Source of the DNA: Micavibrio sp.
GTDB lineage: Bacteria > Patescibacteriota > Minisyncoccia > Moranbacterales > GCA-2747515
Assembly: GCA_020718085.1 (NCBI GenBank)
Contig: DYDB01000001.1
Location: 47,384-111,383 of the forward strand
DNA length: 64,000 bases
Reading direction: 5' to 3'
Positions 1 through 64,000 of this stretch are shown here, in pieces. The translations under genes were made by a program, and so were the position numbers. The notes beneath the pieces are model-generated. The model ran no database searches, was not told the origin of the DNA, and saw only the letters and a program-made list of their open reading frames with translations. Numbering within the stretch: the stretch's first letter is position 1; the number at the start of each line of letters is the position of its first letter.

Positions 1-97
1 ATCAGTGTTCATACCTCCGACAAGCATTACATTTGTTGACATGGATGAAATGATGAAACAAATGAACCTATCGATCCCGGATGGCGATACGCAGTAA
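1..97 (+). CDS. 3' end of an upstream gene (partial, product unknown)
   Basis: Open frame from the window edge to TAA at 95-97 (...SITFVDMDEMMKQMNLSIPDGDTQ*), followed by a hairpin terminator. No start codon lies in the window. Confidence 0.25.
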   Translation, partial: SVFIPPTSITFVDMDEMMKQMNLSIPDGDTQ

Positions 98-121
98 ATG
101 TGTAATATAAGAACTTATAAG

Positions 122-149
122 AAAAACGGCCTTAACAGCCGTTTTTCCT
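122..149 (+). terminator. Rho-independent terminator
   Basis: GC hairpin aaaacggc/cttaaca/gccgtttt followed by a T-run. Confidence 0.55.
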
Positions 150-221
150 GTTGCCTACTTTGCAAAAAAATATTGCACGAGTATGATAGAATAAGAATAT
201 ATAAATGATAAATATGTTTTT

Positions 222-770
222 ATGACATGTAAAGGCGGTGTTAAAATTTTCCTTCTCCTGCTCATTATAATTGTAGTTGGGCTTTCGGCTGTTATGTTCT
301 CTTTTGATGATCATGGTATCGCAGAAAATGTGCAAAATAAAGCACAAGAGGCATTGCGAGACGGAGGTGAAAAAGTGATTGATAAAGTGGCCGAGGAAGG
401 GCGCGTTGCAGTCGGAGAGAAGCTCAAGGAGACCGGGGAAAAAATGATGACGGTGGAAAATAATGATCCGGGTGTGTACCAAAAATATGACGAAAATATT
501 GTTGCGCAGTATGAAAAAAATATTTTGTTCTTTACAGCATCATGGTGTCCCAGTTGTGTGGAGGCAGACAAAAATATACTGGCGCAAAAAAATATGATCC
601 CCACAATAATGGCAATTTATGCAGTGGATTATGATGCAGCAGTGCAATTACGTGAAAAATATCACATCGACAAACAACATACATTTGTGCAGATCGATCA
701 ATCAGGCAATGAGATTACGAGATGGACAAACAGTACAACAGTGGAAGACATTGTCTCACATATGCAGTAA
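222..770 (+). CDS. Membrane-anchored thioredoxin-like protein (CxxC)
   Basis: N-terminal hydrophobic helix. WCPSC active-site motif in a thioredoxin-fold context (FTASWCPSCV). Confidence 0.6.
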   Translation: MTCKGGVKIFLLLLIIIVVGLSAVMFSFDDHGIAENVQNKAQEALRDGGEKVIDKVAEEGRVAVGEKLKETGEKMMTVENNDPGVYQKYDENIVAQYEKNILFFTASWCPSCVEADKNILAQKNMIPTIMAIYAVDYDAAVQLREKYHIDKQHTFVQIDQSGNEITRWTNSTTVEDIVSHMQ

Positions 771-793
771 TAATATAAAGTTCAGAAAAAGGT

Positions 794-1927
794 ATGGATA
801 TTTATCAAGAATCAATCGCATTACATCACAAAAATCATGGAAAGATCTCACTTAGTCTAAAAGTTGATCTCAAAACAAAGAAAGATCTCTCATTAGCGTA
901 TTCACCAGGTGTTGCCGGTGTATCACGAGCAATCAGCGAGAATCCAGAAATGGTAAAGGATCTTACGATTAAGAAAAACACAATTGCCATAGTATCGGAT
1001 GGAAGCGCAATTCTGGGTCTGGGAAATCTCGGTGCAGAAGCCGCAATTCCAGTGATGGAGGGCAAAGCTGCTCTTTTTAAGAGATTTGCTGATGTTGATG
1101 CATTCCCAATTTGTCTTGCGACACAGGATGTGGAAGAGATCATTGAAACGGTTAAGCGAATCGCGCCGGTTTTTGGCGGAATCAATTTGGAGGATATCAG
1201 TGCACCGCGATGTTTTGAAATTGAAGAACGATTACGTAAAGAAATGACCATTCCAGTAATGCATGACGATCAACATGGCACGGCAGTTGTAGTACTGGCC
1301 GGACTTATGAATGCAATAAAAATTCGTGGTGGTCAAAAAGAAGATCTAAAAGTTGTGATGAATGGCGTGGGTTCTGCCGGTGTGGCAATTACAAAGATCC
1401 TTTTGGAGTGGGGTGTAAAAGATATTGTGCTTTCTGACAGTCGTGGTGTGGTCACGATAGATCGTGATGACATTAATGATGTGAAGAGATCGATGGCAGG
1501 ACAGACAAACCCGCGTAAAGTCTCAGGTATGATGGAAGATGCACTTGTGGGTGCAGATGTATTTATCGGCGTATCAGTTGGTAATATTCTTACAGAAAAG
1601 CATATAGAAAGAATGGCCAAAGACCCGATCATTTTTGCACTTGCAAATCCAGAACCGGAAATTATGCCGGATATTGCCAAAAAAGCCGGTGCATTTATTG
1701 TGGCAACAGGACGCAGTGATTTTCCAAATCAAGTGAACAATGTCTTGGCATTTCCAGGCATATTTCGAGGTGCTTTGGACCATGACATCGTACAATTTAC
1801 AGATGATATGTTCATTAAGGCGGCGCAGGCAATTGCAGCATGTGTAAGCGAACTATCCGTTGATATGATCATTCCAGACCCCTTTGACGAAAGTGTCGCA
1901 CCAGCGGTTGCTGCAGTGATCAGATAG
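794..1927 (+). CDS. NAD(P)-dependent malic enzyme (malate dehydrogenase, decarboxylating)
   Basis: YSPGVAGV and MHDDQHGTAVV motifs typical of the malic-enzyme family. GxGxAG Rossmann motif (NGVGSAGV). About 377 aa, like short bacterial malic enzymes. Confidence 0.85.
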   Translation: MDIYQESIALHHKNHGKISLSLKVDLKTKKDLSLAYSPGVAGVSRAISENPEMVKDLTIKKNTIAIVSDGSAILGLGNLGAEAAIPVMEGKAALFKRFADVDAFPICLATQDVEEIIETVKRIAPVFGGINLEDISAPRCFEIEERLRKEMTIPVMHDDQHGTAVVVLAGLMNAIKIRGGQKEDLKVVMNGVGSAGVAITKILLEWGVKDIVLSDSRGVVTIDRDDINDVKRSMAGQTNPRKVSGMMEDALVGADVFIGVSVGNILTEKHIERMAKDPIIFALANPEPEIMPDIAKKAGAFIVATGRSDFPNQVNNVLAFPGIFRGALDHDIVQFTDDMFIKAAQAIAACVSELSVDMIIPDPFDESVAPAVAAVIR

Positions 1928-2004
1928 TTAGCGCATGCGACAGTACCAATGATGTATGGTAAAATTGAAGTATGTTGACGTAATGAGAGAAAATAAAAGT
2001 ATAT

Positions 2005-3003
2005 ATGAAAAAAAATATCAAGAGAGTTTTCTATGCGCTTATTGTGATCTTCGTAGTCTTTTTTTTGTGGCAAAGATTTAGTGGAAAAACAAAGGATGCA
2101 CAACAAGAATCAATTGTCGTGGGAAAAGGTGCAGTTATGGAAACTGTGAGTGATAGTGGGGAGATTCAGCCAGTCTCATATGCCAATTTGTCTTTTGAAG
2201 TGCCAAGTGTGATCGAGTGGATCGGTGCGAATATTGGAGATGAAGTAAAAAAAGGACAGGTCATGATCCGGATCGATCGTGATCAATTGGGAGCACAAAT
2301 TCACAGTGCGCGCATTACTGTGGAAAAAGCAATTGCTGCAGAAGAGCTTGCACGACGTAAGTGGGATGATTATAAGCCGGAGCAAAAATACAGCATTCTT
2401 AAAGATGTAGAACAGGCGCGCGCGCAATTGGCAGCAACACGATCACAATGGACAAAAACTGAAATCGTATCACCAATTGATGGTATTGTTACACAGCAAG
2501 ACGGACGTGTGGGAGAGGTGGCGAGTGGCACCGTTATGCGTGTGATCGATCCTTCGGTCATGCACATTGAGGCATTTATGTCAGAGTCCGATGTGCCAAA
2601 GATGCATGTTGGTCAAGAGGCAAAGATCACATTTGACGCTTTTGATGATGAATTGTTTCGCGCAGAAATCGAGCAGATCGATCCAGAAGCTGTACAAATC
2701 CAAGACGTGACATATTATCGCACATTGCTCAAAATGGATCATGTGGAGGAACGTATGCGTCCAGGTATGAGCGTGGATGTGGATATTATCGTTGCACAAA
2801 AAGATGATGTTTTGGCAATTCCAATTCGATTTATGCGGTCGGATGACACGGGAGACTTTGTGTATATATCGGATGGAAAAGAAGGATATGCAAAACAATA
2901 TATTACACGTGGATTGGAAGGAGATAATGGTAACGTGGAGATCGTGAGCGGATTGCAAGAGGGACAAGAGATCTTTGCGATATATGATGAAGATAAAAAA
3001 TGA
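2005..3003 (+). CDS. HlyD/MacA-family periplasmic adaptor (membrane fusion protein)
   Basis: N-terminal TM anchor, coiled-coil region and lipoyl/beta-barrel segments. First gene of a three-gene ABC efflux unit. Confidence 0.7.
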   Translation: MKKNIKRVFYALIVIFVVFFLWQRFSGKTKDAQQESIVVGKGAVMETVSDSGEIQPVSYANLSFEVPSVIEWIGANIGDEVKKGQVMIRIDRDQLGAQIHSARITVEKAIAAEELARRKWDDYKPEQKYSILKDVEQARAQLAATRSQWTKTEIVSPIDGIVTQQDGRVGEVASGTVMRVIDPSVMHIEAFMSESDVPKMHVGQEAKITFDAFDDELFRAEIEQIDPEAVQIQDVTYYRTLLKMDHVEERMRPGMSVDVDIIVAQKDDVLAIPIRFMRSDDTGDFVYISDGKEGYAKQYITRGLEGDNGNVEIVSGLQEGQEIFAIYDEDKK

Positions 3004-3004
3004 T

Positions 3005-3784
3005 ATGGCACAAGAAGAGGTGATCATTGCATGTAAGAATTTGCAGAAGGTGTATGATATGGGTGAAACAAAAACACATGCACTTTGTGATGCGTCATGT
3101 GAGATTCGGCGTGGGGAGTTTGTGTCAATTATGGGACCAAGCGGATCTGGTAAGTCAACTTTGATGCATGTACTCAGTTTATTGGAGCGACCAACAGGCG
3201 GTTCGTATCTTTTTCGTGGGAAAGATGCATTGATCTTTGATGATGAAGAACTTGCGCGCATCCGTAATCAAGAAATTGGATTTGTGTTTCAATCTTTTAA
3301 TCTTTTATCGCGCGTAAGTGTGCTGGAGAATGTGGAATTGCCACTTTTGTATGATTTTTATAGTGATGACACGGCATCAGACAAAAAAACATTTCTCGGA
3401 AGATTATTAGGATCGACCGGAAAAAAAGAACGTGTTAAAAAAGCATTGGCGGATGTGGATATGTTACACAGGATCGACTTCATGCCGCACCAACTCTCCG
3501 GCGGAGAAAAACAGCGTGTGGCAATTGCACGTGCTCTTGTGAACAATCCGGATGTGATCTTTGCAGATGAGCCAACGGGCAATCTTGATTCTAAATCAGG
3601 AACGCAAGTTTTGCGCATCTTGCAACATTTGCATAAAAAGGGGCATACGATCATTTTGGTCACACATGAACATGCAACTGCTGAACATGCTGAAAGAATT
3701 TTGCGTATCAGTGATGGATGTATTGTGTCTGATGAAAAAGTTTCACAGAGGCGCTTTGCGGATGATGTTGTGCTTGTTAAATAA
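3005..3784 (+). CDS. ABC transporter ATP-binding protein (MacB/LolD-like)
   Basis: Walker [10 protein letters not shown], signature [15 protein letters not shown], Walker B IFADEPT, H-loop. ATG at 3005 abuts the adaptor stop. Confidence 0.85.
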
Positions 3785-3811
3785 TATACAAAAAACTGTT
3801 AGTATTTTTTT

Positions 3812-5059
3812 ATGATCCGTCAATTGCTTCTCTCACTTCGTATCACGTGGCAAAATTTTTTTGCGGCAAAGTTGCGCACATCTTTGACGGTTTTAGGTAT
3901 TGTTATTGGCATTGCTGCCATTTTGATCGTTATGAGCATCGGAGCGAGCGCACAAGATCTGATTCTTGGTCAAATTCGTGCTGTAGGATCGAATTTGATT
4001 GGTATTTTGCCAGGTGCATCGGAAGATGATGGTCCGCCGGCGAGTGCATTTGGTATTGTGATCACAACCCTTACAAATGATGACCTGGAGGCTTTGAGAA
4101 AAAAGAGTAATGTGCCACATGCGGTTGCAATTTCCGGTTATGTCACAGGTAACGCTATTGTCAAAAGTAAAAATTATACCAAATCACAAACGTTTCAAGG
4201 CGTCTCGGCAGATATGATCAATGTGGAAAACAACACAATTTCTACCGGACGTTTTTTTTCTGTTGCGGAAGATGAAAAAAATGCACACGTTGCCGTATTG
4301 GGAGCGACAATTGCAAAAGACATTTTTGATGATGCTGATCCTCTTGGTAAAAAAATCAAGATCGATGATCAAACATTTCGAGTTGTTGGCGTACTAAAGC
4401 CAAAGGGTTCATCATTGATCTCTAATTTTGACGAGATGATCTATATCCCACTTCAGGCTGCACAAAAAAATCTTTTGGGAATTGATCACTTGAATTTCAT
4501 TCGTTTACGTGTGGATAGTGAAGAACATATGGTACAAACAGAAAAAGATGTAGATGCGCTTTTACGATCAAGACATGATATTCCTGATGATGAAAATGGG
4601 GATTATTCCATACGCAATATGGCAAGCGCTTTGTCGATCATCAATAATGTAACCAACATTATGAAATATTTTCTTGCAGCAGTTGCTGCGGTCTCTTTGA
4701 TCGTCGGAGGAATTGGTGTGATGAACATCATGTTCATTGCACTATCACAACGTATTCGTGAAATTGGTTTACGCAAGGCAGTAGGCGCACGCAAAAGAGA
4801 TATTGTGACGCAATTCCTTTTTGAGTCCATGACCATTGCTTGTGTTGGAGGAATTGTTGGATTTTTAAGCGGTTTGGGTGTGGTGTATTTTGTAGGCTAT
4901 GTTGCACGCGTACAAGGTTATACATGGACGGTCTTTCTTTCGTGGAATATGGTCGTGATGGCATTGATCACATCAGCGATCTTGGGATTCTTTTTCGGCA
5001 TTTATCCGGCATGGAAAGCATCGAAAATCTCTCCAATGGAAGCATTACGTTACGAATAA
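3812..5059 (+). CDS. ABC transporter permease, FtsX/MacB type
   Basis: N-terminal TM, large periplasmic domain and C-terminal FtsX-like four-TM bundle (GGIGVMNIM...RIREIGLRKAVGA). Confidence 0.8.
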   Translation: MIRQLLLSLRITWQNFFAAKLRTSLTVLGIVIGIAAILIVMSIGASAQDLILGQIRAVGSNLIGILPGASEDDGPPASAFGIVITTLTNDDLEALRKKSNVPHAVAISGYVTGNAIVKSKNYTKSQTFQGVSADMINVENNTISTGRFFSVAEDEKNAHVAVLGATIAKDIFDDADPLGKKIKIDDQTFRVVGVLKPKGSSLISNFDEMIYIPLQAAQKNLLGIDHLNFIRLRVDSEEHMVQTEKDVDALLRSRHDIPDDENGDYSIRNMASALSIINNVTNIMKYFLAAVAAVSLIVGGIGVMNIMFIALSQRIREIGLRKAVGARKRDIVTQFLFESMTIACVGGIVGFLSGLGVVYFVGYVARVQGYTWTVFLSWNMVVMALITSAILGFFFGIYPAWKASKISPMEALRYE

Positions 5060-5064
5060 AAAAT

Positions 5065-6321
5065 ATGAATATCATTTCTCTTATTATTATTTCGGTCAAA
5101 AGTCTCTTTTCGCATAAGATGCGTACAGTTTTGACGCTTTTGGGTATTATTGTAAGTGTAATGGCGATCATGAGCGTGGTGACAATGGGTGAATCCTTTC
5201 AGTCATATGTGAGCGGTGAAATTGAGGCATTTGGCACCGACACGATCCAAGTAGAAACATCCCTTCCTGAAACGGAGCATGTATCTTCTGAGAATGCATC
5301 AAGCATGGCGATGGGCGTGCAAATTACTACGCTTACGGAAGATGATGCAGAGGCATTGGCGCAATTGCCAAATGTTGTAGCGTATAACACGGGACTTCTC
5401 GGACAGGCGCGGGCGAAGTATGATGATAAAAAAAGATATGTAACAATTTTGGGGTCTAGTGCTGATGCACTAGTTGTCGATCCTGGCGCTGAGATCGCAT
5501 ACGGAAGATTTTTTACAGAAGAAGAACATCGCACATCGGAAAATGTGATCGTTGTAGGTTCCACAGTTGCAGAAGCACTTTTTGATAAGGTGGGGGATGA
5601 AGTGATTGGAACACGCGTTACTCTCAATGATAATCGATATAAGGTGGTGGGTATTTTGAAAGAGCGTGGCGCTTCATTTGGATTTTCTTTTGATGATATG
5701 GTATATATGCCGCATACCACATTACAAAAAAAGATCTTGGGCATTGATTACTTGAGTTACATTACTTTTAAGGTGGGTGATGTGCAAACAATTGATCAAA
5801 CAGCAGAAAGTATGCGATGGATATTGCGCTCGCGTCATGAAATTGATACGCCAAGTGAGGATGATTTTTCTGTTATGACGATCATTGAAGCACAAGACAT
5901 GTTTGATACAATCCTTGGCGGTGTAAATATCTTACTTCTGGCTCTGGCTTCCATTTCTCTTTTGGTTGGTGGAATTGGAATTATGAATATTATGCTGGTG
6001 TCGATTGAAGAACGGCGCATGGAAATTGGTTTGCGGAAAGCTCTTGGTGCGCGTAAGCGAGACATCATCAAGCAGTTTGTGATCGAATCAATTGTGATCG
6101 CATGTGCAGGATCGATCATTGGCATTATTATCACCACAGTTCTTCTCTCCGCTGCATTTGCTGCGATTCGTTATGCAGGGTTTGATGACATTAATTTTTA
6201 TATTCCCACACGAGCAATACTTGTGGCGATGATCTTTTCTGTGTCATCAGGCATTATCTTTGGTGTATATCCGGCACGTCGTGCAGCGGCGATCTCACCC
6301 ATGCAAGCAATCTCCTCGTAA
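5065..6321 (+). CDS. ABC transporter permease, FtsX/MacB type (paralogue)
   Basis: Same architecture and motifs as 3812-5059 (GGIGIMNIM...RRMEIGLRKALGA). Start moved to the ATG at 5065, just after the stop of the upstream gene. Confidence 0.8.
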   Translation: MNIISLIIISVKSLFSHKMRTVLTLLGIIVSVMAIMSVVTMGESFQSYVSGEIEAFGTDTIQVETSLPETEHVSSENASSMAMGVQITTLTEDDAEALAQLPNVVAYNTGLLGQARAKYDDKKRYVTILGSSADALVVDPGAEIAYGRFFTEEEHRTSENVIVVGSTVAEALFDKVGDEVIGTRVTLNDNRYKVVGILKERGASFGFSFDDMVYMPHTTLQKKILGIDYLSYITFKVGDVQTIDQTAESMRWILRSRHEIDTPSEDDFSVMTIIEAQDMFDTILGGVNILLLALASISLLVGGIGIMNIMLVSIEERRMEIGLRKALGARKRDIIKQFVIESIVIACAGSIIGIIITTVLLSAAFAAIRYAGFDDINFYIPTRAILVAMIFSVSSGIIFGVYPARRAAAISPMQAISS

Positions 6322-6357
6322 TAACGGTTCAAATAAAGTAGAAATTGTGTATTTTTT

Positions 6358-6416
6358 GTCATTCCAGACCTGCCTACCGACAGGCAAACGTCGACTTTGT
6401 TTCTAGGATGACAAGC
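6358..6416. repeat. MITE-like repeat, family B (gtcattccGACCctgcctaccgRcaggca...ggatgacaag)
   Basis: Near-identical copy at 27141-27198. The core also occurs reverse-complemented at 13285-13332, and fragments occur at 52694-52719 and 53287-53310. Confidence 0.6.
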
Positions 6417-6431
6417 ATATCAGTTTCATAT

Positions 6432-6459
6432 AAAAAACCGCCACGGAGGGCGGTTTTTT
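6432..6459. terminator. Bidirectional rho-independent terminator
   Basis: aaaaaaccgcc-acggag-ggcggtttttt: a perfect 6-bp GC stem flanked by an A-run and a T-run. Lies between convergent genes ending at 6321 (+) and 6478 (-). Confidence 0.8.
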
Positions 6460-6477
6460 CGTAAATGCGTGGAAAAG

Positions 6478-6720
6478 CTATTTTTTACGTCCAGTAAGGA
6501 GAGCAGCAATGCTTGCGCCGATTGCTGCACCTGCAGCAGCAGAAATTGCAGCTGCCTTTGCCGGGTTCTTCTTGATGAAATCAGCAACTTTCTTTTCTGC
6601 AACAACGAGTTCCTTTTTTACTTTTTTCATCTCTCTTTCAGCCACTTTTTGCAGCTTTTGAGCCTCTTTTTTAGCAATTGCACGCGGGTCAATCTTCTTT
6701 TTTGCGGTTTTTTGTACCAT
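6478..6720 (-). CDS. Small Lys-rich protein with C-terminal Gly/Ala-rich hydrophobic segment (function unknown)
   Basis: 80-aa ORF. Charged coiled-coil-like N-terminal part, then AAAISAAAGAAIGASIAALLTG followed by RKK. Ends at the bidirectional terminator. Confidence 0.5.
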   Translation of the reverse strand: MVQKTAKKKIDPRAIAKKEAQKLQKVAEREMKKVKKELVVAEKKVADFIKKNPAKAAAISAAAGAAIGASIAALLTGRKK

Positions 6721-6897
6721 TGTTTTATTTTTACATATTACACGCCCTCATTATAACACATTATGTAAAAATACCAACAAAAAGCCATTTTTTATGGTAT
6801 TATGAGATACTTGACAAAAAAGCAATTTTCTGCTATTATAGTTGGTTAACTCGACGATGTACGGAGATGTCTATCATAATAGAAATTATATTGTTTT

Positions 6898-7860
6898 ATG
6901 AACAGCAATCAACAAAAAAAGATCACTGTGATCATTCCTACATTTAATGTGGAGGATTTGATTGAGCAGGCAATTCGCTCTGTTTTATGGGCAGATGAGA
7001 TCTTTGTTGTGGACTCTTTTTCGACAGATCGTACAGTTGAGATCGCAAAAAAATATGGTGTGCGTGTTGTACAACATGAGTATGTGTACAGTGCAAAACA
7101 GAAAAACTGGGCAATTCCACAAGCAAAAAATGACTGGATACTTCTTCTTGATAGTGATGAGGTTGTAACAGATGAGCTTCGTGATACGATCCAACACATG
7201 CTTGCAACAAATAATATTGAATCATTTGATGGATTTGGTATTGCACGCAAACACTACTTTTTGGGAAAGTTCTTGCGATGGGGCGGACGATATCCATTGT
7301 ATAATATTCGATTATTCCGTAAGTCATGTCGCTATGAAGATCGCAATGTGCATGCACATATCATTCTTGCAAAAGATCGTATGAAAAATATTTCCGGAGA
7401 TATCTTGCACTATAGTGATCGATCATTGGAACAGTTTTTTGAGAAATTCAATCGATATTCCACATGGCAAGCAAACTACATGTTGCGTGTCTATGAACAT
7501 GGTATGACAAAGATCTCGTGGACAATGTTTTTGACAAATCCGTTTTATGCAAAGGCGATGATCAAAGACTTATGGACGTTTATTCCGTTGACGCCGCTCA
7601 TTCGCTTTGTATACATGTTCGTATTACGGTTAGGATTTTTGGATGGACGACACGGATTTATGATCGCATTCTTCTATGCATTTCAAGATTATGTTGCAAA
7701 AACCAAATATCTCGAGATGCGTAAAAAATCACCGAAGATGCGTCTCACATTCCAAAAGTATGTTGCAAAAAGTTGTGCATCACTCTGGCAATCACATAAA
7801 GGTTTTGGTAGCTATGTCGATAATGACTTCTCAATTAAAAGTAATAATGTAACCATATGA
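6898..7860 (+). CDS. Glycosyltransferase family 2
   Basis: N-terminal ITVIIPTFNVEDLIEQAIRSV...VVDSFSTDRT...LLDSDE (GT2 DxD-type signature). Confidence 0.75.
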   Translation: MNSNQQKKITVIIPTFNVEDLIEQAIRSVLWADEIFVVDSFSTDRTVEIAKKYGVRVVQHEYVYSAKQKNWAIPQAKNDWILLLDSDEVVTDELRDTIQHMLATNNIESFDGFGIARKHYFLGKFLRWGGRYPLYNIRLFRKSCRYEDRNVHAHIILAKDRMKNISGDILHYSDRSLEQFFEKFNRYSTWQANYMLRVYEHGMTKISWTMFLTNPFYAKAMIKDLWTFIPLTPLIRFVYMFVLRLGFLDGRHGFMIAFFYAFQDYVAKTKYLEMRKKSPKMRLTFQKYVAKSCASLWQSHKGFGSYVDNDFSIKSNNVTI

Positions 7861-8678
7861 ACCATATAACAATTACAGACATGATGTCACGATGGCGTAT
7901 GCTCTTGGTGTTCACAATTGTGTTTGGACTCATTGCATTCATTGTATCTGCACTGCTTCCTGCGAAGTATCAAAGTGACATACAAATGATCGTGATCCAA
8001 AAACAAGCGGATGACAAGGTGGACGCATTCAGTGCGACAAAGTCTGCAGAGTTCTTGAGCAATATTTTTGCACAAGCGATCTATACTACGTCGTTTTTCA
8101 ATAGCGTGCAGGATGCACCGTTTGATGTGCGACGCACATTTTCTCATGATCCGGAAAAACGTCAAAAAGAATGGGAAAAATTCATCAATGTAAAAAAAGT
8201 GAACAATACCGGTATTCTCAAGATCAGTGTATATGACGAATCTCGCAAAACAGCGGAAGAAACAGCAAAAGCGATCGCATATATTTTGACCACGAACAGT
8301 GAATCATATCATGGTGGTGGCGCGCGGGTGGAAGTGCGTTTGATCGACGGACCAAATACACCGCTTCGACCGACAGTGCCATATATTATTCCCAATACGA
8401 TCGTTGGTGCACTTGGCGGCATGATCATTGCAATGATACTTATCTATTTTTTCCCGGCAGTACAATTTAGTACGTCACATACGCCCATAGATCAATATGC
8501 GCAAGAAGTGGAAGAAATGATGGTATATGAGCCGACCACAGTTGTATTCGCACCGGAAGAAATGCAAGAAGATATCGTATCTGAACATTTCAATAAGGTG
8601 GGTGGGACGATCGAATTTGATCCTGAGGTGGAGGAACTTCACAAGCGGATCAGTGAATTTCGTACAACAAACGGTTAA
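7857..8678 (+). CDS. Wzz-like polysaccharide chain-length determinant (PCP family)
   Basis: N-terminal TM, central periplasmic segment and C-terminal TM (GALGGMIIAMILIYFF). Start overlaps the GT2 stop. Lies in a glycan-synthesis cluster. Confidence 0.55.
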   Translation: MNHITITDMMSRWRMLLVFTIVFGLIAFIVSALLPAKYQSDIQMIVIQKQADDKVDAFSATKSAEFLSNIFAQAIYTTSFFNSVQDAPFDVRRTFSHDPEKRQKEWEKFINVKKVNNTGILKISVYDESRKTAEETAKAIAYILTTNSESYHGGGARVEVRLIDGPNTPLRPTVPYIIPNTIVGALGGMIIAMILIYFFPAVQFSTSHTPIDQYAQEVEEMMVYEPTTVVFAPEEMQEDIVSEHFNKVGGTIEFDPEVEELHKRISEFRTTNG

Positions 8679-8863
8679 AAAGATATTGCATGCACACGTG
8701 ATCCATGATACACTGACCTACTTAATAGGAAAGAATCAAAGGATCACACATTCTGCTGTGTAGCACAAAGATTTTTGTGCTACATGCAGAGTCAGAAAAG
8801 GTCTGATTCTAGAATTTGTTCTTATAAAAGAAGTATTTACATAGCCTAAGGAGGGCAAAGAAG

Positions 8864-9628
8864 ATGAGAAAATTGATGGCAGTTCTGGTAGTCTTGGTGT
8901 CATGTGCATTTGCGTCAAATTCAATTGCGGCTGTGCACGTCTATGGAAAATTGGAAAGGGTAGCGGCAGTCGTTGTGTATCTTGAGGGTCAAGGTGCACA
9001 AGATGTTTATGCCCATCCCACATCAGAGGTCATGGGAACGTACAAAGGAAAGCCATGGCCCGGTGTCAATGTCGCGACAGTGGAAAGCAGTGATGGATCC
9101 CAGGGTATTTTCGTTCCGGTTTCCAACAGCGTGCTTAAGGAAGGATTGTGCGATGATCAAAAGACGCTTCTGCGAACTTTTGTTCCACCGCCAGCTCCAG
9201 CAAAAAAAGCTCCGGCAAAGAATCTCTATGCTGGTACAGTGCCTGCAAGTTCCATGCGTACCATTCAGAGCGGTGACTCATGTGATGAGCGCCAATTTTC
9301 TGGTATGGTAACAAAGGGAGCGCTCGAGGCATCAGGCGGACAAACCGTCGATGTACTTGAGCTTCATAGACGTGCCGGAAAATCCATGGAATACAAGGCC
9401 AAACGCTTGCGAGTAGATGCATCGTCCGGTATTGCCATTCCGATGGTATGGTCCTCAGACGGAAGCTGTGTACGAAAGTACTCCGAGCAGTCCTTGACTG
9501 AGTCAGAGTTACGGACGCTTCTTTCAACCTCCGAATCGTTGCGGTCTACGACTGTAAGTGATATTGGGCGAAAAAACTTCGGTGCACATCTCACCGAAGG
9601 GGTATATCTGATATATCCGACCAAATAA
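8864..9628 (+). CDS. Secreted protein of unknown function (signal peptide), paralogue of 9812-10249
   Basis: Strong RBS aaggaggg. Signal peptide MRKLMAVLVVLVSCAFASNSIAA. The C-terminal about 110 aa align with the downstream ORF (FSGMVTK...KAKRLRV...GIAxP). Local GC is higher. Confidence 0.6.
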   Translation: MRKLMAVLVVLVSCAFASNSIAAVHVYGKLERVAAVVVYLEGQGAQDVYAHPTSEVMGTYKGKPWPGVNVATVESSDGSQGIFVPVSNSVLKEGLCDDQKTLLRTFVPPPAPAKKAPAKNLYAGTVPASSMRTIQSGDSCDERQFSGMVTKGALEASGGQTVDVLELHRRAGKSMEYKAKRLRVDASSGIAIPMVWSSDGSCVRKYSEQSLTESELRTLLSTSESLRSTTVSDIGRKNFGAHLTEGVYLIYPTK

Positions 9629-9688
9629 GGTGTAAAAAAAGAGCATTGGTCCCCATGTGGATCCGTGCTCTTTTCCTTTTTTCAGCTC

Positions 9689-9717
9689 TTGACAGCGAAG
9701 TGTTTTTGGTATATAAT
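9689..9717 (+). promoter_or_regulatory. Consensus sigma70-type promoter (TTGACA-17-TATAAT)
   Basis: TTGACA at 9689-9694, a 17-nt spacer, and TATAAT at 9712-9717. Lies about 95 nt upstream of the 9812 start. Confidence 0.6.
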
Positions 9718-9811
9718 ACATGGTTCTATGGTGATCGCAGTTCTGTGACACTGAGAATAGGGAATGGTTGTTCTTATTAATAATCATCGAAATCCCAAGG
9801 AGGAAACTGCG

Positions 9812-10249
9812 ATGAAAAAGACCCTGGTGTTGCTGGTTGGGATGTGCGTAGCAGGTTGGGTGGCGAGCGCTTCTGCGGTGGACTTCGTGCAAACGGATGG
9901 AGCGATCTGTAAGGATCGCCCGTTCTCAGGCATGGTCACCAAGGCTGTGCTTGAAGTCGGTCCTTCCGATGCAATCGAAGTGATCGATCGCGGCGCAGAG
10001 TTCAAGAAGCCGGCCGCACGCTTCAAGGCCAAGCGTATCCGAATTGAAGAGGACGGCATTGCGTATCCGCTCATGGATAGCAATGACAAAAAATGCGTCG
10101 CCACAACCGCATCTGCGATGTTTGAAGAGCGAGAAGTGGAAGCCGGACTTCTCATGCCTGGCGAAAAGCTTCGTGCCCTAAGCGTCACGGATGAAGGTCG
10201 CAACAAGATCGGCGAATACAAGACGGTCCAGGTCTGGATCATCGAGTAA
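9812..10249 (+). CDS. Small secreted protein of unknown function, paralogue of 8864-9628
   Basis: RBS aaggagg. Signal peptide MKKTLVLLVGMCVAGWVASASA. Shares the Cys-bracketed domain with the upstream ORF. Confidence 0.6.
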   Translation: MKKTLVLLVGMCVAGWVASASAVDFVQTDGAICKDRPFSGMVTKAVLEVGPSDAIEVIDRGAEFKKPAARFKAKRIRIEEDGIAYPLMDSNDKKCVATTASAMFEEREVEAGLLMPGEKLRALSVTDEGRNKIGEYKTVQVWIIE

Positions 10250-10261
10250 GCGCCGGTAACA

Positions 10262-10310
10262 AGGGTGTTGCAAGAATGCTATAATGGCAAACTTGCAACA
10301 CCCTTTTTTC
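10262..10310 (+). terminator. Rho-independent terminator
   Basis: agggtgttgcaag...cttgcaacaccct: a 13-bp perfect stem followed by TTTTTT. Confidence 0.8.
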
Positions 10311-10371
10311 ATTATAAAATATATCTATTTATCTTTTTTCAAACAGTAAGTAATGATCTAATAACATACAT

Positions 10372-10480
10372 GTCTTTGCGAGGAGCGGAACGAAATATAG
10401 CGACGAAGCAACCTTTGGTCATTGTATAAAAATATAACATATTAGTATGGGATTGCTTCGTTGTCTCTCCTCGCAAAGAC
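10372..10480. repeat. MITE-like repeat, family A (TIR gtctttgcgaggag...acgaagcaa / ttgcttcgt...ctcctcgcaaagac)
   Basis: A 109-bp element with about 30-bp terminal inverted repeats. Related copies lie at 49047-49204 and 58552-58649. Confidence 0.6.
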
Positions 10481-10631
10481 AACTAGATGAAAAGTTTTTT
10501 GGACTGCCACGAATACAAGTTATCCTTGCAGAGACAAAAAGGCGTCTTCGCGAAGTCGCTTTGCGACTGTGGCGAACTAGAGAACTTACATCATTTCACA
10601 TTTTGTACGTTAAATGCACTATCGAAATTGA

Positions 10632-10660
10632 TTGACAAAATATGAAAAATATGATATAAT
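10632..10660 (+). promoter_or_regulatory. Consensus sigma70-type promoter (TTGACA-17-TATAAT)
   Basis: TTGACA at 10632-10637, a 17-nt spacer, and TATAAT at 10655-10660. Lies about 135 nt upstream of the lipoprotein gene. Confidence 0.65.
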
Positions 10661-10797
10661 TGCAAGTTATGTGAATAGTTGTGTATAAAGATCAAAAACG
10701 CTTCTGTGCATAAGAATTTGTGCCCACAAGCGTGATCTTTATCAAAGATCACATGAGGTTTGTAAACTTAAAAATTTAGCCAATGGAGGTTGGTGAT

Positions 10798-11787
10798 ATG
10801 AGATACTACGTTATGTATGTGTTCTGTTGTCTCGTATTGTTGTCCGGTTGTGCCGCTGGAAACCAGGGTAAGGTGCCCAGTTTTGCAATGGTGCAGGGAG
10901 AACAAGGTGTTGCTCTGCCGCATCCCGATGCGGTGGAAGATAAAAACAAGGGGGAGACGCTCGTAACATTTACGGCGATCATTCCACCAGAATTTATTGT
11001 TGAAACACGGGGAACGCTCAAATCCGTGTATCCACTGGTGGGTGCACATATGAGTGATCCGAGCAAAAAGATCGAGGACGGCTTCTGCTATATTGAGGGA
11101 AGTAAAGCACTCTACAAAAATCCGTGGGGACTTATTCCCGCGGTATGTACTGTGACTGGTACAAAGAAGCAATTCGAGAAGTACCGTTGGACAATTGTCA
11201 ATCAAGATGGTGGTGTGTGGGCGACTTCGCCAACAGCAACCGCGATGATCGACGACAAGCAGTGGGACTTCATGAAATTCGAAAATGATTTCACACATCG
11301 CACGGAAGTTTTGACCAAGGTTGGTGATACTCTTTATGAGATCAACGAGTTCTGGAAGGAACGGTACCGTGAACTTGGGCAAGTTCCCAAGAACGATGTA
11401 TATGAGATCGTGATCGATCCTAAAAACCCAAAATGGCAAGCATATCGTGAGAAGCTTATCAAAGAGATGGGTTTTTCGATTGCATTGCCAAACGGTGAGC
11501 CTGTCGTGTCGACGGTTGACCGTGACAAGATGGTTGAGATCCTTGCTGAAGTACCACGTGTGACAAAATGGCAGAAGATGGTGTCACATTTGGGCGTGTC
11601 AATTGGCACGCCGGAGGTCATGGCGATCTCTGCTGCAAGCAGCATATTAAACGGCGGTATAGCTGCGTTGTTCGACAACCAGCTTTATACAAATACGGCC
11701 AGAGGTCTCGCACAGCGACGTGATTTTGCGCCGCATATGAGATTTTGGTACGATGAAGTTCAACAAGCAATGAGGAGCAGACAATGA
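10798..11787 (+). CDS. Lipoprotein of unknown function
   Basis: RBS ggagg. Signal peptide with lipobox LLSGC. Stop overlaps the start of the next ORF (ATGA). Confidence 0.6.
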   Translation: MRYYVMYVFCCLVLLSGCAAGNQGKVPSFAMVQGEQGVALPHPDAVEDKNKGETLVTFTAIIPPEFIVETRGTLKSVYPLVGAHMSDPSKKIEDGFCYIEGSKALYKNPWGLIPAVCTVTGTKKQFEKYRWTIVNQDGGVWATSPTATAMIDDKQWDFMKFENDFTHRTEVLTKVGDTLYEINEFWKERYRELGQVPKNDVYEIVIDPKNPKWQAYREKLIKEMGFSIALPNGEPVVSTVDRDKMVEILAEVPRVTKWQKMVSHLGVSIGTPEVMAISAASSILNGGIAALFDNQLYTNTARGLAQRRDFAPHMRFWYDEVQQAMRSRQ

Positions 11788-13181
11788 GAACACGAACTTT
11801 TCTATCGGCATTGTTGCTTTGTGTTGTGGGTGCTGTTAGTGCCTTCGCACAGAGCGGATCTGACACGTTGGGACTTTCTTCCAATGTTGTTTCAACACTC
11901 AACAAGTCTTCCGTATGTGCCACTGTGGTGCAGACGGGAGAGAAAATCACCTTTGCCAATGTTGGCGGGGTGAAAGTCGGCAAAACCGATAGTGGTATCT
12001 GGATGCAATTTATCGCATTCCAAGACAAACTCCCGTTCAAAGGAGCAAATGCCATTATCGCAAAAGGTGGAAACATTGAGCGCAAGGTTGTAGATGTCAT
12101 GCCCTGTGAAGGAAATGCATCAATTGCAATCGCATCAATGACCACCGAACCGGCACGCATTGCGCGACCGAATCGCCGAGTTGCGGAGGAGTTATCTGCA
12201 GCGCAAACCCAAAATGTGGGAGCGCAACGGCAGATCATGCCAAAAGCACTTCCGCAAGGCGTGGAAGAGGTTGAGCGTGAAGTTGCAAAACTTTTCCCGC
12301 AAGATGAAGTTGTAGAAGATAGTGGTCCAAAACCGGTCGTCGCTTACGATAGTAAGAACGCCGCCGGTGAAGGATCTGTCTTTGACAATCTGGACGCAAA
12401 GGTTACAGTTACACGCATGGGTTCCATGAGTGGCAGTGATCGCAAGCGTGATGGGAAAAGCATTACTGTTGAAGGTACGTATTATCAACCGGCGTGGGAT
12501 GGTAAGGGTCGCATAGGCGCCCATGCCACTTACACCAATGGCGAAAGTAATAGCAAAAACCCCGCCAATGGTCGTACAACAAATACAGATTATTGGAAGG
12601 TTGGCGCTGGTGGTGTATCTGAGTATGAGTTTGCCCCCAATACAGATTTCGTTGTAGAGGGTGATCTGCTCTATCAGGACACCAAGAGTCGTATTCCAGC
12701 AAAAAATTTCCGCTCCCATCAAACGGAGTGGCAAGCAGATCTCGATCTGTCGATTGCCAGCGATGACAATCGGAAAAATGGCTATGCCTTATTTCCGTAT
12801 TGGGAAGTCGGTGCCAGGGCAATCAAGTCATTCGGTGTGGATTATTCCGACACCAGCAATAAGAATGACTGGTATGATAACAGTCGCTACAGCGTCTACG
12901 GTAATGTGGATCTCTATGATTTCCATGCTGGAGATGTATGGCGATTCACTCCAACTGCCGGTTTGGAAGGTGGGTACATGGTTGGGAAAAGTGCTTCTTT
13001 CATAGAGCCTGGACTCAGCATCAAAACCGCCTACAAAGGCAAAGAGATCCTCGAGACGGGTGTTGACTGGCGATTCCTCTCCGGAGATAATCGTTGGAAC
13101 GCATTTGGTACGATCAGACCACTGCGCATTGGACGCATTCTGTGGGCCGAAGGCACCGCAGATTACGAATCAAAACGTTAA
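11784..13181 (+). CDS. Secreted beta-rich protein (outer-membrane beta-barrel-like), function unknown
   Basis: Signal peptide ...AVSAFAQS. The C-terminal half is rich in alternating aromatic/Gly residues (YxY, WxV). Translationally coupled to the lipoprotein. Confidence 0.5.
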   Translation: MRTRTFLSALLLCVVGAVSAFAQSGSDTLGLSSNVVSTLNKSSVCATVVQTGEKITFANVGGVKVGKTDSGIWMQFIAFQDKLPFKGANAIIAKGGNIERKVVDVMPCEGNASIAIASMTTEPARIARPNRRVAEELSAAQTQNVGAQRQIMPKALPQGVEEVEREVAKLFPQDEVVEDSGPKPVVAYDSKNAAGEGSVFDNLDAKVTVTRMGSMSGSDRKRDGKSITVEGTYYQPAWDGKGRIGAHATYTNGESNSKNPANGRTTNTDYWKVGAGGVSEYEFAPNTDFVVEGDLLYQDTKSRIPAKNFRSHQTEWQADLDLSIASDDNRKNGYALFPYWEVGARAIKSFGVDYSDTSNKNDWYDNSRYSVYGNVDLYDFHAGDVWRFTPTAGLEGGYMVGKSASFIEPGLSIKTAYKGKEILETGVDWRFLSGDNRWNAFGTIRPLRIGRILWAEGTADYESKR

Positions 13182-13200
13182 GTAAAGACAAACCTCAACC

Positions 13201-13245
13201 GAAGCCGTGTAAACTTATAATAGTTTACACGGCTTCTTTCTTTTG
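13201..13245 (+). terminator. Rho-independent terminator
   Basis: gaagccgtgtaaact/tataat/agtttacacggcttc: a 15-bp perfect stem followed by tttcttttg. Confidence 0.85.
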
Positions 13246-13284
13246 TAGCGAAAAATTGATAAGATGAATGTGTGAGAGTCAATT

Positions 13285-13332
13285 GTCATTCCCGCGTAGC
13301 CTGCCTGCCGGTAGGCAGGGTCGGAATGACAA
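13285..13332. repeat. Family B repeat core (reverse orientation, palindromic)
   Basis: gcctgcctgccggtaggcagggtcggaatgac is the reverse complement of the B1/B2 core. It is flanked by a gtcattcc / ggaatgac inverted pair. Confidence 0.5.
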
Positions 13333-13402
13333 ATGTACAGATTTTTTATCAAATTATTCCGTATCAAAAATATAAATAAGGATTTAATGTAAACCAATTA
13401 TT

Positions 13403-13942
13403 GTGAAGAAAAAAATACTTTTAATTTCAGGTACGATCTTTGCACTTGTGTGTACAATGTATGCGGTCTTTTTGATGTGTGCTGCGAGTGTGGAGTATGG
13501 GATATTTCTTATACAAGAAGAACAATCGGATCATTATATAAAGATGCATGAAAAGATAAAACGTGTGGACATGCTGATGCAAAAAGAAATACCAGCATCT
13601 CTTGTAGTGATACAGACATCCAAAAAAATTTCAAACAGTGAAAAGATCACTATTATGGAGCAATTGCGCACCCTGGAGGAAGTTGCGGCGGAAATTGAGC
13701 GGGAAACAATGTACTATGATGAAGATAATACCGTACACATGTTCTTTCCACCGGAGGGGCGTACGGTAACGTATTTTCAGGAAGCGCGTAATACGCCACT
13801 GTATATTTCTCGGTGTGTACGAAGTATGGAGCAGGCGATCTTTGCAACTACTCTTGTCAAAGATCAAAAAAACATCGTACAGGAAAACATGATGTTGCTA
13901 CAAGAAGAATTGCGACGTTTGTCAGTGATATCAAATTATTAG
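13403..13942 (+). CDS. Hypothetical membrane-anchored protein
   Basis: 179-aa ORF with an N-terminal TM helix. No recognisable motifs. Confidence 0.45.
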   Translation: MKKKILLISGTIFALVCTMYAVFLMCAASVEYGIFLIQEEQSDHYIKMHEKIKRVDMLMQKEIPASLVVIQTSKKISNSEKITIMEQLRTLEEVAAEIERETMYYDEDNTVHMFFPPEGRTVTYFQEARNTPLYISRCVRSMEQAIFATTLVKDQKNIVQENMMLLQEELRRLSVISNY

Positions 13943-13966
13943 AGAAGTATTATGTGTTATTCGTCT

Positions 13967-14050
13967 TTGCGCCTGCCCGTCCTCTGGCGGGAGGAGTTTA
14001 CGACGAAGTTTACCTGCCGGCTGGCAGGCAATCTTGAGCAGCGATCACAC
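13967..14050. repeat. Degenerate hybrid of repeat families A and B
   Basis: gtctttgcg...cctgccggctggcaggcaatcttgagca combines the family A TIR with family B and A3-like cores. Confidence 0.35.
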
Positions 14051-14076
14051 ACCAAGTGAGTGATTTGAATAAACGC

Positions 14077-15447
14077 CTAAAGAAGGTGTCTATTTTTAGT
14101 TGTTCCATAACAGGAAAGTGCACAAGCAACAAGTGTCCATAAAAACCACTGCACTGCAGTACCGCGCCAAATATTTGAGCTCATACCAAAACCGATTTGC
14201 GCGATAAAAAGCAAAATGATCACAAGGACGAAGAGTCGTTCGTTACTCAATGGAAGTGATCGGTAAGTTCTGATGAGGTGTACAAGTGTCATGCCCAAAA
14301 GAAATGTGAAAAGTCCAAAACCGATAAGGCCGGTTTCCTGCAGCACTTTGATCATGTCATTGTGCGTATAGGGATTGCCTGCATAATAGCCTTGTTCTTT
14401 TTCAAATATGGCAATCTCTGTTCCGGCGCCATAGCCAAATGTTGGGGAAAGTTGCCATGCGGCAATGGCATTTTTCCATTGTTGTATACGCCAGCGAATT
14501 GAGCTGTCTGCCGGAGGGTTGTAGATCTCTTCGATGCGATCATGCACGGTTTGTGATGCAAAGAACAATGCAACGGCAATGGCACATGTGATAAAAAGGA
14601 TCTTTGGTGCACGGAGGAGACTGAACAGTGCAAAAAATAATATAAAAGCAAACCATCCACCACGACTGAATGTCAAAAGCAAAATAGTGATCGTGATCAG
14701 TAAAAGTGCAATTGTGGCATTGCGATTTTGCAATTGAGCGAACTTTTCGAATGAACGATATGTGAGCAGAGCAACAATGATCAAAAGAAATGAAGCAAAC
14801 GAATTAGGGTGTTTAAATGTGCCAAAAAGACGACCTTCTGTGCCGGTGTTGTCGCTGTATCCTGTGCTTGTGGCAAGTTGAAAGATCGCAAAAATGAGAG
14901 GGAGGATCGATGCGATGATAACGGACGTGAGGATCGTTGTGCGTGCGTGCGGCATTTTTTCACAAAGTATGTATGCGCTGAAAAATGCGGCAAATATACT
15001 GATGAGTCGCAATGTTTCCTGAAATGTTGCTCCCTTGTCGATTGAATAAAATACGCTGATAGCGGAAAATAAAATGAAGAGTCCAAAAGAGACGATGAGC
15101 GGTTTGTGGGAAAGTTTGGTGTAATTTGTTATAATGAGCGCAGTGCTCATGATGATGAGCATGATGCCCAGAATTGCGGCAATATTGAGTGTAACAGTTT
15201 CGGAAAGCGAAACGGAAAAAAAACTATCCAGAAAATCTACAGATGCACGCATGGTGAGCAATGCAATAAAACCCCACAAGGGTTTGTAAAAGAAGATTGT
15301 GGTGATCAGGTAAAGTATGGCCATGCCGCCCGTGACGACAGCAGGTAAAAGAAAAGAGATGTGCAAGATCAAGATCACAACAAAACCAATGATGAGAATG
15401 ATCCCTGTTGTTTTATGTGATATGATCGAGAGATCACTGCTTTTCAT
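14077..15447 (-). CDS. O-antigen ligase/polymerase family membrane protein (Wzy/WaaL-like)
   Basis: More than 10 predicted TM helices. A periplasmic loop carries SRGGWFAFILF, the typical O-antigen ligase signature. Confidence 0.7.
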   Translation of the reverse strand: MKSSDLSIISHKTTGIILIIGFVVILILHISFLLPAVVTGGMAILYLITTIFFYKPLWGFIALLTMRASVDFLDSFFSVSLSETVTLNIAAILGIMLIIMSTALIITNYTKLSHKPLIVSFGLFILFSAISVFYSIDKGATFQETLRLISIFAAFFSAYILCEKMPHARTTILTSVIIASILPLIFAIFQLATSTGYSDNTGTEGRLFGTFKHPNSFASFLLIIVALLTYRSFEKFAQLQNRNATIALLLITITILLLTFSRGGWFAFILFFALFSLLRAPKILFITCAIAVALFFASQTVHDRIEEIYNPPADSSIRWRIQQWKNAIAAWQLSPTFGYGAGTEIAIFEKEQGYYAGNPYTHNDMIKVLQETGLIGFGLFTFLLGMTLVHLIRTYRSLPLSNERLFVLVIILLFIAQIGFGMSSNIWRGTAVQWFLWTLVACALSCYGTTKNRHLL

Positions 15448-15512
15448 AGAAAAAAATTATTCCTTAGTTTTTTTGTATTGCTTTATTATAGCATGAATGA
15501 GATGATAAATAT

Positions 15513-16781
15513 ATGAAAATTTTACAAATACATAAATATTATAGTAGAAAGCGCGGTGGCGGATCAGTCTCGGCTTTTTTTGAAACCAAAGAATTACTTG
15601 AATCCATGGGGCATGAAGTGATGGTTTTTTCCATGCATGATGCGGACAATGAATATGCGCGAGAAAGTGCATTTTTTGCAGCACATTTTGATATTCGCAC
15701 CGCCAAAGGCATGTGGCAAAAAATGCGTCTTTTGCCGCGTGTTCTGTACAATCGTGAGGCGATGCAAAAATTGGATCTGTTGCTCCAAAAGAAAAAGCCG
15801 GATGTTGCACATGTGCACAACATTTATCATTATTTGACGCCGGGTATTTTTCGCGTGCTCAAGAAACATCATATCCCGATCGTCTTTAAATTATCGGATT
15901 ACCATGCAATTTGCCCAAATTATAAATTGTTCTCACATGGCAAGATTGATCATTCGTGTAAAAATGGATCATATTATAAGTTATTTTTCAATCGATCGAT
16001 CGGAAACTCATGGAGTGAGAGTTTTGTGGGCATGATCGAGGGGTATGTGAATAAGTGGTGCAAATTTTATCAAAATGTTGATGTATTTACAGCGCCGAGT
16101 GAGTTTATGCGCGACTTGTGTGTGACGTATGGCGTGCCAAAAAAGAAGATCCATATTTTGCGCAACGTATTGAATTTTCACGCATATCCTACACACACTG
16201 TACAAAAAGATCATTTTTTTCTTTATATGGGGCGCATTGCCGAAGAAAAAGGTTTACCGGTTCTGATCGCTGCAATGAAAATACTCAAGGATAAAAATGT
16301 TCTGGGTGAGTGGCGATGTGTGATTGCCGGGAAAGGACCGGAAGAAGAACGTCTGCGTTTGCTAGTGCACAGTGAAGATCTTGAAGATGTAGTAAACTTT
16401 TCGGGATTTTATCCCAAAGGAAGTCATGAATGGTTTGCACTTATGCAGAGAGCAGCTGTCGCTGTGTTACCATCTGTGTGGTATGATAATTCACCGATTG
16501 CAATTTCAGAATCCATGGCCTGTGCAACCCCTGTTATCGTCTCTGATGCTGGAGGTACGAAGGAAATGATCCAAGATGGAGAAAGTGGTTTGATATTCCA
16601 CTCTGAAGACAGTGAGGACCTTGCACAAAAAATGCAACAATTTATCGATGATCCGTCGCTATGTGATCGCATGGGTGCAGAGGCACGAGAACGTGTTTTT
16701 GTGATCAATAATGAAAAAAATTATTACACGCAGCTGATGCAAATTTATCATGCGGCCATTCACAAAAACACACATGAATAA
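15513..16781 (+). CDS. Glycosyltransferase family 4 (GT-B fold)
   Basis: C-terminal EX7E-type region (EEKGLPVLIAAMKIL...PSVWYDNSPIAISESMACATPVIVSDAGGTKEMI). Confidence 0.8.
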   Translation: MKILQIHKYYSRKRGGGSVSAFFETKELLESMGHEVMVFSMHDADNEYARESAFFAAHFDIRTAKGMWQKMRLLPRVLYNREAMQKLDLLLQKKKPDVAHVHNIYHYLTPGIFRVLKKHHIPIVFKLSDYHAICPNYKLFSHGKIDHSCKNGSYYKLFFNRSIGNSWSESFVGMIEGYVNKWCKFYQNVDVFTAPSEFMRDLCVTYGVPKKKIHILRNVLNFHAYPTHTVQKDHFFLYMGRIAEEKGLPVLIAAMKILKDKNVLGEWRCVIAGKGPEEERLRLLVHSEDLEDVVNFSGFYPKGSHEWFALMQRAAVAVLPSVWYDNSPIAISESMACATPVIVSDAGGTKEMIQDGESGLIFHSEDSEDLAQKMQQFIDDPSLCDRMGAEARERVFVINNEKNYYTQLMQIYHAAIHKNTHE

Positions 16782-16785
16782 CTTT

Positions 16786-18078
16786 ATGACAAAAAAAAAT
16801 ATACGCAAAGTCGCTGATATGGCACATCAGGTCATGATTGGCGGAAAGGCGGGGGAGCGCACAATGCGATTTGCGAAAGATCTTTCCATCACACTTTTGG
16901 GAGGATTGGGCGCTTTTGTTTTGCTATTTGTGGCAAATATTGTGGTAGCACGTGTTTTGGGGCCGGAAGAATATGGAAGATACGCTGTTTTTTTTGCGAT
17001 CGCGCAGGTCGTATCCTTGCTCTATGTACTAGAGCTTGATGTGTCTGCTCTCTATTTTCTTGCAAGTAAAGATATTCACAAGAAAGAGATCACAGCATCG
17101 ATCATGATGATGTTCGGGATCAACATTGTGGTTTTTACATTTTTGGCATGGAGTGCTTTTTATTTTTTCAATTTTACACAAGTGACACAAAATGTTCTTG
17201 TGGGTGCGTTGGGATTTGCGATCGTGCTTTCCGTGAAGCGTATGATCGATGCGTTCTTGCGTGCAGATGAACAATTTATGCATCAAGCATTTTTACGTTT
17301 AGGAGAAGGTGTGGTGGTCATTGTGACTCTGGGTGTTTTTTTAGGGTTGTTGGTGCAACGAACTTTTGTGAGCTATGCAGGTTCATTAGTTATTGGAGGT
17401 GTGATATTTTCGATCATTGGCAGTATGTACATACGACATTTTTTTACAGTCAGAGGATGGACCGCGAAACGTATGAACGATATCTTTCGATATAACATTT
17501 TTGGACTTATAAATGCGATCATCAATGGTATTGTGAAAAATGCGGATACATTAGTGATTGCCGCAGTACTTGGTACGAAAACAGCGGGTATTTATGCCAT
17601 TTATTTTACTGCATCGGTTGTGATCGGTGCACGTGTGACACAATTGTTCATCAATGTTTTTTTTCCATCGATACGTACGCATGTAGATCAGATACAGAAT
17701 GTGATCCGCAAAGTGGATCGTATGTTTGTACGCATGTTCTTGCCACTTGTATTTTGTGCAAGCTGTGGTGTTGCCGTGATCATTTTATTGTATGGTGATG
17801 CATATCCGTTCATGTGGCAGTGGATTGTGTTAGGGGGCATATATATAGCTGTGCATTTCTTTGCATCATTGTATGGATGGATCCTATCCAGCATGTCACA
17901 AAAAGGGTACAAGCAATACAACCAATCGTACATGTATGGTTTTATCGTTTATGCGGGTATTATTGCGGGAACATATTACATGCATGCATTGACGATCGTC
18001 ACGTTTTTGATCGCACTTATTTTTTATCGCATTATGGGAGGTGCTGTAGCATATTTATATGTGAAGCAAAAGATCTAG
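16786..18078 (+). CDS. Polysaccharide biosynthesis protein / Wzx-like flippase (MOP superfamily)
   Basis: About 12 TM helices throughout and a glycan-cluster context. The start is uncertain; I chose an internal Met after the GT4 stop. Confidence 0.6.
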   Translation: MTKKNIRKVADMAHQVMIGGKAGERTMRFAKDLSITLLGGLGAFVLLFVANIVVARVLGPEEYGRYAVFFAIAQVVSLLYVLELDVSALYFLASKDIHKKEITASIMMMFGINIVVFTFLAWSAFYFFNFTQVTQNVLVGALGFAIVLSVKRMIDAFLRADEQFMHQAFLRLGEGVVVIVTLGVFLGLLVQRTFVSYAGSLVIGGVIFSIIGSMYIRHFFTVRGWTAKRMNDIFRYNIFGLINAIINGIVKNADTLVIAAVLGTKTAGIYAIYFTASVVIGARVTQLFINVFFPSIRTHVDQIQNVIRKVDRMFVRMFLPLVFCASCGVAVIILLYGDAYPFMWQWIVLGGIYIAVHFFASLYGWILSSMSQKGYKQYNQSYMYGFIVYAGIIAGTYYMHALTIVTFLIALIFYRIMGGAVAYLYVKQKI

Positions 18079-18149
18079 TTTTTGCGCACAAAATATACTA
18101 TGTGGTATAATTATTCATGTAATTAATTTTTGTTGGAAAAAACAATATT

Positions 18150-18614
18150 ATGAGAACAAAAAATACACGCAGAGGGTTTACGCTTATAGAATTGTTGATC
18201 ATTATAGCGATCATTGGTCTTTTGGCGGCAAATATTTTGGTGGCACTTTCTGCCGCAAAAGTGAAAGCAAATCGAACGGCTGCATATGCGGAGGCACGAC
18301 ACGTATTGTCAAAAATTGAGGAATGCACGCTCGCAAAAAGTCCTATGACTATTCCAAATGCAAACAATTCGGTATGTCCCGCATCGGAGAATGTAAAATG
18401 GCCTGATCTTACAAAATATGACTTTGCGTATACTGCACGTGCTTATTCGGATGGATTAGGTCAATACTATTTTTCCATCTATCGTACAGATGGTGCTGTG
18501 CCGCCAAGTGCCCATAATAATGAGATTTTCTGTTGTAAGAAAGATGGTTGTGATGTCATAACTGATTCAACACCCGGATCAGGTAATACATGTGCAACAC
18601 ATGCAGGATTTTAA
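18150..18614 (+). CDS. Type IV pilin / pseudopilin (prepilin-type N-terminal cleavage/methylation domain)
   Basis: RRGFTLIELLIIIAIIGLLAA is the class III signal peptide and conserved N-terminal helix. Cys pairs in the C-terminal part. Confidence 0.7.
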   Translation: MRTKNTRRGFTLIELLIIIAIIGLLAANILVALSAAKVKANRTAAYAEARHVLSKIEECTLAKSPMTIPNANNSVCPASENVKWPDLTKYDFAYTARAYSDGLGQYYFSIYRTDGAVPPSAHNNEIFCCKKDGCDVITDSTPGSGNTCATHAGF

Positions 18615-18641
18615 GCATTAAATAGTAACTTAAGAAAATAT

Positions 18642-18782
18642 ATGATCGAAAAATTACGTGATTTTTTAGAAGAAAAGACAAATGGGGTTATTCACACCAA
18701 TCAGGAAGTCGTATACCTCTTGGTTGTGGTCGTTCTGGCTGTTGCGCTTGTGTTCAATCTCATGTACCGCATGAGCTTGTGA
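18642..18782 (+). CDS. Small hydrophobic protein (46 aa), hypothetical
   Basis: ATG-initiated ORF with one TM helix (VVYLLVVVVLAVALVF). Ends just before the terminator. Confidence 0.3.
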   Translation: MIEKLRDFLEEKTNGVIHTNQEVVYLLVVVVLAVALVFNLMYRMSL

Positions 18783-18805
18783 TGGCATAAAGATGTCAAA
18801 AAAAT

Positions 18806-18846
18806 AAAAACACTCCGAAGAAATGGGAGTGTTTTTATTTTTTTAT
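18806..18846. terminator. Bidirectional rho-independent terminator
   Basis: aacactcc-gaagaaatg-ggagtgtt stem flanked by an A-run and a T-run. Lies between convergent 18642-18782 (+) and prfA (-). Confidence 0.8.
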
Positions 18847-19925
18847 GACGCTTGCTTGGCAAGTTTGATGCGTATGTCCTCCTCTTGCAATGTCTGTACG
18901 ATCTCCGTGATATTTCCATTTAAAATGCTTTCCATATTGCTCCAACTTTGTTTGATGCGGTGGTCTGTGATGCGATCTTGGGGAAAATTATAGGTGCGGA
19001 TCTTCTCACTGCGATCCCCTGTGCCTACTTGTGAACGTCGCGCATCGCCGATCTCTTTGGCGTATTTTTCTTCTTCAATTTGTAAGAGGCGAGAACGAAG
19101 CACTTTCATGGCTTTTGCTTTGTTTTTATGTTGAGATTTTTCATCTTGACATGAGACAACTGTGTTCGTGGGAATATGTGTGATGCGTACAGCGCTCATG
19201 GTTGTATTTACACTTTGTCCGCCCGGTCCGGATGAGGCAAAAGTATCAATGCGCAGATCTTTGTCATTGATCTCGATCTCCACTTCTTCTGCTTCAGGGA
19301 GTACGGCAACTGTGGCAGTTGATGTGTGAATGCGTCCCTGTTTTTCTGTCTCCGGAATGCGTTGAACGCGGTGCACACCGGATTCATATTTCATGAGCTT
19401 GAAAACGGATGGTGTGCCGGCAGGTGCTTCAATTTCAAATATGACCTCCTTATAACCGCCAACGCCTGTGACATTGGAATGCATAATTGATGTTTTCCAG
19501 CCATTGAGTTCGGCAAATCGTACGTACATGCGAAAGAGATCCGTGGCAAATAGGCCGGATTCATCACCGCCTGCACCGGCGCGAATTTCAACAATGGCAT
19601 TTTTTGCATCGTGAGGATCTGCCGGCAAGAGAAGGACCTCCAATTCTTTTTCCAATGCAACGCTCTTCTGTGAAAGTATAACATTGTCCTCCACGGCCAT
19701 TTGTGTGATTTCGGGATCTGTTTCTGTATTGATGATTGCGGCATTGTCTTGCATCGATGCCAACACATGTTCAAACTCGTCGATCTTGGCGATGACGGTA
19801 TTCATTTCAGCTTGTTTTTTGCTCAATTCGATCATGCGTTTTGGATCTTGCGCAAGTGAAGGATCATTGAGAGCGATGCTGATGTCGTGATATTCTTTTT
19901 TGACTTTAGCAATAATGTCTTGCAT
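18843..19925 (-). CDS. prfA: Peptide chain release factor 1
   Basis: GGQ motif [13 protein letters not shown]1-type tripeptide region [16 protein letters not shown] (PxT). 360 aa. Confidence 0.9.
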
Positions 19926-20026
19926 AAAATTTTGTATCAGATGTTATGTCTACTATAAGGCAGAATGAATATGCCGTCAAAAACAAAAACATCATGCATA
20001 AAACATGATGTTCTCGTATATCGTCG

Positions 20027-20317
20027 TTAAGCAGCAGCTTTTTCTTTTTTCTTGGTCTTTGCCACTTTTTTTACAGCTTTGTCTTTGACTGTTTTGCGAG
20101 TAGCTTGTGCTTTCTGTGATTTTTCCAAAAGTTTTTTGAAACGGTCAACACGTCCGGTCGCATCAACAATTTTTTGTTTGCCGGTATAGATCGGGTGGCA
20201 TTGAGAGCATGTTTCAATGGAAATATTCTCTTTTGTGCCTCCAATTGTGAATATCGCACCACAAGAACAAGTTGCTGTTGTTTGTGTGTGATACTGCGGA
20301 TGAATCTCTTTTTTCAT
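20027..20317 (-). CDS. rpmE: 50S ribosomal protein L31
   Basis: MKKEIHPQY...CSCG...CSQCHPIYTG zinc-ribbon L31 with a Lys-rich C-terminal extension. Confidence 0.85.
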   Translation of the reverse strand: MKKEIHPQYHTQTTATCSCGAIFTIGGTKENISIETCSQCHPIYTGKQKIVDATGRVDRFKKLLEKSQKAQATRKTVKDKAVKKVAKTKKKEKAAA

Positions 20318-20382
20318 ATACGTATATCAAGTGGTTACATGTATGTTATGATACTCCACGCATCCTAACACAAGAAATGGTA

Positions 20383-20411
20383 ATTGACAAGGGTTGAATA
20401 GTGCGTTACAA
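20383..20411 (+). promoter_or_regulatory. Sigma70-type promoter for rpsB-tsf (TTGACA-17-TACAAT)
   Basis: TTGACA at 20383-20388, a 17-nt spacer, and TACAAT at 20406-20411. A cctgtcgacagg hairpin lies in the leader at about 20453-20464. Confidence 0.5.
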
Positions 20412-20535
20412 TTTATGCGTTAATTTATCAAGCATATATTTCCATGTAACCCATTCCTGTCGACAGGATTTTTATATCTCTGTTGATACGGGTTGTATAG
20501 GCGGGGTATATGTGTAATTTGTAAGGAAAAACCCT

Positions 20536-21300
20536 ATGGCGCGTTTGAAAACCGCAGAAAAAGAGAGTAAAAGTGAAGTTGTGGAAGCAGTAAATCCACG
20601 TAAGAACATTTTTGAGGCAATTGATCTGGAAAGTCTCGAATTGACAATGGCAGCACTCCTGAAAGCAGGTGTGCATTTTGGTCATCAAAAATCTCGTCGC
20701 AATCCTCGCATGAGTGAATACATTTATACAACACGAAATAATATTAATATTATCGATCTAGCAAAGACGGTTGAACGTTTGAAAGAAGCATTGGAGTTTA
20801 TTGTATCGATGAAAAAAAGTGGTAAACAGATTCTTTTCGTGGGCACAAAAAGACAAGCATATGATCTCGTGAGGGATATTGCAAAATATACCGGCAATCC
20901 ATTTGTTGTGGAAAGATGGCTCGGTGGGACGTTTACCAACTTTGGAAATATCCGTCGACGTACGCGATATATGACACGTTTGCAAGAACAAATTGCAAAA
21001 GGTGAACTGAAAAAATATACAAAGTTCGAACAGATGAAAAAGATCGAAGAGGCAGAAAAACTTGATCGTCGTATGGGAGGTATCGCAGAAATGCGTGATC
21101 TGCCTGGTGCAATATTTGTTACAGATGTTGAGGCAGACAATCTCGCAATTCGTGAGGCAATAGCAATGAACATTCCCGTAATTGCCCTTGTGGATACAAA
21201 TGTCAATCCAGCAGGTGTGACATATCCGATTCCTGCAAATGATGATGCAATTTCTTCGCTTACGATGATCCTTGCACATGTATGCAAATCACTTCGATAA
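20536..21300 (+). CDS. rpsB: 30S ribosomal protein S2
   Basis: AGVHFGHQKSRRNPRM and the rest of the length match S2. An rpsB-tsf pair follows. Confidence 0.95.
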   Translation: MARLKTAEKESKSEVVEAVNPRKNIFEAIDLESLELTMAALLKAGVHFGHQKSRRNPRMSEYIYTTRNNINIIDLAKTVERLKEALEFIVSMKKSGKQILFVGTKRQAYDLVRDIAKYTGNPFVVERWLGGTFTNFGNIRRRTRYMTRLQEQIAKGELKKYTKFEQMKKIEEAEKLDRRMGGIAEMRDLPGAIFVTDVEADNLAIREAIAMNIPVIALVDTNVNPAGVTYPIPANDDAISSLTMILAHVCKSLR

Positions 21301-21360
21301 GACGAATAGAGAAAAGATCCCAAAACGTAAAATGCAAAAAACTCTAAATTCAAAAATCAT

Positions 21361-21945
21361 ATGAGCACATTAGAACAAATCAAAAAGATCCGTGAGCAAA
21401 CCGGTGCAGGTATTATCGATGTGAAAAAAGCGCTTGATGAGGCAAAGGGTGATGAAACGAAAGCCATTGAGATCTTGCGTAAAAATGGACAGAGCAAGGC
21501 CTTGAAAAAAGCAGATCGAGATGCACGTGAGGGTGTGATCGGCATGTATGTGCACTCCAATCAAAAAATGGGTGCAATGGTGAAGGTTTTGTGTGAAACG
21601 GATTTTGTTGCTCGTAATGAAGATTTTCAAAAATTTGCAAGCGATATTGCAATGCATATTACAGCAAGTGCCCCACAGTGTTTGCGACCGGAGAGCGTGG
21701 ATGACGCATTCGTGGCAAAAGAGCGAGAGATCTGGACTGAGCAATTGAAAAATGAGGGTAAGCCTGCAGAGATCATGGATAAGATCATGGCAGGTAAAGA
21801 GCAAAAACTTCGTAATGAACTTGCACTTTTGACACAATCTTTTGTCAAAGAGCCGGATAAAACAGTGGAAGAATATCTTAATGAGCATATTGCCAAGATC
21901 GGTGAAAAGATCGAAATTGGTGAATTTGCGCGTTTTGCTTTCTAA
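21361..21945 (+). CDS. tsf: Elongation factor Ts (short form)
   Basis: N-terminal UBA-like IKKIREQTGAGIIDVKKAL, the EF-Ts signature. 194 aa. Confidence 0.9.
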   Translation: MSTLEQIKKIREQTGAGIIDVKKALDEAKGDETKAIEILRKNGQSKALKKADRDAREGVIGMYVHSNQKMGAMVKVLCETDFVARNEDFQKFASDIAMHITASAPQCLRPESVDDAFVAKEREIWTEQLKNEGKPAEIMDKIMAGKEQKLRNELALLTQSFVKEPDKTVEEYLNEHIAKIGEKIEIGEFARFAF

Positions 21946-21987
21946 ATGTATTATTGAAATATCCATAATACATTTTGTGAAACCGTT

Positions 21988-22542
21988 ATGATTTATTTGA
22001 TCGTCCCACCCATTATTATTGTTTTTGCTGTTGCAATTCTGATTATCTTTCTTACAAAAGTATCGTCGAAAGACCGTGATTCAGGCAGTTTTGTGTTGTC
22101 TGAACGAAGAAGTATCAGACATCACTTGAGTTCGGGGAAAAGATATTTACGTGGCGCGAGTGAAGGTGCAACGCAAAAAATCAAAGATCGTCTGACATGG
22201 AAAGATGACCAAAAAATTTCTACAAGTACACAAGATGCCAAGCCGATGTATACTGGCACAGGAGACAATAATGGTGGAGATAAAATTGTTTCACTGCGCA
22301 AAAAAAGTATGGTCAGTGATAAGATCGAAAATGGAGAGACGCGAGACCCAGAAGAACTGGCTCTCATGAAAGAAATTGAAGAAGATCCGCATGATAGTAA
22401 GCGGTATGAAAGACTAGGAGATTATTATATGGAACATGAACAATTTGCAGATGCACGAGAATGTTATAAGTATGTATTGCGTCTCGACCCGCGACACAAG
22501 CGTGCCCAGGTTGCAATGAAAAATCTCGATCGCGTCCTATAA
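21988..22542 (+). CDS. Hypothetical membrane-anchored protein with C-terminal TPR-like helices
   Basis: N-terminal TM. The C-terminal part has YYMEHEQFADARECYKYVLRLDP (TPR-like). Confidence 0.45.
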   Translation: MIYLIVPPIIIVFAVAILIIFLTKVSSKDRDSGSFVLSERRSIRHHLSSGKRYLRGASEGATQKIKDRLTWKDDQKISTSTQDAKPMYTGTGDNNGGDKIVSLRKKSMVSDKIENGETRDPEELALMKEIEEDPHDSKRYERLGDYYMEHEQFADARECYKYVLRLDPRHKRAQVAMKNLDRVL

Positions 22543-22681
22543 AATGAAAGAATATTATCATTTTTTGTTAAAAAACATCCTCTCCCTAAGGGAGAGGATT
22601 GAGGTGAGGGAGGAATAAAATTATTAATTACGCAATAGAGTATTGATTAATTCTTCCTATCAGTATATACTAATATGGAAT

Positions 22682-22754
22682 GCCACTTTAGCTCAGTTGG
22701 TAGAGCATCGGTTTTGTAAACCGCAGGTCGTCAGTTCGAGTCTGACAAGTGGCT
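22682..22754 (+). tRNA. tRNA-Thr (anticodon UGU)
   Basis: Cloverleaf folded by hand: acceptor gccactt/aagtggc, anticodon loop tttgtaa with U33-UGU-A37, short variable loop, T-loop ttcgagt. CCA is not encoded. Confidence 0.75.
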
Positions 22755-22868
22755 CAAGACAGTAGAAAGTTTGTAAAGTTAAAAGTTATGAAGGAAGGAT
22801 CTGTGTGTATATTACACACTTATTATCTTTTGACTTTATGAACTTTTCAACTTTGTGACTGTTAAATT

Positions 22869-22951
22869 GGGTCGGTGGCAGAGTGGTCAAATGCACCTGA
22901 CTGTAAATCAGGCGTCTTCGGACTTCGGGGGTTCAAATCCCTCCCGGCCCA
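22869..22951 (+). tRNA. tRNA-Tyr (anticodon GUA)
   Basis: Anticodon stem-loop cctga/ctgtaaa/tcagg. The long variable arm (cgtcttcggacttcg) is typical of bacterial Tyr. T-loop ttcaaat. Confidence 0.8.
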
Positions 22952-23019
22952 CAATACAACCAAGAGAGCGGATGTGGCCGATTACTGTAAAGTGTCGGCT
23001 TTATCTGTAAAAGGCATAT

Positions 23020-23092
23020 GCCTAGATAGCTCAGTCGGTAGAGCACATCCATGGTAAGGATGAGGTCGCCGGTTCAATCCCGGCTCTAGGCT
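23020..23092 (+). tRNA. tRNA-Thr (anticodon GGU)
   Basis: Acceptor gcctaga/tctaggc. D-arm gctcagtcggtagagc. Anticodon loop atggtaa (GGU). T-loop ttcaatc. Confidence 0.85.
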
Positions 23093-23173
23093 CAGAATAA
23101 TAGTGTATAATAGAGAACATGGGAGTCTGTTGTGCGAGGACAGGCGGGCCTGTCCACCGGAGTTAAAACGTAG

Positions 23174-23244
23174 GCGGGTGTAGTTTAGTGGTAGAACGAG
23201 GGTCTCCAAAACCCTTAGTGGGAGTTCGATTCTCTCCACCCGTG
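23174..23244 (+). tRNA. tRNA-Trp (anticodon CCA)
   Basis: Anticodon stem-loop agggt/ctccaaa/accct (CCA). T-arm gggag/ttcgatt/ctctc. The acceptor pairs with a G1-U72 wobble. Exact ends are +/-2 nt. Confidence 0.75.
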
Positions 23245-23251
23245 CATACAA

Positions 23252-23286
23252 AAAACAGCTTCTTCTGGGGGGGGGCTGTTTTTGTT
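23252..23286 (+). terminator. Rho-independent terminator after the tRNA cluster
   Basis: aacagc ... G-rich loop ... gctgttttt followed by gttt. Confidence 0.5.
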
Positions 23287-23368
23287 TATCTTGATAGTAT
23301 AATAGCTGAAACCATGTTATGCTCAATAGACAAAAAATACGGTGTAATGAAGTAGATTTCAGAAAAAT

Positions 23369-23998
23369 ATGCAGAGTAATCTGAAAAAAATATTAGATGA
23401 TTTTAAGGACAAGCGATCTATTTATGAAGAGTTCTGTTTGGCGATGTATAAATTCTTGGATAGCATGCTTGTTATTGATGGTTGCAAATACCAGATATTT
23501 TATAGGATCAAAGAATTTGACAAACTTGAAGAAAAAATTATACGTAAAGAAAAAGAGGGGATCGTCTATACGAACCTTGAAGAATTGGAAGATTTGGCGG
23601 GTCTTCGAATCCTATTTTATCTCGAGTCAGATAAGGATAAATTTGTGAAAAAATTACTATCGGAATTGACGGGAGATGTTACTATTAAAAATCATAAAAA
23701 ATTATCCGGCTATGAAGCAACACACATCATTACAAGTTTTGGAGAAAAAAGGATCAGTTTGAGCGAATACAGCAAGTTTGAGGGATTGAAATGTGAAATA
23801 CAATTGACATCCATCTTGCATCATGCGTGGTCGGAAATTGAACATGACATGATCTACAAAGACACTTTGGGAGTCAAGAATAGTAAAGTGAAAAGTGTTT
23901 TTATAAAAAAAGAGATGAAAAAGATCCTATCAAATTATCTCATTAAGGCTTCCACTGAGCTGGACAATCTGGTCAAAAAAATTAAAAAAAGGAAATAA
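23369..23998 (+). CDS. RelA/SpoT-domain nucleotidyltransferase (small alarmone synthetase-like; possible toxSAS-type toxin)
   Basis: Motifs EDLAGLRILF, GYEATHII and EIQLTSILHHAWSEIEHDMIYK align with the RelQ/RelP synthetase motifs (DIAGLRI, GYRSxHL, EIQIRTxxMxxWAxxEHxxxYK). 209 aa. Lies in an AT-rich, codon-shifted island. Confidence 0.7.
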   Translation: MQSNLKKILDDFKDKRSIYEEFCLAMYKFLDSMLVIDGCKYQIFYRIKEFDKLEEKIIRKEKEGIVYTNLEELEDLAGLRILFYLESDKDKFVKKLLSELTGDVTIKNHKKLSGYEATHIITSFGEKRISLSEYSKFEGLKCEIQLTSILHHAWSEIEHDMIYKDTLGVKNSKVKSVFIKKEMKKILSNYLIKASTELDNLVKKIKKRK

Positions 23999-24119
23999 AA
24001 TGGCTTCACCCGTGCAGATAGGAATAGAACCAAAATTTGAGGCTAGGGAAGCCTTTTTTTGGTTTCAATCTTTTAGGATAAGAATGGAAGAGTGGAAATT
24101 TTTATGATAGAGTTTAATT

Positions 24120-25220
24120 ATGAAAGCAAAAGTTCATAAAATTGAAGACTTTGGTTATGATCCATTTTTTGAATCCAATCGTGTAAAACTCGGACTGGAT
24201 GTTTTTCATGTGGCTCGAGTGATCTCTGAACAAAAGGGAATTTATAAGGTTAAAAATGCCAATGGTGAATATTTGGCAAAAATAACCGGAAAACAAATTT
24301 TTAAAGCCTCTTCTAAGGAAGATTATCCGTCTGTGGGTGATTGGGTGGCAATTTCTGAATTGGAAGTGCATAAAGCAATGATCCGTAGTATATTACCGAG
24401 GAGAACAGTGATGAAGAGGAAATGCAGTGGTAAAAAAAATGAAACCCAAATAATAGCAACGAATATTGACGTGGCCTTTGTCATTGAATCAGTTGATAGG
24501 GACTATAATTTGAATCGATTTGAAAGATATTTTGCCATAGCGAATGATGGGGGCATAAAACCAGCTATCATATTGAACAAAGTAGATCTGATCTCCAAAG
24601 AAGAATTATATGCAAAAATTTCCCAAATAAAAGACAGATTCAAAGATGTTGAAGTCATTCCAACTAGCGCTGTGACGGATGAAGATCTGGATGAATTAAG
24701 GGGATATATAAAAAAGGGTAAAACGTATTGTTTTCTAGGTTCCTCCGGAGTGGGAAAATCTTCTTTGATAAATAAACTGATTGGTAGTGGGAGTGAGATA
24801 AAAACTGGAGACGTCGGTTTACGTTCCGGGAGAGGAAAGCATGTAACTACAACGAGAGAAATGTATTTTTTGAAAAATGGTGGCATTGTAATAGATACTC
24901 CCGGGATGCGAGAGGTGGGGATGACTGACACAACTGCTGGTGTAGATAATTTATTCGATGAGATCACAACTCTCGCCAAGAAATGTAAATTTATCGACTG
25001 TGATCATATTCATGAACCTAAATGCGAAGTTTTAGTTGCGCTAAAAGCAGGCCTGTTGGACAAAGAAAAGTATGCCAATTACATTCGATTAAAAAAAGAG
25101 TCTGAACATTATGAGATGACTCAACGTGAAAAAAAAGAAAAAGATCGAAAATTTGGTAAATTTATGAAAAATGCCAAGAAGGATTTGAAAAAGTATAAAA
25201 ACAAAAATTATAGTGTGTAA
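24120..25220 (+). CDS. rsgA: RsgA/YjeQ-type circularly permuted GTPase (ribosome small-subunit biogenesis GTPase family)
   Basis: N-terminal OB-like region. G4 NKVDL precedes G1 GSSGVGKSSLIN. GRGKHVTTTRE and IDTPGMRE motifs. C-terminal zinc finger CKFIDCDHIHEPKC. Lys-rich tail. Confidence 0.85.
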   Translation: MKAKVHKIEDFGYDPFFESNRVKLGLDVFHVARVISEQKGIYKVKNANGEYLAKITGKQIFKASSKEDYPSVGDWVAISELEVHKAMIRSILPRRTVMKRKCSGKKNETQIIATNIDVAFVIESVDRDYNLNRFERYFAIANDGGIKPAIILNKVDLISKEELYAKISQIKDRFKDVEVIPTSAVTDEDLDELRGYIKKGKTYCFLGSSGVGKSSLINKLIGSGSEIKTGDVGLRSGRGKHVTTTREMYFLKNGGIVIDTPGMREVGMTDTTAGVDNLFDEITTLAKKCKFIDCDHIHEPKCEVLVALKAGLLDKEKYANYIRLKKESEHYEMTQREKKEKDRKFGKFMKNAKKDLKKYKNKNYSV

Positions 25221-25346
25221 TCTGTAATTGGCGGTGGATTCATCGAAGATGGCTCTCGATAAATAGTTAATTCCCACTAAGTCTAAGTTTGCATTTTCTT
25301 AACAAAATGCTACTTTTAGAATAGCTTAATATTTAGATACAACCTA

Positions 25347-25661
25347 ATGTTCTGGCGAAAGCACAAAAATATACATTTAATTTCAGCAGTCTTTCTTGGT
25401 TGTTTATTTTTGTCTGGGTGTGACGATTCAAACAATCGACTAGAGGAAATTGAACAAGCAAGAGAAATGGGCTACGAGATGGGAATGGAGGAGGGTTATA
25501 GTGTTGGTATAGATGATGTAAAATCCGGACTTGTGTCAATTGAGGATACTGAGATTTGCTTGGATTACTATGAATTAGGCTATCAAGATGCTATCACTGA
25601 TATCGAGAAATACGGAATAACAAGAGTAAAGAATGAAGATTTGCCAAGAGAAGTTCAATAA
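25347..25661 (+). CDS. Small acidic lipoprotein, hypothetical
   Basis: Signal peptide with lipobox FLSGC, followed by an acidic E/G/Y-rich 80-aa region. Confidence 0.45.
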   Translation: MFWRKHKNIHLISAVFLGCLFLSGCDDSNNRLEEIEQAREMGYEMGMEEGYSVGIDDVKSGLVSIEDTEICLDYYELGYQDAITDIEKYGITRVKNEDLPREVQ

Positions 25662-25745
25662 TGATTATGAATGCAAAAAATTGTTAAAAATATTTTTGAC
25701 TAAATTTATTTTTTTAGTAAAATCCTGTTGAGTATTTGAAAAAAT

Positions 25746-26384
25746 ATGACCGAAGAAGAATATAAGAATAGATTTGAAAAGTTATATCAACTTCTAACAA
25801 GAGCTCATTTGTGTTTTTTTGTTTGGAAGGGTCTTAAAAATGTAAAATATCAACCTCAATTTGACAGAGATAAAAATTTTTGGAGTGCTGTCGTTCCTTC
25901 CCTAGAGTCATCGTGGCTTCAATCTTTAGCTAATATTTACGAAGAATCAGATTACAGCAGAAAGGATAAAATTATATCGGTATATTCATTGATAAATAAT
26001 CAAAAAGATGTAGAAAGAAAGGTGAGAGCGGAAGTTATTATTAATCAGAATCAATCCATAATTAAAAACATTTCAATTCTTAGGAATAATCAGTTAGCTC
26101 ATTATAATGCCAATCATTTATTAAACCCAAAAGAGTTATTGGAAAAATTTCCTGTGAAATATGGGGAAGTGGAAAGATTGCTAGAAATAACTGAAGAACT
26201 ATTACGTTGTCTGCACCCCGAAAACAATCATAGTTTTTCGTTTGAGGGATTTGATAAGGAATCACAACGGGATTCAACTTTAATTATGGATAGGATTGAG
26301 TATTATCTAAAGCAGGAAAAGAAACACTATGAGAAAATGAAAGATGAAAATAAGTATGTTCATTTTCCGCCTCAAAAAGACTGA
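25746..26384 (+). CDS. Hypothetical protein with an Rx5H (HEPN-like) motif; candidate Abi-type protein
   Basis: 212-aa all-helical-looking ORF. LRNNQLAHYNANH contains R-x5-H in a predicted helix, as in HEPN RNase families (Rx4-6H). No other motifs. Confidence 0.5.
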   Translation: MTEEEYKNRFEKLYQLLTRAHLCFFVWKGLKNVKYQPQFDRDKNFWSAVVPSLESSWLQSLANIYEESDYSRKDKIISVYSLINNQKDVERKVRAEVIINQNQSIIKNISILRNNQLAHYNANHLLNPKELLEKFPVKYGEVERLLEITEELLRCLHPENNHSFSFEGFDKESQRDSTLIMDRIEYYLKQEKKHYEKMKDENKYVHFPPQKD

Positions 26385-26539
26385 TTATTATCAAATTTTT
26401 TCTTAAATCGGATGTGTATACATTCGTTTTTTTCATAAAAATATCCCTAAAAACATTTATCACATCGTACAGATACAAAAAAGAGATTTTATGCAATCTC
26501 TTTTCGTGCTGAGAATTATGATATAATCACAGAATTCAT

Positions 26540-27109
26540 ATGCAAAACACTATCGAAAATAAAACTATTCAAAAAGAAGATTGGTCTGGAAAAAAACTAG
26601 GATCATTTGAAATTTCTGACTGTACATTCAACGGATGTGATTTTACGGAAACTGATTTTTCCGGAACGAAGTTCATTGATTGTATCTTCGATGGATGTAA
26701 TTTCTCGAACTCAAAAATATTAAATTGCAGTTTTTGCGACGTTACTTTTAAGGAATGTAAAATAAGTGGTGTGGTCTTTGGTGAAATAAATAAATTCTTA
26801 CTTTCTTGGAAATTTTATGATTGTGCCATAGATCTTTGCAGTTTCAGTATGTTGGATATCAAAAACTCCGAGTTTATTGCATGTGAGATCTACGAAACTG
26901 ATTTTGTGAACACTGATCTTAGTGAGTCTAATTTCTCACAATCTGATCTGAGGGGGAGTAAATTTCAAGATACAAATTTAAGTAAAGCTAATTTTGTGGG
27001 AGCAATAAATTATTTTATAGATCCTACAGCCAATAAGATCACAAAAGCGAGATTTTCATCACCGGAAGTGTTAGCTCTGCTTGCGGGTTTTGATATAACC
27101 ATTGAATAG
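26540..27109 (+). CDS. Pentapeptide-repeat protein (Qnr/MfpA-like fold)
   Basis: Tandem A(D/N)(L/F)xx pentapeptides throughout (CTFNGCDFTETDFSGTKFIDCIFDGCNFSNSKILNCSF...SDLRGSKFQDTNLSKANFVGA). Confidence 0.75.
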   Translation: MQNTIENKTIQKEDWSGKKLGSFEISDCTFNGCDFTETDFSGTKFIDCIFDGCNFSNSKILNCSFCDVTFKECKISGVVFGEINKFLLSWKFYDCAIDLCSFSMLDIKNSEFIACEIYETDFVNTDLSESNFSQSDLRGSKFQDTNLSKANFVGAINYFIDPTANKITKARFSSPEVLALLAGFDITIE

Positions 27110-27140
27110 ATTGAGAGCTTGCGCAATTATCATTATTTCT

Positions 27141-27198
27141 GTCATTCCGACCCTGCCTACCGGCAGGCAGGCTTCGACTTTGCTCAGGATGACAAGTG
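27141..27198. repeat. MITE-like repeat, family B (best copy)
   Basis: gtcattccgaccctgcctaccggcaggcaggcttcgactttgctcaggatgacaagtg. Internal palindrome cctgcctaccggcaggcagg. Near-identical to 6358-6416. Confidence 0.6.
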
Positions 27199-27249
27199 CG
27201 TAATTTTTGAGAGTATCAGTTTAGAATAGGGCTTATCTTATTTTTTTAA

Positions 27250-27284
27250 CATAAAAACAAAAAGAACGGTCGTGTGCCGTTCTT
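27250..27284 (-). terminator. Rho-independent terminator for the MarR gene
   Basis: agaacgg-tcgtgtg-ccgttct stem with a T-run on the minus strand (reverse complement of ataaaaacaaaa). Confidence 0.6.
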
Positions 27285-27296
27285 TGTATACATGAT

Positions 27297-27755
27297 CTAT
27301 TGCCTAAGGTTTTTCCCAATTTCTATGAGTAATGCTGAAAACTCATCCATTTTTTTTGTTTTGTTCTTTGGAATGACATCTTCACAAAAGATCTCCATGC
27401 GTTCAATGCCTTCTTCCAGCTTCATTTTTCCTCCAGGTGCGAGTACTACTTGACTGACGCGAGCATCGTGCGCATGTGCTTCTTTTTTAATGAGGCCGAT
27501 CTTTTCCATCGGAAGGAGCAGGCGAGTGATGCCGGAGGCGGTTAGACCCACTTTCTCTGCCAAATCGATACGACGCATAGTGCAATTTGTTGCCTGACTA
27601 AGGTGGTAGAGAATGATAAATTCATTAAATCCAATACCATTCAAACGTGCGTCTAAGCGACGATTTAATTCGGTCTGAAATTTTGCAATATCAATGAGAA
27701 ACTTCGCGGATGAATTAATTTTGTACATATTATTGATTAATAGTTGATATGTCAA
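27297..27755 (-). CDS. MarR-family transcriptional regulator
   Basis: Winged-HTH region LSQATNCTMRRIDLAEKVGLTASGITRLLLPMEKIGLI. 152 aa. Confidence 0.8.
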   Translation of the reverse strand: MTYQLLINNMYKINSSAKFLIDIAKFQTELNRRLDARLNGIGFNEFIILYHLSQATNCTMRRIDLAEKVGLTASGITRLLLPMEKIGLIKKEAHAHDARVSQVVLAPGGKMKLEEGIERMEIFCEDVIPKNKTKKMDEFSALLIEIGKNLRQ

Positions 27756-27948
27756 ACATATATCAAATTGTAATGTGTGTCAAGCGATGCAAAAATGTGA
27801 GGTGTGCAAAACAGTGGAATACATATGAGAACATTGACAAAATCGTGAAAAAGTGTAGAATTGTCGATTGGCGTTATTTTACAAAAGAATAGATATTATA
27901 AATGATATTCAGTCATTTTTTCACAATAAACTCAGGAGGAGTACGGCA

Positions 27949-29613
27949 ATGACGGAGACAAAAGATAATACCGGTATGAGCGAAGAATGTGCGAATTTTT
28001 TTGAGATCGCATTTGAGCATCATCCAATGCAGACGATCGCCGTGAATCTTGAGGGAGTGATCGTTGCAGTAAATCGTGCAAAACGAAATTCGGGGGATCG
28101 CGCGGCGGAAAAGGGCATGAAAATGTATGTGGATTATGCTGCGGGTCACGATATTGATATGTTTGCGGAATTGCTCAAAGTGATGCAAGGTACGGAAACA
28201 GTAACGTATCCCATGATGGCATATCGGGATAAGATCCTTGATATTACCATCACGCCCACACCATATGGTGCGCTCATTATTTCAGCAGATGTGACACAGC
28301 GTATCATTACAGAGCAAAAGCTTAAAAGAAGTGAGGAGCGGTTTCGATTGCTCGTGGAACAGATCTCATGCATGGCCATTCAGGGATATAAATTGGATGG
28401 TACGATCACATATTGGAACAAGGCATCAGAAAAACTGTATGGTTATCATGCTGATGAAGTGATTGGTGACAATTTGCTTGAGACGATTATTCCTCCAGGT
28501 ATGCGAGAAGATGTAAAACTGGGCATGGATTTTATGATCAAAAGCGGGGAGCCAATTCCCTCTGGCGAATTGGCGCTTATGCGCAAAGATGGGACGCTTG
28601 TTACGGTATTTTCCAGTCATGCACTTCTGTGTGATCATAATGGAGATTCGGAATTGTTTTGTGTGGATATCGATCTCACAGAACAGAAAAAAGCGGAGGA
28701 CCTACTGCGAAAAAATGAAGCACTTCTGCGCGCGCTCACAGAGGCGGCACAAGATGCGATCATTGCGATGAATGAAGAGGGTAAGATCTTTCTGTGGAAT
28801 CCAGCTGCACAACGCATGCTTGGATATTCTTGCGGGGAGGTTATAGGACAGCCGTTGCATGAGTGTATTGCACCAGAAGATTATCGCGAGATGTCAAAAA
28901 AAGGCATTGAGCAGTTCATTCAGACTGGTGAAGGTGCGGCAATCGGAAAAACTACTGATCAAAGAGCGTTACATAAAGATGGACATGTGATCGATGTGCA
29001 ATTATCTCTCTCTCGTCTTCCCATGGAAAATGGTTGGGGATCTGTAGGTATTTTGCGGGATGTAACTGAACAAAAATTGGCGGAGCGGGCATTGCGCGAA
29101 AGTGAAGAGCGCTTGCGAGTTGTGAGCATGACGGATCAATTGACGGGCCTGTACAATCGGTGGCATTTCAGTCATGAGTTACAGCGAGAAGTGGATCGTT
29201 CAGAGCGGTATGGACAACCGTTGTCAGTGATCATGTTCGACATTGACGACTTTAAACAGTTTAATGAAATATACGGACATGCGGCAGGAGATCGTGTTTT
29301 GCAAATTTTGGGACACGTTGTGAAAGGTAGTATGCGAAAGAGCGACATTGCATGTCGTATTGGCGGGGAGGAATTCTTTATCATTTTGCCAATGACCTCA
29401 AGATCTGTTGCGCAAACAATCGCATTTCGGATCAGTACAAGCCTTAAGATGCAATCTTTAGACTTTGCACTTGATAAGAAGATCACCTTCAGTTGTGGCG
29501 TATGTCAATATACCTCTGGACAAAGTCCGGATGATCTCTCTCGTCGTGTCGATCAACTGATGCGACAAGCAAAGAGTGAAGGCAAGGATCGGATCATTTG
29601 TGATCAGACGTGA
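27949..29613 (+). CDS. PAS-domain diguanylate cyclase (GGDEF)
   Basis: Two to three PAS S-box segments (ITYWNKASEKLYGY..., IFLWNPAAQRMLGY...). C-terminal GGDEF with RIGGEEFFIILP and RYGQPLSVIMFDIDDFKQFN. Confidence 0.85.
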   Translation: MTETKDNTGMSEECANFFEIAFEHHPMQTIAVNLEGVIVAVNRAKRNSGDRAAEKGMKMYVDYAAGHDIDMFAELLKVMQGTETVTYPMMAYRDKILDITITPTPYGALIISADVTQRIITEQKLKRSEERFRLLVEQISCMAIQGYKLDGTITYWNKASEKLYGYHADEVIGDNLLETIIPPGMREDVKLGMDFMIKSGEPIPSGELALMRKDGTLVTVFSSHALLCDHNGDSELFCVDIDLTEQKKAEDLLRKNEALLRALTEAAQDAIIAMNEEGKIFLWNPAAQRMLGYSCGEVIGQPLHECIAPEDYREMSKKGIEQFIQTGEGAAIGKTTDQRALHKDGHVIDVQLSLSRLPMENGWGSVGILRDVTEQKLAERALRESEERLRVVSMTDQLTGLYNRWHFSHELQREVDRSERYGQPLSVIMFDIDDFKQFNEIYGHAAGDRVLQILGHVVKGSMRKSDIACRIGGEEFFIILPMTSRSVAQTIAFRISTSLKMQSLDFALDKKITFSCGVCQYTSGQSPDDLSRRVDQLMRQAKSEGKDRIICDQT

Positions 29614-29620
29614 AAATAAA

Positions 29621-29662
29621 AATCGGTCTCCATGAATTAATGGAGGCCGATTTTCTTTTTTA
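29621..29662 (+). terminator. Rho-independent terminator
   Basis: aatcggtctcca-tgaattaa-tggaggccgatt: a 12-bp stem with one G-U pair, followed by ttttcttttttatt. Confidence 0.85.
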
Positions 29663-29761
29663 TTGACATTTTATGCATATAATGAAACGATGTTGACACA
29701 AGTTGTTCGTTTACAGAATGGTAGAACAATAAAAAACATGAAGCAGTCAAGGAGGTATGGC

Positions 29762-30817
29762 ATGAAGCAGGGTAAGCGGTGGGGTGATGTGATCATTTTT
29801 ACAGGTTTGGATAACGATTCATTGGCAGAAGGTATGTGTCTCAAATTGCGCGAATACCTTGGGGAAGACCCGCAAAAGGGACATATCAGATTTGGTAAAT
29901 TTGATGATATCGAGATCAAAGACTCCTTTCCTGATTTCGAGGATATCCGCGGGAAAACGGTTGTATTCTTTGAATGTCTTAAATCTCTGGAAACGACTGT
30001 GCGTCTCTTGCAATTGTGTTGGGCGGCGAAGTATCTATATGGTGCAAAATATGTCATTATCGCAACATCCTTCTTGCATTATCGTCGGCAAGATCATCCG
30101 GAGAAAATTCATGAGATCCATCGCAATAGATGGTTGATAGAACAAATGAAACACAATGGCGTAGATCATTTGATCGTAGCAACACCTCATTCTGACCAAA
30201 CGCGAAAAAATTGTGAGGAGGTTGGCATTGCGTTTCGCGAAGTTGATTTTACGGAAGCGTTCGCAAGTGTATGCAAGCCGTTGCTTCCGGAAAAAGGAGA
30301 AAATAAAAAGGCGGTTGTTTTTGCTCCTGATGAAGGTTCAATTGCAAGGGCGATCGTATTTGCACAACATCTTGATGTTGACGTTTTGTTCCAACTTAAA
30401 GATCGCGGTCACAACAACGAAGTGGCGATCTTGGAGGCAGATCAAGAAATGATCGACCAGATCATTGCAAAGTACGGCTATGAACGTCTGTATTTTGCGA
30501 CGCATGATCTGATCAAAGATGCAATCGTGATCATGATCGATGATGAGGTGACAACCGGCACTACAGCCAACAAGCAAGCAAAGAATTTGTTGAAATGGGG
30601 TGCTGCCATAATCATGTTGTTTGTGACGCATCCAGTTTGCAGTAATCAGTGGATGGAAAAATTGATGGATGGTGCACCATTTGGCAAGATCTGTTTTACC
30701 AATACGATCTTTCGAGGCAAGGAGCATCGTACAGGTGGTAGTGTGCATGATGTTTCAGCGGCGGGACTCATGGCATCAGGTGTCTATCGCGTTTTGCGAC
30801 AATTGTTCAATCGGTAG
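29762..30817 (+). CDS. prs: Ribose-phosphate pyrophosphokinase (PRPP synthetase)-like
   Basis: N-terminal Pribosyltran_N-like region. PRTase motif VIMIDDEVTTGTT. RBS aaggagg upstream of the ATG at 29762. Confidence 0.65.
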   Translation: MKQGKRWGDVIIFTGLDNDSLAEGMCLKLREYLGEDPQKGHIRFGKFDDIEIKDSFPDFEDIRGKTVVFFECLKSLETTVRLLQLCWAAKYLYGAKYVIIATSFLHYRRQDHPEKIHEIHRNRWLIEQMKHNGVDHLIVATPHSDQTRKNCEEVGIAFREVDFTEAFASVCKPLLPEKGENKKAVVFAPDEGSIARAIVFAQHLDVDVLFQLKDRGHNNEVAILEADQEMIDQIIAKYGYERLYFATHDLIKDAIVIMIDDEVTTGTTANKQAKNLLKWGAAIIMLFVTHPVCSNQWMEKLMDGAPFGKICFTNTIFRGKEHRTGGSVHDVSAAGLMASGVYRVLRQLFNR

Positions 30818-30918
30818 TTTTGGCGATAGCGGCGCATTCGATATATTCGAGTGTGCCGCTTCTTTTTTGAATTTTTGCATAAATATGCGATAATGAAGAT
30901 ATAATTTTGTTATAATAG

Positions 30919-31329
30919 ATGTTTATGAAAAATGTTACCCAGATCATCAAAACGTCCTATTTTTATATCGTGATCGCTGTGAGCATGCTATTCGTTGGCT
31001 CAGGTATTGGCATGCTATTCAACACTGCGTTGCAGTATTATTTTTTCCCGATGGCGGAAAGAGGGGGATACAGTCAATGCACACAAGAACCACCGATGTA
31101 TTATCTCAGCGATAAAGGATGTATGAATGGTGCAACAACAGAAGAGCAGCAAGCAACTCTGAACAATTTGATACGAGATTATGAAACATGGAAAACACAA
31201 AATTCTGGAGAGGCGTGTTTTAGTGCACAACGTCAAAAGAGCATCGTGGATGCTCTGACAATGCTCTTTGTTGCATCTCCGATCTTGATCTTACATATCT
31301 TTCTATTGAAAAAACAAAAAGCGGAATAA
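30919..31329 (+). CDS. Hypothetical membrane protein
   Basis: N- and C-terminal TM helices. 136 aa. Confidence 0.4.
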   Translation: MFMKNVTQIIKTSYFYIVIAVSMLFVGSGIGMLFNTALQYYFFPMAERGGYSQCTQEPPMYYLSDKGCMNGATTEEQQATLNNLIRDYETWKTQNSGEACFSAQRQKSIVDALTMLFVASPILILHIFLLKKQKAE

Positions 31330-31564
31330 TAAAATACATAAGATCAATTTTGATGTACAAGGCAACAAGTTGTGTGATGATGTTGCATAAATATGATTTT
31401 TGGTGTACTATGCAGGGGCAGAGGTATAGGCTTTGTTGAAAGAAAAAGCGGCTGTATGCCGTACTAGGTAGTAATGATGAATAAAAGACACCAGGTCTTT
31501 TTTCGTCTGTTATATAACTCGTTCTTAGAGAGAACTTGTTTTTTCACGTTCTTTTCAGATCAAC

Positions 31565-32065
31565 GTGTGTAAAACACACATAAAAAAGGAGGTTGTTTTG
31601 ACTTTGACGTTATTTTTGCTTCTTACGTATGCTCTTCCGTATGAATCAAGTGGCATGACAGCACAACAATTTATTGGACAATACATACCATTTCGTATTG
31701 AAACAGCAGAGGTGAGGACAACGGCATATTTTACGCCGGTGCCACAGCAAAGAAACTACAAGGCACTTGTAAAATTAAATGGCAGAGGTAAAAAAACGAG
31801 TACGGGTGCTACGCCGCAAATTCCCACCAAGACGACACTTGGCACGATCGCTGCGGGTCCGGACACGCCATTTGGTACGATCATGTTCGTACCAGACTAT
31901 GGTTTGGGCGTTGTAGAAGATCGTGGCGGTGCGATCAAGGGCAAAAGGCGATTGGATCTTTATTGCGGAAAAGGCGAAAAAGCTTACCAAGAAGCCAAGG
32001 AATGGGGCGTGCAGAATCAAAAAATTGTCAAGATCATATGGGAGAATAAAAAACGGTCTATATGA
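31565..32065 (+). CDS. 3D-domain protein (MltA/YabE-like cell-wall-associated)
   Basis: C-terminal [42 protein letters not shown], the 3D-domain signature. The true start may be the TTG or ATG downstream of the aaggagg RBS at about 31586. Confidence 0.6.
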
Positions 32066-32163
32066 CAAACCACATCCAAATCGGGAATGCGTACAGTGAT
32101 ACGTATTCCCGATTTTTTTATACAGCATGTCGTATGATACAATAAAAATATGAGATAAAATAT

Positions 32164-32865
32164 ATGACAAAAGTTGTTTTTGGGTACAAAGAGAAATTTG
32201 ACGCATGGAGCTGGGTGTTGATCGCACAAGATAAAGATCTGTGGGGCATTGAGTGGGAAGATCAGGTGACACATATTCCGCCAGAACTTTTGGCAAAGAT
32301 CGAAAAAGCACGTTTTTGGCGTGCACAAAATATGGTCATGAAACACTTGGTGCACGACCCTCTACGTAAAAACAAGCGAGCAACAATCAAGATCGAACTG
32401 ATGGCGTTGGAACAAGCGTGGCGAATAGTGGAAGATCGCTATTTTGATGTGCTTGCCACAGTGACGAAAAAGCCGATCTTTCGCAAAAAGTTTGCGTGTT
32501 ACATGACGACCGGTTACATGTGTCCATATAATGAAAAAGAGAAATGGTTCATGACATCGCTATGGCATTCCACGGCATTTTCTGTGGTGACGGTGTGTCA
32601 TGAGATCATGCATCTACAATTCTTGTTCTATTATGGGGAATATATAAAAAAATGCGGCTTAACAGTATCTCAACAAGAAGACCTAAAAGAATCACTCACA
32701 TTTCTTCTCAATGAAGAGGAGTTTCATGGTATGATGTTATGTGAGGATGTTGGCTATCCTGATCATGAAAAACTGCGCGCATATTTACAAAAAATATGGC
32801 GTAAAGAGCGAGATTTTGATATTTTGATAGATCGTGCCATAGTGTATATGAAAAAACATGAGTAA
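32164..32865 (+). CDS. Hypothetical protein with HExxH motif (putative zinc metallohydrolase)
   Basis: VTVCHEIMHLQF contains HEIMH. No other assignable motifs. Confidence 0.45.
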   Translation: MTKVVFGYKEKFDAWSWVLIAQDKDLWGIEWEDQVTHIPPELLAKIEKARFWRAQNMVMKHLVHDPLRKNKRATIKIELMALEQAWRIVEDRYFDVLATVTKKPIFRKKFACYMTTGYMCPYNEKEKWFMTSLWHSTAFSVVTVCHEIMHLQFLFYYGEYIKKCGLTVSQQEDLKESLTFLLNEEEFHGMMLCEDVGYPDHEKLRAYLQKIWRKERDFDILIDRAIVYMKKHE

Positions 32866-33013
32866 TTATTTTAGGACTTACGCATTTGGATGAAGTTCGA
32901 GAAAAATGTGAGGAGTGGAGTAAGTTGTATATACATATACAACGTCGAGCACCGGAGCATTTGACGAAGAAATACGTCAAATGCGTAAGTCCAATATTTT
33001 TTAAAATCTTTTT

Positions 33014-33601
33014 ATGGAGAACATTGGTATAACGAGAGATGTTGCGTTGCAGCTTATAGATCAGCATATTGTCGATCCTGTGACGCGGTTGCATTTGCGT
33101 GAATCTGAGGAGATCATGCGAGCTCTTGCGCGACATTTTGGTGAGGATGAAGACGTGTGGGGTATCGCAGGATTATTACATGATATTGATTGGGATCTGA
33201 CAAAAAATGATACTGCACAACATTGTATAATGTGTCAGGACATTTTGAAAAATGCGGGTGCGACGGACTTTCTTATTACAACGATCGTCTCCCATGGCTA
33301 TGGAAACGAATCAATCCCCGCACTTATGGCGTATAAACGCACAATGCGCATACAATATGCACTGGCTGCTGCAGAAACATTGACAGGACTTATTATTGCA
33401 TCGGCGCTTATGCAGCCGGACAAAAAACTTGCAAGCGTGAAAGCGAGTTCTTTGAAAAAGAAATTCAAAAACAAGGCTTTTGCGGCACGATGTGATCGTG
33501 CGATCATTGCCGAATGCGAACAGGCAGGTATTGCGTTGGACGATTTTTTGAATCTGGGGCTCATTTCTTTGCAGGGCATTGGCGATGAATTAGGTATGTA
33601 A
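33014..33601 (+). CDS. HD-domain phosphohydrolase
   Basis: H...HD motif: RLHLRESEEIMRALARHFGEDEDVWGIAGLLHDIDW. Confidence 0.65.
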   Translation: MENIGITRDVALQLIDQHIVDPVTRLHLRESEEIMRALARHFGEDEDVWGIAGLLHDIDWDLTKNDTAQHCIMCQDILKNAGATDFLITTIVSHGYGNESIPALMAYKRTMRIQYALAAAETLTGLIIASALMQPDKKLASVKASSLKKKFKNKAFAARCDRAIIAECEQAGIALDDFLNLGLISLQGIGDELGM

Positions 33602-33649
33602 CGTGGTTTTTTGACTGTGACTCACAATACGTGATATGATGCGAGGGAA

Positions 33650-34819
33650 ATGTTAAATTTTTTATTTTTTATGAGCGCAAAACATAAGAAAAAAGGGAAG
33701 AATAAAAATAAAAAGGAAATTAACGTTCAGTCAGAGCAAAAAAATGTGACGGATGACAGTGCGGTTTTTGTGACGGATCAAGAAACATCTGTGGAACAGG
33801 TGCAGCCGGATAGGACAGTGGAGCAGAAAGAAAAAGGGTCTTCACATAAAAAACAGAAAAAAAGAATAAAGCGCTCCCATATTTTGTATGGAGCTGTTTT
33901 TCTTGTCACGATCAGTACGTTCATTGCGTGCGGTGCATACTATTATCATGTGCATCAAGATGCTATCGTGTATGAACGAAAATTGCAATCAGAGCAATAT
34001 GAGAAATTCATGCAACAGTTTGAGGATGTAAATACACAAGAAATTGTGACAATTCAGGAACGTATATTAACGGATACATGGAAAAAATTTACAAGTCAAT
34101 ATTATGGATTTGAGATCATGTATCCAAGTGATGGATGGATGACAAATGTGCATAAGATCGATCCGCAACAAACAAAAGCGATCTACCGGATAGATTTTCT
34201 CAAGCATAGCGATGTATACAATGAGCCGGTAGGATTTTCTGTGTCAGTATATGACATGAACGTAACGAAAGAATTGGCCCAAACAGATGAATTTCCTGCA
34301 ATGAGGAACAATGATATATCAGCCGCGGGATTATGTGCTGTGCCAAGTGGACACATGTTTGAAACAGGAGATTATCCTGCGGAGGAATTATATGTGCCGC
34401 CACGTGATGAATGTTATGAGAGCGGACTTTTCTTCACTGTTGTGAAAGGGCAATATATTTACAACATTACACCGATCGTCAATGAGAGCGCAAAAAATGG
34501 TGATAGTGATCCGATGATCGCCACGGTGGATGTCGTGCCGGAGTTTTTTTCCGCCGTATCGCGATTTGCAAATATTGAGATCGTGCGTCCAAAACCAAAA
34601 CCGGCTGTCGTGCGAAGTAGCGCACCGATGCCTGCAACGTATAAAAAAGATCATCTTGGACGAAATGTTTGTGAGAAAAAGAATGATAAGCCTGGTAAAA
34701 GTAAAGAAAACAATAAGGGGAAAATGCATATGGATATGGAATGTTGTCTTGATCCGGATGAATATCCCAATCCACATTGCTATTATGATCCGGGAAAATA
34801 CGGTAAATATATGAAGTAA
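33650..34819 (+). CDS. Hypothetical membrane-anchored protein with Lys-rich N-terminus and Cys-rich C-terminus
   Basis: KHKKKGKNKNKK N-terminal tail, a single TM (ILYGAVFLVTISTFIACGAYYY), and C-terminal MECCLDPDEYPNPHCYYDPGKYGKY. Confidence 0.4.
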   Translation: MLNFLFFMSAKHKKKGKNKNKKEINVQSEQKNVTDDSAVFVTDQETSVEQVQPDRTVEQKEKGSSHKKQKKRIKRSHILYGAVFLVTISTFIACGAYYYHVHQDAIVYERKLQSEQYEKFMQQFEDVNTQEIVTIQERILTDTWKKFTSQYYGFEIMYPSDGWMTNVHKIDPQQTKAIYRIDFLKHSDVYNEPVGFSVSVYDMNVTKELAQTDEFPAMRNNDISAAGLCAVPSGHMFETGDYPAEELYVPPRDECYESGLFFTVVKGQYIYNITPIVNESAKNGDSDPMIATVDVVPEFFSAVSRFANIEIVRPKPKPAVVRSSAPMPATYKKDHLGRNVCEKKNDKPGKSKENNKGKMHMDMECCLDPDEYPNPHCYYDPGKYGKYMK

Positions 34820-34870
34820 TGTAAATGGCACCCCTCACGTTGGAGTAGGTGCCATTTTTTCATGTAATCA

Positions 34871-35983
34871 TTAGGATCCTTTCAGTTCACATATGAGCTC
34901 GTGCGTGGATACAATGCGATCCACACGATGTGCGTTGGTCCCAACGGTAAAGAGAGGTTGTTCATCTTTGGCATATCCTGCTGAGGATAAAAGCCCGTTG
35001 CAAATACAAAAATTTTGCTGCGAATTTTCTTTTGCTGCACAGATCGAGAATGATCCCTCAGCATCTTTTTGCAGTACATAACCTCGATTACAAAAAGGTC
35101 TGCGAAATTTGCCAAATGCGTACATGGGCGCATTGGTCAGTGTGCGAAAAGGCATGCCGCTTGGAGATCCTGGAGGACATGTTCTATTGTGACATACAAT
35201 AATTTCTTCCGGTGTGCATTCTATGACAGCTTGTTTGTACAAAAGGGAGGCGCCACTCTCTTCCGTTACGAGAAAACGTGTTCCCATTTGCACGCCGTCT
35301 GCACCGCGAGTGATCCAATCACAGATATCTTGATGCGTATAAATACCGCCAGCAACAATTACGGGAAAATCACCATTTGTCATGGCAAATTCCTTAATTG
35401 GTGGAAATATCGCATCAAGTTGATGTTCTGATCTCGTGAGGTCTTCGTATGCAAATCCGAGATGTCCGCCTGCCAATGGACCCTCTACAACAACAGCATC
35501 CGGTCTACGACCTTTTTTTGCCCAGCGTGCGCAGATCAGTCGGAGTGCGCGTACAGACGATACGATTGGTATGAGTGCAATATCTGCAGTGGTGCCGACA
35601 ACTTGTGGCAGTTGCAGAGGGAGTCCCGCGCCACAAATGATCATATCGGCCTTTGCATCAACTGCACCACGTACACTTGCGTCAAAATCTCGCGCAAGAT
35701 ATACCATGATATTGACACCAATGCCACCGTGACCCTGAGAAAGTATGCGTGCATTTTGCACTTCAAGGATCATGGCGTCGTAAGCATTGTATCGTTTTTT
35801 CAGATCATGTGATATGAGAAAATCCAAACATGCGCTCGAGAGAATGCCGATACAACCTTCATGTGCGACAGTTCCTGCAAGCATGTCGCGAGACACACCG
35901 ACACCCATGCCGCCTTGAATGATGGGAGCTTCGTACGTGCGGTCACGAATTGTTAATTTTGGCAAGATCATATGCACCTCCAT
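34871..35983 (-). CDS. Nitronate monooxygenase / FabK-like FMN oxidoreductase (NMO family)
   Basis: TIRDRTYEAPIIQGGMGVGVS...HEGCIGILSS fits the NMO TIM-barrel family. C-terminal Cys-containing extension. Confidence 0.65.
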   Translation of the reverse strand: MEVHMILPKLTIRDRTYEAPIIQGGMGVGVSRDMLAGTVAHEGCIGILSSACLDFLISHDLKKRYNAYDAMILEVQNARILSQGHGGIGVNIMVYLARDFDASVRGAVDAKADMIICGAGLPLQLPQVVGTTADIALIPIVSSVRALRLICARWAKKGRRPDAVVVEGPLAGGHLGFAYEDLTRSEHQLDAIFPPIKEFAMTNGDFPVIVAGGIYTHQDICDWITRGADGVQMGTRFLVTEESGASLLYKQAVIECTPEEIIVCHNRTCPPGSPSGMPFRTLTNAPMYAFGKFRRPFCNRGYVLQKDAEGSFSICAAKENSQQNFCICNGLLSSAGYAKDEQPLFTVGTNAHRVDRIVSTHELICELKGS

Positions 35984-36141
35984 GCATGTTGTGAAAAATG
36001 TTATATTAATTTATTAAAGAAACGTTGTGTAACACCAGTATAGAGAAGTTTTATTTTTTTACAATGGGATGGCACGCGTAGTAATTTTGTGATATACTTT
36101 TACACAGAAATATGATACGTGATATGAAAAAGTGATATTTT

Positions 36142-36804
36142 TTGACTAAAACAAAAATATTTATGGATCAACTTAAGGATAAGGGTTTTGTGGTTGCGAT
36201 GCTTGTAATGCTCTTTGGCAGCATAGGATATGCATACTGGCATTTTGTGATCGATAAAAATTATACACTTGTATATCATGCGGATTGCGATCCGACCATG
36301 GAGGTGTGTTATGTATGGGAGTGTGATCCTGAGGCGATCGATGAGGAGGAAAAGTGTACGGGTGATCCGGATGAGGATATATGGTACTACAAGCACTTGG
36401 AACGTTTGGCAAAAAATGTTCCAGAGTGCAAATCTGATGATGAGAATTGCGATGCTTTTGTGTGTGAAATAGGGGAAGAAGGTTGCGCTGAAGTGATGTG
36501 TACCAAAGAACTTGCGGAGATTGATGAGGTAGTATGCAGTGATCCTAATGCATATAATATTGCGCATCCTGAGGAATTGGAGGAAGATGAAGAAGGATCC
36601 TATGAGATGGATGAGGAAGAAATGATGGAAGAAGATGAAGAATCGGCCGATATGGGTGAGGGAGAAGTGGCGGGAGAAGAAGGAGATAGTGAGACAGAAT
36701 TGGAAACAATGGGAGATGGTAGTGGTGGCACAGTGGAAGAAGTAGTCGAAAATAATGAAATGGAAGGCGTCGTTGCGCCGGAAGATGTTGGTGTGGACAC
36801 ATAG
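36142..36804 (+). CDS. Membrane-anchored Cys-rich, highly acidic protein (hypothetical)
   Basis: N-terminal TM, eight Cys in CxxC-like pairs, then an E/D-rich low-complexity tail. Confidence 0.45.
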   Translation: MTKTKIFMDQLKDKGFVVAMLVMLFGSIGYAYWHFVIDKNYTLVYHADCDPTMEVCYVWECDPEAIDEEEKCTGDPDEDIWYYKHLERLAKNVPECKSDDENCDAFVCEIGEEGCAEVMCTKELAEIDEVVCSDPNAYNIAHPEELEEDEEGSYEMDEEEMMEEDEESADMGEGEVAGEEGDSETELETMGDGSGGTVEEVVENNEMEGVVAPEDVGVDT

Positions 36805-36903
36805 TTTTGGCGTGTGTCTTTTTTTATAGGTATAATAAATACGTGAAGTGTTACTGCTGTGTTATAAAAGTGATAAAATGTAAAAAGTAGTTGTAGAAAA
36901 TAT

Positions 36904-38031
36904 ATGTATAACAGTAAACCGGATGGTTTTCATTTTTTATTGGAATTTTTTGGGTGTGATATCAAGCAGATCAATGACATGGATTTTTGGCGCACAGAGC
37001 TCCACGCAGCAATCGAGGGCACGTCCATGGAATCATTGCATGATTTTTTCTTTAAATTCGAACCGCATGGCATTACGGGATATCTTCTTCTTTCTTCTTC
37101 ACATATCTCTATTCACACATGGCCGGAAAACGGGTATGTAGTGTGCGATGTTTTCACCTGCTCTACAGAAGTGGAGACAGAGAAAGCTGTGCAACATCTC
37201 AAGGATCAGATCACACATGATCGCGTAGAGGTAAAGAAGATCCAGCGTGGATTTAAGGTGTCACGCAAAGGTGGTGTAGTGCAAGATGTTGCGCAATGCA
37301 CGCTTGATCGACACTGTGTGAAACTGCCTGTGTATAGCACGGGAAAGAAAATGCCGTTGGATGTATTGCAGTTGATTGTGGAAATTGAAACAGCTGTGCA
37401 GAAGATCTCGATCGTTGATACACTGGAATTTGGGAAGTGCTTGATCATCAACGGAATATTGCATACAGCGGAAAAAGATCATTATCTCTATGACCGTGAG
37501 CTCATTAAGCAATTGCGGTCCAGCGATAAGGACATTCTCATTCTAGGTGGTGGTGATGGCTATGTGGCACGGCGTGTAATATCGGAAAATCCGAATGCAC
37601 AGATCAATGTGGATGTGGTGGACATGGATGTGGAAGTGGTCAAGGCATGTGAACGCTACTTGGGACAAGGTGTCTTTCAACGAAATGAGGCGCGGATCCA
37701 TATTGGAGATGCATTACATTTTCTCAAGATGACACGCAAGAAATATGACGGCATTATATTTGATCTCACAAAAGAACCGATCGGACGTGCAGAGGATGAA
37801 CAATTCATCCAGTTTTATAAAGATTTGTGTGCTTTGGCACATACACATACCAAAGACCAAGGATGGATTGCCATACAAGCAGGCACATCTTCTGTCGTAA
37901 AGAAATATATGGACACGGCAACGGTCATCACATCGATCTTGCATGATACGCGATGGAAAAAAATTGACCGCAGTGATGTCATGATCCCAAGTCATGGGGA
38001 AAATTATGCATTCCTCTTTGCAAAGAAATAA
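36904..38031 (+). CDS. Fusion: pyruvoyl-dependent S-adenosylmethionine decarboxylase (SpeH/class 1b) + spermidine synthase (aminopropyltransferase)
   Basis: N-terminal LLSSSHISIHTWPENGYVVCDVFTC (AdoMetDC proenzyme motif). C-terminal ILILGGGDGYVARRV...IIFDLTK (SpeE). 375 aa. Confidence 0.75.
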   Translation: MYNSKPDGFHFLLEFFGCDIKQINDMDFWRTELHAAIEGTSMESLHDFFFKFEPHGITGYLLLSSSHISIHTWPENGYVVCDVFTCSTEVETEKAVQHLKDQITHDRVEVKKIQRGFKVSRKGGVVQDVAQCTLDRHCVKLPVYSTGKKMPLDVLQLIVEIETAVQKISIVDTLEFGKCLIINGILHTAEKDHYLYDRELIKQLRSSDKDILILGGGDGYVARRVISENPNAQINVDVVDMDVEVVKACERYLGQGVFQRNEARIHIGDALHFLKMTRKKYDGIIFDLTKEPIGRAEDEQFIQFYKDLCALAHTHTKDQGWIAIQAGTSSVVKKYMDTATVITSILHDTRWKKIDRSDVMIPSHGENYAFLFAKK

Positions 38032-38053
38032 GCTTAAATAACTATTCACATAC

Positions 38054-38803
38054 ATGGAAAATATCAACACAGGAGAAAAAAGGGAAGATGTCGTGAAGAT
38101 CACACAACCGATCTATGCAACAGGAGAGCAAATGGAGATCATTGTAAAAGAAAAATTAGCGGAGATGACGTCTGAATTTCAAAAGATCACCTTTGTGGAT
38201 ACAAAAGATTTTGGGCGATGTTTGATCATTGACGATGTGATTCAGACATCAGAAGCAGATCATGAAATTTATGATGCGGAAATGTTAAGTAGAATGAAAC
38301 CAACTGATCGCGATGTTATGATCCTAGGTGGTGGTGATGGATATATCGCTCAAATGGCAATAGCCAAAAATGATCAGGTGCATGTAACGATCGCTGATCT
38401 TGATAGTATGGTGGTGGAGGGATGTAAAAAATATCTCGATCAAAAAGTTTTTGAAGATGAACGGGTAAAATTACACATTGGTGACGCACTTGCGTATATG
38501 CGTGAAAGTGGGCAAGAATATGATGGTGTTGTATGTGATCTGACTGATGCACCGGTGGGCGCCAAAGAACTGGAAGAGTTTGAGAAGTTTTTTGAAGAGG
38601 TGATCATGTTGTCACATAAATGCATACGCAGTGGAGGATGGATGAGCTTTCAATCTGGTGCATCGGAAGTCTCGGAACAATTTATTAATTCTGTCGTTAT
38701 CGTTGAGGCTATTCTCAGGAAATATTTTAGCACTATAGAACGCAGTGACGTCATGATCCCGAGCTATGGAGAAAGTTGTGCATTTCTCTTTGCACAGAAA
38801 TAA
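38054..38803 (+). CDS. Spermidine synthase-like aminopropyltransferase (paralogue of the fused SpeE domain)
   Basis: VMILGGGDGYIAQMA. C-terminal DVMIPSYGESCAFLFAQK matches DVMIPSHGENYAFLFAKK in the upstream gene. Confidence 0.7.
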   Translation: MENINTGEKREDVVKITQPIYATGEQMEIIVKEKLAEMTSEFQKITFVDTKDFGRCLIIDDVIQTSEADHEIYDAEMLSRMKPTDRDVMILGGGDGYIAQMAIAKNDQVHVTIADLDSMVVEGCKKYLDQKVFEDERVKLHIGDALAYMRESGQEYDGVVCDLTDAPVGAKELEEFEKFFEEVIMLSHKCIRSGGWMSFQSGASEVSEQFINSVVIVEAILRKYFSTIERSDVMIPSYGESCAFLFAQK

Positions 38804-38836
38804 TAAACTGATATTAATAATGCACGCATATTTTTC

Positions 38837-40573
38837 ATGAAACGTTCCGCCATACATCTTGCAACGATCAAAAAATATATTCAACCGCAAAAAAATATGT
38901 TTGTGGTGGCATTGGTTTTTGTGTTGATCGAAAATGGTATTCAGTTGATCCTGCCACTTTTCTATGGTAAGTCCGTTGATCTGGTGATCACACAGAAAAG
39001 TTTTTCTATCACTGTTGTTGTGCTCATTGGCAGTTGGTTTGTGTTGAGTCTTGTGAGTGAATGGGCGATGCGTATGCGTGTACGATGGGGTGTGCGCATC
39101 GGATACAGAGTGGGCATAGATATGTTCACGCGATATGTGCGTCACCTGATCCGTTTGCCTCTCTCATTTCATAAGAGTCATAAAACAGGGGAATATATCG
39201 AGCGATTTGATCGCGCGGATGCGTATATGGACCGTGTGATCAATGAGGGAGTGTTGCAAAGTGCGCCACATATTCTCACGTCATTTTTGGCTTTTTGTGT
39301 GATCGTGTGGATCCAGTGGGAATTAGCATTGATCTACTTATTGTTCGTGGCCATATTTGTCATCATAACGATCAACAAAACAAAGCCAATTGTTGCATAC
39401 AACGAGGATATCAGTGAAAAATTGGAAGACATTTATGGAGATGTCTTTGAGCGTACGCCAAATGTTTTTGCGATCAAGGCGCATGGTGCTGAAGAAGATG
39501 AATATGTACAGAATCAAGAAAAATATGAAAAAGTCTACCACTTATTCGATCGGTACACGGGTTTTCTCATGAAATTGCAATTCTGGCAACACGTCATTTT
39601 TTCCACCGGTTTTCTTTTGCTTTTTCTCACGGGATTATATTTTATCACGCGTGACATGGTGACGATCGGACAGTTCATCATGCTTTTGGCATATATCAAT
39701 ATGGCGTCAGCGTCCATTCAAACACTTGGAAGTAATTATAAGGATCTGCAAGAAGGTTTGGTGACGATTGCACGTGCCGAAGAAATTTATCGCGTACCTG
39801 AGGAAAAATATCTCAACCTGCACGCTCAGTCGATGGATCGTTGTGAAGGAAAGATTGAATTTGATCATGTGTATTTTTCATACAAAGATCAAGAGATTCT
39901 CAAAGACGTCAATTTTACGATAAATCCGGGGCAGATGGTGGCGATCGTGGGGAAAAGCGGACAAGGGAAAACAACATTAGTGGATATGATCCCGCGTTTT
40001 CTCATTCCTACGGATGGTGCGGTTCGTGTTGATGGTGTTGATGTGCGTGATATCAAACTGGATGATCTGCGCAAACAAATTGCAATTGTCTCACAAGAGA
40101 ATGGACTCTTTCACGACTCGATCAAAAATAATATCGTTTATGCGCGCAAAAGCGCACGACCGGATGAGGTATTGCGTGTAGCGCGGCAATCGCATTGTCA
40201 TGAGTTTATCCATAAATTACCAAAAAATTATGACACGCTGATTGGTGATCGCGGTGCAAAACTTTCTGCAGGTCAGAGACAACGTTTGTCGATCGCACGT
40301 GCGATCTTGCGTGATCCGCGCATTCTCATTCTCGATGAAGCAACGAGCGCACTGGACAGTGAATCGGAAAAATATATTCAAAACGCAATGGAAGAAGTCA
40401 TGAAAGGACGCACAACAATCGTGATCGCACATCGTCTGAGCACGATCCGCAAAGCAGACCTGATCCTTGTAGTAGAAAATGGACGCATCATAGAGCGTGG
40501 TGATCATGAAGAGCTTATGGACCATGGAGGAGTATATAAAAAACTACATGAATTACAGCATACAGGTGTGTAG
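38837..40573 (+). CDS. ABC exporter, fused permease-ATPase (MsbA/ABCB type)
   Basis: Six-TM N-terminal domain. Walker A GKSGQGKTT, signature LSAGQRQRLSIARAIL, Walker B ILILDEATSALD. Confidence 0.85.
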   Translation: MKRSAIHLATIKKYIQPQKNMFVVALVFVLIENGIQLILPLFYGKSVDLVITQKSFSITVVVLIGSWFVLSLVSEWAMRMRVRWGVRIGYRVGIDMFTRYVRHLIRLPLSFHKSHKTGEYIERFDRADAYMDRVINEGVLQSAPHILTSFLAFCVIVWIQWELALIYLLFVAIFVIITINKTKPIVAYNEDISEKLEDIYGDVFERTPNVFAIKAHGAEEDEYVQNQEKYEKVYHLFDRYTGFLMKLQFWQHVIFSTGFLLLFLTGLYFITRDMVTIGQFIMLLAYINMASASIQTLGSNYKDLQEGLVTIARAEEIYRVPEEKYLNLHAQSMDRCEGKIEFDHVYFSYKDQEILKDVNFTINPGQMVAIVGKSGQGKTTLVDMIPRFLIPTDGAVRVDGVDVRDIKLDDLRKQIAIVSQENGLFHDSIKNNIVYARKSARPDEVLRVARQSHCHEFIHKLPKNYDTLIGDRGAKLSAGQRQRLSIARAILRDPRILILDEATSALDSESEKYIQNAMEEVMKGRTTIVIAHRLSTIRKADLILVVENGRIIERGDHEELMDHGGVYKKLHELQHTGV

Positions 40574-40791
40574 GTTTGTATCATGGCCATTGTAAGAGAA
40601 AAGCATTGTAAAACCCCTATTTTCAAGGGGTTTTTTGTTAAGATTGTGAAAAACCGCATAAATAAAGGGTTTTTTGGATATAAATATTGACAAAAATGTA
40701 ATAATGGTGTATAATAACAATTCAATCGTTTATTTAAAAATTTAATATATAAACCCAAATATCGCCTTCACAAAAAGGCAAAGGAGGCGAT

Positions 40792-41730
40792 ATGCCTACA
40801 GTAATTGATGTCGCAATTGAACTTTTCATTGCCACAACCATGGTGTTGTGTATGATGAGACTGATCCAAAAATGGTCATGGGACAAAGTGATCATGACCA
40901 TGTATTTGGTTTTGATTGCGGTTGTTTTCGGTGACTATGTCACCATCGAATCTATCAAAAATGTGTTGCCAATAATTCTTGATTTTTTGAAAGATTTTGG
41001 TATTCGCATCCTTGCGATCGTTCTCATGATCGCATGTGCTTTACAGATCGCACACCTGGTTGGCATCTTTTTCAAAAGTTGCGTCTGGCAGTTTTTTGTA
41101 AAAGCTTTTCAGGTTACTCTGCAAGTCATCGCTGACATTCATCCATGGGCTGCAAAAGTGGTCGGTGGCATGATGTGGGTAGGCGGTTTGGTCAAAGTTG
41201 CTCTCAGTCATTTTTATGATATCGAGGGTGATGATGAGGCAGAGGAAGTTGTTGATAAAGTACGCGAGCTACATCTTATGAGTTTGTTGTACGATATCAT
41301 CGACTATTGGGCTGCGGGACTCTGTGCTCTGCTGGTGTCATATCTGGCAGAGTATCAATTCACGTATGCTCAAAAATCAGGAATCGTCTGGATTGTGATC
41401 GATGTTCCCTTTGCGTTGAGTGCTTTATACGGATGCTTTAAATCCGGTAAAGATCTCACGTGGGGTGAGGCACACAGACGAGCTCATGATGGCGTATACG
41501 CATACAACCGTATCGCAGGATGGATCTACAGGGTCGTCCAGCATGTGGTTGGCACCATTTGGGATGGACCGGAGCAGATTGCAATATTTTATGCGCAAGA
41601 ACTCAGGACCAAAACCAAGATGGTTATGCTCGCCATCGCCCTGAGTATTCCTCAAGCTGCATTTTGGGCTTGGGCGTACACACTTGGAAACGATGCGATT
41701 ATCGTTCGTTTTCTCGAGTGGCTCGGTTAG
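40792..41730 (+). CDS. Hypothetical polytopic membrane protein
   Basis: RBS aaaggagg. Multiple TM helices. No motifs. Confidence 0.5.
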   Translation: MPTVIDVAIELFIATTMVLCMMRLIQKWSWDKVIMTMYLVLIAVVFGDYVTIESIKNVLPIILDFLKDFGIRILAIVLMIACALQIAHLVGIFFKSCVWQFFVKAFQVTLQVIADIHPWAAKVVGGMMWVGGLVKVALSHFYDIEGDDEAEEVVDKVRELHLMSLLYDIIDYWAAGLCALLVSYLAEYQFTYAQKSGIVWIVIDVPFALSALYGCFKSGKDLTWGEAHRRAHDGVYAYNRIAGWIYRVVQHVVGTIWDGPEQIAIFYAQELRTKTKMVMLAIALSIPQAAFWAWAYTLGNDAIIVRFLEWLG

Positions 41731-41746
41731 ATTGATAGAGGCGTTT

Positions 41747-41780
41747 GTTTTATAAAAAACAGACGCCTCTTTACTTTTTT
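41747..41780 (+). terminator. Rho-independent terminator
   Basis: agaggcgt ... acgcctct stem followed by ttactttttt. Confidence 0.7.
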
Positions 41781-41841
41781 AGATAACATAAAAAACAAAA
41801 ATATGTTATACTGTTAAAAAGTATTAAGAATATTTTTATAT

Positions 41842-42372
41842 ATGCAAAGAAGAACATATTCTTGGATGAATCCATCAGTCGAAGTGCGAGAAACATTAGA
41901 GACGGGCAGAGGGATTTTTGCAATAAAAAATATTAGTAAGGGAGATTTGATCTCTGTGTTTGGTGGGTATGTGATAACACGTGCTGAGGAGCTTGAGCTG
42001 CCTGATGAATTTAATGACGAAGGTGTTCAAATTAGTGAGGATTTAATTTTGGGCATAAAAAGTGAAGCGGATCTTGAAGATGCGAGCTATATTAATCACA
42101 GTTGTAATCCAAACGCTGGATATAATGGACAAATATTTCTTGTGGCGATGCATGATATCAAAAATGGTGAGGAGATTACATTTGATTATGCGATGTGCTT
42201 ATATCAGTCAGAAAATGAAAAAAAGTATTCTTTTAAATGTTTCTGTGGAGCATTAAATTGTCGGAAAATTATTACAGACAATGATTGGAAAATTCCTGAG
42301 TTACAAAAAAAATATGATGGCTATTTCCAATGGTTTTTACAAAAGAGGATTAATGATAAGAATGATAACTAG
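41842..42372 (+). CDS. SET-domain protein (putative protein lysine methyltransferase)
   Basis: GRGIFA...NHSCNPNAGY...EEITFDY. Post-SET cysteines CFCGALNC. 176 aa. AT-rich, codon-shifted region. Confidence 0.8.
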   Translation: MQRRTYSWMNPSVEVRETLETGRGIFAIKNISKGDLISVFGGYVITRAEELELPDEFNDEGVQISEDLILGIKSEADLEDASYINHSCNPNAGYNGQIFLVAMHDIKNGEEITFDYAMCLYQSENEKKYSFKCFCGALNCRKIITDNDWKIPELQKKYDGYFQWFLQKRINDKNDN

Positions 42373-42378
42373 TTGTGT

Positions 42379-43134
42379 ATGAATGTCTATACGAACATCG
42401 ATGATGCTTCTTTGGAAATAAAAAACAGATGGAATAATGATGGTTTGAAAAAAAAAGTTTTGGAATATTTTGATGGAGATTTGCCTAAAACATTTTGTGA
42501 GCCACGTGCTGTACTAAGTCGCAATATTGCCACTCCGGATATTGAATGTGTGCATTTTTTTAACTTGGCAAAAAAGATTGGATTATTGCCAATTATTTGT
42601 GAAGGTGTTGGTGATAAATTTTCATCTGCGAGTTCTGATAAAGTTGGGCTTGTAAAATTAAATTTTTTTGACGGTTATGATAAAAACCATCAGTTGTTAA
42701 GACATCATAAAAAAATTATTGACATACCTTCAAATGATGGTAAAAAGTTCAATGTAATTAATACATTATGGGGTGAAAATCTAGTCGATTTTCACCATCG
42801 AATATTAAAAGAATATTTACATGAAAGTGTTGACTTATTTGATGATTTTGACTGGTTTCATAAAATTGGCATGAAAACAACAATTGGTGAATATTACAAA
42901 AATTTTTTTGTTTTTTTTGTATGTCATGGGGTATTATTTGAAAATTTTGTCACTGATGCAGAGGAATTGGAATTCTTTGATAAAATAGTTCAACCAGCAT
43001 TTGAATATATCGAAAGTTATTTTGGTGTAAAACCTCTCATTGTGGAACTTGCTCCTCATGATCAAGCTAATAACCCATATTGGTGGTGCTATCCGTCAGA
43101 TGTAGAAAAATATATTTTAAAAGTAGATATGTAA
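42379..43134 (+). CDS. Hypothetical protein (no recognisable domain) immediately downstream of the SET gene
   Basis: ATG 7 nt after the SET stop. About 251 aa, soluble, His-rich patches (HHKK, FHHRI). Confidence 0.5.
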   Translation: MNVYTNIDDASLEIKNRWNNDGLKKKVLEYFDGDLPKTFCEPRAVLSRNIATPDIECVHFFNLAKKIGLLPIICEGVGDKFSSASSDKVGLVKLNFFDGYDKNHQLLRHHKKIIDIPSNDGKKFNVINTLWGENLVDFHHRILKEYLHESVDLFDDFDWFHKIGMKTTIGEYYKNFFVFFVCHGVLFENFVTDAEELEFFDKIVQPAFEYIESYFGVKPLIVELAPHDQANNPYWWCYPSDVEKYILKVDM

Positions 43135-43144
43135 AATAAAAAAT

Positions 43145-44791
43145 ATGGACTATAATTATATTACGAATATCAAGTCTTGTCACATTGCTATTCCACACCT
43201 CTTACATTATTCTCATATCCCAACCATTTGCATAGCAATGTTTTTTGCGATCTTTATTCTTACAAAGAATCGCACTCTTGTTTCCTATGTATTTTTTTTC
43301 ATGGTCTCGAGTTTCTCTTTGTGGGTTATGGGAAGCTACATAACTTGGATTGGAACAGATGGCTCATATATAATGTTTTCCTGGGCGACGCTAGCCATCT
43401 TTGATGTTTTGATGTATCTCTCAAGTGTATATTTTGTGTACCTTTTTATTGATGGAAAAGATATTTCTTATTTTAAGAAAGTGATTTTATTGATTCTTTT
43501 TATCCCAGTATTATTTCTTTTCACAACATCAATAAACTTAAAAAGTTTTAATTTAATGGAATGTGAAGCAACAGAGAGTTATTTTAACAGCTATGTTTAC
43601 TTTGTGGAAATCATCTCAGTGTTATGGATAATCTTTATTGTTATTAACCGATACTTTCGATCTACATCTGAATTGCGCCGTAAAATAGCTTTCTTGTCCG
43701 TTGGATTAGTCTTCTTTTTAGCCGTGTATTTTCTTCTTGGTTTATTGGCTGCACAAGATATCCTTCCATATTCTTTTGAATTTTATGCACTTTTTGGCAT
43801 GGATGTTTTTATAGCAGTAATGGCATATTTAATTGTGCAATATGGTGCAATGGACATCAAGCTTGCGCGGGCACAAGCTCTTGTATGGTCTCTCATTTTA
43901 CTCATCGGTGCGCAGTTTTTCTTTATTCGCAATCCGACCAATCAAGTGCTTAACAGTATCGCATTTGTTTTGGTGTGTTTTATCGGGTATGGTGTGGTGA
44001 AGAGCGTGAGGCGTGAAGAGCAGCAGAATGACAGGCTCATTCATTTTTCCAAGGAATTGACGCGTGCCAATGCAGAGTTAAAACGTTTGGATAGTGCAAA
44101 GTCGGAGTTTATTTCAATTGCGTCGCATCAATTGCGCACACCGCTTACGGCGATCAAAGGATATATCTCACTGATCTTGGAGGGGGCATATGGACAAAAT
44201 GCAGACAAAACCGATGATGCGCTCAACAAAATTTTCTTGGCAAATGAGCGTCTCATTCAACTGGTAGAAGACATGCTCAATCTTACGCGTATTGAATCGG
44301 GGAGATTGGATTATCACTTGGAAGATAATGTGCAAGTGGAAGATATCTTGTCTGAACTCAAGGATATGTTTATTTTGCGTACACAGGATAAAAATTTGGA
44401 CTTTGTCATTGATACGGGAGACACGCAATTACCGCCGATTAAAGCGGATAAATCCAAATTGCGTGAAGTAATTTCAAACTTGATCGACAATGCGATCAAA
44501 TATACCAAGGAAGGCTTCATTCATGTTTCAGCACAGAAAGATGGCAGTATCGTACGCGTCACGATCGCTGACTCCGGCATGGGCATCTCCGAAGAATCAC
44601 TCAAAACACTTTTTGCCAAATTTTCTCGTGGAACCGATTCGACCAAGGTATACACCGACGGTTCGGGCTTGGGACTCTATGTGGGTAAAAATTTGATCGA
44701 ATCACAGGGTGGGCACATCTACGCAGAATCCGATGGTGTAAACAAAGGCTCTCGCTTCATCGTAGAAATGCCAATTGCAAAAGGAAATTAG
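43145..44791 (+). CDS. Sensor histidine kinase (polytopic membrane sensor, orphan)
   Basis: About 6-7 N-terminal TM helices. H-box FISIASHQLRTPL, N-box ISNLIDNAIKYT, G1 DSGMGI, G2 GSGLGLYV. No response regulator nearby. Confidence 0.85.
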   Translation: MDYNYITNIKSCHIAIPHLLHYSHIPTICIAMFFAIFILTKNRTLVSYVFFFMVSSFSLWVMGSYITWIGTDGSYIMFSWATLAIFDVLMYLSSVYFVYLFIDGKDISYFKKVILLILFIPVLFLFTTSINLKSFNLMECEATESYFNSYVYFVEIISVLWIIFIVINRYFRSTSELRRKIAFLSVGLVFFLAVYFLLGLLAAQDILPYSFEFYALFGMDVFIAVMAYLIVQYGAMDIKLARAQALVWSLILLIGAQFFFIRNPTNQVLNSIAFVLVCFIGYGVVKSVRREEQQNDRLIHFSKELTRANAELKRLDSAKSEFISIASHQLRTPLTAIKGYISLILEGAYGQNADKTDDALNKIFLANERLIQLVEDMLNLTRIESGRLDYHLEDNVQVEDILSELKDMFILRTQDKNLDFVIDTGDTQLPPIKADKSKLREVISNLIDNAIKYTKEGFIHVSAQKDGSIVRVTIADSGMGISEESLKTLFAKFSRGTDSTKVYTDGSGLGLYVGKNLIESQGGHIYAESDGVNKGSRFIVEMPIAKGN

Positions 44792-44829
44792 TCTCAATAG
44801 GTAAATAAGAATGGAGAAATAACAATATT

Positions 44830-44856
44830 ATCCCGCACTTCTTGCGGGATTTTTCC
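44830..44856 (+). terminator. Rho-independent terminator
   Basis: tcccgca-cttctt-gcggga followed by ttttt. Confidence 0.7.
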
Positions 44857-44941
44857 TTATGGTCTATAGTTTATGTTCTGAAATTTATTCAGGATGATAT
44901 ATAATATCCGCGATCTCTTTTGAAATGCTACCAAGGTGAAT

Positions 44942-44970
44942 TTGACAAAAAATGGAAAAAGCGATACTAT
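44942..44970 (+). promoter_or_regulatory. Sigma70-type promoter upstream of secE-nusG (TTGACA-17-TACTAT)
   Basis: TTGACA at 44942-44947, a 17-nt spacer, and TACTAT at 44965-44970. Confidence 0.45.
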
Positions 44971-45016
44971 GGTGATGTATCTAGAGCCCGAGGGGGCTTT
45001 TTAAAATCCACGAAAT

Positions 45017-45202
45017 ATGGAGAAAATCACACAATTTTTGCGGGAAGCGTATGGTGAATTGAGACGCGTTTCATGGCCATCACGCGAACAAACGATCCAG
45101 TACACAACTCTTGTGGTTGTGATCAGTATTGGTATAGCGCTCTTTTTGGGTCTTTTGGACTATTTGTTCAGTGACATCATAAAGAATGTGATCATCAAAT
45201 AA
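45017..45202 (+). CDS. secE: Preprotein translocase subunit SecE
   Basis: 61 aa with a single C-terminal TM. Position upstream of nusG-rplK-rplA. FLREAYGELRRVSWPSREQ motif. Confidence 0.8.
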   Translation: MEKITQFLREAYGELRRVSWPSREQTIQYTTLVVVISIGIALFLGLLDYLFSDIIKNVIIK

Positions 45203-45241
45203 AAAATTTTTAAGTAATTTGTATCGTAATATTTAGCATAT

Positions 45242-45787
45242 ATGGCAAAACAAACGCAACATCACGGTATAGCGTGGTATGTTCTTCATACATATTCCGG
45301 TTACGAGGATAATGTGGCCCGCAATTTGCGACAACGTATCGAGTCCATGGACATGCAAGATTTTATCTTTGATGTGATCGTGCCGGTGGAAAAAAAGATC
45401 AAGATCAAAAACAGCAAACGTGTAACAGTTGAAGAAAAGATCTATCCCGGATACGTTTTGGTTCAGATGGTGGTAACAGATGCATCATGGTATGTGGTAC
45501 GTAATACGCCAAATGTGACTGGATTTATCGGATTGGGCACAACGCCAACGCCGGTAGATGCAAATGAAATTCTCTCGATCAAGAAAAAAATGGGACAAAA
45601 CGAACCGCGATATCGTATTGACGTGAAAAAGGGAGAGAGTATAAAGATCGTCGATGGTCCGTTCAAAGATTTTGATGGTGAGGTAAAAGAAATTGATGAG
45701 GCAAAAGGAAAAGTGAAGGTACTCGTTCTCGTATTTGGTCGCGAAACACCGGTAGAATTGGACTTCCTCCAGATCAAAAAAATATAA
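45242..45787 (+). CDS. nusG: Transcription termination/antitermination factor NusG
   Basis: NGN domain WYVLHTYSGYE. KOW domain KIVDGPFKDFDGEV. Confidence 0.9.
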   Translation: MAKQTQHHGIAWYVLHTYSGYEDNVARNLRQRIESMDMQDFIFDVIVPVEKKIKIKNSKRVTVEEKIYPGYVLVQMVVTDASWYVVRNTPNVTGFIGLGTTPTPVDANEILSIKKKMGQNEPRYRIDVKKGESIKIVDGPFKDFDGEVKEIDEAKGKVKVLVLVFGRETPVELDFLQIKKI

Positions 45788-45842
45788 TATATCTAAACCT
45801 AACTACTTACTACGCACACTACTAACTACTAACTAATATATT

Positions 45843-46271
45843 ATGGCAGTAAAGAAAATCAAGACAGTGATCAAATTGCAGATCCAGGCAGGCAAAGCAA
45901 ATCCAGCTCCTCCAGTGGGACCGGCATTGGGTCAACACGGACTCAACATTCAGGATTTTTGTATGCAATTCAATGAGGCATCCAAAGAGCGCATGGGTGA
46001 TGTCGTTCCAGTTGAGATCACAGTATATGAAGATCGCACTTTCAGTTTTGAGATGAAGACATCTCCTGCATCAGAATTGCTCAAAAAAGCAGCTGGTGCA
46101 CAAAAAGGCGCAAGTAATCCTGTGACAGATAAGGTAGGTAAGGTGACAAAAGCACAGGTACGTGAAATTGCTGAGGTGAAGATGGTAGATCTCAATGCAG
46201 CAAGTGTGGAAGCAGCGATGAAGATCATTGAAGGCACAGCACGCTCAATGGGCATCACTGTGGAAGAATAA
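45843..46271 (+). CDS. rplK: 50S ribosomal protein L11
   Basis: [28 protein letters not shown] is the L11 signature. Confidence 0.95.
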
Positions 46272-46386
46272 TATTTGAATGAAGAATTAATAATGAAGAA
46301 TGAATAACATTTTTCACTATTAATTATTAATTGTTAATTAATTTCGTGGGAGAGTTGTATGACTCGTATGTACCACAAAAAATACT

Positions 46387-47058
46387 ATGAAAAGAAGCAA
46401 ACGATATAACAGTGCAATGGAGAAACGCACAAGTGAAAAAATGATCTTGGTAGACGCGGTAACTTTTGTGAAAGAAAGTGCTAAAGCAAAGTTTGATGAG
46501 TCAATTGAAGTGCATGTACGTCTCAATATTGACGCACGCAAGGGCGAACAAGCAGTGCGCGGTAGCGTTTCTTTGCCAAACGGCATCGGAAAGTCTGTAC
46601 GTGTTGGTGTGATCACAGAGGACAAAAAAGATGAGGCTCTCAAAGCAGGTGCAGATGTTGTCGGCGGACAAGAATTGATCGACAAGATCAAAGCCGGTGC
46701 GTTGCCAGAAGTGGATATTCTCGTGGCAACACCTGATATGATGCCAAAACTTGCGCCGGCAGCTCGTATCCTTGGACCACGTGGTCTCATGCCAAGTCCA
46801 AAAACAGATACAGTAACGTCAAATGTAGGTGAAGCGGTAGAATCTCTCAAAAAAGGTAAGGCAAATTTCAAAAATGACAACTCCGGTAATGTGCATCAAG
46901 TGATCGGTAAAGCGTCTTTCGATGCAGAAAAACTTACACAAAATTATACAGCATTCATTGATGCAATAAAATTGTGTCGCAATGAAGCACATAAAGGACA
47001 ATTTATCGCATCGATCAGTATGTGTTCAACGATGGGTCCAGCAGTGGTCATTGAATAA
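46387..47058 (+). CDS. rplA: 50S ribosomal protein L1
   Basis: Full-length similarity to L1 (VHVRLNIDARKGEQAVRGSVSLPNG...). Position after rplK. Confidence 0.95.
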   Translation: MKRSKRYNSAMEKRTSEKMILVDAVTFVKESAKAKFDESIEVHVRLNIDARKGEQAVRGSVSLPNGIGKSVRVGVITEDKKDEALKAGADVVGGQELIDKIKAGALPEVDILVATPDMMPKLAPAARILGPRGLMPSPKTDTVTSNVGEAVESLKKGKANFKNDNSGNVHQVIGKASFDAEKLTQNYTAFIDAIKLCRNEAHKGQFIASISMCSTMGPAVVIE

Positions 47059-47182
47059 TATTACACATTTTACAAAAATGTCTGCAGAATATTTCTGTGG
47101 ACTTTTTTGTTGGAATGGTATATACTTTTCAAGTAAAACTTGCATGTACGGCAAAACATAATTATTAAATATATTACACTTT

Positions 47183-47752
47183 ATGCACAAAGGAAAAATC
47201 ATTCTTGGATTAGTGGGAGAAACCGGAAGTGGAAAAGATACGGTTGCGCATTATCTTGATAGACGGTACAACGTGGAATTGTTACGATTCAGTCGTCCAC
47301 TCAAAAAGACTCTCGATCTTTTCTTTGAGCAATCTTCCAAAGAAGATCAGGCATGGTTGTATTTGGTGTTTAAAGAGCGATTTGGTGAAGATGTTTTACA
47401 TAAAGGTGTTGCGCGATATATTGCACAGCATGACGGCATTATGTGTGTCAATGGCATGCGCATGATGATGGATCTGGATTTTATTCGTTCATTCGAAAAC
47501 AATTATATTATTTACGTAACAGCTGATCAGAAATTACGTTGGAAACGTACGGCAAGTCGCGGAGAGAAATCCGATGATGATCAGACATTTGAAGAATTTC
47601 AAAAATTTGAAGCTGCAGCAGAAACGGAACAGGCGATTCCGGCGATTGGAAAAAATGCAGATTTTGTCGTACGCAATGAAGGTACGATGGATGAGCTTCT
47701 TTGGCAGGTAGATGATGTGATGAAGACCATCTTGAAAAGTCAATCAAAATAA
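47183..47752 (+). CDS. P-loop kinase, T4 gp1-like dNMP kinase family (paralogue A)
   Basis: GLVGETGSGKDT P-loop resembles the T4 dNMP kinase SGKDT loop. Paralogous to 48358-48909. Confidence 0.5.
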   Translation: MHKGKIILGLVGETGSGKDTVAHYLDRRYNVELLRFSRPLKKTLDLFFEQSSKEDQAWLYLVFKERFGEDVLHKGVARYIAQHDGIMCVNGMRMMMDLDFIRSFENNYIIYVTADQKLRWKRTASRGEKSDDDQTFEEFQKFEAAAETEQAIPAIGKNADFVVRNEGTMDELLWQVDDVMKTILKSQSK

Positions 47753-47770
47753 TTATATTAAATCAATCTT

Positions 47771-48268
47771 ATGAAAAAAAGCGTAAAAAAACATAAGAGA
47801 GCAACATGGGATGAGTATTTTCTAAATCTTGTGGAGTTGGTGGGTTCACGAGGCACATGTGATCGTGGGCGCAGTGGTTGTGTTGTAGTAAAAGATAAAA
47901 GAATTATTGCGACAGGGTATGTGGGTTCTCCTATGGGTATCGGACATTGTGATGAGTTGGGACATGAGATGCATACAGTGGTGCAAGAAAACGGTGAAAC
48001 ATCACAGCATTGCATTCGCACTACGCATGCAGAGCAGAATGCAATTGTTAATGCGGCACGATTTGGAACAGCGCTAGATGGTGCAACGTTGTATTGTCAT
48101 ATGACACCATGTTATGTATGTGCAAAAATGATTATCAACGCCGGTATAAAAAAAGTTGTTTGTAACAAGGATTATCATAAAGGACAGAGAAGTAAAGAAA
48201 TATTCAAAGAAGCGGGAGTTGATTACGTGTTGATTAACGAGGAAACTGAAACATATAAAAACATGTAA
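47771..48268 (+). CDS. dCMP deaminase (CMP/dCMP-type zinc deaminase)
   Basis: HAEQNAI and PCYVCAKMI zinc-binding motifs. Confidence 0.8.
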   Translation: MKKSVKKHKRATWDEYFLNLVELVGSRGTCDRGRSGCVVVKDKRIIATGYVGSPMGIGHCDELGHEMHTVVQENGETSQHCIRTTHAEQNAIVNAARFGTALDGATLYCHMTPCYVCAKMIINAGIKKVVCNKDYHKGQRSKEIFKEAGVDYVLINEETETYKNM

Positions 48269-48357
48269 TGTTTGATCTTCTAATAACTGTAAATCATAAA
48301 GAATAATCGGATATCGACTAAAGCTTTATAACTTTATAAACTTTTAACTTAGAAAAT

Positions 48358-48909
48358 ATGGCAAAGATCATTATTGGGCTTGCGGGAGAGATGGCAAGTG
48401 GCAAGGGGACAGTTGCACAGTATTTGGCCACGGAGAAAAAAGCGTCAACGCACCGCTTTTCAACGATGTTGCGTGACGTTTTGGATCGATTGCACTTGGA
48501 ACAATCGCGAGATCATATGCAAAAACTTTCTTTCATTATACGTGAAACATATGGACAGGATGCTCTTGCACATGTGATGGCGGAAGATGTGAAAAAGGAC
48601 ACTGCAGAGGTGATCGTGGTGGACGGTGTGCGACGTATGGATGATATTGTGTTTCTCAAGCAAATACCGGAATTCAAACTTGTGTATATTGATGTCAACT
48701 TAGAAACACGTTATGAACGCATTATAAAGCGCAGTGAAAATCCCGATGATCAAAACAAAACCTTTGAACAGTTCGTTACGGAAAGCAAAGCTGATGCGGA
48801 GTTGCAAATCGCAGGACTCAAAGAATATGCAGATATTGTGATTGATAACAATGGGGATATCGAGAGTCTTTATGCACAAATAGATATTCTTCTGGCGGAC
48901 GTGGAGTAA
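48358..48909 (+). CDS. P-loop kinase, T4 gp1-like dNMP kinase family (paralogue B)
   Basis: GLAGEMASGKGT P-loop. Shared blocks with 47183-47752 (RFS, DGxRxxxD, DDQxxTFExF). Confidence 0.5.
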   Translation: MAKIIIGLAGEMASGKGTVAQYLATEKKASTHRFSTMLRDVLDRLHLEQSRDHMQKLSFIIRETYGQDALAHVMAEDVKKDTAEVIVVDGVRRMDDIVFLKQIPEFKLVYIDVNLETRYERIIKRSENPDDQNKTFEQFVTESKADAELQIAGLKEYADIVIDNNGDIESLYAQIDILLADVE

Positions 48910-49046
48910 TTTACAATTTTCAATTCACAATTTACAATCAATTTTTCAATTTAGCAATTTTCAAAAATTGAGCAATTGAAAAATTCTGTCAGATGTATTT
49001 TTATGTGTAGTGCCTTGCAAGAGTGGATTTTATGACCCGCTTCTTT

Positions 49047-49204
49047 TCTTTGCGCGTCATAATAAAAATTTGCGAGGCACAGTATAATTACGCTCCTGCA
49101 AAACGTCATCGCGAGGAATGTAGCGACGAAGCGATCTTTTCCTTGCACATGCAATTTTTCGTACAATAACCGAGATTGCTTCGTTACTGTGTTCCTCGCA
49201 AAGA
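49047..49204. repeat. MITE-like repeat, family A (copy 2, with nested hairpin)
   Basis: Ends in gattgcttcgttactgtgttcctcgcaaagac. Left arm gcgaggaatgtagcgacgaagcgatc. Nested tttgcgagg...cctgcaaa hairpin. Confidence 0.55.
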
Positions 49205-49356
49205 CAATAAGTCGCGTGTGTTTTTGGATAAAAGTGAATAGTAAAAAATTTTTGACATTGTTTTTGTGATGTGACATGATGATATATTCGGTCAATGGTG
49301 ACTGGAGAAAGATCGTTTTTTAACATATAAAAATATATGATAAAGGAGGTGTTCTG

Positions 49357-49521
49357 ATGCGATGTGGTCACTCGTTTTGTCGATGTGGGTATAGTAATAT
49401 AAGAAGCTGCAAACGCTTTGGACGCTTCTATGTCTTTATATGTCGTCATTGTGGTCATATACGGGCAAAACATGAGTGTGAGGTTCAATTTGTTGTTATG
49501 GCGCAGTTCAAAAGAAAATAA
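49357..49521 (+). CDS. Small Cys/His-rich zinc-ribbon-like protein (54 aa), hypothetical
   Basis: Strong RBS aaaggagg 7 nt upstream. MRCGHSFCRCGYSNIRSCKRFGRFYVFICRHCGHIRAKHEC. Too short for the supplied ORF track. Confidence 0.4.
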   Translation: MRCGHSFCRCGYSNIRSCKRFGRFYVFICRHCGHIRAKHECEVQFVVMAQFKRK

Positions 49522-49548
49522 GATGTCAACAAAAAAGGAGAATCTACC

Positions 49549-50589
49549 ATGGCTGAAGCGGGCGCAAAACGTTCAAAAAAAACTGTTGCGGTAGGGAAGA
49601 TGTATCGGATTATCGATCCATCAGCCACTATTGCTTCTCATCTCGATGGTAAATCAGTTGAAGAACGTATTGAAGAGTGTGGACGGATTTGCTACAAAAC
49701 AGAAGATAAAATTACGGGGATGTCTGCAATCGGTTTTGGACGAAAAATGGTTGTGGATATGCATAACTCCGTTTTGGAAATGGCAGTGGTGACATATCAT
49801 GTACTTGCGATGGGTGATGTGCGCAAGTTGCGTGAGGTGTCGAAGTATGTGGTCATCGACGAATATGAAGAGGGCTATCTCATCACAGGAAGTATTCGTG
49901 CATTTCGTGAAGCATATATGTTGTGTCCGCAAGATACACTGATCAAGGGTCTTGTGCATGCTGTTGCAAAGCGTCACCCGATCTTTTTTGAAGACATGGT
50001 TTTGGGTGGTGACAATCGCATGGAGCAACTCATCGAAAAAGTCGAGCTCAACATGCTTGATGGAGAGATCAGAGCGTCATCTCCCAAGCTGTGGCGCAGG
50101 CATCGATTTGTCGCAGTGAAATTCATTGTCAATCGTGCTGTGACGCATGAACTTGTCAGGCATCGTCCGTGCGCATTTTTGCAAGAAAGCCAACGGTATT
50201 GCAATTATGGGCAGGATCGGTTCGACAGGTTGGTGACGTTTATCAAGCCACTGTTCTTTCCAAAAGGAACACCAGAATACAGTGAGTGGTTGAGGTCAGT
50301 GAGATTTTCGGCAAAACAGTATCTCAAACTTCTCGAAACATCATCGCCACAAGCAGCGCGTACCGTTCTGATCAATAGTTGCAAGACGGAGATCATTGTT
50401 TTTTGCAATATCGTGCAATGGAACCATATACTGCACATGCGTACAAGTCCGGCAGCAGAGCCATCAATGCGTGAAGTAATGATCCCGCTGCAGGCACAAA
50501 TGCGTGAGCTTTTCTCGGGAGAATCGTTTGATAAGCGCTCTCCTGAAGGCTTCCTCGTCTCGAAGGAAGAAGCGGAAGTTGAGGCATAA
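49549..50589 (+). CDS. thyX: Flavin-dependent thymidylate synthase ThyX
   Basis: ThyX signature RHRxxxxxxSQRY is present as RHRPCAFLQESQRY. RBS aaaaaggag. Confidence 0.8.
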   Translation: MAEAGAKRSKKTVAVGKMYRIIDPSATIASHLDGKSVEERIEECGRICYKTEDKITGMSAIGFGRKMVVDMHNSVLEMAVVTYHVLAMGDVRKLREVSKYVVIDEYEEGYLITGSIRAFREAYMLCPQDTLIKGLVHAVAKRHPIFFEDMVLGGDNRMEQLIEKVELNMLDGEIRASSPKLWRRHRFVAVKFIVNRAVTHELVRHRPCAFLQESQRYCNYGQDRFDRLVTFIKPLFFPKGTPEYSEWLRSVRFSAKQYLKLLETSSPQAARTVLINSCKTEIIVFCNIVQWNHILHMRTSPAAEPSMREVMIPLQAQMRELFSGESFDKRSPEGFLVSKEEAEVEA

Positions 50590-50732
50590 GCGTAAGAAAA
50601 ATAATGTTGTAGATAAAGCCGCCCATGGGAACACCTGTGGGCGGTCATTTTTTAAATAATTGAATAGTTACCTTTGAATATTATGGAAAAAGTGCTAGAA
50701 TAACGGGGTTAATACTAAGTTTTATAAAAAAC

Positions 50733-51062
50733 ATGAATTTTACTGAATATCAAAATGAGTCGCGTAAAACGGCACTTTATCCCAATGTGGGGAATAATTT
50801 TGTGTATCCGACGCTTGGGCTTTCCGGGGAAGCAGGGGAAGTGGCAGATAAACTCAAAAAAACGATTCGTGACGATGGTGGTGTGTTGACAGAAGAAAAA
50901 AAACGAGAAGTTGGGAAAGAATTGGGTGATGTGCTCTGGTATGTGTCGCAAGTAGCATCAGAGCTCGAGTTGTCGCTTGATGAGATCGCGCAGAAAAATT
51001 TGGAAAAGCTGTTGTCACGTATGGATCGAGGTGTGATCAAGGGGAGTGGAGACAATAGATGA
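50733..51062 (+). CDS. MazG-like nucleoside triphosphate pyrophosphohydrolase
   Basis: GLSGEAGEVADKL and ELGDVLWYV helices of the all-alpha NTP-PPase fold. Confidence 0.7.
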   Translation: MNFTEYQNESRKTALYPNVGNNFVYPTLGLSGEAGEVADKLKKTIRDDGGVLTEEKKREVGKELGDVLWYVSQVASELELSLDEIAQKNLEKLLSRMDRGVIKGSGDNR

Positions 51063-51184
51063 ATTACCCAATTCTAATTTCCAATTTTAAATTTTGAATG
51101 AAATTCAAATTTTAAAAAATTAAAACATTCATGATATTGACTTGAAATTCGAAATTTCGAATTCAAAATTAATTATAAAATCCT

Positions 51185-52663
51185 ATGACCACAAAATACA
51201 ATGTAACGATCGGTATGGAGATCCATGTGGAACTCAAAACAAAATCCAAAATGTTCTCCAGTGCGCCAAATCATTTGGGTATGGAAAAGACGCCAAATAC
51301 ATCAATTGACCCGGTAACGATGGCACAACCTGGTAGTTTACCGGTGCCGAACCGGCAAGCAATCGAATTTGTACAAAAAGCGGGGCTGGCATTGGAGTGC
51401 GAGATTGCTCGCAAAAGCAAATTCGATCGAAAAAATTATTTTTATCCCGATTTGCCAAAAGGATATCAAATTTCGCAATATGATATGCCGCTGTGTGAAC
51501 ATGGAAAGGTAATGATCGGTGACAAAGAAATTGGCATTACACGCATTCACATGGAAGAAGATACGGGTAAATCTACACATCCATCCGGCATGTCATATTC
51601 ACTTGTGGATCTTAATCGTGCAGGTGTGCCACTTATGGAGCTTGTAACTGAACCGGATATTACCAGTGGAGCGCAGGCAAGACTTTTTTGTCAGAAATTA
51701 CAGCAGATCTTTCGTTATATAGATATTGCCGATGCGGATATGGAAAAGGGACAGATGCGTTGTGAGGTGAATATTTCTCTTTACAAAAATGGTTCAGATC
51801 GCTTAAGTGGTCAAAAGGTGGAGATCAAAAATCTCAGCTCGTTCCGTGTTGTGGAAAGGGCCATTGATTATGAAATTGAAAGACAGACGAAAGCACTTGA
51901 GGGTAATGAGGTGATCGTACAGGAAACGCGCGGATGGGACGATGTAAAAGGCAAAACCGTGTCACAACGCAAAAAAGAAAATGCGCATGACTACCGTTAC
52001 TTCCCAGAACCGGATATTCCTCCGATGACGTTTACTGATGCATATGTGGAACAATTGCGTCGTACACTTCCAGAGTTGCCACGACAAAAGGAAGAACGTT
52101 TTACCGCAGAATATAATTTGAGTGCGCAAAATTGTGGTGTGATCACGGCTGATATTGACATGGCAAATTATTTTGAACAGGTGGTAAGTGAGATCATGGA
52201 TAAGAAAGCATCCGGAGAAATGCATGCGGATTCCGAAAAAACAATAAAACTTGCTGCAAACTATTTGGTGAGTGAGGTGCAGAAGCATCTCGTAAAGGAT
52301 GGACAAAGAATTAGTGAGACAAAAATATCTGCAGAAAATTTTGCAGAACTGATGGCGATCATTGCTGATGGCACGATCAACTCTTCTGCCGCACAGATCG
52401 TATTGGAAGAAATGTTCTATGGGGAAGAAGATGATCCGAGTCGCATCATCGAAGCAAAAAATCTTGCGCAAGTGTCGGACGTTGGTGCATTGGAGCAACA
52501 AGTTGATGAGGTGATCGCGTCAAATGAACAATCTGTTGTGGATTATAAAGCAGGGAAGGAAAATGCCATCAAATACCTTATGGGACAAGTAATGAAAGTA
52601 TCGGGAGGTAAGGCAAATCCGCAAATGGTGATGGAAATTCTTGTAAAAAAATTGGCTGAATAA
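51185..52663 (+). CDS. gatB: Asp-tRNA(Asn)/Glu-tRNA(Gln) amidotransferase subunit B
   Basis: N-terminal IGMEIHVEL...KMFSSAP and full-length GatB/YqeY architecture. Confidence 0.9.
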   Translation: MTTKYNVTIGMEIHVELKTKSKMFSSAPNHLGMEKTPNTSIDPVTMAQPGSLPVPNRQAIEFVQKAGLALECEIARKSKFDRKNYFYPDLPKGYQISQYDMPLCEHGKVMIGDKEIGITRIHMEEDTGKSTHPSGMSYSLVDLNRAGVPLMELVTEPDITSGAQARLFCQKLQQIFRYIDIADADMEKGQMRCEVNISLYKNGSDRLSGQKVEIKNLSSFRVVERAIDYEIERQTKALEGNEVIVQETRGWDDVKGKTVSQRKKENAHDYRYFPEPDIPPMTFTDAYVEQLRRTLPELPRQKEERFTAEYNLSAQNCGVITADIDMANYFEQVVSEIMDKKASGEMHADSEKTIKLAANYLVSEVQKHLVKDGQRISETKISAENFAELMAIIADGTINSSAAQIVLEEMFYGEEDDPSRIIEAKNLAQVSDVGALEQQVDEVIASNEQSVVDYKAGKENAIKYLMGQVMKVSGGKANPQMVMEILVKKLAE

Positions 52664-52670
52664 AATAGAC

Positions 52671-52820
52671 ACCCTCATCCGCCCTTCGGGCACCCTGCCT
52701 ACCGGACAGGCAGGCTTCTCCCATGGGGAGAAGGGGTAAGAAGAAAGAATAAGAGTAAGAAAATTTAAAAAACATTTAAGCCCCCTCTCCCTCTGGGAGA
52801 GGGTTGGGGTGAGGGTGATA
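52671..52820. repeat. Composite GC-rich repeat module upstream of DUF559 gene
   Basis: accctcatccgcccttcgggcacc + family B core + ttctcccatggggagaagggg + ccctctccctctgggagagggttggggtgagggtg. The modules recur at 53202-53326. Confidence 0.55.
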
Positions 52821-52847
52821 ATGTAGATTTTTAGAGGTAAAGATCTT

Positions 52848-53198
52848 ATGTATAATACTTCTATCTCAAAAGCACAATTGTTACGTAAAAAACAAACGCC
52901 ACAAGAAATAAAAATGTGGGCGCGATTGCGCAATCGTCAGTTTCATGACTTAAAATTCCGTAGACAATGTGTGATCGGTCGATATATTGTGGATTTTCTT
53001 TGCATGGAAAGCAAACTAATTATTGAAATTGACGGATGGCAGCATAAGCAAGGATTTTCCGGAATTGAAGAAATTGAACGTACGAAATTTTTAGAAAAAG
53101 AGGGTTATCACATTGTGCGTTTTTGGAATAATGAGATCGATCAAAATATTGATGGTGTGTTCTTGCGGTTAGAGGAGGAAATTGATGATCGTCTTTGA
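52848..53198 (+). CDS. DUF559 endonuclease-domain protein (Vsr-like fold)
   Basis: QTPQEIKMWARLRNRQ...KFRRQ...GRYIVDFLC...LIIEIDGWQH is typical of DUF559. Confidence 0.7.
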   Translation: MYNTSISKAQLLRKKQTPQEIKMWARLRNRQFHDLKFRRQCVIGRYIVDFLCMESKLIIEIDGWQHKQGFSGIEEIERTKFLEKEGYHIVRFWNNEIDQNIDGVFLRLEEEIDDRL

Positions 53199-53201
53199 TT
53201 A

Positions 53202-53326
53202 ACCCTCATCCGCCCCTTGGGCACCTTCTCCCATAGGAGAAGGGGTAAAAGGAAAAGTATTCTAAAAACACCCTCTCCCTCTGGGAGAGTCTGCCTGTCC
53301 GGTTGGCAGGGGCTGGAGTAAGGGTG
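53202..53326. repeat. Composite GC-rich repeat module downstream of DUF559 gene
   Basis: accctcatccgccccttgggcacc + ttctcccataggagaagggg + ccctctccctctgggagag + inverted family B core tctgcctgtccggttggcagg. Confidence 0.55.
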
Positions 53327-53905
53327 TTAAATTAACGCATTGATATGAAAAAAGTAGTAGATCGTACCAATTACTTCGTGTATGAAAAATTGGGGTTCTT
53401 TGAAATAGCGTCCGCGATAGTATGTGGCACGATGGAGGGAAAAGTTGGAGATGTTTTGTTGGTTGGCAAGTAGGGCAATGCGACCGAGATGAAAATCATT
53501 TGATACAAAAACAAAGCTTGTATTTTCCGGAAGATTTTTGATCGTTGCGCGCGTGTTGAGTCCGTTATAATCAGCAACGATCTTTTTTGACTCTATATTA
53601 TTTTTTTGTGCTAGTTTCTTCATAACATCCACTTCATGTGCGCCGTAAGTGGATGGTCCACCGGAAAAGATGAGGCACGATACTATTTTATTTTTATACA
53701 GATCAATGCCGGTCATGGTGCGATCGTATAATGCATGAGAGGGGATATTATCTTTCCATACAGCTGCGCCGAAAACAACAGCACAATCTTTGTGAGCAGT
53801 ATCTGCGGCTGTGTAATTTTTTAGTGTATAAAGCGCGCTCACTGTAATTACTGCAGTGATCATGACAATGCACACAATACAAATTTTGACGAATTTTTTT
53901 ATCAT
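53327..53905 (-). CDS. DUF218 (YdcF/SanA/ElyC-family) membrane-anchored protein
   Basis: N-terminal TM. CAVVFGAAVW...SGG...VSNDFHLGR blocks of DUF218. Confidence 0.6.
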   Translation of the reverse strand: MIKKFVKICIVCIVMITAVITVSALYTLKNYTAADTAHKDCAVVFGAAVWKDNIPSHALYDRTMTGIDLYKNKIVSCLIFSGGPSTYGAHEVDVMKKLAQKNNIESKKIVADYNGLNTRATIKNLPENTSFVFVSNDFHLGRIALLANQQNISNFSLHRATYYRGRYFKEPQFFIHEVIGTIYYFFHINALI

Positions 53906-53908
53906 GAT

Positions 53909-54859
53909 CTAATTCTTTAGAAATTTTTGCGAAAGTTCAATGGCATCTTCTTCCGTGGTAATACGTACAATTGGCGCACCTTGTTTCTCCCAGCGTCGAA
54001 TCCACGTCTCTTGTCTTTTGGCATAGCTTTTGAGATCACGGATCGTATGATCGCGCATGAGGTCAAATGAGATCTGTCCACGCACATAGCGTGTACACCA
54101 TTTATATTCCAAACCAAAACTTTCCAGGCGTGACCATGGTACGTGCAACATATGATGTGCATGAAGAATTTCATCAAATATGCCTGCATCGAACCATGTG
54201 TCCATGCGTTTTTCTATTCGCGTATGTAGTATATCGCGCGGATGGGAAAGTGCAATGATGAGATCGTTTTGAGGATCGATCGGAGTGCGTGTTTCTGATG
54301 GAACACGTCCAAGTGCCGATGCAATTTCAATTGCACGGATCAGTCGTACAGGATTGTGTGCATCAACTTTTTTTGCATAGACAGGATCGATCTCCGTTAA
54401 TTTTTGTAGTAGTTGTTCTAAGGTGTGCTTTTGAAGTACAGTGCGCAGTTTTGAATTTGGTAATACAGTGGGGAAAATGACGTTCTCCACAAGTGCCTGT
54501 GCCCAAAACATTGTGCCACCACAGATGATCGGAAGTTTGTTTCTTTTTTTAATATCATTTTGTATTTGTGTGGCTTTGCGGACAAATTTGGCGACATTGT
54601 ATGCAGTGTTCGGATGTACGATGTCGATCATATGATGGTATATATCATCGGATATATATACATATTTTTTTCGGTCGAGGAAATCAGTATATGGTGCAAG
54701 ATGCCCAGGTTCTTTGCCTGTGCCAATCGTAAGATCGCGGTAGATTTGTCGAGAGTCCGCACTGATGATTTCGCCGTTGAAATGCTTGGCCAGTGCAATG
54801 GCAACGTGAGATTTACCAGAGGCTGTTGGTCCAATGATAGTGATCCTTTTATTCCGCAT
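53909..54859 (-). CDS. miaA: tRNA dimethylallyltransferase
   Basis: P-loop IIGPTASGKSHVAIALA and ISADSRQIYRDLTIGTGK. Confidence 0.9.
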   Translation of the reverse strand: MRNKRITIIGPTASGKSHVAIALAKHFNGEIISADSRQIYRDLTIGTGKEPGHLAPYTDFLDRKKYVYISDDIYHHMIDIVHPNTAYNVAKFVRKATQIQNDIKKRNKLPIICGGTMFWAQALVENVIFPTVLPNSKLRTVLQKHTLEQLLQKLTEIDPVYAKKVDAHNPVRLIRAIEIASALGRVPSETRTPIDPQNDLIIALSHPRDILHTRIEKRMDTWFDAGIFDEILHAHHMLHVPWSRLESFGLEYKWCTRYVRGQISFDLMRDHTIRDLKSYAKRQETWIRRWEKQGAPIVRITTEEDAIELSQKFLKN

Positions 54860-54977
54860 AGAAAAATTTTATTAAAAAATCATTGTGGATGAATGATAAT
54901 GGGTGATGTGTTTATATGCACAAAAAAAGGTTAGTCCACATTATTATAATGTGGACTAACCCATGAAAATGTCAAGG

Positions 54978-55664
54978 TTATTTGTGTATGCCGTTGATAA
55001 GAGTTTGTCTCTGATCTTCTACGAACGCGTTAATGGAATCAAAAATAGCACCCATGCCTTTGTCGATGACGGACAATATTTTGAGTTCATTATTTCCGTC
55101 GAGGGACAACATCGGTGTGATTGACCCAACTACGAGATGGCGAATGTCCAGTGCTTTAGCGATATGAAAAAAACCGGTGTGGAATTGTTGCATATCTCTT
55201 ATGCCACCTTCGGGAAAGATCACAATTGAACAATCGGTATCTTTGCTGAGAGATGAAATAATTTTTCCACACCTTCCTCCGGGAATGTGGGTGATTGGGA
55301 GATGCCATGTTTCTTGCATCGCAACTTGCCATCCGATGTCATGTGCCAATGTCACAAATCTTCGATTGCCGAGAGCTTCTCTCAAGAGTGCTTGTCGAAT
55401 GATCGGAAACCAAAACGACGGGAATTCACGAGTGTTCCCACCCTTGAGTCCGCTAATGTGTTCAGCTGGTAAGGTAAGCGTATCATCCGCAGCCGGATGG
55501 TTTGTGATGAACATCACTCGTGCATCTTCGGGTAAGTCGATTTTCTCAGCGCTTATATGTACAAATGTTTTTAGTTGTTGAATGAGTTGCTCAATGGTCA
55601 GAAGACCTCTGAAGTATTGATGCGAAAAATCCAGGTACAAATTTCTGGTGTGCGTACGTGACAT
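54978..55664 (-). CDS. Lysophospholipid acyltransferase (PlsC/AGPAT family)
   Basis: Motif I ITNHPAADD (NHx4D). Motif III VIFPEGG. Confidence 0.65.
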   Translation of the reverse strand: MSRTHTRNLYLDFSHQYFRGLLTIEQLIQQLKTFVHISAEKIDLPEDARVMFITNHPAADDTLTLPAEHISGLKGGNTREFPSFWFPIIRQALLREALGNRRFVTLAHDIGWQVAMQETWHLPITHIPGGRCGKIISSLSKDTDCSIVIFPEGGIRDMQQFHTGFFHIAKALDIRHLVVGSITPMLSLDGNNELKILSVIDKGMGAIFDSINAFVEDQRQTLINGIHK

Positions 55665-55756
55665 GAGATCTCCAAAATTTTTGAATTGATGAAAAAAATG
55701 AAAAAAACGGTCGTATCTTGTGTTGTTAAGTCTACCAATGAATAAAATTCATTGTA

Positions 55757-56467
55757 TCAAACAACGATATTTTTGACAAGTTTTTGCACATCAAGAGGAT
55801 GTTCATCAAACCAATGATTGCTGTCAATGTTAGTTATATGGGAGCTTGGAAGCAGGGATGTGAGCGTGTCAACATTTTTTTTATCAATAATGTCATTTTT
55901 TGGATAAAAAATATGACATTCTTGTGTAACATTGCACAGATCATCAGTGATCATAAAGTTTTTATAGGCGTTGACCCATGGTTGATCGAGAAGTTTGACT
56001 TTTTTTTGAGATACTTTGCATAATACGGGATCTTGCGTTGAAAAAATGTGATCAATATCTGTAATATCAATGCGTGGCAAAATAATCTCGTTTAGAAAGA
56101 CTGCCGGTGCCGTCAAAATGATCTTTGTGTCTCGGTCAAATACTTTATGACACGCAAGGGCAATTGCACATCCCTGTGAATGTGCAACGATCACGATCTT
56201 ATTTTTGGGATAATGGTTTTGCAGACCTCGGAACTCACGCATTAAATGATCTTGCATTTCAATTGGATTCCACAGTTTTTGTTCATGGTCTTCATGACCA
56301 TAAAATGTGACGGTGTATACTGCATGATCATTAGCTACCAGTTCGCTTCGCAATTTATGCAGAAAGCCCTGCGTGTAATTTCCCAAAAAGCCGGGGACGA
56401 TCATATAGATCGGTTGTGAGTCGTCCCTTAGATGCCCAAAGATCTTTGATGGAACTTCGTGAATCAT
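55757..56467 (-). CDS. Alpha/beta hydrolase (esterase/lipase-like)
   Basis: Nucleophile elbow VAHSQG (GxSxG). About 236 aa. Confidence 0.6.
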   Translation of the reverse strand: MIHEVPSKIFGHLRDDSQPIYMIVPGFLGNYTQGFLHKLRSELVANDHAVYTVTFYGHEDHEQKLWNPIEMQDHLMREFRGLQNHYPKNKIVIVAHSQGCAIALACHKVFDRDTKIILTAPAVFLNEIILPRIDITDIDHIFSTQDPVLCKVSQKKVKLLDQPWVNAYKNFMITDDLCNVTQECHIFYPKNDIIDKKNVDTLTSLLPSSHITNIDSNHWFDEHPLDVQKLVKNIVV

Positions 56468-56476
56468 AAAAAAATT

Positions 56477-58228
56477 TTATGAGAGTTTACTTATGAATGA
56501 TGTAAGAGCAACAACACCTTCGTCACCATTATCGCGTGAGCGCACCGAAACAGTTTTATCGGCAACCTCTTTTTCACCAACAACGAGAATATAAGGCATC
56601 TTTTCTTTTTCTGCCAAGCGAATGCGTTTACCGAGAGTTTCAGATTGGTCATAAAGTTCAGTACGAAATTCCGCTTCAGAAAGTGCATCGCATACACTTT
56701 TGCCATAATCATTGAATTTTTCTGATACAGGGATCACGGCGATTTGCACGGGGGAGAGCCAGAGAGGGAATGCGCCGGCAAAGTGTTCAATGATGACCGA
56801 AAGAAATCGTTCAAGTGATCCTGCAATTGCACGGTGGATCATGACGGGTGTTTGTTTGCTGTTCGCTTCATCAGTATATTCCAAACCAAATCGTTCCGGC
56901 ATGACAAAATCAAGCTGTGCTGTTGCCAATTGCCACTCGCGACCGATTGCATCACGGAACATGAAATCCAATTTTGGTCCATAGAATGCTGCTTCACCCT
57001 CAACGCGTTTGTAGGGCAGATTTTCTTTTTGTGCAATTTCCTCCAAAGTTTTTTCTGCCACGTCCCATTTTGTAGGATCGCCCAAATACTTTTCCGGTGT
57101 TTGCGGATCGCGTACAGACACGGAAACCCAATAATCACCGTCATTGAACATGTTGAGTGAGGTATAAAAATCCTTGATCACAGAAACAATGCCTCCAACC
57201 TCGGATTCAATTTGTTGTGGTGTGCAAAATACGTGACCATCATCCTGAGAGATCGATCGCACGCGAGAGAGTCCCAGTAGTTCACCTGCTTGTTCATCAC
57301 GATACACCATTGTGGTTTCCATAAAACGGACTGGCAAGTCACGATAAGATCGCTGACGAGCAGCATAAATTTGCGTATGGTGCGGACAGTTCATGGGTTT
57401 CATGACAAATTCCTGATCTGATTGACCCTTGACTTTGAATAGTTCATCACCAAATTTTGCCCAATGACCTGATGTTTCGTAGAGATCTTTTTTTGTAATG
57501 TGAGGGATCGTTACTTTCTGATAGCCAAACTTTTTTTGGAGGGTTTGAATTTTTTCAACGATCAGATCGCGCAGCAACGTTCCTTTTGGTGTAAAAAGGG
57601 GAAGTCCGCCACCAACGAGCTCGGAAAATGTAAAGAGGTCCAACTCTTTGCCAAGCTTGCGATGGTCTCGTTTTTTTGCTTCTTCGATTTGTGTGAGATG
57701 TGCATCCAATTCTTCCTTTGTATCAAAAAGTATGCCACAAATGCGGGTGAGCTGTTCGCGCTTCTCGTCGCTTTTCCAGTATGCGCCGGCAAGTCGGGTA
57801 ATTTTGAGTGCAGAGGCATCGATCTCTCCGCTGTTCTCTACATGTGGACCGCGACAAAGATCTGCAAAATCTTTGGATGTATATATGGACACAATGGTCT
57901 CACCCCCTTGTGCCAGATCATCGATGATCTCCACTTTATATTTTTGACCTAATGCAGAAAATTTTTCTTTTGCATCAGAAATGGACATCTCGGATCGCTC
58001 AAAGGAAATTTTTTGTCCGATCAGTTTTTTCATGCGTTTCTCGATCTGTTTGAGATCTGATTCCGTGAGAGGTTCTGCAGTTTCAACGTCATAATAGAAA
58101 CCATCGTCTACAACCGGCCCGATACCAAAGAGGGCATCTGGTCGTATTTGTTTGATTGCCATTGCAAGGAGATGCGCTGCGGAGTGGCGTTTTTTATTTA
58201 ATTCTTCTGATGGATGTTGTGAACACAT
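56477..58228 (-). CDS. thrS: Threonine--tRNA ligase (short form)
   Basis: Class II motifs, HRAIAGSLERF, and a C-terminal anticodon-binding domain. Second additional domain HSAAHLLAMA (HxxxH). Confidence 0.9.
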   Translation of the reverse strand: MCSQHPSEELNKKRHSAAHLLAMAIKQIRPDALFGIGPVVDDGFYYDVETAEPLTESDLKQIEKRMKKLIGQKISFERSEMSISDAKEKFSALGQKYKVEIIDDLAQGGETIVSIYTSKDFADLCRGPHVENSGEIDASALKITRLAGAYWKSDEKREQLTRICGILFDTKEELDAHLTQIEEAKKRDHRKLGKELDLFTFSELVGGGLPLFTPKGTLLRDLIVEKIQTLQKKFGYQKVTIPHITKKDLYETSGHWAKFGDELFKVKGQSDQEFVMKPMNCPHHTQIYAARQRSYRDLPVRFMETTMVYRDEQAGELLGLSRVRSISQDDGHVFCTPQQIESEVGGIVSVIKDFYTSLNMFNDGDYWVSVSVRDPQTPEKYLGDPTKWDVAEKTLEEIAQKENLPYKRVEGEAAFYGPKLDFMFRDAIGREWQLATAQLDFVMPERFGLEYTDEANSKQTPVMIHRAIAGSLERFLSVIIEHFAGAFPLWLSPVQIAVIPVSEKFNDYGKSVCDALSEAEFRTELYDQSETLGKRIRLAEKEKMPYILVVGEKEVADKTVSVRSRDNGDEGVVALTSFISKLS

Positions 58229-58234
58229 ATTTTT

Positions 58235-58500
58235 TTAATTAAGATTTAATAATGAATAATTAATAATGAGCGCTATCATTTTTCTAAAAGAAAAATGAAA
58301 AAGCACCAACAACAACTACTGCAAACTTTGTACTGAGACCCCTTCTAGAGGGGCGGTTCCACTCAGTTTCCCGTTTTTGTTGTGGGCGCTCTTTGGTGTG
58401 TATCTTACGTGTACACCGTCTACGCTCGCTCTGCAGGTTGGTAGGCTGCATCAAACGCGTGTATGTGATTGTGATCCTATTCTTACATAATACATAGATA
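58235..58500 (-). ncRNA. Candidate T-box leader upstream of thrS
   Basis: The minus-strand leader contains ACUGAGUGGAACCGCCCC, which matches the T-box consensus AGGGUGGNACCGCG. A ggggcgg/cccctctagaagggg helix follows. Not fully folded by hand. Confidence 0.4.
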
Positions 58501-58551
58501 GATGTCAAATGAATGAACTTGAAACTTTTCACTTTTTTTCAAAAAAACCTT

Positions 58552-58649
58552 GTCATTGCGAGAAGCGTAGCAACGAAGCAATCTTGAGCATTAAACAAAA
58601 CTACAACATATCTGAATGAGATTTCTTCGTCGTTCCTTCTCGCAATGAC
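58552..58649. repeat. MITE-like repeat, family A (copy 3)
   Basis: gtcattgcgagaagcgtagcaacgaagcaatc ... gatttcttcgtcgttccttctcgcaatgac terminal inverted repeats. Confidence 0.6.
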
Positions 58650-58760
58650 GGCTGCTTTATTACAAACAATTGACGATTTAATATTATTTTGGTATAATGC
58701 TTTTTCTGTTAAGGGTGGATAAAATCAACGTTCTTTAATTTAAACGTGTTGGAGGTAATC

Positions 58761-59489
58761 ATGAAGAAGCTTACTGCAGAAAAAGCGCAAAAATTGTATC
58801 AAGCGCGATTTGAAAAAACGGCACGCTATGTTGCACAAATGTTATGTAAAAATTTGGACAAGGCATTGAGAAAGGCCTGCAAAACGGATGGCCGTAACTG
58901 TGCATCTCACACTTTTCAAATAGCAGGTCTGTACCAGTCAGAAGATTATGTTCTACCTGACGGCATGTTGGAGTGGAGACATAGATTGCCGGAAGATTCT
59001 GAGAACAGCCGGAAGTTGGTCAAGCAAATTGTGGTATTAGTGCAACAATACTATACAGGTTGGGATGTAAGATTGATGTATAATAAAATCGATTATGAAT
59101 TTTATAATAATACCTTAGTCTTTGATGCGAAATTTGTGGCTGAGGATATGCAAATTTGTCGACCGGAGGATTTTGATGCTGTATTTTATGCGCGTGTGAA
59201 TGATATGGTGCAGTACTTTGTGCAAAATATCCGAATTGCAATTAATAAGCAATTGGGCACGCGATCGATTCGTGAGGGATTTCGCTCAGAAGCAATCATA
59301 CATCATGTTGAACGATTGTGTTTTAATGAAGAAGAAGCTACAGCTGTTTTCAATAGAGTGAAAGAGGCTTTGTTTCAAGATGGGTGGCATATCAGCATAT
59401 GCGACATTGACATAAAAAAAAGCAACATGCTATATCCTCGTACATTATATAATTTTGAGATCAAGAGGTTGCCCGTGTCATCATCGTGA
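58761..59489 (+). CDS. Hypothetical protein
   Basis: RBS ttggaggt 6 nt upstream of the ATG. 242 aa. No recognisable motifs. Confidence 0.45.
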   Translation: MKKLTAEKAQKLYQARFEKTARYVAQMLCKNLDKALRKACKTDGRNCASHTFQIAGLYQSEDYVLPDGMLEWRHRLPEDSENSRKLVKQIVVLVQQYYTGWDVRLMYNKIDYEFYNNTLVFDAKFVAEDMQICRPEDFDAVFYARVNDMVQYFVQNIRIAINKQLGTRSIREGFRSEAIIHHVERLCFNEEEATAVFNRVKEALFQDGWHISICDIDIKKSNMLYPRTLYNFEIKRLPVSSS

Positions 59490-59549
59490 TGATGTGGCGC
59501 ATAGAACGTACATATCTACTGCTGGAATATATTTCCGGCAGTAGATTTT

Positions 59550-62500
59550 TTATTCTTCTGAAATCGCTGATGGATCAATAATTGTGAATAATTTTTCTTT
59601 GCACGTAGCATCAAAAGTGATGATGTATGATGTACGCATTTTTTGTCCGTTGTGAACAAGGAATACGTGTGCATTGCCAGGTTCGCATATGTCAAGGATC
59701 TCTTTGATCTGCGCAATGATCTCATATGTGCTTTCATCGGGAAGGGTGATATATAATTTAGTTTTGTTGAGCAGTGCTTTTTTTTCTTCTTTTCGCTCTG
59801 CTAGTTTTTCTTTTGTGATACCATATTTTTTGCGTGTGCTCATGACATTTTTTGCGTATTCATTTTTTTCTGTGGCGATTTCTTCGATTTCATTTGCGAT
59901 GAACTTAAGTTCATCATCCTTATCGGAGAGATTGCCTTTCATAACTACAGCTTTACCTTCGACGAGCAGATCTTTGTGTTCCTCAAGCATTTTTGGAAAG
60001 ATGATGCATTCAGTTGTGCTTTTACCATCTTCCAATGTGATGAATGCCATATTCTTGCCACTTTTGGTGAGAATGATCTTGATCGCGATGATGATACCAC
60101 CGACGGAAATCATTTTATTTGCCTTGTCTTGCTTAAGATCGTTGAGTGGTGTGCACATATAATCAAGGAAATCACGGTATTCATTGGATGGATGATCGGA
60201 GATATAAAGACCGATGAGCTGTTTTTCCCATGCAAGATGTTGTCTTTTGCCGGAATCAATGCCTTTTTTAAGTTTGATCTCTGCACGTGATAGTAATTCT
60301 GTACCAAAAAGAGAGTGTTGATTGATTTTTGTGCTGGATCGAAGTTCTTTGATAAATGTGAGAATGCTATCCATACTTGCGAGGATGTCGTCGCGCGCAC
60401 CAAAACTATCAAGTGCACCAACCATTGCAAGTGCATCGATCGACTTTTTATTGAGATCACGGATGGTAATGCGTGTACATAGGTCAGAGAGGTCCTTGTA
60501 TTTACCGCCACGTTTTCGCTCTTCAACGATCTCGCGCGCAACGGGACGTCCAACATTTTTGATCGCATTGAGGCCAAATCGAATGCGTGGGTTTTTCTTT
60601 TCTGTATCTGCAGGGTCATAGATGACTGCAAATTCCTGAAAACTCTCGTTGATGTCCGGTGGCAATACGACAATGTTCATATCGCGACATTCTGCCGCCT
60701 CAATCGCTATGCGATCGGTGTTTCCCTGATCGGATGTCATGAGAGCTGCCATAAATTCCGCGGGGTAGTGTGCTTTGAGGTATGCAGTTTGATAGCCGAT
60801 GAGTCCATAACATGCAGCATGAGAACGATTGAAACCATATCCGGCAAATGGTTCGATGAATGCAAAGACTTTTTCCGCAATTTCTTTTTTCACGTTATGT
60901 GCCACACATCCCTCGACAAATTTAATTTTTTGCTCCTTAATGAGCTTGATGATCTTTTTACCCATCGCTTTGCGTAAGATGTCAGCTTCACCGAGTGTAA
61001 AACCTGCCAAATCTTGCGCAATGCGCATAACCTGTTCCTGATAAACAGCAACGCCATAAGTGTCGGCAAGAATTGCCTCAAGTTTTGGATGAAGATAGGT
61101 CACTTTTTTCTTTCCATGTTTGCCATCGACAAAATCAGGGATCCACTCCATTGGTCCAGGACGATAAAGAGCGACCATTGCGATAATATCTTCCAAGACA
61201 GTCGGTTTAAGTGCTTTGAGATAGCGTTTCATACCACTGGATTCTAATTGAAATACGCCTGTAGTATGTGCTTCTTGCAACAGTTTGTACGTCTTAACGT
61301 CATCGAGGGGAATTTTTTCTATGTCGATCTTCGTGCCATGGATCCTTTTGACAATGCGTAAAGTGTTTTGAATGATCGTGAGGTTTTTGAGTCCCAGGAA
61401 GTCCATTTTGAGGAGCCCAATCTTTTCTACGGCTGAGAATTTTGTACTGGATGCATATTGTGTCACAGTTGCTTCATCATCACCGGAGACACGCTGCATG
61501 GCGGTGTATTCCACAACCGGCTTGTCAGTGATCACTACACCACAGGCATGTACAGAAGAGTGACGGCACAAGCCTTCCAGGCGACGTGCGCTGTCGATGA
61601 GGTCGCGTGCGTCGGAATTTTCTTTGTGTAAACGTTTGAAATCAGGAACATCGGAAAGTGCTTGATCGATGGATGTGAATTCCGGAATGAGCTTTGCCAC
61701 TTGATCGCAAAAGTTATAGGGATAGCCCAGTGCACGACCGGCGTCGCGTACAGCGGCACGTGCGGCCATTGTTCCAAATGTGATGATCTGCGCAACATGG
61801 TCCGCTCCGTATGTTTTGCGCACGTAAGCGAGAACATCATCGCGACGATCGTCCGCAAAATCCATATCAACATCGGGCATGGACACGCGTTCCGGGTTGA
61901 GAAAGCGTTCAAAGAGCAACTTATACTCGATCGGATCCATGTTGGTAATGCCTGTGAGATAAGATACAAATGAGCCCGCAGCACTTCCGCGTCCCGGACC
62001 AACAACGATCCCGTCGTTTTTTGCCCAGTTCACGAAATCTTGCACGATAAGAAAGTAGGAGGCATAGCCGGTTTTCTTGATAATGTCGAGCTCATACTTC
62101 ATGCGTTGTCGCTGAACACTGGTAATATTTGTGCCGAATTTTTTTGCAAGTCCCTCCTCACAAATGTCGTTTAGGTATTCATCTGCTGTTTTTCCTTCCG
62201 GAAGAGGAAACGATGGCAATTTTGTATGACCAAGTTCCAATTCAAATGTACAACGGTCAGCAATGCGCTGCGTATTGGCAAGCGCTTCCGGAACATCGGA
62301 AAAGATGGCAGAAAGTTCCTTTTCTGTACGGAAGGAAAGGTCAAAGCTCTTCATATTTGGTCGATCACCCTCGTCCACTTTTCGGTTCATTTGAATGCAT
62401 AAGAGCACATCGTGGATATCTCGATCATTTTTGTTGATGTAATAGACATCACCGCAAGCAACAAGTGGAATTTTTGTTTCTCTGCTCATTTTTTTTATGC

Positions 62501-63068
62501 CGACGTTGATCTTTTGTTGTGGTGGAAAATTTGGATGATCGTTGAGCTCAAGGAAAAAATGATCCTCGCCAAAAATGTCTTGGTAGAGAAGTGCTTTATC
62601 CTTTGCTTGTGCATAGCCGTCGTTTTGAAGTAGTTCGCCAACCTCGCCGAAGCTGTTGCCGGATAATGCAGTGATGCCGTCATGATGTGCACGTAGCACA
62701 TCATAATCTACGCGTGGCTTATAATAAAAACCATCCAGTTGTGCAATAGTGATGATCTTGAGAAGATTTTTGTAGCCGATCTCATTTTCTGCCAAAAGCA
62801 CGAGTTGATTTGTTTTGCGTGATTGAAGAGATGCTGTTTTCTTATCCATGCCACCGGGAGCGACAAGGATCTCTGTGCCGATGATCGGCTTGATCCCGCG
62901 TTCAGCTGCTTTGACGGAAAATTCCACCGCACCATATACGGCGCTTTTATCTGTAAGCGCAAGCGCATTCATGCCATTTTTTTCTGCGGCATCCAAAAGA
63001 TCATCGATCTTGGCAAGACCGCTGAGCAGAGAATGATCGGAGTGGACGTGAAGGTGGACAAATGACAC
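59550..63068 (-). CDS. dnaE: DNA polymerase III alpha subunit
   Basis: N-terminal PHP FVHLHVHSDHSLL. Polymerase core GSAAGSFVSY...PDVDMDF. 1172 aa. Confidence 0.95.
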   Translation of the reverse strand: MSFVHLHVHSDHSLLSGLAKIDDLLDAAEKNGMNALALTDKSAVYGAVEFSVKAAERGIKPIIGTEILVAPGGMDKKTASLQSRKTNQLVLLAENEIGYKNLLKIITIAQLDGFYYKPRVDYDVLRAHHDGITALSGNSFGEVGELLQNDGYAQAKDKALLYQDIFGEDHFFLELNDHPNFPPQQKINVGIKKMSRETKIPLVACGDVYYINKNDRDIHDVLLCIQMNRKVDEGDRPNMKSFDLSFRTEKELSAIFSDVPEALANTQRIADRCTFELELGHTKLPSFPLPEGKTADEYLNDICEEGLAKKFGTNITSVQRQRMKYELDIIKKTGYASYFLIVQDFVNWAKNDGIVVGPGRGSAAGSFVSYLTGITNMDPIEYKLLFERFLNPERVSMPDVDMDFADDRRDDVLAYVRKTYGADHVAQIITFGTMAARAAVRDAGRALGYPYNFCDQVAKLIPEFTSIDQALSDVPDFKRLHKENSDARDLIDSARRLEGLCRHSSVHACGVVITDKPVVEYTAMQRVSGDDEATVTQYASSTKFSAVEKIGLLKMDFLGLKNLTIIQNTLRIVKRIHGTKIDIEKIPLDDVKTYKLLQEAHTTGVFQLESSGMKRYLKALKPTVLEDIIAMVALYRPGPMEWIPDFVDGKHGKKKVTYLHPKLEAILADTYGVAVYQEQVMRIAQDLAGFTLGEADILRKAMGKKIIKLIKEQKIKFVEGCVAHNVKKEIAEKVFAFIEPFAGYGFNRSHAACYGLIGYQTAYLKAHYPAEFMAALMTSDQGNTDRIAIEAAECRDMNIVVLPPDINESFQEFAVIYDPADTEKKNPRIRFGLNAIKNVGRPVAREIVEERKRGGKYKDLSDLCTRITIRDLNKKSIDALAMVGALDSFGARDDILASMDSILTFIKELRSSTKINQHSLFGTELLSRAEIKLKKGIDSGKRQHLAWEKQLIGLYISDHPSNEYRDFLDYMCTPLNDLKQDKANKMISVGGIIIAIKIILTKSGKNMAFITLEDGKSTTECIIFPKMLEEHKDLLVEGKAVVMKGNLSDKDDELKFIANEIEEIATEKNEYAKNVMSTRKKYGITKEKLAERKEEKKALLNKTKLYITLPDESTYEIIAQIKEILDICEPGNAHVFLVHNGQKMRTSYIITFDATCKEKLFTIIDPSAISEE

Positions 63069-63238
63069 GGGTGGTAAAAAGTTATAAAGTTATACCTGCC
63101 CGCCGTGCTTTTTCACATACAATGCAGGCGGGAAGTTCATAAAGTATTGTAGCACAGGACGATTTTTGTGGAAAATGTCTGTTTTTGTAAATGAAAAAGC
63201 GATCATTTCTGATCGCTTTTGATGTGAGGATATATGCC

Positions 63239-63637
63239 CTATGGTATAAGATCTTCCGGTTTTATACCATCCGATTTTAGTCGATGTCTTCGAATATAGA
63301 TGGCATCAAGTGTGCGCCCGATTTCCTTTGCGAGCTCCAAGCCTTTTAGAGGGCTTGTGAGCACAAGAAGGTCTTGGGGGTCAGTCCATTCTTCGCCAAA
63401 ATTTTCTGCTTGTTTTTTGGACTTTGCTCGGTAAGCTCTGTTGTAAGCGTTTTCTTTTCGCGAGTTTCTTATGCGCCACTTGCGATTGGCGTAGCGATAC
63501 TTATCCGGGTTTTGCAGTTTTATGCGGGCCATGCGGACAGCTTCGGGAGAAACTCCAATTATTTTGGCGAGCTCACTGAGAGAAACTTCTCCGCTCAATA
63601 TTTTTTCTTTGTAAGGTGCATATTTCGATTCTCGCAT
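63239..63637 (-). CDS. Small HTH-domain protein (sigma-70 region-4-like), hypothetical
   Basis: RBS ggagg upstream of MRESKYAP. LSELAKIIGVSPEAVRMARIKL helix-turn-helix. Basic C-terminal part. Confidence 0.45.
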   Translation of the reverse strand: MRESKYAPYKEKILSGEVSLSELAKIIGVSPEAVRMARIKLQNPDKYRYANRKWRIRNSRKENAYNRAYRAKSKKQAENFGEEWTDPQDLLVLTSPLKGLELAKEIGRTLDAIYIRRHRLKSDGIKPEDLIP

Positions 63638-63702
63638 TCTTCCTCCGTTGAATTTGATGTGTGATATAGTATATGTAAACAAAAGAACAGCCCCTAATTA
63701 TA

Positions 63703-64000
63703 ACACAAAATCATGAAAATTGCAACATTTGATCACGAAAAAGCACATATTGATGCAGGTTATCATTTGATCGCTGGTGTAGATGAGGTGGGTCGCGGTC
63801 CGCTTGCCGGTCCGGTTGTAACGGCGGCGTGTGTGATAAAAGATGTCTCATGTTTCACACGGAACATGGATGATGATAGGCGGTGGCAACTTATTCGTGA
63901 TTCCAAATTACTCAGCGAAAAACAACGCAAAGAAGCATATAGCTTTGTAGAAGAATATTTTTTTGTTGGTATCGGACTCAGTACACCGGACACAATTGAT
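63703..64000 (+). CDS. rnhB: Ribonuclease HII (N-terminal part, continues beyond window)
   Basis: [17 protein letters not shown] is the RNase HII active-site motif. Confidence 0.8.

Follow-up and report, generated by a model that had tools for sequence, protein, structure and literature searches.

A chromosomal gene block that probably turns deoxycytidine into thymidine nucleotides in Moranbacteria, with two highly conserved small kinases as its unusual parts

The window, the whole 64,000-nucleotide stretch of DNA that was analysed, carries in order rplA, the kinase gene K1, a dCMP deaminase gene, the kinase gene K2, a 54-aa ORF, thyX, mazG, and gatB. All seven features listed between rplA and gatB in the first-pass annotation are present, with rplA upstream and gatB downstream, and the ORFs have the coordinates and carry the motifs ascribed to them. 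The block is chromosomal, is inherited within the ultra-small Moranbacteria/CPR lineage, and probably turns deoxycytidine into thymidine nucleotides. The dC-to-dT pathway itself is textbook; the two highly conserved small kinases are the sole unusual parts. The features are as follows.

47080..47102, + strand, terminator-like hairpin with T-run in the rplA–K1 gap (consensus scan only)
47183..47752, + strand, K1, 189-aa P-loop protein of (d)NMP-kinase fold, UPF0200 / dNMP-kinase-like (motif GETGSGKDT)
47742..48352, no strand assigned, swapped cassette comprising the deaminase gene and both spacers (nucleotide comparison with the relative L168)
47771..48268, + strand, zinc-type dCMP deaminase with HAE and PCxxC motifs, here named type A (PF00383, TIGR02571, 2HVV)
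48358..48909, + strand, K2, 183-aa paralogue of K1 (motif GEMASGKGT)
49105..49205, no strand assigned, palindromic dispersed repeat of ~100 nt (inverted arms and copies elsewhere)
49252..49280, + strand, sigma-70-type promoter of the ORF54–thyX unit, TTGACA-17-CATGAT with TG (scan match 10/12)
49357..49521, + strand, 54-aa ORF rich in Cys and Arg, preceded by a strong Shine-Dalgarno and directly upstream of thyX (positional homologues)
49549..50589, + strand, ThyX, flavin-dependent thymidylate synthase, long form, 346 aa (PF02511)
50618..50645, + strand, strong terminator-like hairpin 3' of thyX (12-bp stem, 8 GC pairs, T-run)
50733..51062, + strand, MazG-type NTP pyrophosphatase, small all-alpha, 109 aa (PF03819, phrog_229)

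The block appears to comprise three units, with boundaries drawn from consensus scans only: K1–deaminase–K2, the small ORF and thyX with their own promoter, and mazG, the last possibly continuing into gatB. In particular, the hairpin at 47080..47102, a consensus-scan match, suggests that K1 begins a transcription unit apart from rplKA. The promoter block TTTTTGACAT…ATGATG.T.TA is kept in the window and in the relatives L168, L169, L004, and L002, whichever gene precedes it. The hairpin 3' of thyX is also found after thyX of L168.

Profile searches bear out the identities given earlier to the deaminase, ThyX, and MazG. The deaminase, with its HAEQNAI and PCYVC motifs, scores 82.2 bits on PF00383 (cut-off 25) and 128 bits on TIGR02571 (ComEB), and its best PDB match is 2HVV (E 5e-29). 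ThyX carries the motif RHRPCAFLQESQRY and scores 98.9 bits on PF02511 (cut-off 24.8) and 71.2 bits on TIGR02170, under the cut-off of 87.9. It has 3041 homologues and keeps RHR, ESQRY, and the remaining invariant columns. MazG scores 42.4 bits on PF03819 (cut-off 22), matches phrog_229 over its full length (E 7.6e-36), and is 68–94% identical among relatives at the same position. The three proteins are ordinary representatives of the families that serve the canonical bacterial dTMP pathway (ComEB/Dcd-type dCMP deaminase, ThyX, Tmk, Dut, and MazG), and the block follows the same logic. It differs from that pathway in having two extra kinases and neither Tmk nor Dut. The window ThyX differs from canonical ThyX in being of the long form (308–350 aa) and in having Ala where RHRxxS usually has Ser; this replacement of the first Ser of RHRPCS (RHRPCA) is shared by L168, L004, and L005, with Ser in most homologues.

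The 54-aa ORF does have the ribosome binding site credited to it, AAAGGAGGTG, five bases 5' of the ATG. Its positional homologues are 63% identical in L168 (88 codons, running into thyX) and 37% identical in L169 (64 codons); the ORF is absent in L004 and L005. Profile searches with the ORF gave no family match, and a search of its region for an RNA structure signal gave none (z -0.67). By sequence comparison, two relatives keep the ORF 5' of thyX, under weak constraint.

The closest relative, L168, carries a different deaminase cassette. Nucleotide homology extends over 44940–47741 at 86% and resumes at 48353 at 83%, but none to L168 was found across 47742..48352, which holds the deaminase gene and both spacers. 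The K1 and K2 proteins of the two genomes are 98% and 95% identical, and the deaminases only 30%. The window deaminase is instead 81% identical to that of L011 and 77% to that of L015. The locus records an exact dCMP deaminase gene swap between two otherwise near-identical genomes.

K1 and K2 are paralogues, as had been proposed (32% identity, E 3e-30). Their description as T4 gp1-like stands in a loose sense: PHROG 139 matches both over the full length (K1, E 1.1e-17, residues 3–185; K2, E 1.2e-17, residues 1–181), but the Pfam model DNMK (PF21448) reaches only the N-terminal 57 residues of K1 (30.0 bits, cut-off 27.1; residues 8–64, profile positions 3–58 of 232) and scores K2 under the cut-off, at 23.2 bits. 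The best NCBIfam match for both is NF006226 (UPF0200 / PRK08356), at 66 bits for K1 and 77.8 bits for K2, both below the cut-off of 189. Among solved structures, the closest relative is archaeal UPF0200 SSO1041, ahead of CoaE and the T4 dNMP kinase (1DEK); the match of K2 to PDB 3LW7 has an E-value of 4e-8. Identity to this family (Sulfolobus SSO1041, PDB 3LW7 and 3H0K, "adenylate kinase-related protein") is nevertheless only about 20%. The family is archaeal, and SSO1041 was crystallised with AMP; we know of no linkage of it to thymidylate genes. T4 gp1 is longer (241 aa, compared with 183–189 aa), and, unlike it and other phage dNMP kinases, K1 and K2 are chromosomal and form a conserved pair that flanks a deaminase. 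The view that they are not cellular Tmk or Cmk is upheld. K1 scores 15.4 bits on the Tmk model PF02223 (cut-off 27), unlike the Tmk genes of relatives, which score 45–75 bits, and K2 is not listed; on the Cmk models, K2 reaches 15.3 bits for Pfam PF02224 (cut-off 26) and 16.8 bits for TIGR00017 (cut-off 135.55).

The predicted structure of K1 (pLDDT 92) has an NMP-kinase fold, and its viral structural neighbours are mostly annotated as dNMP kinases. The P-loop and the LID arginines are fully conserved. Kinases of this family occur fused to a dUTPase (P0485) and as tandem kinase–kinase fusions (P0407 and P0430). K1 is conserved like a ribosomal protein gene, being 98% identical to its L168 counterpart compared with 93% for rplA. 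The dN/dS ratio is 0.015 for K2, 0.10 for ThyX, and 0.47 for the 54-aa ORF. A K1/K2 profile matches some 10,000 clusters formed at 50% identity, and automatic annotations of the family read "hypothetical", "AAA ATPase", or "dephospho-CoA kinase".

Many genomes of Candidatus Moraniibacteriota share the order rplA–K1–deaminase–K2–thymidylate synthase–(Tmk)–MazG/dUTPase–gatB. In L004, L005, and L168 the arrangement secE-nusG-rplK-rplA-K1-deaminase-K2-ThyX-MazG-gatB-DUF218-miaA-thrS-dnaE is identical, and the block is still recognisable at 45% K1 identity, and at 37% in Buchananbacteria. We counted linkage in 47 non-redundant K1 loci, each with 6 kb or more of downstream sequence. K2 lies alongside K1 in 36 of them, and a dC-deaminating enzyme is present in 35 (11 type-A dCMP deaminase, 16 type-B, 8 dCTP deaminase, DCD). 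Thymidylate synthase is found in 32/47 (7 long ThyX, 10 ThyX of about 450 aa, 15 ThyA), and MazG or dUTPase in 22/47. Counting against the linkage, the five loci without any pathway gene have K1 alone after rplA (within 8 kb). Every other slot is refilled by non-orthologous enzymes of the same step and K1 and K2 persist, making the block a clean natural case of slot-by-slot non-orthologous replacement inside one operon. This genomic context ties K1 and K2 to dC→dT conversion.

These observations make it likely that the block is a set of pyrimidine deoxynucleotide housekeeping genes, vertically inherited in Candidatus Moraniibacteriota (Patescibacteria/CPR), in which K1 and K2 phosphorylate dNMPs. 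MazG may hydrolyse dCTP and/or dUTP to the monophosphate; the zinc deaminase, by strong homology, would convert dCMP to dUMP, and ThyX, by equally strong homology, would methylate dUMP to dTMP. The dCMP→dUMP→dTMP route proposed earlier, with MazG feeding or proof-reading it, is thus a reasonable reading, given the identities of the three enzymes. According to one report, the human MazG-like dCTP pyrophosphatase DCTPP1 is central in dCTP, dTTP, and dUTP pool balance (PMC7162842). From their fold, family, and context, K1 and K2 would phosphorylate the deoxynucleoside monophosphates of the pathway.

The first-pass annotation regarded the block as a phage-type module inserted beside rplA, or possibly a remnant of a phage nucleotide-metabolism cassette. 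The five enzyme families of the block are all common in phages (PHROG 139, 174, 85, and 229), MazG and the deaminase are 56% (Gordonia phage MazG) and 45% identical to phage proteins, and the block contains a mobile palindromic repeat. A phage origin is nonetheless very improbable and is contradicted by the Moraniibacteriota synteny, the K1 identities, and the ordinary GC content. Block and flanks are syntenic across a phylum-level clade, and neither an integrase gene nor structural or other phage genes lie nearby. K1 and K2 are 20–30% identical to their best matches in 50,697 phage genomes and in IMG/VR contigs, compared with 45–98% for K1 in Moraniibacteriota, and ThyX is about 52% identical to cellular ThyX (308-aa proteins of Desulfobulbaceae and others) but 29–31% to phage ThyX. 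No more credible is the reading of K1 and K2 as dephospho-CoA kinases, which some automatic annotations favour. On TIGR00152 (cut-off 65.55) they score 29.1 and 27.0 bits, and matches to Pfam CoaE (PF01121) are confined to 22–28 P-loop residues; K2 just passes that cut-off (27.6 versus 27, the sole excess) through 22 P-loop residues only. CoA synthesis also gives no sense to two paralogues flanking a dC deaminase in a thymidylate block. Somewhat less remote, though still improbable, is a role in which K1 and K2 partner the deaminase as nucleotide sensors or regulators, a housekeeping equivalent, in separate proteins, of the kinase-like domain in anti-phage dCTP deaminases (NF041025; PADLOC "dCTPase"). 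These defence proteins likewise pair a kinase-like P-loop domain and a cytidylate-deaminase domain, and homology to them is weak. The kinase-like region of the PADLOC model is matched full length by K1 (E 4e-9) and K2 (E 2e-10), both kinases also match NF041025, the deaminase core matches both models, and in S. pombe Tad2 (PDB 7EEY match) a deaminase is fused to a kinase-like domain. The NF041025 scores of K1, the deaminase, and K2 are, however, 23.5, 56.4, and 24.7 bits against a cut-off of 400, and the deaminase does far better on ordinary dCMP deaminases (ComEB and 2HVV, above). The anti-phage enzyme is one protein of about 437 aa, whereas K1, the deaminase, and K2 are separate and lie in housekeeping synteny, not in a defence island. 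Moreover, K1 and K2 stay where the zinc deaminase is gone or replaced by the unrelated DCD fold, and the full conservation of P-loop and LID arginines is what active kinases would show.

A more serious alternative, put forward in the first-pass annotation and possible but doubtful, is that K1 and/or K2 is the organism's only thymidylate kinase, a phage-type-related dNMP kinase having replaced Tmk to give a self-contained dCMP→dTDP route. There is precedent in Pseudomonas putida KT2440, in which a T4-like dNMP kinase (PP_1964) is the sole thymidylate kinase (PMC10653934). No Tmk is found in the block of the window or of its nearest relatives (L168, L004, L005, L009, L013, L014, and L015), and there is no tmk within the 64-kb window. 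Among the best 120 homologues of one Moranbacteria Tmk, a search confined to a single Tmk type and reaching down to about 55% identity, none is encoded on a close relative's 469-kb contig; several divergent Tmk types, however, occur in relatives. Canonical Tmk, sometimes with ThyA, shares one block with both kinases in 9 of the 19 relatives whose block is complete from K1 to gatB. Therefore, K1 and K2 do not as a rule stand in for Tmk, and a dTMP-kinase role is not general. Since those relatives also carry Tmk, K1 and K2 must do something else or additional there, for example by phosphorylating salvaged dCMP, dUMP, or dGMP. In the clade without Tmk in the block, dTMP→dTDP would be one plausible job.

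Within the preferred reading of housekeeping dNMP kinases, we tentatively consider that K1 and K2 might form a Patescibacteria-wide pair, either a heterodimer or enzymes of sequential/complementary specificities, that re-phosphorylates scavenged deoxynucleotides and, in Tmk-less Moranbacteria, this one included, also performs the essential conversion of dTMP to dTDP. If so, they would represent a cellular counterpart, conserved to the grade of a ribosomal protein, of the dNMP kinases of phages T4/T5, and CPR bacteria would have in them a core enzyme of DNA-precursor metabolism that has gone unrecognised. To our knowledge, CPR/Patescibacteria lack de novo nucleotide synthesis, and dNTP pool balancing is therefore central to their host dependence. 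The block draws attention to two unannotated, very strongly conserved kinases as components of this machinery and yields a clear, testable hypothesis on their role.

The element between K2 and the 54-aa ORF is an imperfect palindrome with 33-nt arms (49105–49137 and 49173–49205), 76% complementary, and a 35-nt loop. It is absent from the K2–thyX spacer of L168, L004, and L005; L168 has a copy at another intergenic site, between thyX and mazG, and L161 also has copies at other sites. A second full copy lies in the window at about 58553–58648, and the window contains three occurrences of the motif GCGAG-N10-ACGAAGCRATC, where 0.06 would be expected. With inverted repeats at its ends and several copies at scattered sites, the element is a candidate MITE, as it had been called; the coordinates first given, 49047–49204, were rough, and its true extent is 49105–49205.

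The thymidylate block of the window lies between rplK and rplA on the upstream side and gatB on the downstream side. All features of the first-pass annotation were found where it had placed them. The block and its predicted signals are composed as follows:

47080-47102, terminator-like hairpin after rplA (consensus match)
47183-47752, K1, the first of two small P-loop kinases (189 aa; GETGSGKDT)
47771-48268, dCMP deaminase (HAEQNAI and PCYVC)
48358-48909, K2, the second kinase (183 aa)
49105-49205, palindromic element of ~100 nt
49252-49280, predicted promoter TTGACA-17-CATGAT before the small ORF and thyX (consensus match and conservation)
49357-49521, Cys/Arg-rich small ORF (54 aa), preceded by AAAGGAGGTG
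49549-50589, ThyX, containing RHRPCAFLQESQRY
50618-50645, strong predicted terminator after thyX (consensus match; also in L168, the closest relative)
50733-51062, MazG (109 aa)

K1 and K2 are true paralogues (32% identity, E 3e-30), as had been proposed. Family searches also uphold the identities given to the deaminase (PF00383, 82 bits), ThyX (PF02511, 98.9 bits), and MazG (PF03819, 42 bits; phrog_229, E 8e-36). The top PDB match of the deaminase is the Streptococcus mutans dCMP deaminase 2HVV (E 5e-29); MazG has no match in a PDB sequence search at E ≤ 0.01.

Both kinases score below the cut-offs of the Tmk, Cmk, Adk, dNK, and NCBIfam CoaE models. K2 is barely over the cut-off of Pfam CoaE (27.6 vs 27), with an alignment of only 22 P-loop residues, and K1 and K2 reach 66 and 78 bits with NCBIfam PRK08356, far under its 189-bit cut-off. 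By sequence, no solved protein is nearer than the archaeal UPF0200 protein SSO1041 (3LW7/3H0K), which a K1-family profile matches at E 1e-13, followed by adenylate kinase 1 (5e-6), T4 gp1 (2e-5), and CoaE (2e-5). Among viral predicted structures (BFVD), the neighbours of K1 are annotated mostly as dNMP kinases. The earlier label 'T4 gp1-like' is right only in a loose sense: PHROG 139 ('dNMP kinase') matches both kinases over their full length (E 1e-17), but Pfam DNMK, the T4 gp1 family, places K1 alone above its cut-off (30.0 vs 27.1 bits) through the N-terminal 57 residues only, and SSO1041 is nearer than T4 gp1. On the profile, Pfam, PHROG, NCBIfam, and structure-neighbour results, K1 and K2 are predicted to be NMP-kinase-fold members of the UPF0200/CoaE/T4-Dnk branch. 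The family is a large one: matches at E ≤ 1e-3 span about 9,992 clusters (50% identity), of which 287 still match at E ≤ 1e-30. All 38 sequences compared retain the P-loop, an 'NG/DG-x-R' motif, and three LID arginines without change, a pattern that would be expected of active kinases.

All K1 loci were surveyed by mapping reference proteins with tblastn and Pfam; the counts given here are for the 47 non-redundant loci in which 6 kb or more follow K1. K2 is present in 36 loci and a dC-deaminating enzyme in 35, the latter being the window's dCMP deaminase type (11), a second type ~32% identical to it (16), or the unrelated DCD (8). Thymidylate synthase occurs in 32 of the 47, as long ThyX (7), ThyX of ~450 aa (10), or ThyA (15); Tmk occurs in 18 and MazG or dUTPase in 22. 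Five loci have none of the deaminase, K2, thymidylate synthase, Tmk, and MazG/dUTPase. Thus, non-orthologous enzymes interchange at each pathway step while K1 and K2 persist, and the evolution of the block is cassette-like. Because the two kinases stay while the surrounding enzymes swap, there is strong guilt-by-association evidence that they act in dC→dT nucleotide conversion. Database fusions add support to this context-based role: one protein joins a kinase of the K1/K2 family to a dUTPase (P0485), and two carry two such kinases in tandem (P0407 and P0430). The usual partner of DCD is dUTPase, that of dCMP deaminase MazG. MazG would supply dCMP or dUMP from the triphosphate, a step that fits this pairing. 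The human MazG-like dCTP pyrophosphatase DCTPP1 is reported to be central to the balance of dCTP, dTTP, and dUTP pools (PMC7162842).

The first-pass annotation had also raised the idea that K1 or K2 serves as thymidylate kinase. There is a precedent in Pseudomonas putida KT2440, the sole thymidylate kinase of which is a T4-like dNMP kinase (PMC10653934). Tmk is absent from the block in the window and in its nearest relatives (L168, L004, L005, L009, L013, L014, and L015), and neither a Walker-A scan nor tblastn with a Moranbacteria Tmk as query detected a canonical Tmk in the window's 64 kb. A close relative's 469-kb contig is not among the matches listed in a metagenome scan with a Tmk alignment; it is likewise the source of none of the best 120 homologues in a protein search with the Tmk of locus L020, a weak indication. 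However, canonical Tmk stands alongside K1 and K2 in 9 of the 19 blocks that span K1 to gatB in full (L008, for example). Therefore, K1 and K2 are not simply Tmk analogues, and their identity as the thymidylate kinase is unproven.

The block had been suggested to be the remnant of a phage cassette, and we examined this against a phage genome collection (50,697 genomes), IMG/VR, and BFVD. The top kinase matches are 24–30% identical in the phage genomes and 20–30% identical, across most of the protein, in IMG/VR contigs. ThyX shares ~52% identity with 308-aa cellular ThyX proteins vs 29–31% with crAss-like phage ThyX. MazG (56%) and the deaminase (45%) do resemble phage proteins, which reflects families often carried by phages, not recent transfer. 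GC content is ordinary, and there are no phage structural or integration genes nearby. The order secE-nusG-rplK-rplA-K1-deaminase-K2-ThyX-MazG-gatB-DUF218-miaA-thrS-dnaE is shared by the window and its closest relatives, L004, L005, and L168. A K1-alignment scan of species-representative genomes gave 79 loci, with K1 45–83% identical and nearly all titles naming Candidatus Moraniibacteriota or other Patescibacteria; the K1 of L168, a genome that came from a separate search, reaches 98%. The conserved synteny, the remoteness of the kinases from phage homologues, the cellular-like ThyX, and the ordinary GC content lead us to reject a phage insert or relic. The block is an ordinary pathway within a conserved chromosomal neighbourhood.

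The interesting residue of the locus is the kinase pair, which is conserved at ribosomal-protein grade and biochemically uncharacterised, along with the cassette-like evolution described above. Literature searches on UPF0200/SSO1041 and on CPR thymidylate metabolism returned nothing specific, and the P-loop domain is not among the topics of the AvcD paper. A tandem K2 copy (K1-deaminase-K2-K2') is seen in several relatives (L009, L010, L011, L015, L016, and L042); therefore, the kinase family is still expanding within the block.

The dCMP deaminase gene is swapped exactly in place between the window (47742-48352) and L168 (4445-5048). Nucleotide homology ends at the end of K1 and returns at the start of K2; rplK, rplA, K1, K2, MazG, and gatB are 93–99% identical, and the deaminase only 30%. 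The window's allele is 81% identical to that of L011 and 77% to that of L015, both more distant relatives than L168.

The rplA and thyX terminators and the thyX promoter are predicted signals, consensus matches backed by conservation; the promoter is kept in relatives with either K2 or def upstream. Of the window's 59 gene starts, only 7 follow a strong Shine-Dalgarno motif; the leaders of most genes are therefore AT-rich and lack it. The exceptions include the 54-aa ORF (upstream stretch 49340-49356) and thyX (upstream stretch 49530-49548), and a GGAGG-type motif is retained before long-form thyX in the 8 relatives checked.

Counterparts of the 54-aa ORF lie directly 5' of thyX in L168 (63% amino acid identity; reading through 88 codons) and in the relative L169 (37%; 64 codons), with four cysteine positions conserved; L004 and L005 lack it. 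Between the window and L168, dN/dS is 0.47 for this ORF, 0.10 for ThyX, and 0.015 for K2. The region has no known family, Rfam match, or stable RNA fold. The ORF may encode a small protein or leader peptide; its earlier label as a zinc ribbon is not established. A structured RNA or riboswitch in the thyX leader was rejected for lack of signal (nothing relevant in Rfam; folding z-score -0.67), the covariation test being uninformative with three sequences only. In some relatives thyX appears damaged. In L002/L003 (9983-10684) the first ~120 codons are deleted and the small-ORF start is joined to ThyX residue ~117; in L004 (9687-10738) the gene is broken up, giving overlapping ORFs of 105 aa and 245 aa.

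The palindromic element, previously called a MITE, has a second full copy at ~58553-58648, upstream of 58746-59489, and one copy in L168 at another intergenic site. It is a dispersed repeat and a putative MITE. A separate 48-nt repeat family (…GTCATTCCGACCCTGCCTACCGGCAGGCAGG…) has inverted copies at 13295-13342 and 27129-27176, 88% complementary.

Elsewhere in the window, the adjacent genes 36904-38031 and 38054-38803 have a common direct repeat (37535-37590 and 38316-38371; 71% identical). The Pfam scan covered the second gene alone and matched it to spermidine synthase, so that tandem paralogy of the two is only a guess. A possible small island of defence or accessory genes lies at 23369-27109, a low-GC stretch (0.31 at 25-27 kb) that adjoins a four-tRNA gene cluster. 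Genes for a small RelA/SpoT-like protein, for a HEPN AbiU2 protein, and for a pentapeptide-repeat protein lie within it. Shortly after gatB is a DUF559 endonuclease-like gene (52848-53198; also 52520-52933 on the opposite strand). Relatives have a GIY-YIG gene at this position or, in L002, a four-helix protein of the 23S-rRNA-IVS type. The position appears to be a hotspot of small selfish genes.

What the first reader, a model, noticed from the sequence alone, without database searches (positions are those of the whole stretch)
52671..53326. DUF559 (Vsr-like) endonuclease gene embedded between direct copies of a composite GC-rich repeat: possible selfish homing-type cassette
The 116-aa DUF559 ORF (52848-53198) is preceded and followed by the same ordered modules:
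- accctcatccgccc(t/c)t(c/t)gggcacc;
- a family B palindrome core, inverted on the downstream side;
- ttctcccat(g/a)g(g/-)gagaagggg;
- ccctctccctctgggagag(g), then g(t/g)tggggtgagggtg or ctggagtaagggtg.
These short GC hairpins (the ccctctccc...gggagagg type) also occur singly at 22579-22600 just upstream of the tRNA cluster. The arrangement looks like a small endonuclease gene bracketed by repeats it may recognise, inserted between gatB and the DUF218 gene.
Basis: partly seen in the sequence, partly recalled or inferred. Interest (0 to 1): 0.5.

Follow-up and report, generated by a model that had tools for sequence, protein, structure and literature searches.

The report
Small nuclease gene nested in triplex-motif repeats
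A small Vsr-like (DUF559) nuclease gene sits between copies of a known cross-phylum GC-rich repeat (BoxC / "triplex motif"), and because about 80% of related DUF559 genes surveyed are bracketed the same way, this nuclease family becomes a candidate partner for a repeat whose origin has been unexplained.

Summary
The intact 116-aa DUF559 ORF (52848-53198) lies between two copies of a composite GC-rich unit, and none of the modules is expected by chance.

The modules are not a new repeat. R is the published BoxC / PIT / TM_ECO intrastrand-triplex motif (CCCTCTCCC-loop-GGGAGAGGG-TTG-GGGTGAGGG). L is the same element inverted, with a small hairpin in its linker. "Family B" is a separate small palindrome nested in the linkers of the outer pair.

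The association is general:
- In 80 DUF559 loci from many phyla, triplex-motif elements are 17-25 times denser within 250-350 nt of the gene than elsewhere in the same loci.
- 63 of 79 loci have flanking inverted repeats above the control 95th percentile (P=5e-41).
- E. coli ycjD, the N. gonorrhoeae homologue (match at ~49.5 kb) and a Deinococcus copy show the same pattern.

The converse does not hold: about 99% of canonical motif copies in viral contigs have no DUF559 nearby.

A syntenic relative (L281) has one degenerate L-spacer-R unit and no gene at this site. Two others carry a GIY-YIG nuclease cassette there.

Best reading: a selfish, homing-like nuclease cassette that lives in these palindromes. 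That the nuclease cleaves the repeats is inferred, not shown. I found no paper linking DUF559 to this repeat.

The parts
52670..52694 (+). L1, outer part: C-rich tail CACCCTCATCC plus small linker hairpin GCCCTTCGGGC plus ACC. This is the reverse-complement form of the triplex motif, TM(-).
   Evidence: (D1). The same module precedes or follows DUF559 in L001, L002, L300 and L301.
52695..52714 (.). Nested small palindrome ('family B', palB) CTGCCTACCGGACAGGCAGG, inside the L1 linker.
   Evidence: (I1). Other copies lie in the loops of a different hairpin family at 13286-13331 and 27141-27195.
52715..52736 (+). L1 hairpin CTTCTCCC-ATGG-GGAGAAGGGG.
52737..52780 (.). AT-rich spacer of the upstream unit. 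It is not conserved between the window and L002.
52781..52817 (+). R1: canonical BoxC/PIT/TM motif, TM(+). Y-arm CCCTCTCCC 52783-52791, loop TCT, R-arm GGGAGAGGG 52795-52803, linker TTG, third segment GGGTGAGGG 52807-52815.
   Evidence: exact match, 0 expected. Table 1 of PMC4666352. Nearly invariant in window, L001 and L002 while the coding DNA is visibly more diverged (72% mean column identity over the whole 3-way alignment).
52817..52847 (+). Short leader between R1 and the start codon, with a -10-like GATAAT (52817-52822) and GAGG (52834-52837).
   Evidence: Read from the sequence. The consensus promoter scan did not call it. Homologous loci show TGnTATAAT at this position. Inference only.
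52848..53198 (+). DUF559 (Vsr-like, EDxHD-type) nuclease gene, 116 aa, intact.
   Evidence: E20, D49, E60, D62 and H66 are invariant in 38 homologues.
53202..53245 (+). L2: TM(-) with linker hairpin (ACCCTCATCC GCCCCTTGGGC ACC TTCTCCC-ATA-GGAGAAGGGG), starting 4 nt after the stop codon.
53246..53269 (.). Spacer of the downstream unit.
   Evidence: It resembles the spacer of the single unit in L281.
53270..53326 (+). R2: TM(+) hairpin ACCCTCTCCC-TCT-GGGAGAG (53270-53289), nested palB in inverted orientation (53290-53311), degenerate G-rich tail GCTGGAGTAAGGGTG (53312-53326). On the minus strand the hairpin plus T-run looks like the terminator of the DUF218 gene.
   Evidence: (I1).
22578..22610 (+). 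Solo triplex-motif element (TCCTCTCCC-TAA-GGGAGAGGA-TTGA-GGTGAGGG) between a gene end and a tRNA gene.

Best explanation
The locus is a selfish, homing-like nuclease cassette living inside a family of palindromic repeats.

Shown:
- The core unit is TM(+) - short leader - DUF559 - TM(-), that is R1-gene-L2.
- In the window it lies inside an outer inverted pair, L1...R2. That pair matches the single, degenerate L-spacer-R palindrome occupying the same site in a syntenic relative that lacks the gene.
- The repeats are the known BoxC/PIT/TM_ECO intrastrand-triplex motif.
- Most DUF559 genes of this clade, across many phyla, are bracketed by such elements in inverted (often also direct) orientation. 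The arm sequences differ between lineages but keep the pyrimidine arm / purine arm / mirror purine segment design.

Inferred mechanism:
- The Vsr-like nuclease nicks or cuts DNA at or between paired triplex-motif elements, possibly when they are extruded as hairpin, cruciform or triplex.
- Repair from a copy that carries the gene uses the 35-120-nt repeats as homology. This copies the gene into another palindrome.
- The reverse event, recombination between the flanking direct repeats, deletes the gene and leaves one L-spacer-R unit.
- The many solo and paired motif copies without a gene would then be potential targets or scars rather than products of this particular gene.
For: 1. Anatomy and chance.
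2. Identity of the repeat: the exact motif is in Table 1 of PMC4666352. The authors state that no mobility function was found next to it.
3. Association, strict motif: 0.98/kb within 350 nt of DUF559 against 0.057/kb in the rest of the same 80 loci.
4. Association, generalised motif: 3.02 against 0.119/kb, a 25-fold difference. It is present upstream in 58, downstream in 65 and on both sides in 51 of 80 loci.
5. Flanking inverted repeats: 63 of 79 loci exceed the 95th percentile of 790 same-locus controls. Median score 19.5 against 8.5, Mann-Whitney P=5e-41. Arms reach 124 nt and end within about 0-30 nt of the start and stop codons.
6. Independent, annotated cases:
   - E. coli K-12 ycjD has TM#9 about 170 nt downstream and a degenerate hairpin at its stop codon.
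   - The N. gonorrhoeae homologue (match at ~49.5 kb of the record).
   - Picosynechococcus pAQ6.
   - A Deinococcus copy with a ~55-nt near-perfect inverted repeat, inserted between paaD and paaZ.
7. Presence/absence at this very site:
   - L300 (GatB 95% identical): filled.
   - L001 (MiaA 84% identical; contig ends before gatB): filled.
   - L281 (GatB 89%): one degenerate unit, no gene.
   - L278 (GatB 90%) and L210: GIY-YIG cassette.
   - L301 (GatB 78%): filled.
   - L228/L002 genome: the gene is at another locus.
8. Protein: intact catalytic residues. AF2 pLDDT 88.7. Best fold matches are the DUF559 structure 3HRL (TM 0.90) and the I-Bth0305I homing endonuclease (TM 0.70), then Vsr. Sequence-profile hits: 3HRL 2e-31, 3R3P 8e-4.
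9. Decayed copies exist: K. pneumoniae hits come in two pieces, and P. aeruginosa hits are 58-aa fragments.
Against: - No cleavage data.
- No example of the same or a near-identical cassette at two different sites. The one identical protein checked (P0094) was in the same context in the 10 distinct places shown, out of 22 contigs.
- No target-site duplication on inspection.
- E. coli ycjD is fixed at one locus in whole phylogroups.
- Both polarities occur: TM(+)-gene-TM(-) and TM(-)-gene-TM(+). The gene therefore has no fixed relation to the motif's strand.
- Motif copies vastly outnumber DUF559 genes, and most lie far from one.
- The site in the window is a hotspot that also takes other inserts. 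Some of the co-location could reflect permissive intergenic sites.
- The L281 'empty' site can be read as a loss as easily as a never-filled site.
Confidence: 0.5

Rival explanations
1. REPIN-RAYT-like partnership. The repeats are the mobile or amplifying entity. DUF559 is their single-copy, vertically inherited, trans-acting enzyme that cuts or processes them. The gene is flanked by its own substrate, as RAYT genes are flanked by REP sequences.
For: - The gene is bracketed by inverted copies of a repeat that is far more numerous than the gene: 23 to 1 in E. coli K-12; 129 of 131 copies solo in viral contigs.
- It is usually single and stably located within a species.
- Motif variants differ between lineages yet match on the two sides of each gene.
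- Holder et al. found no transposase or integrase near the motifs.
Against: - A PD-(D/E)XK/Vsr-type nuclease can cut but has no known strand-transfer activity.
- About 38% of E. coli genomes lack the ycjD block, and every one of the 5426 genomes gave at least one match to a query containing TM#9. I did not verify that the extra matches in ycjD-negative genomes are motif copies, apart from one motif-only hit (H30), nor count copies per genome.
- Only 1 solo copy in this 64-kb window.
- The gene is absent from close relatives and sits at different loci in others, unlike typical vertically inherited RAYTs.
Confidence: 0.2
2. Host function. DUF559 is a structure-specific repair nuclease (Vsr-like) that processes hairpin, triplex or mismatch structures. 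The flanking motifs serve the gene itself, as operator, terminator or mRNA-end structures, not mobility.
For: - Vsr-like fold.
- The purine-motif triplex forms in vitro for this sequence (PMC4666352).
- The third segment is a mirror copy of the purine arm across lineage variants: 172 mirror against 23 direct, counts not independent.
- The R2 hairpin on the minus strand looks like the DUF218 terminator.
- The protein is under purifying selection, with invariant catalytic residues.
Against: - There is no reason for a repair gene to be bracketed by 40-120-nt inverted repeats in about 80% of loci across phyla.
- Patchy presence among close relatives, and replacement by a different small nuclease cassette at the same site.
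- PIT motifs showed no promoter or terminator activity in earlier work cited by Holder et al..
- No dcm-type methyltransferase gene was seen among the neighbours named here (gatB, DUF218, miaA, MazG, ThyX-like), as would be expected for a true Vsr.
Confidence: 0.15
3. Independent elements that merely share permissive sites. Both the small nuclease gene and the GC-rich palindromes accumulate between convergent genes, so the adjacency is a by-product.
For: - The gatB 3' intergenic site holds different inserts in different relatives.
- Motif-containing loci are unusually variable in E. coli (PMC4666352).
- Most motif copies are solo.
Against: - 17-25-fold enrichment relative to the same loci, with many intergenic regions as internal control.
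- P=5e-41 for the flanking inverted repeats.
- Arms end within a few nt of the ORF.
- The GIY-YIG cassettes at the same site carry a different repeat family, so the repeat goes with the gene, not the site.
Confidence: 0.08

Closest known systems
BoxC / PIT / TM_ECO intrastrand-triplex repeats (Bachellier et al.; Hoyne et al. 2000; Holder et al. 2015, PMC4666352)
   Same: R1 is an exact instance: CCCTCTCCC-loop-GGGAGAGGG-TTG-GGGTGAGGG. Shared features are intergenic location, frequent inverted pairs of two linker types, presence in many phyla, and association with variable loci.
   Different: The literature describes the repeats as orphan, with no mobility or enzyme partner. Here they bracket a nuclease gene, and variants with a hairpin or a nested palindrome in the linker are common.
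REP/REPIN elements and their RAYT (Y1 transposase) genes
   Same: A single small enzyme gene is flanked by inverted copies of a short palindromic repeat that is dispersed in many more copies. The repeats are lineage-specific variants.
   Different: The enzyme is a Vsr-like PD-(D/E)XK nuclease, not an HUH/Y1 transposase. The repeat has a three-segment (triplex-capable) design and is nearly identical across phyla. Gene presence is patchy.
I-Bth0305I and the EDxHD (Vsr-like) homing endonucleases (Taylor et al. 2011, PMC3239194)
   Same: Same catalytic fold (Foldseek TM 0.6-0.7; profile E=8e-4). The equivalent residues are D49, D62 and H66. It is an accessory gene with presence/absence polymorphism.
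   Different: I-Bth0305I has an N-terminal NUMOD/HTH DNA-binding region and sits in a group I intron in recA. This protein is the bare about 115-aa catalytic domain, free-standing, and sits in dispersed repeats rather than in a conserved gene.
Vsr very-short-patch repair endonuclease
   Same: Fold and catalytic residues. JGI labels many homologues 'very-short-patch-repair endonuclease'.
   Different: No neighbouring cytosine methyltransferase. The match to 1VSR is weak (E=0.01, TM 0.45-0.51). I did not check for Vsr's zinc site.
MITEs and TIR-bounded insertion sequences (e.g. Correia elements)
   Same: Terminal inverted repeats of 20-120 nt bracket a small unit. Gene-less palindromic pairs resemble non-autonomous derivatives.
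   Different: No transposase, no evident target-site duplication, and both motif polarities occur around the gene.

Membership tests
DUF559 (PF04480) | Match to the Pfam model above the gathering score | tested here: met
   123.8 bits against a cutoff of 20.6, E=3.4e-36. NCBIfam PRK09767 (the YcjD equivalog) scores 95 bits, below its cutoff of 218, so the protein is not a YcjD equivalog.
Vsr-like / EDxHD nuclease fold | Vsr-type alpha/beta core with conserved acidic and His residues | tested here: met
   AF2 model pLDDT 88.7. Foldseek: 3HRL E=1e-8, 3R3P E=3e-5, 1VSR E=0.01. E20, D49, E60, D62 and H66 are invariant. D49, D62 and H66 align approximately with D196, N208 and H213 of I-Bth0305I.
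Vsr repair endonuclease (functional family) | Genetic linkage to a Dcm-type C5-cytosine methyltransferase | tested here: not met
   The flanking genes identified by Pfam are gatB and DUF218. miaA, MazG and a ThyX-like gene were named only through homologous loci. No methyltransferase gene was seen among them; the rest of the window was not scanned.
Vsr repair endonuclease (functional family) | Nicking 5' of T in T:G mismatches | not testable with these tools
   Biochemical.
BoxC / PIT / TM_ECO triplex motif | Pyrimidine arm, loop, complementary purine arm, short linker, mirror purine segment (CCCTCTCCC / GGGAGAGGG / GGGTGAGGG) | tested here: met
   R1 is exact. The detector finds 5 elements in the window. 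Mirror rather than direct third segment in lineage variants. Sequence as in Table 1 of PMC4666352.
BoxC / PIT / TM_ECO triplex motif | Actual triplex formation | not testable with these tools
   Shown in vitro for single-stranded TM_ECO, but not detected in duplex DNA or in vivo, by Holder et al..
Homing endonuclease gene (free-standing) | Filled and empty alleles of the same site in related genomes | tested here: met
   Window, L300, L001 and L301 are filled. L281 is empty with one degenerate repeat unit. The relatives are different species, so the direction (gain or loss) is open.
Homing endonuclease gene (free-standing) | Enzyme cleaves the empty site, and repair copies the gene in | not testable with these tools
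   Needs cleavage and homing assays.
REPIN-RAYT-type system | Enzyme gene flanked by inverted copies of a dispersed repeat | tested here: met
   Dispersed solo copies.
REPIN-RAYT-type system | HUH/Y1 transposase | tested here: not met
   The protein is a PD-(D/E)XK/Vsr-type nuclease.
Insertion sequence / MITE | Terminal inverted repeats | tested here: met
   63 of 79 loci.
Insertion sequence / MITE | Transposase gene and target-site duplication | tested here: not met
   No transposase. No consistent direct repeat outside the arms on inspection of 60+ loci; this was not tested statistically.

The most novel reading that the evidence does not exclude
DUF559 nucleases are the missing enzymatic partner of the BoxC/PIT/triplex-motif repeats. 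This would be a second, cross-phylum, REPIN-RAYT-like or homing-type system, in which a Vsr-like nuclease recognises a non-B DNA (hairpin/triplex) structure formed by the repeat. It would drive both its own spread and the genomic instability reported around these motifs.
Probability: 0.3. Interest if true: 0.85.

Novelty: new variant of a known kind. Interest (0 to 1): 0.68.

Why it matters
The BoxC/PIT/triplex-motif repeat has been catalogued since the 1990s. [quoted passage not shown] DUF559 is a very large family: nearly all of the 8000 candidates scored in the homologue search were significant hits, and it has no assigned function.

A systematic physical link between the two gives each a testable hypothesis:
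- A candidate substrate for DUF559/YcjD/NGO0050.
- A candidate actor for the repeat's spread or instability.

It would also add a bare Vsr-like domain living in dispersed palindromes to the known life-styles of selfish nuclease genes. The parallel GIY-YIG cassettes with their own repeat family suggest the pattern may be general.

Tried and rejected
- **Rfam:** 4227 families at E<=1 on 52000-54000 gave only chance-level hits (mir-350, SNORD15). No known RNA family.
- **Structured-RNA reading of the flanks:** not pursued. Homologous loci show an extended -10-like TGnTATAAT between the upstream motif and the ORF, though no promoter was called in the window. The two flanks are inverted DNA repeats.
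- **E. coli as a clean empty-site test:** failed. In 2080 of 5426 genomes the ycjD+motif block is replaced by the 7.6-kb eefRABCD island, with no motif at the junction.
- **Recent-transposition test:** the identical protein P0094 was in one context only in the 10 distinct places shown, out of 22 contigs.
- **Plasmid carriage:** only 44 of 72,556 plasmid records have a homologue, many of them chromids or mislabelled chromosomes. The family is not plasmid-borne.
- **Defence-system and phage libraries:** nothing informative.
- **Metagenome scan with MiaA:** no very close relative (best 65%), but it did give the syntenic comparisons.
- **Target-site duplications:** none evident.
- **Literature:** searches for DUF559, ycjD, the motif sequence, BoxC/PIT/TMECO and I-Bth0305I found no paper linking DUF559 to the repeat. 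The library is incomplete, so this is not proof of novelty.
Full report
**1. What is at the coordinates**

The window is AT-rich (about 41% GC). By its closest homologues it comes from a Parcubacteria/Moranbacteria-type (CPR) groundwater bacterium.

ORF 52848-53198 (+) encodes a 116-aa DUF559 protein (PF04480, E=3.4e-36). It lies between the 3' ends of gatB (51185-52663, +) and a DUF218 gene (53327-53905, -).

It also recovers the 'family B' palindrome as an inverted pair. Shuffles of the window give no matches for any module.

**2. Anatomy, re-read**

The four 'modules' reduce to one element in two orientations.

- **R1 (52781-52817)** is CCCTCTCCC-TCT-GGGAGAGGG-TTG-GGGTGAGGG. That is a pyrimidine arm, a loop, the complementary purine arm, a 3-nt linker and a mirror purine segment.
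- **L (52670-52736 and 53202-45)** is the reverse complement of the same design: CCCTCATCC ... CTTCTCCC-loop-GGGAGAAGG. The 3-nt linker is replaced by a small hairpin, GCCC(T/C)T(C/T)GGGC.

Each flank is thus a near-palindromic L-spacer-R unit. As single-stranded DNA it folds into a closed multi-branch structure (z=-4.4 and -3.5).

Family B (palB) is a separate 20-nt palindrome. It is nested in the linker of L1 and, inverted, in the linker of R2. The outer pair L1/R2 are therefore inverted copies of one palB-carrying variant. The inner pair R1/L2 hugs the gene: R1 ends 30 nt before the ATG, and L2 starts 4 nt after the stop codon.

A generalised detector looks for a perfect pyrimidine/purine hairpin plus a mirror third segment. 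It finds exactly five elements in the 64 kb: the four above and a solo copy at 22578-22610.

**3. The repeat is a known one**

A full-text search for the sequence led to Holder et al. 2015 (PMC4666352). Their Table 1 lists 23 E. coli K-12 'TM_ECO' motifs of exactly this form. The same element has been called BoxC and PIT.

The paper reports the following:
- The motif occurs in more than 260 genomes.
- No triplex is detectable in duplex DNA or in vivo.
- Copies are intergenic and frequently occur as inverted pairs of two linker types.
- Motif loci show raised variability between strains.
[quoted passage not shown]'

The paper mentions neither an endonuclease nor DUF559. Rfam has nothing for the region.

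**4. Is the gene-repeat association real?**

*From the repeat to the gene: weak.* The exact 21-mer GGGAGAGGGTTGGGGTGAGGG occurs in more than 120 viral-collection contigs with GC from 0.32 to 0.72. Only 2 of 131 occurrences, both in one locus (L018), lie within 400 nt of a DUF559 gene.

*From the gene to the repeat: very strong.* I fetched 80 DUF559 loci from the genome collection. They include Moranbacteria, Saccharibacteria, Melainabacteria, alpha-, beta- and gammaproteobacteria, Dehalococcoidia, Bdellovibrionales, Rokubacteria and Binatia.

| Measure | Near the gene | Rest of the same loci |
|---|---|---|
| Strict motif density | 0.98/kb (within 350 nt) | 0.057/kb |
| Generalised motif density | 3.02/kb (within 250 nt) | 0.119/kb |

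The generalised motif is present upstream in 58, downstream in 65 and on both sides in 51 of 80 loci.

I also took the best local alignment between the upstream flank and the reverse complement of the downstream flank. It exceeds the 95th percentile of 790 same-locus control positions in 63 of 79 loci. Median score is 19.5 against 8.5, Mann-Whitney P=5e-41.

Arms are up to 124 nt long and end within about 0-30 nt of the start and stop codons. Direct repeats are also significant (47 of 79 loci), because many flanks are composite palindromes as in the window.

Where the canonical sequence is absent, the flanks carry lineage-specific variants with the same design. One example is CCTCCCC-tatg-GGGGAGG-atta-aGGTGGGG. 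The third segment follows the mirror, not the direct, copy of the purine arm. The counts are 172 against 23 and are not independent.

Annotated records behave the same way:
- **E. coli K-12 ycjD.** TM#9 lies about 170 nt downstream. A degenerate hairpin overlaps the stop codon, with a ~45-nt duplication of the gene's own 3' end between them.
- **The N. gonorrhoeae homologue** (match at ~49.5 kb of the record). It is flanked by ~100-nt direct repeats containing a motif variant. The solved DUF559 structure 3HRL is NGO0050 from this species; I did not compare it with this copy.
- **Picosynechococcus pAQ6.**
- **A Deinococcus copy.** It has a ~55-nt near-perfect inverted repeat and is wedged between paaD and paaZ.

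Many miscalled N-terminal extensions of database homologues are simply translated repeat, e.g. PLSLRER.., LPLPVGEGWGEG.

**5. Is it an insertion?**

Relatives sharing the backbone thyX-mazG-gatB | miaA-orf-hydrolase-thrS differ exactly at the gatB 3' end.

| Locus | Similarity to the window | What is at the gatB 3' site |
|---|---|---|
| L285 | same genome | same arrangement as the window |
| L300 | GatB 95%, DUF559 89% | same L1-R1-gene-L2-R2 layout, with a different nested palindrome where palB sits in R2 |
| L001 | MiaA 84% | gene with R upstream and L downstream, but a different upstream neighbour |
| L281 | GatB 89%, DUF218 77% by tblastn over the aligned 176 aa (73% in the protein search) | 127 nt between gatB and DUF218: one degenerate L(palB remnant)-spacer-R unit, no gene |
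| L278, L210 | GatB 90% and 74% | a GIY-YIG nuclease gene flanked by a different hairpin family (GTCATTCCCGCG..CGGGAATCC), with a duplicated gatB 3' end |
| L301/L302 | GatB 78% | R-DUF559-L-spacer-R at the same site, no DUF218 |
| L228 | GatB 78% | other ORFs at this site; its DUF559 (65% identical) lies after rnhB, with the same L-spacer-R upstream |

Three conclusions follow:
- The gene is accessory.
- The breakpoints fall in the repeats.
- The filled allele equals the single resident palindrome plus [R-gene-L].

This can be read two ways. Either R-gene-L was inserted into the spacer of an L-spacer-R palindrome, or the gene was deleted by recombination between the two direct units. The data cannot tell the direction.

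In the three-way alignment, R1 is almost invariant while the coding DNA is visibly more diverged (72% mean column identity over the whole alignment) and the spacers are unalignable. The repeat is therefore under its own strong constraint or is homogenised.

**6. The protein**

E20, D49, E60, D62 and H66 are invariant in 38 homologues. The profile hits the DUF559 structure 3HRL (2e-31) and the I-Bth0305I homing endonuclease catalytic domain 3R3P (8e-4). D49, D62 and H66 fall approximately on D196, N208 and H213 of that enzyme, which correspond to Vsr D51, H64 and H69.

An AF2 model (pLDDT 88.7) matches 3HRL (TM 0.90), 3R3P (0.70) and, weakly, Vsr. The active site looks intact. The protein is only the catalytic domain, with no separate DNA-binding module. 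There is no methyltransferase neighbour, so a classical Vsr role is unlikely.

**7. Mechanism**

*Shown:* the architecture, the identity of the repeat, the family-wide bracketing, presence/absence at the repeats, and an intact Vsr/EDxHD-type nuclease.

*Inferred:* the nuclease acts on paired motifs or their extruded structures, and repair from a gene-bearing copy uses the repeats as homology. This is homing into a dispersed palindrome. The reverse recombination removes the gene. I put this at about 0.5.

*Rivals:*
- **A REPIN-RAYT-like arrangement (0.2).** The repeats are what spreads and DUF559 is their trans-acting enzyme. This fits the numerical excess of repeats and the stable single-copy location in E. 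coli. It fits less well with the patchy distribution, and the question of whether motifs persist in strains without ycjD was not settled here.
- **A host repair or structure-processing nuclease whose flanks are regulatory (0.15).**
- **Coincidence at permissive sites (below 0.1).** This is disfavoured by the internal controls. It is also disfavoured because the GIY-YIG cassettes at the same site bring their own, different repeat.

*Points against a simple transposon:*
- There is no transposase and no visible target-site duplication.
- Both motif polarities occur around the gene.
- No identical cassette was found at two loci.

**8. Novelty**

Both parts are known: the DUF559 family and the BoxC/PIT/TM repeat. 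So is the idea that Vsr-like domains can be homing enzymes (PMC3239194).

The systematic cross-phylum link between them appears in none of the papers I could search, and Holder et al. explicitly report no such partner. I therefore rate it a new variant of a known kind, namely a selfish nuclease gene or an enzyme-plus-repeat partnership. The caveat is that the searchable library is incomplete.

It matters because it supplies a concrete, cheap experiment for two long-standing unknowns. One is YcjD or NGO0050 protein on TM_ECO DNA. The other is break mapping after YcjD induction.

Noticed in passing
window 52695-52714, 53290-53311, 13301-13318, 27153-27170, 6370-6387: A third, very small palindrome (palB, CTGCCT-N-AGGCAG type) always sits inside another repeat: in the linker of two triplex-motif modules and in the loop of two other hairpins. 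In L300 a different palindrome occupies the same spot in R2. It looks like a parasite of hairpin loops or linkers.
   Followed up: partly
window 13286-13331 and 27141-27195: Solo copies of a second GC-rich hairpin family (GTCATTCC...GGAATGAC, resembling neisserial dRS3 / ATTCCC-N8-GGGAAT by my own recollection), each with palB in its loop, in intergenic DNA.
   Followed up: partly
L278:4577-5096 and L210:3700-4238 (relatives of the window): At exactly the gatB 3' site where the window has DUF559, these relatives carry a small GIY-YIG nuclease gene. It is flanked by inverted and direct copies of the dRS3-like hairpin. In L278 there is also a duplicated ~25-nt gatB 3' end. In L210 the ORF appears interrupted by a stop codon. 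This looks like a parallel nuclease-plus-own-repeat cassette.
   Followed up: partly
L127:1700-1925 (E. coli K-12, NC_000913.3 about 1351200-1351425): Downstream of ycjD, about 45 nt of the gene's own 3' end is duplicated between a degenerate hairpin overlapping the stop codon and TM_ECO #9. The whole ycjD+motif block is an alternative allele to the eefRABCD efflux island: 3346 against about 2080 of 5426 genomes.
   Followed up: partly
window 53273-53289, minus strand: The R2 hairpin read on the minus strand is followed by GGTGTTTTTA and scores as an intrinsic terminator placed just after the DUF218 stop codon. The repeat may have been co-opted as that gene's terminator.
   Followed up: no
window 22578-22610: A solo triplex-motif element lies after a gene end and about 85 nt upstream of a tRNA gene. 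It is the only copy in the window not next to DUF559.
   Followed up: partly
L299 (Synechocystis sp. B12 plasmid, CP101716.1 14666-16159): The DUF559 ORF lies between a hypothetical ORF, which it overlaps, and the BREX methyltransferase gene pglX. It has a motif-like remnant at its 3' end. This could be an insertion into or next to a defence gene.
   Followed up: no
L001:1-412 versus window 51185-52663: In the close relative L001 (MiaA 84% identical), synteny with the window breaks exactly at the cassette. An ORF on the opposite strand that looks like a PrmC/HemK-type methyltransferase (my reading of its translation; no Pfam hit on record) lies upstream instead of gatB. This is consistent with rearrangement at the repeats.
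   Followed up: no
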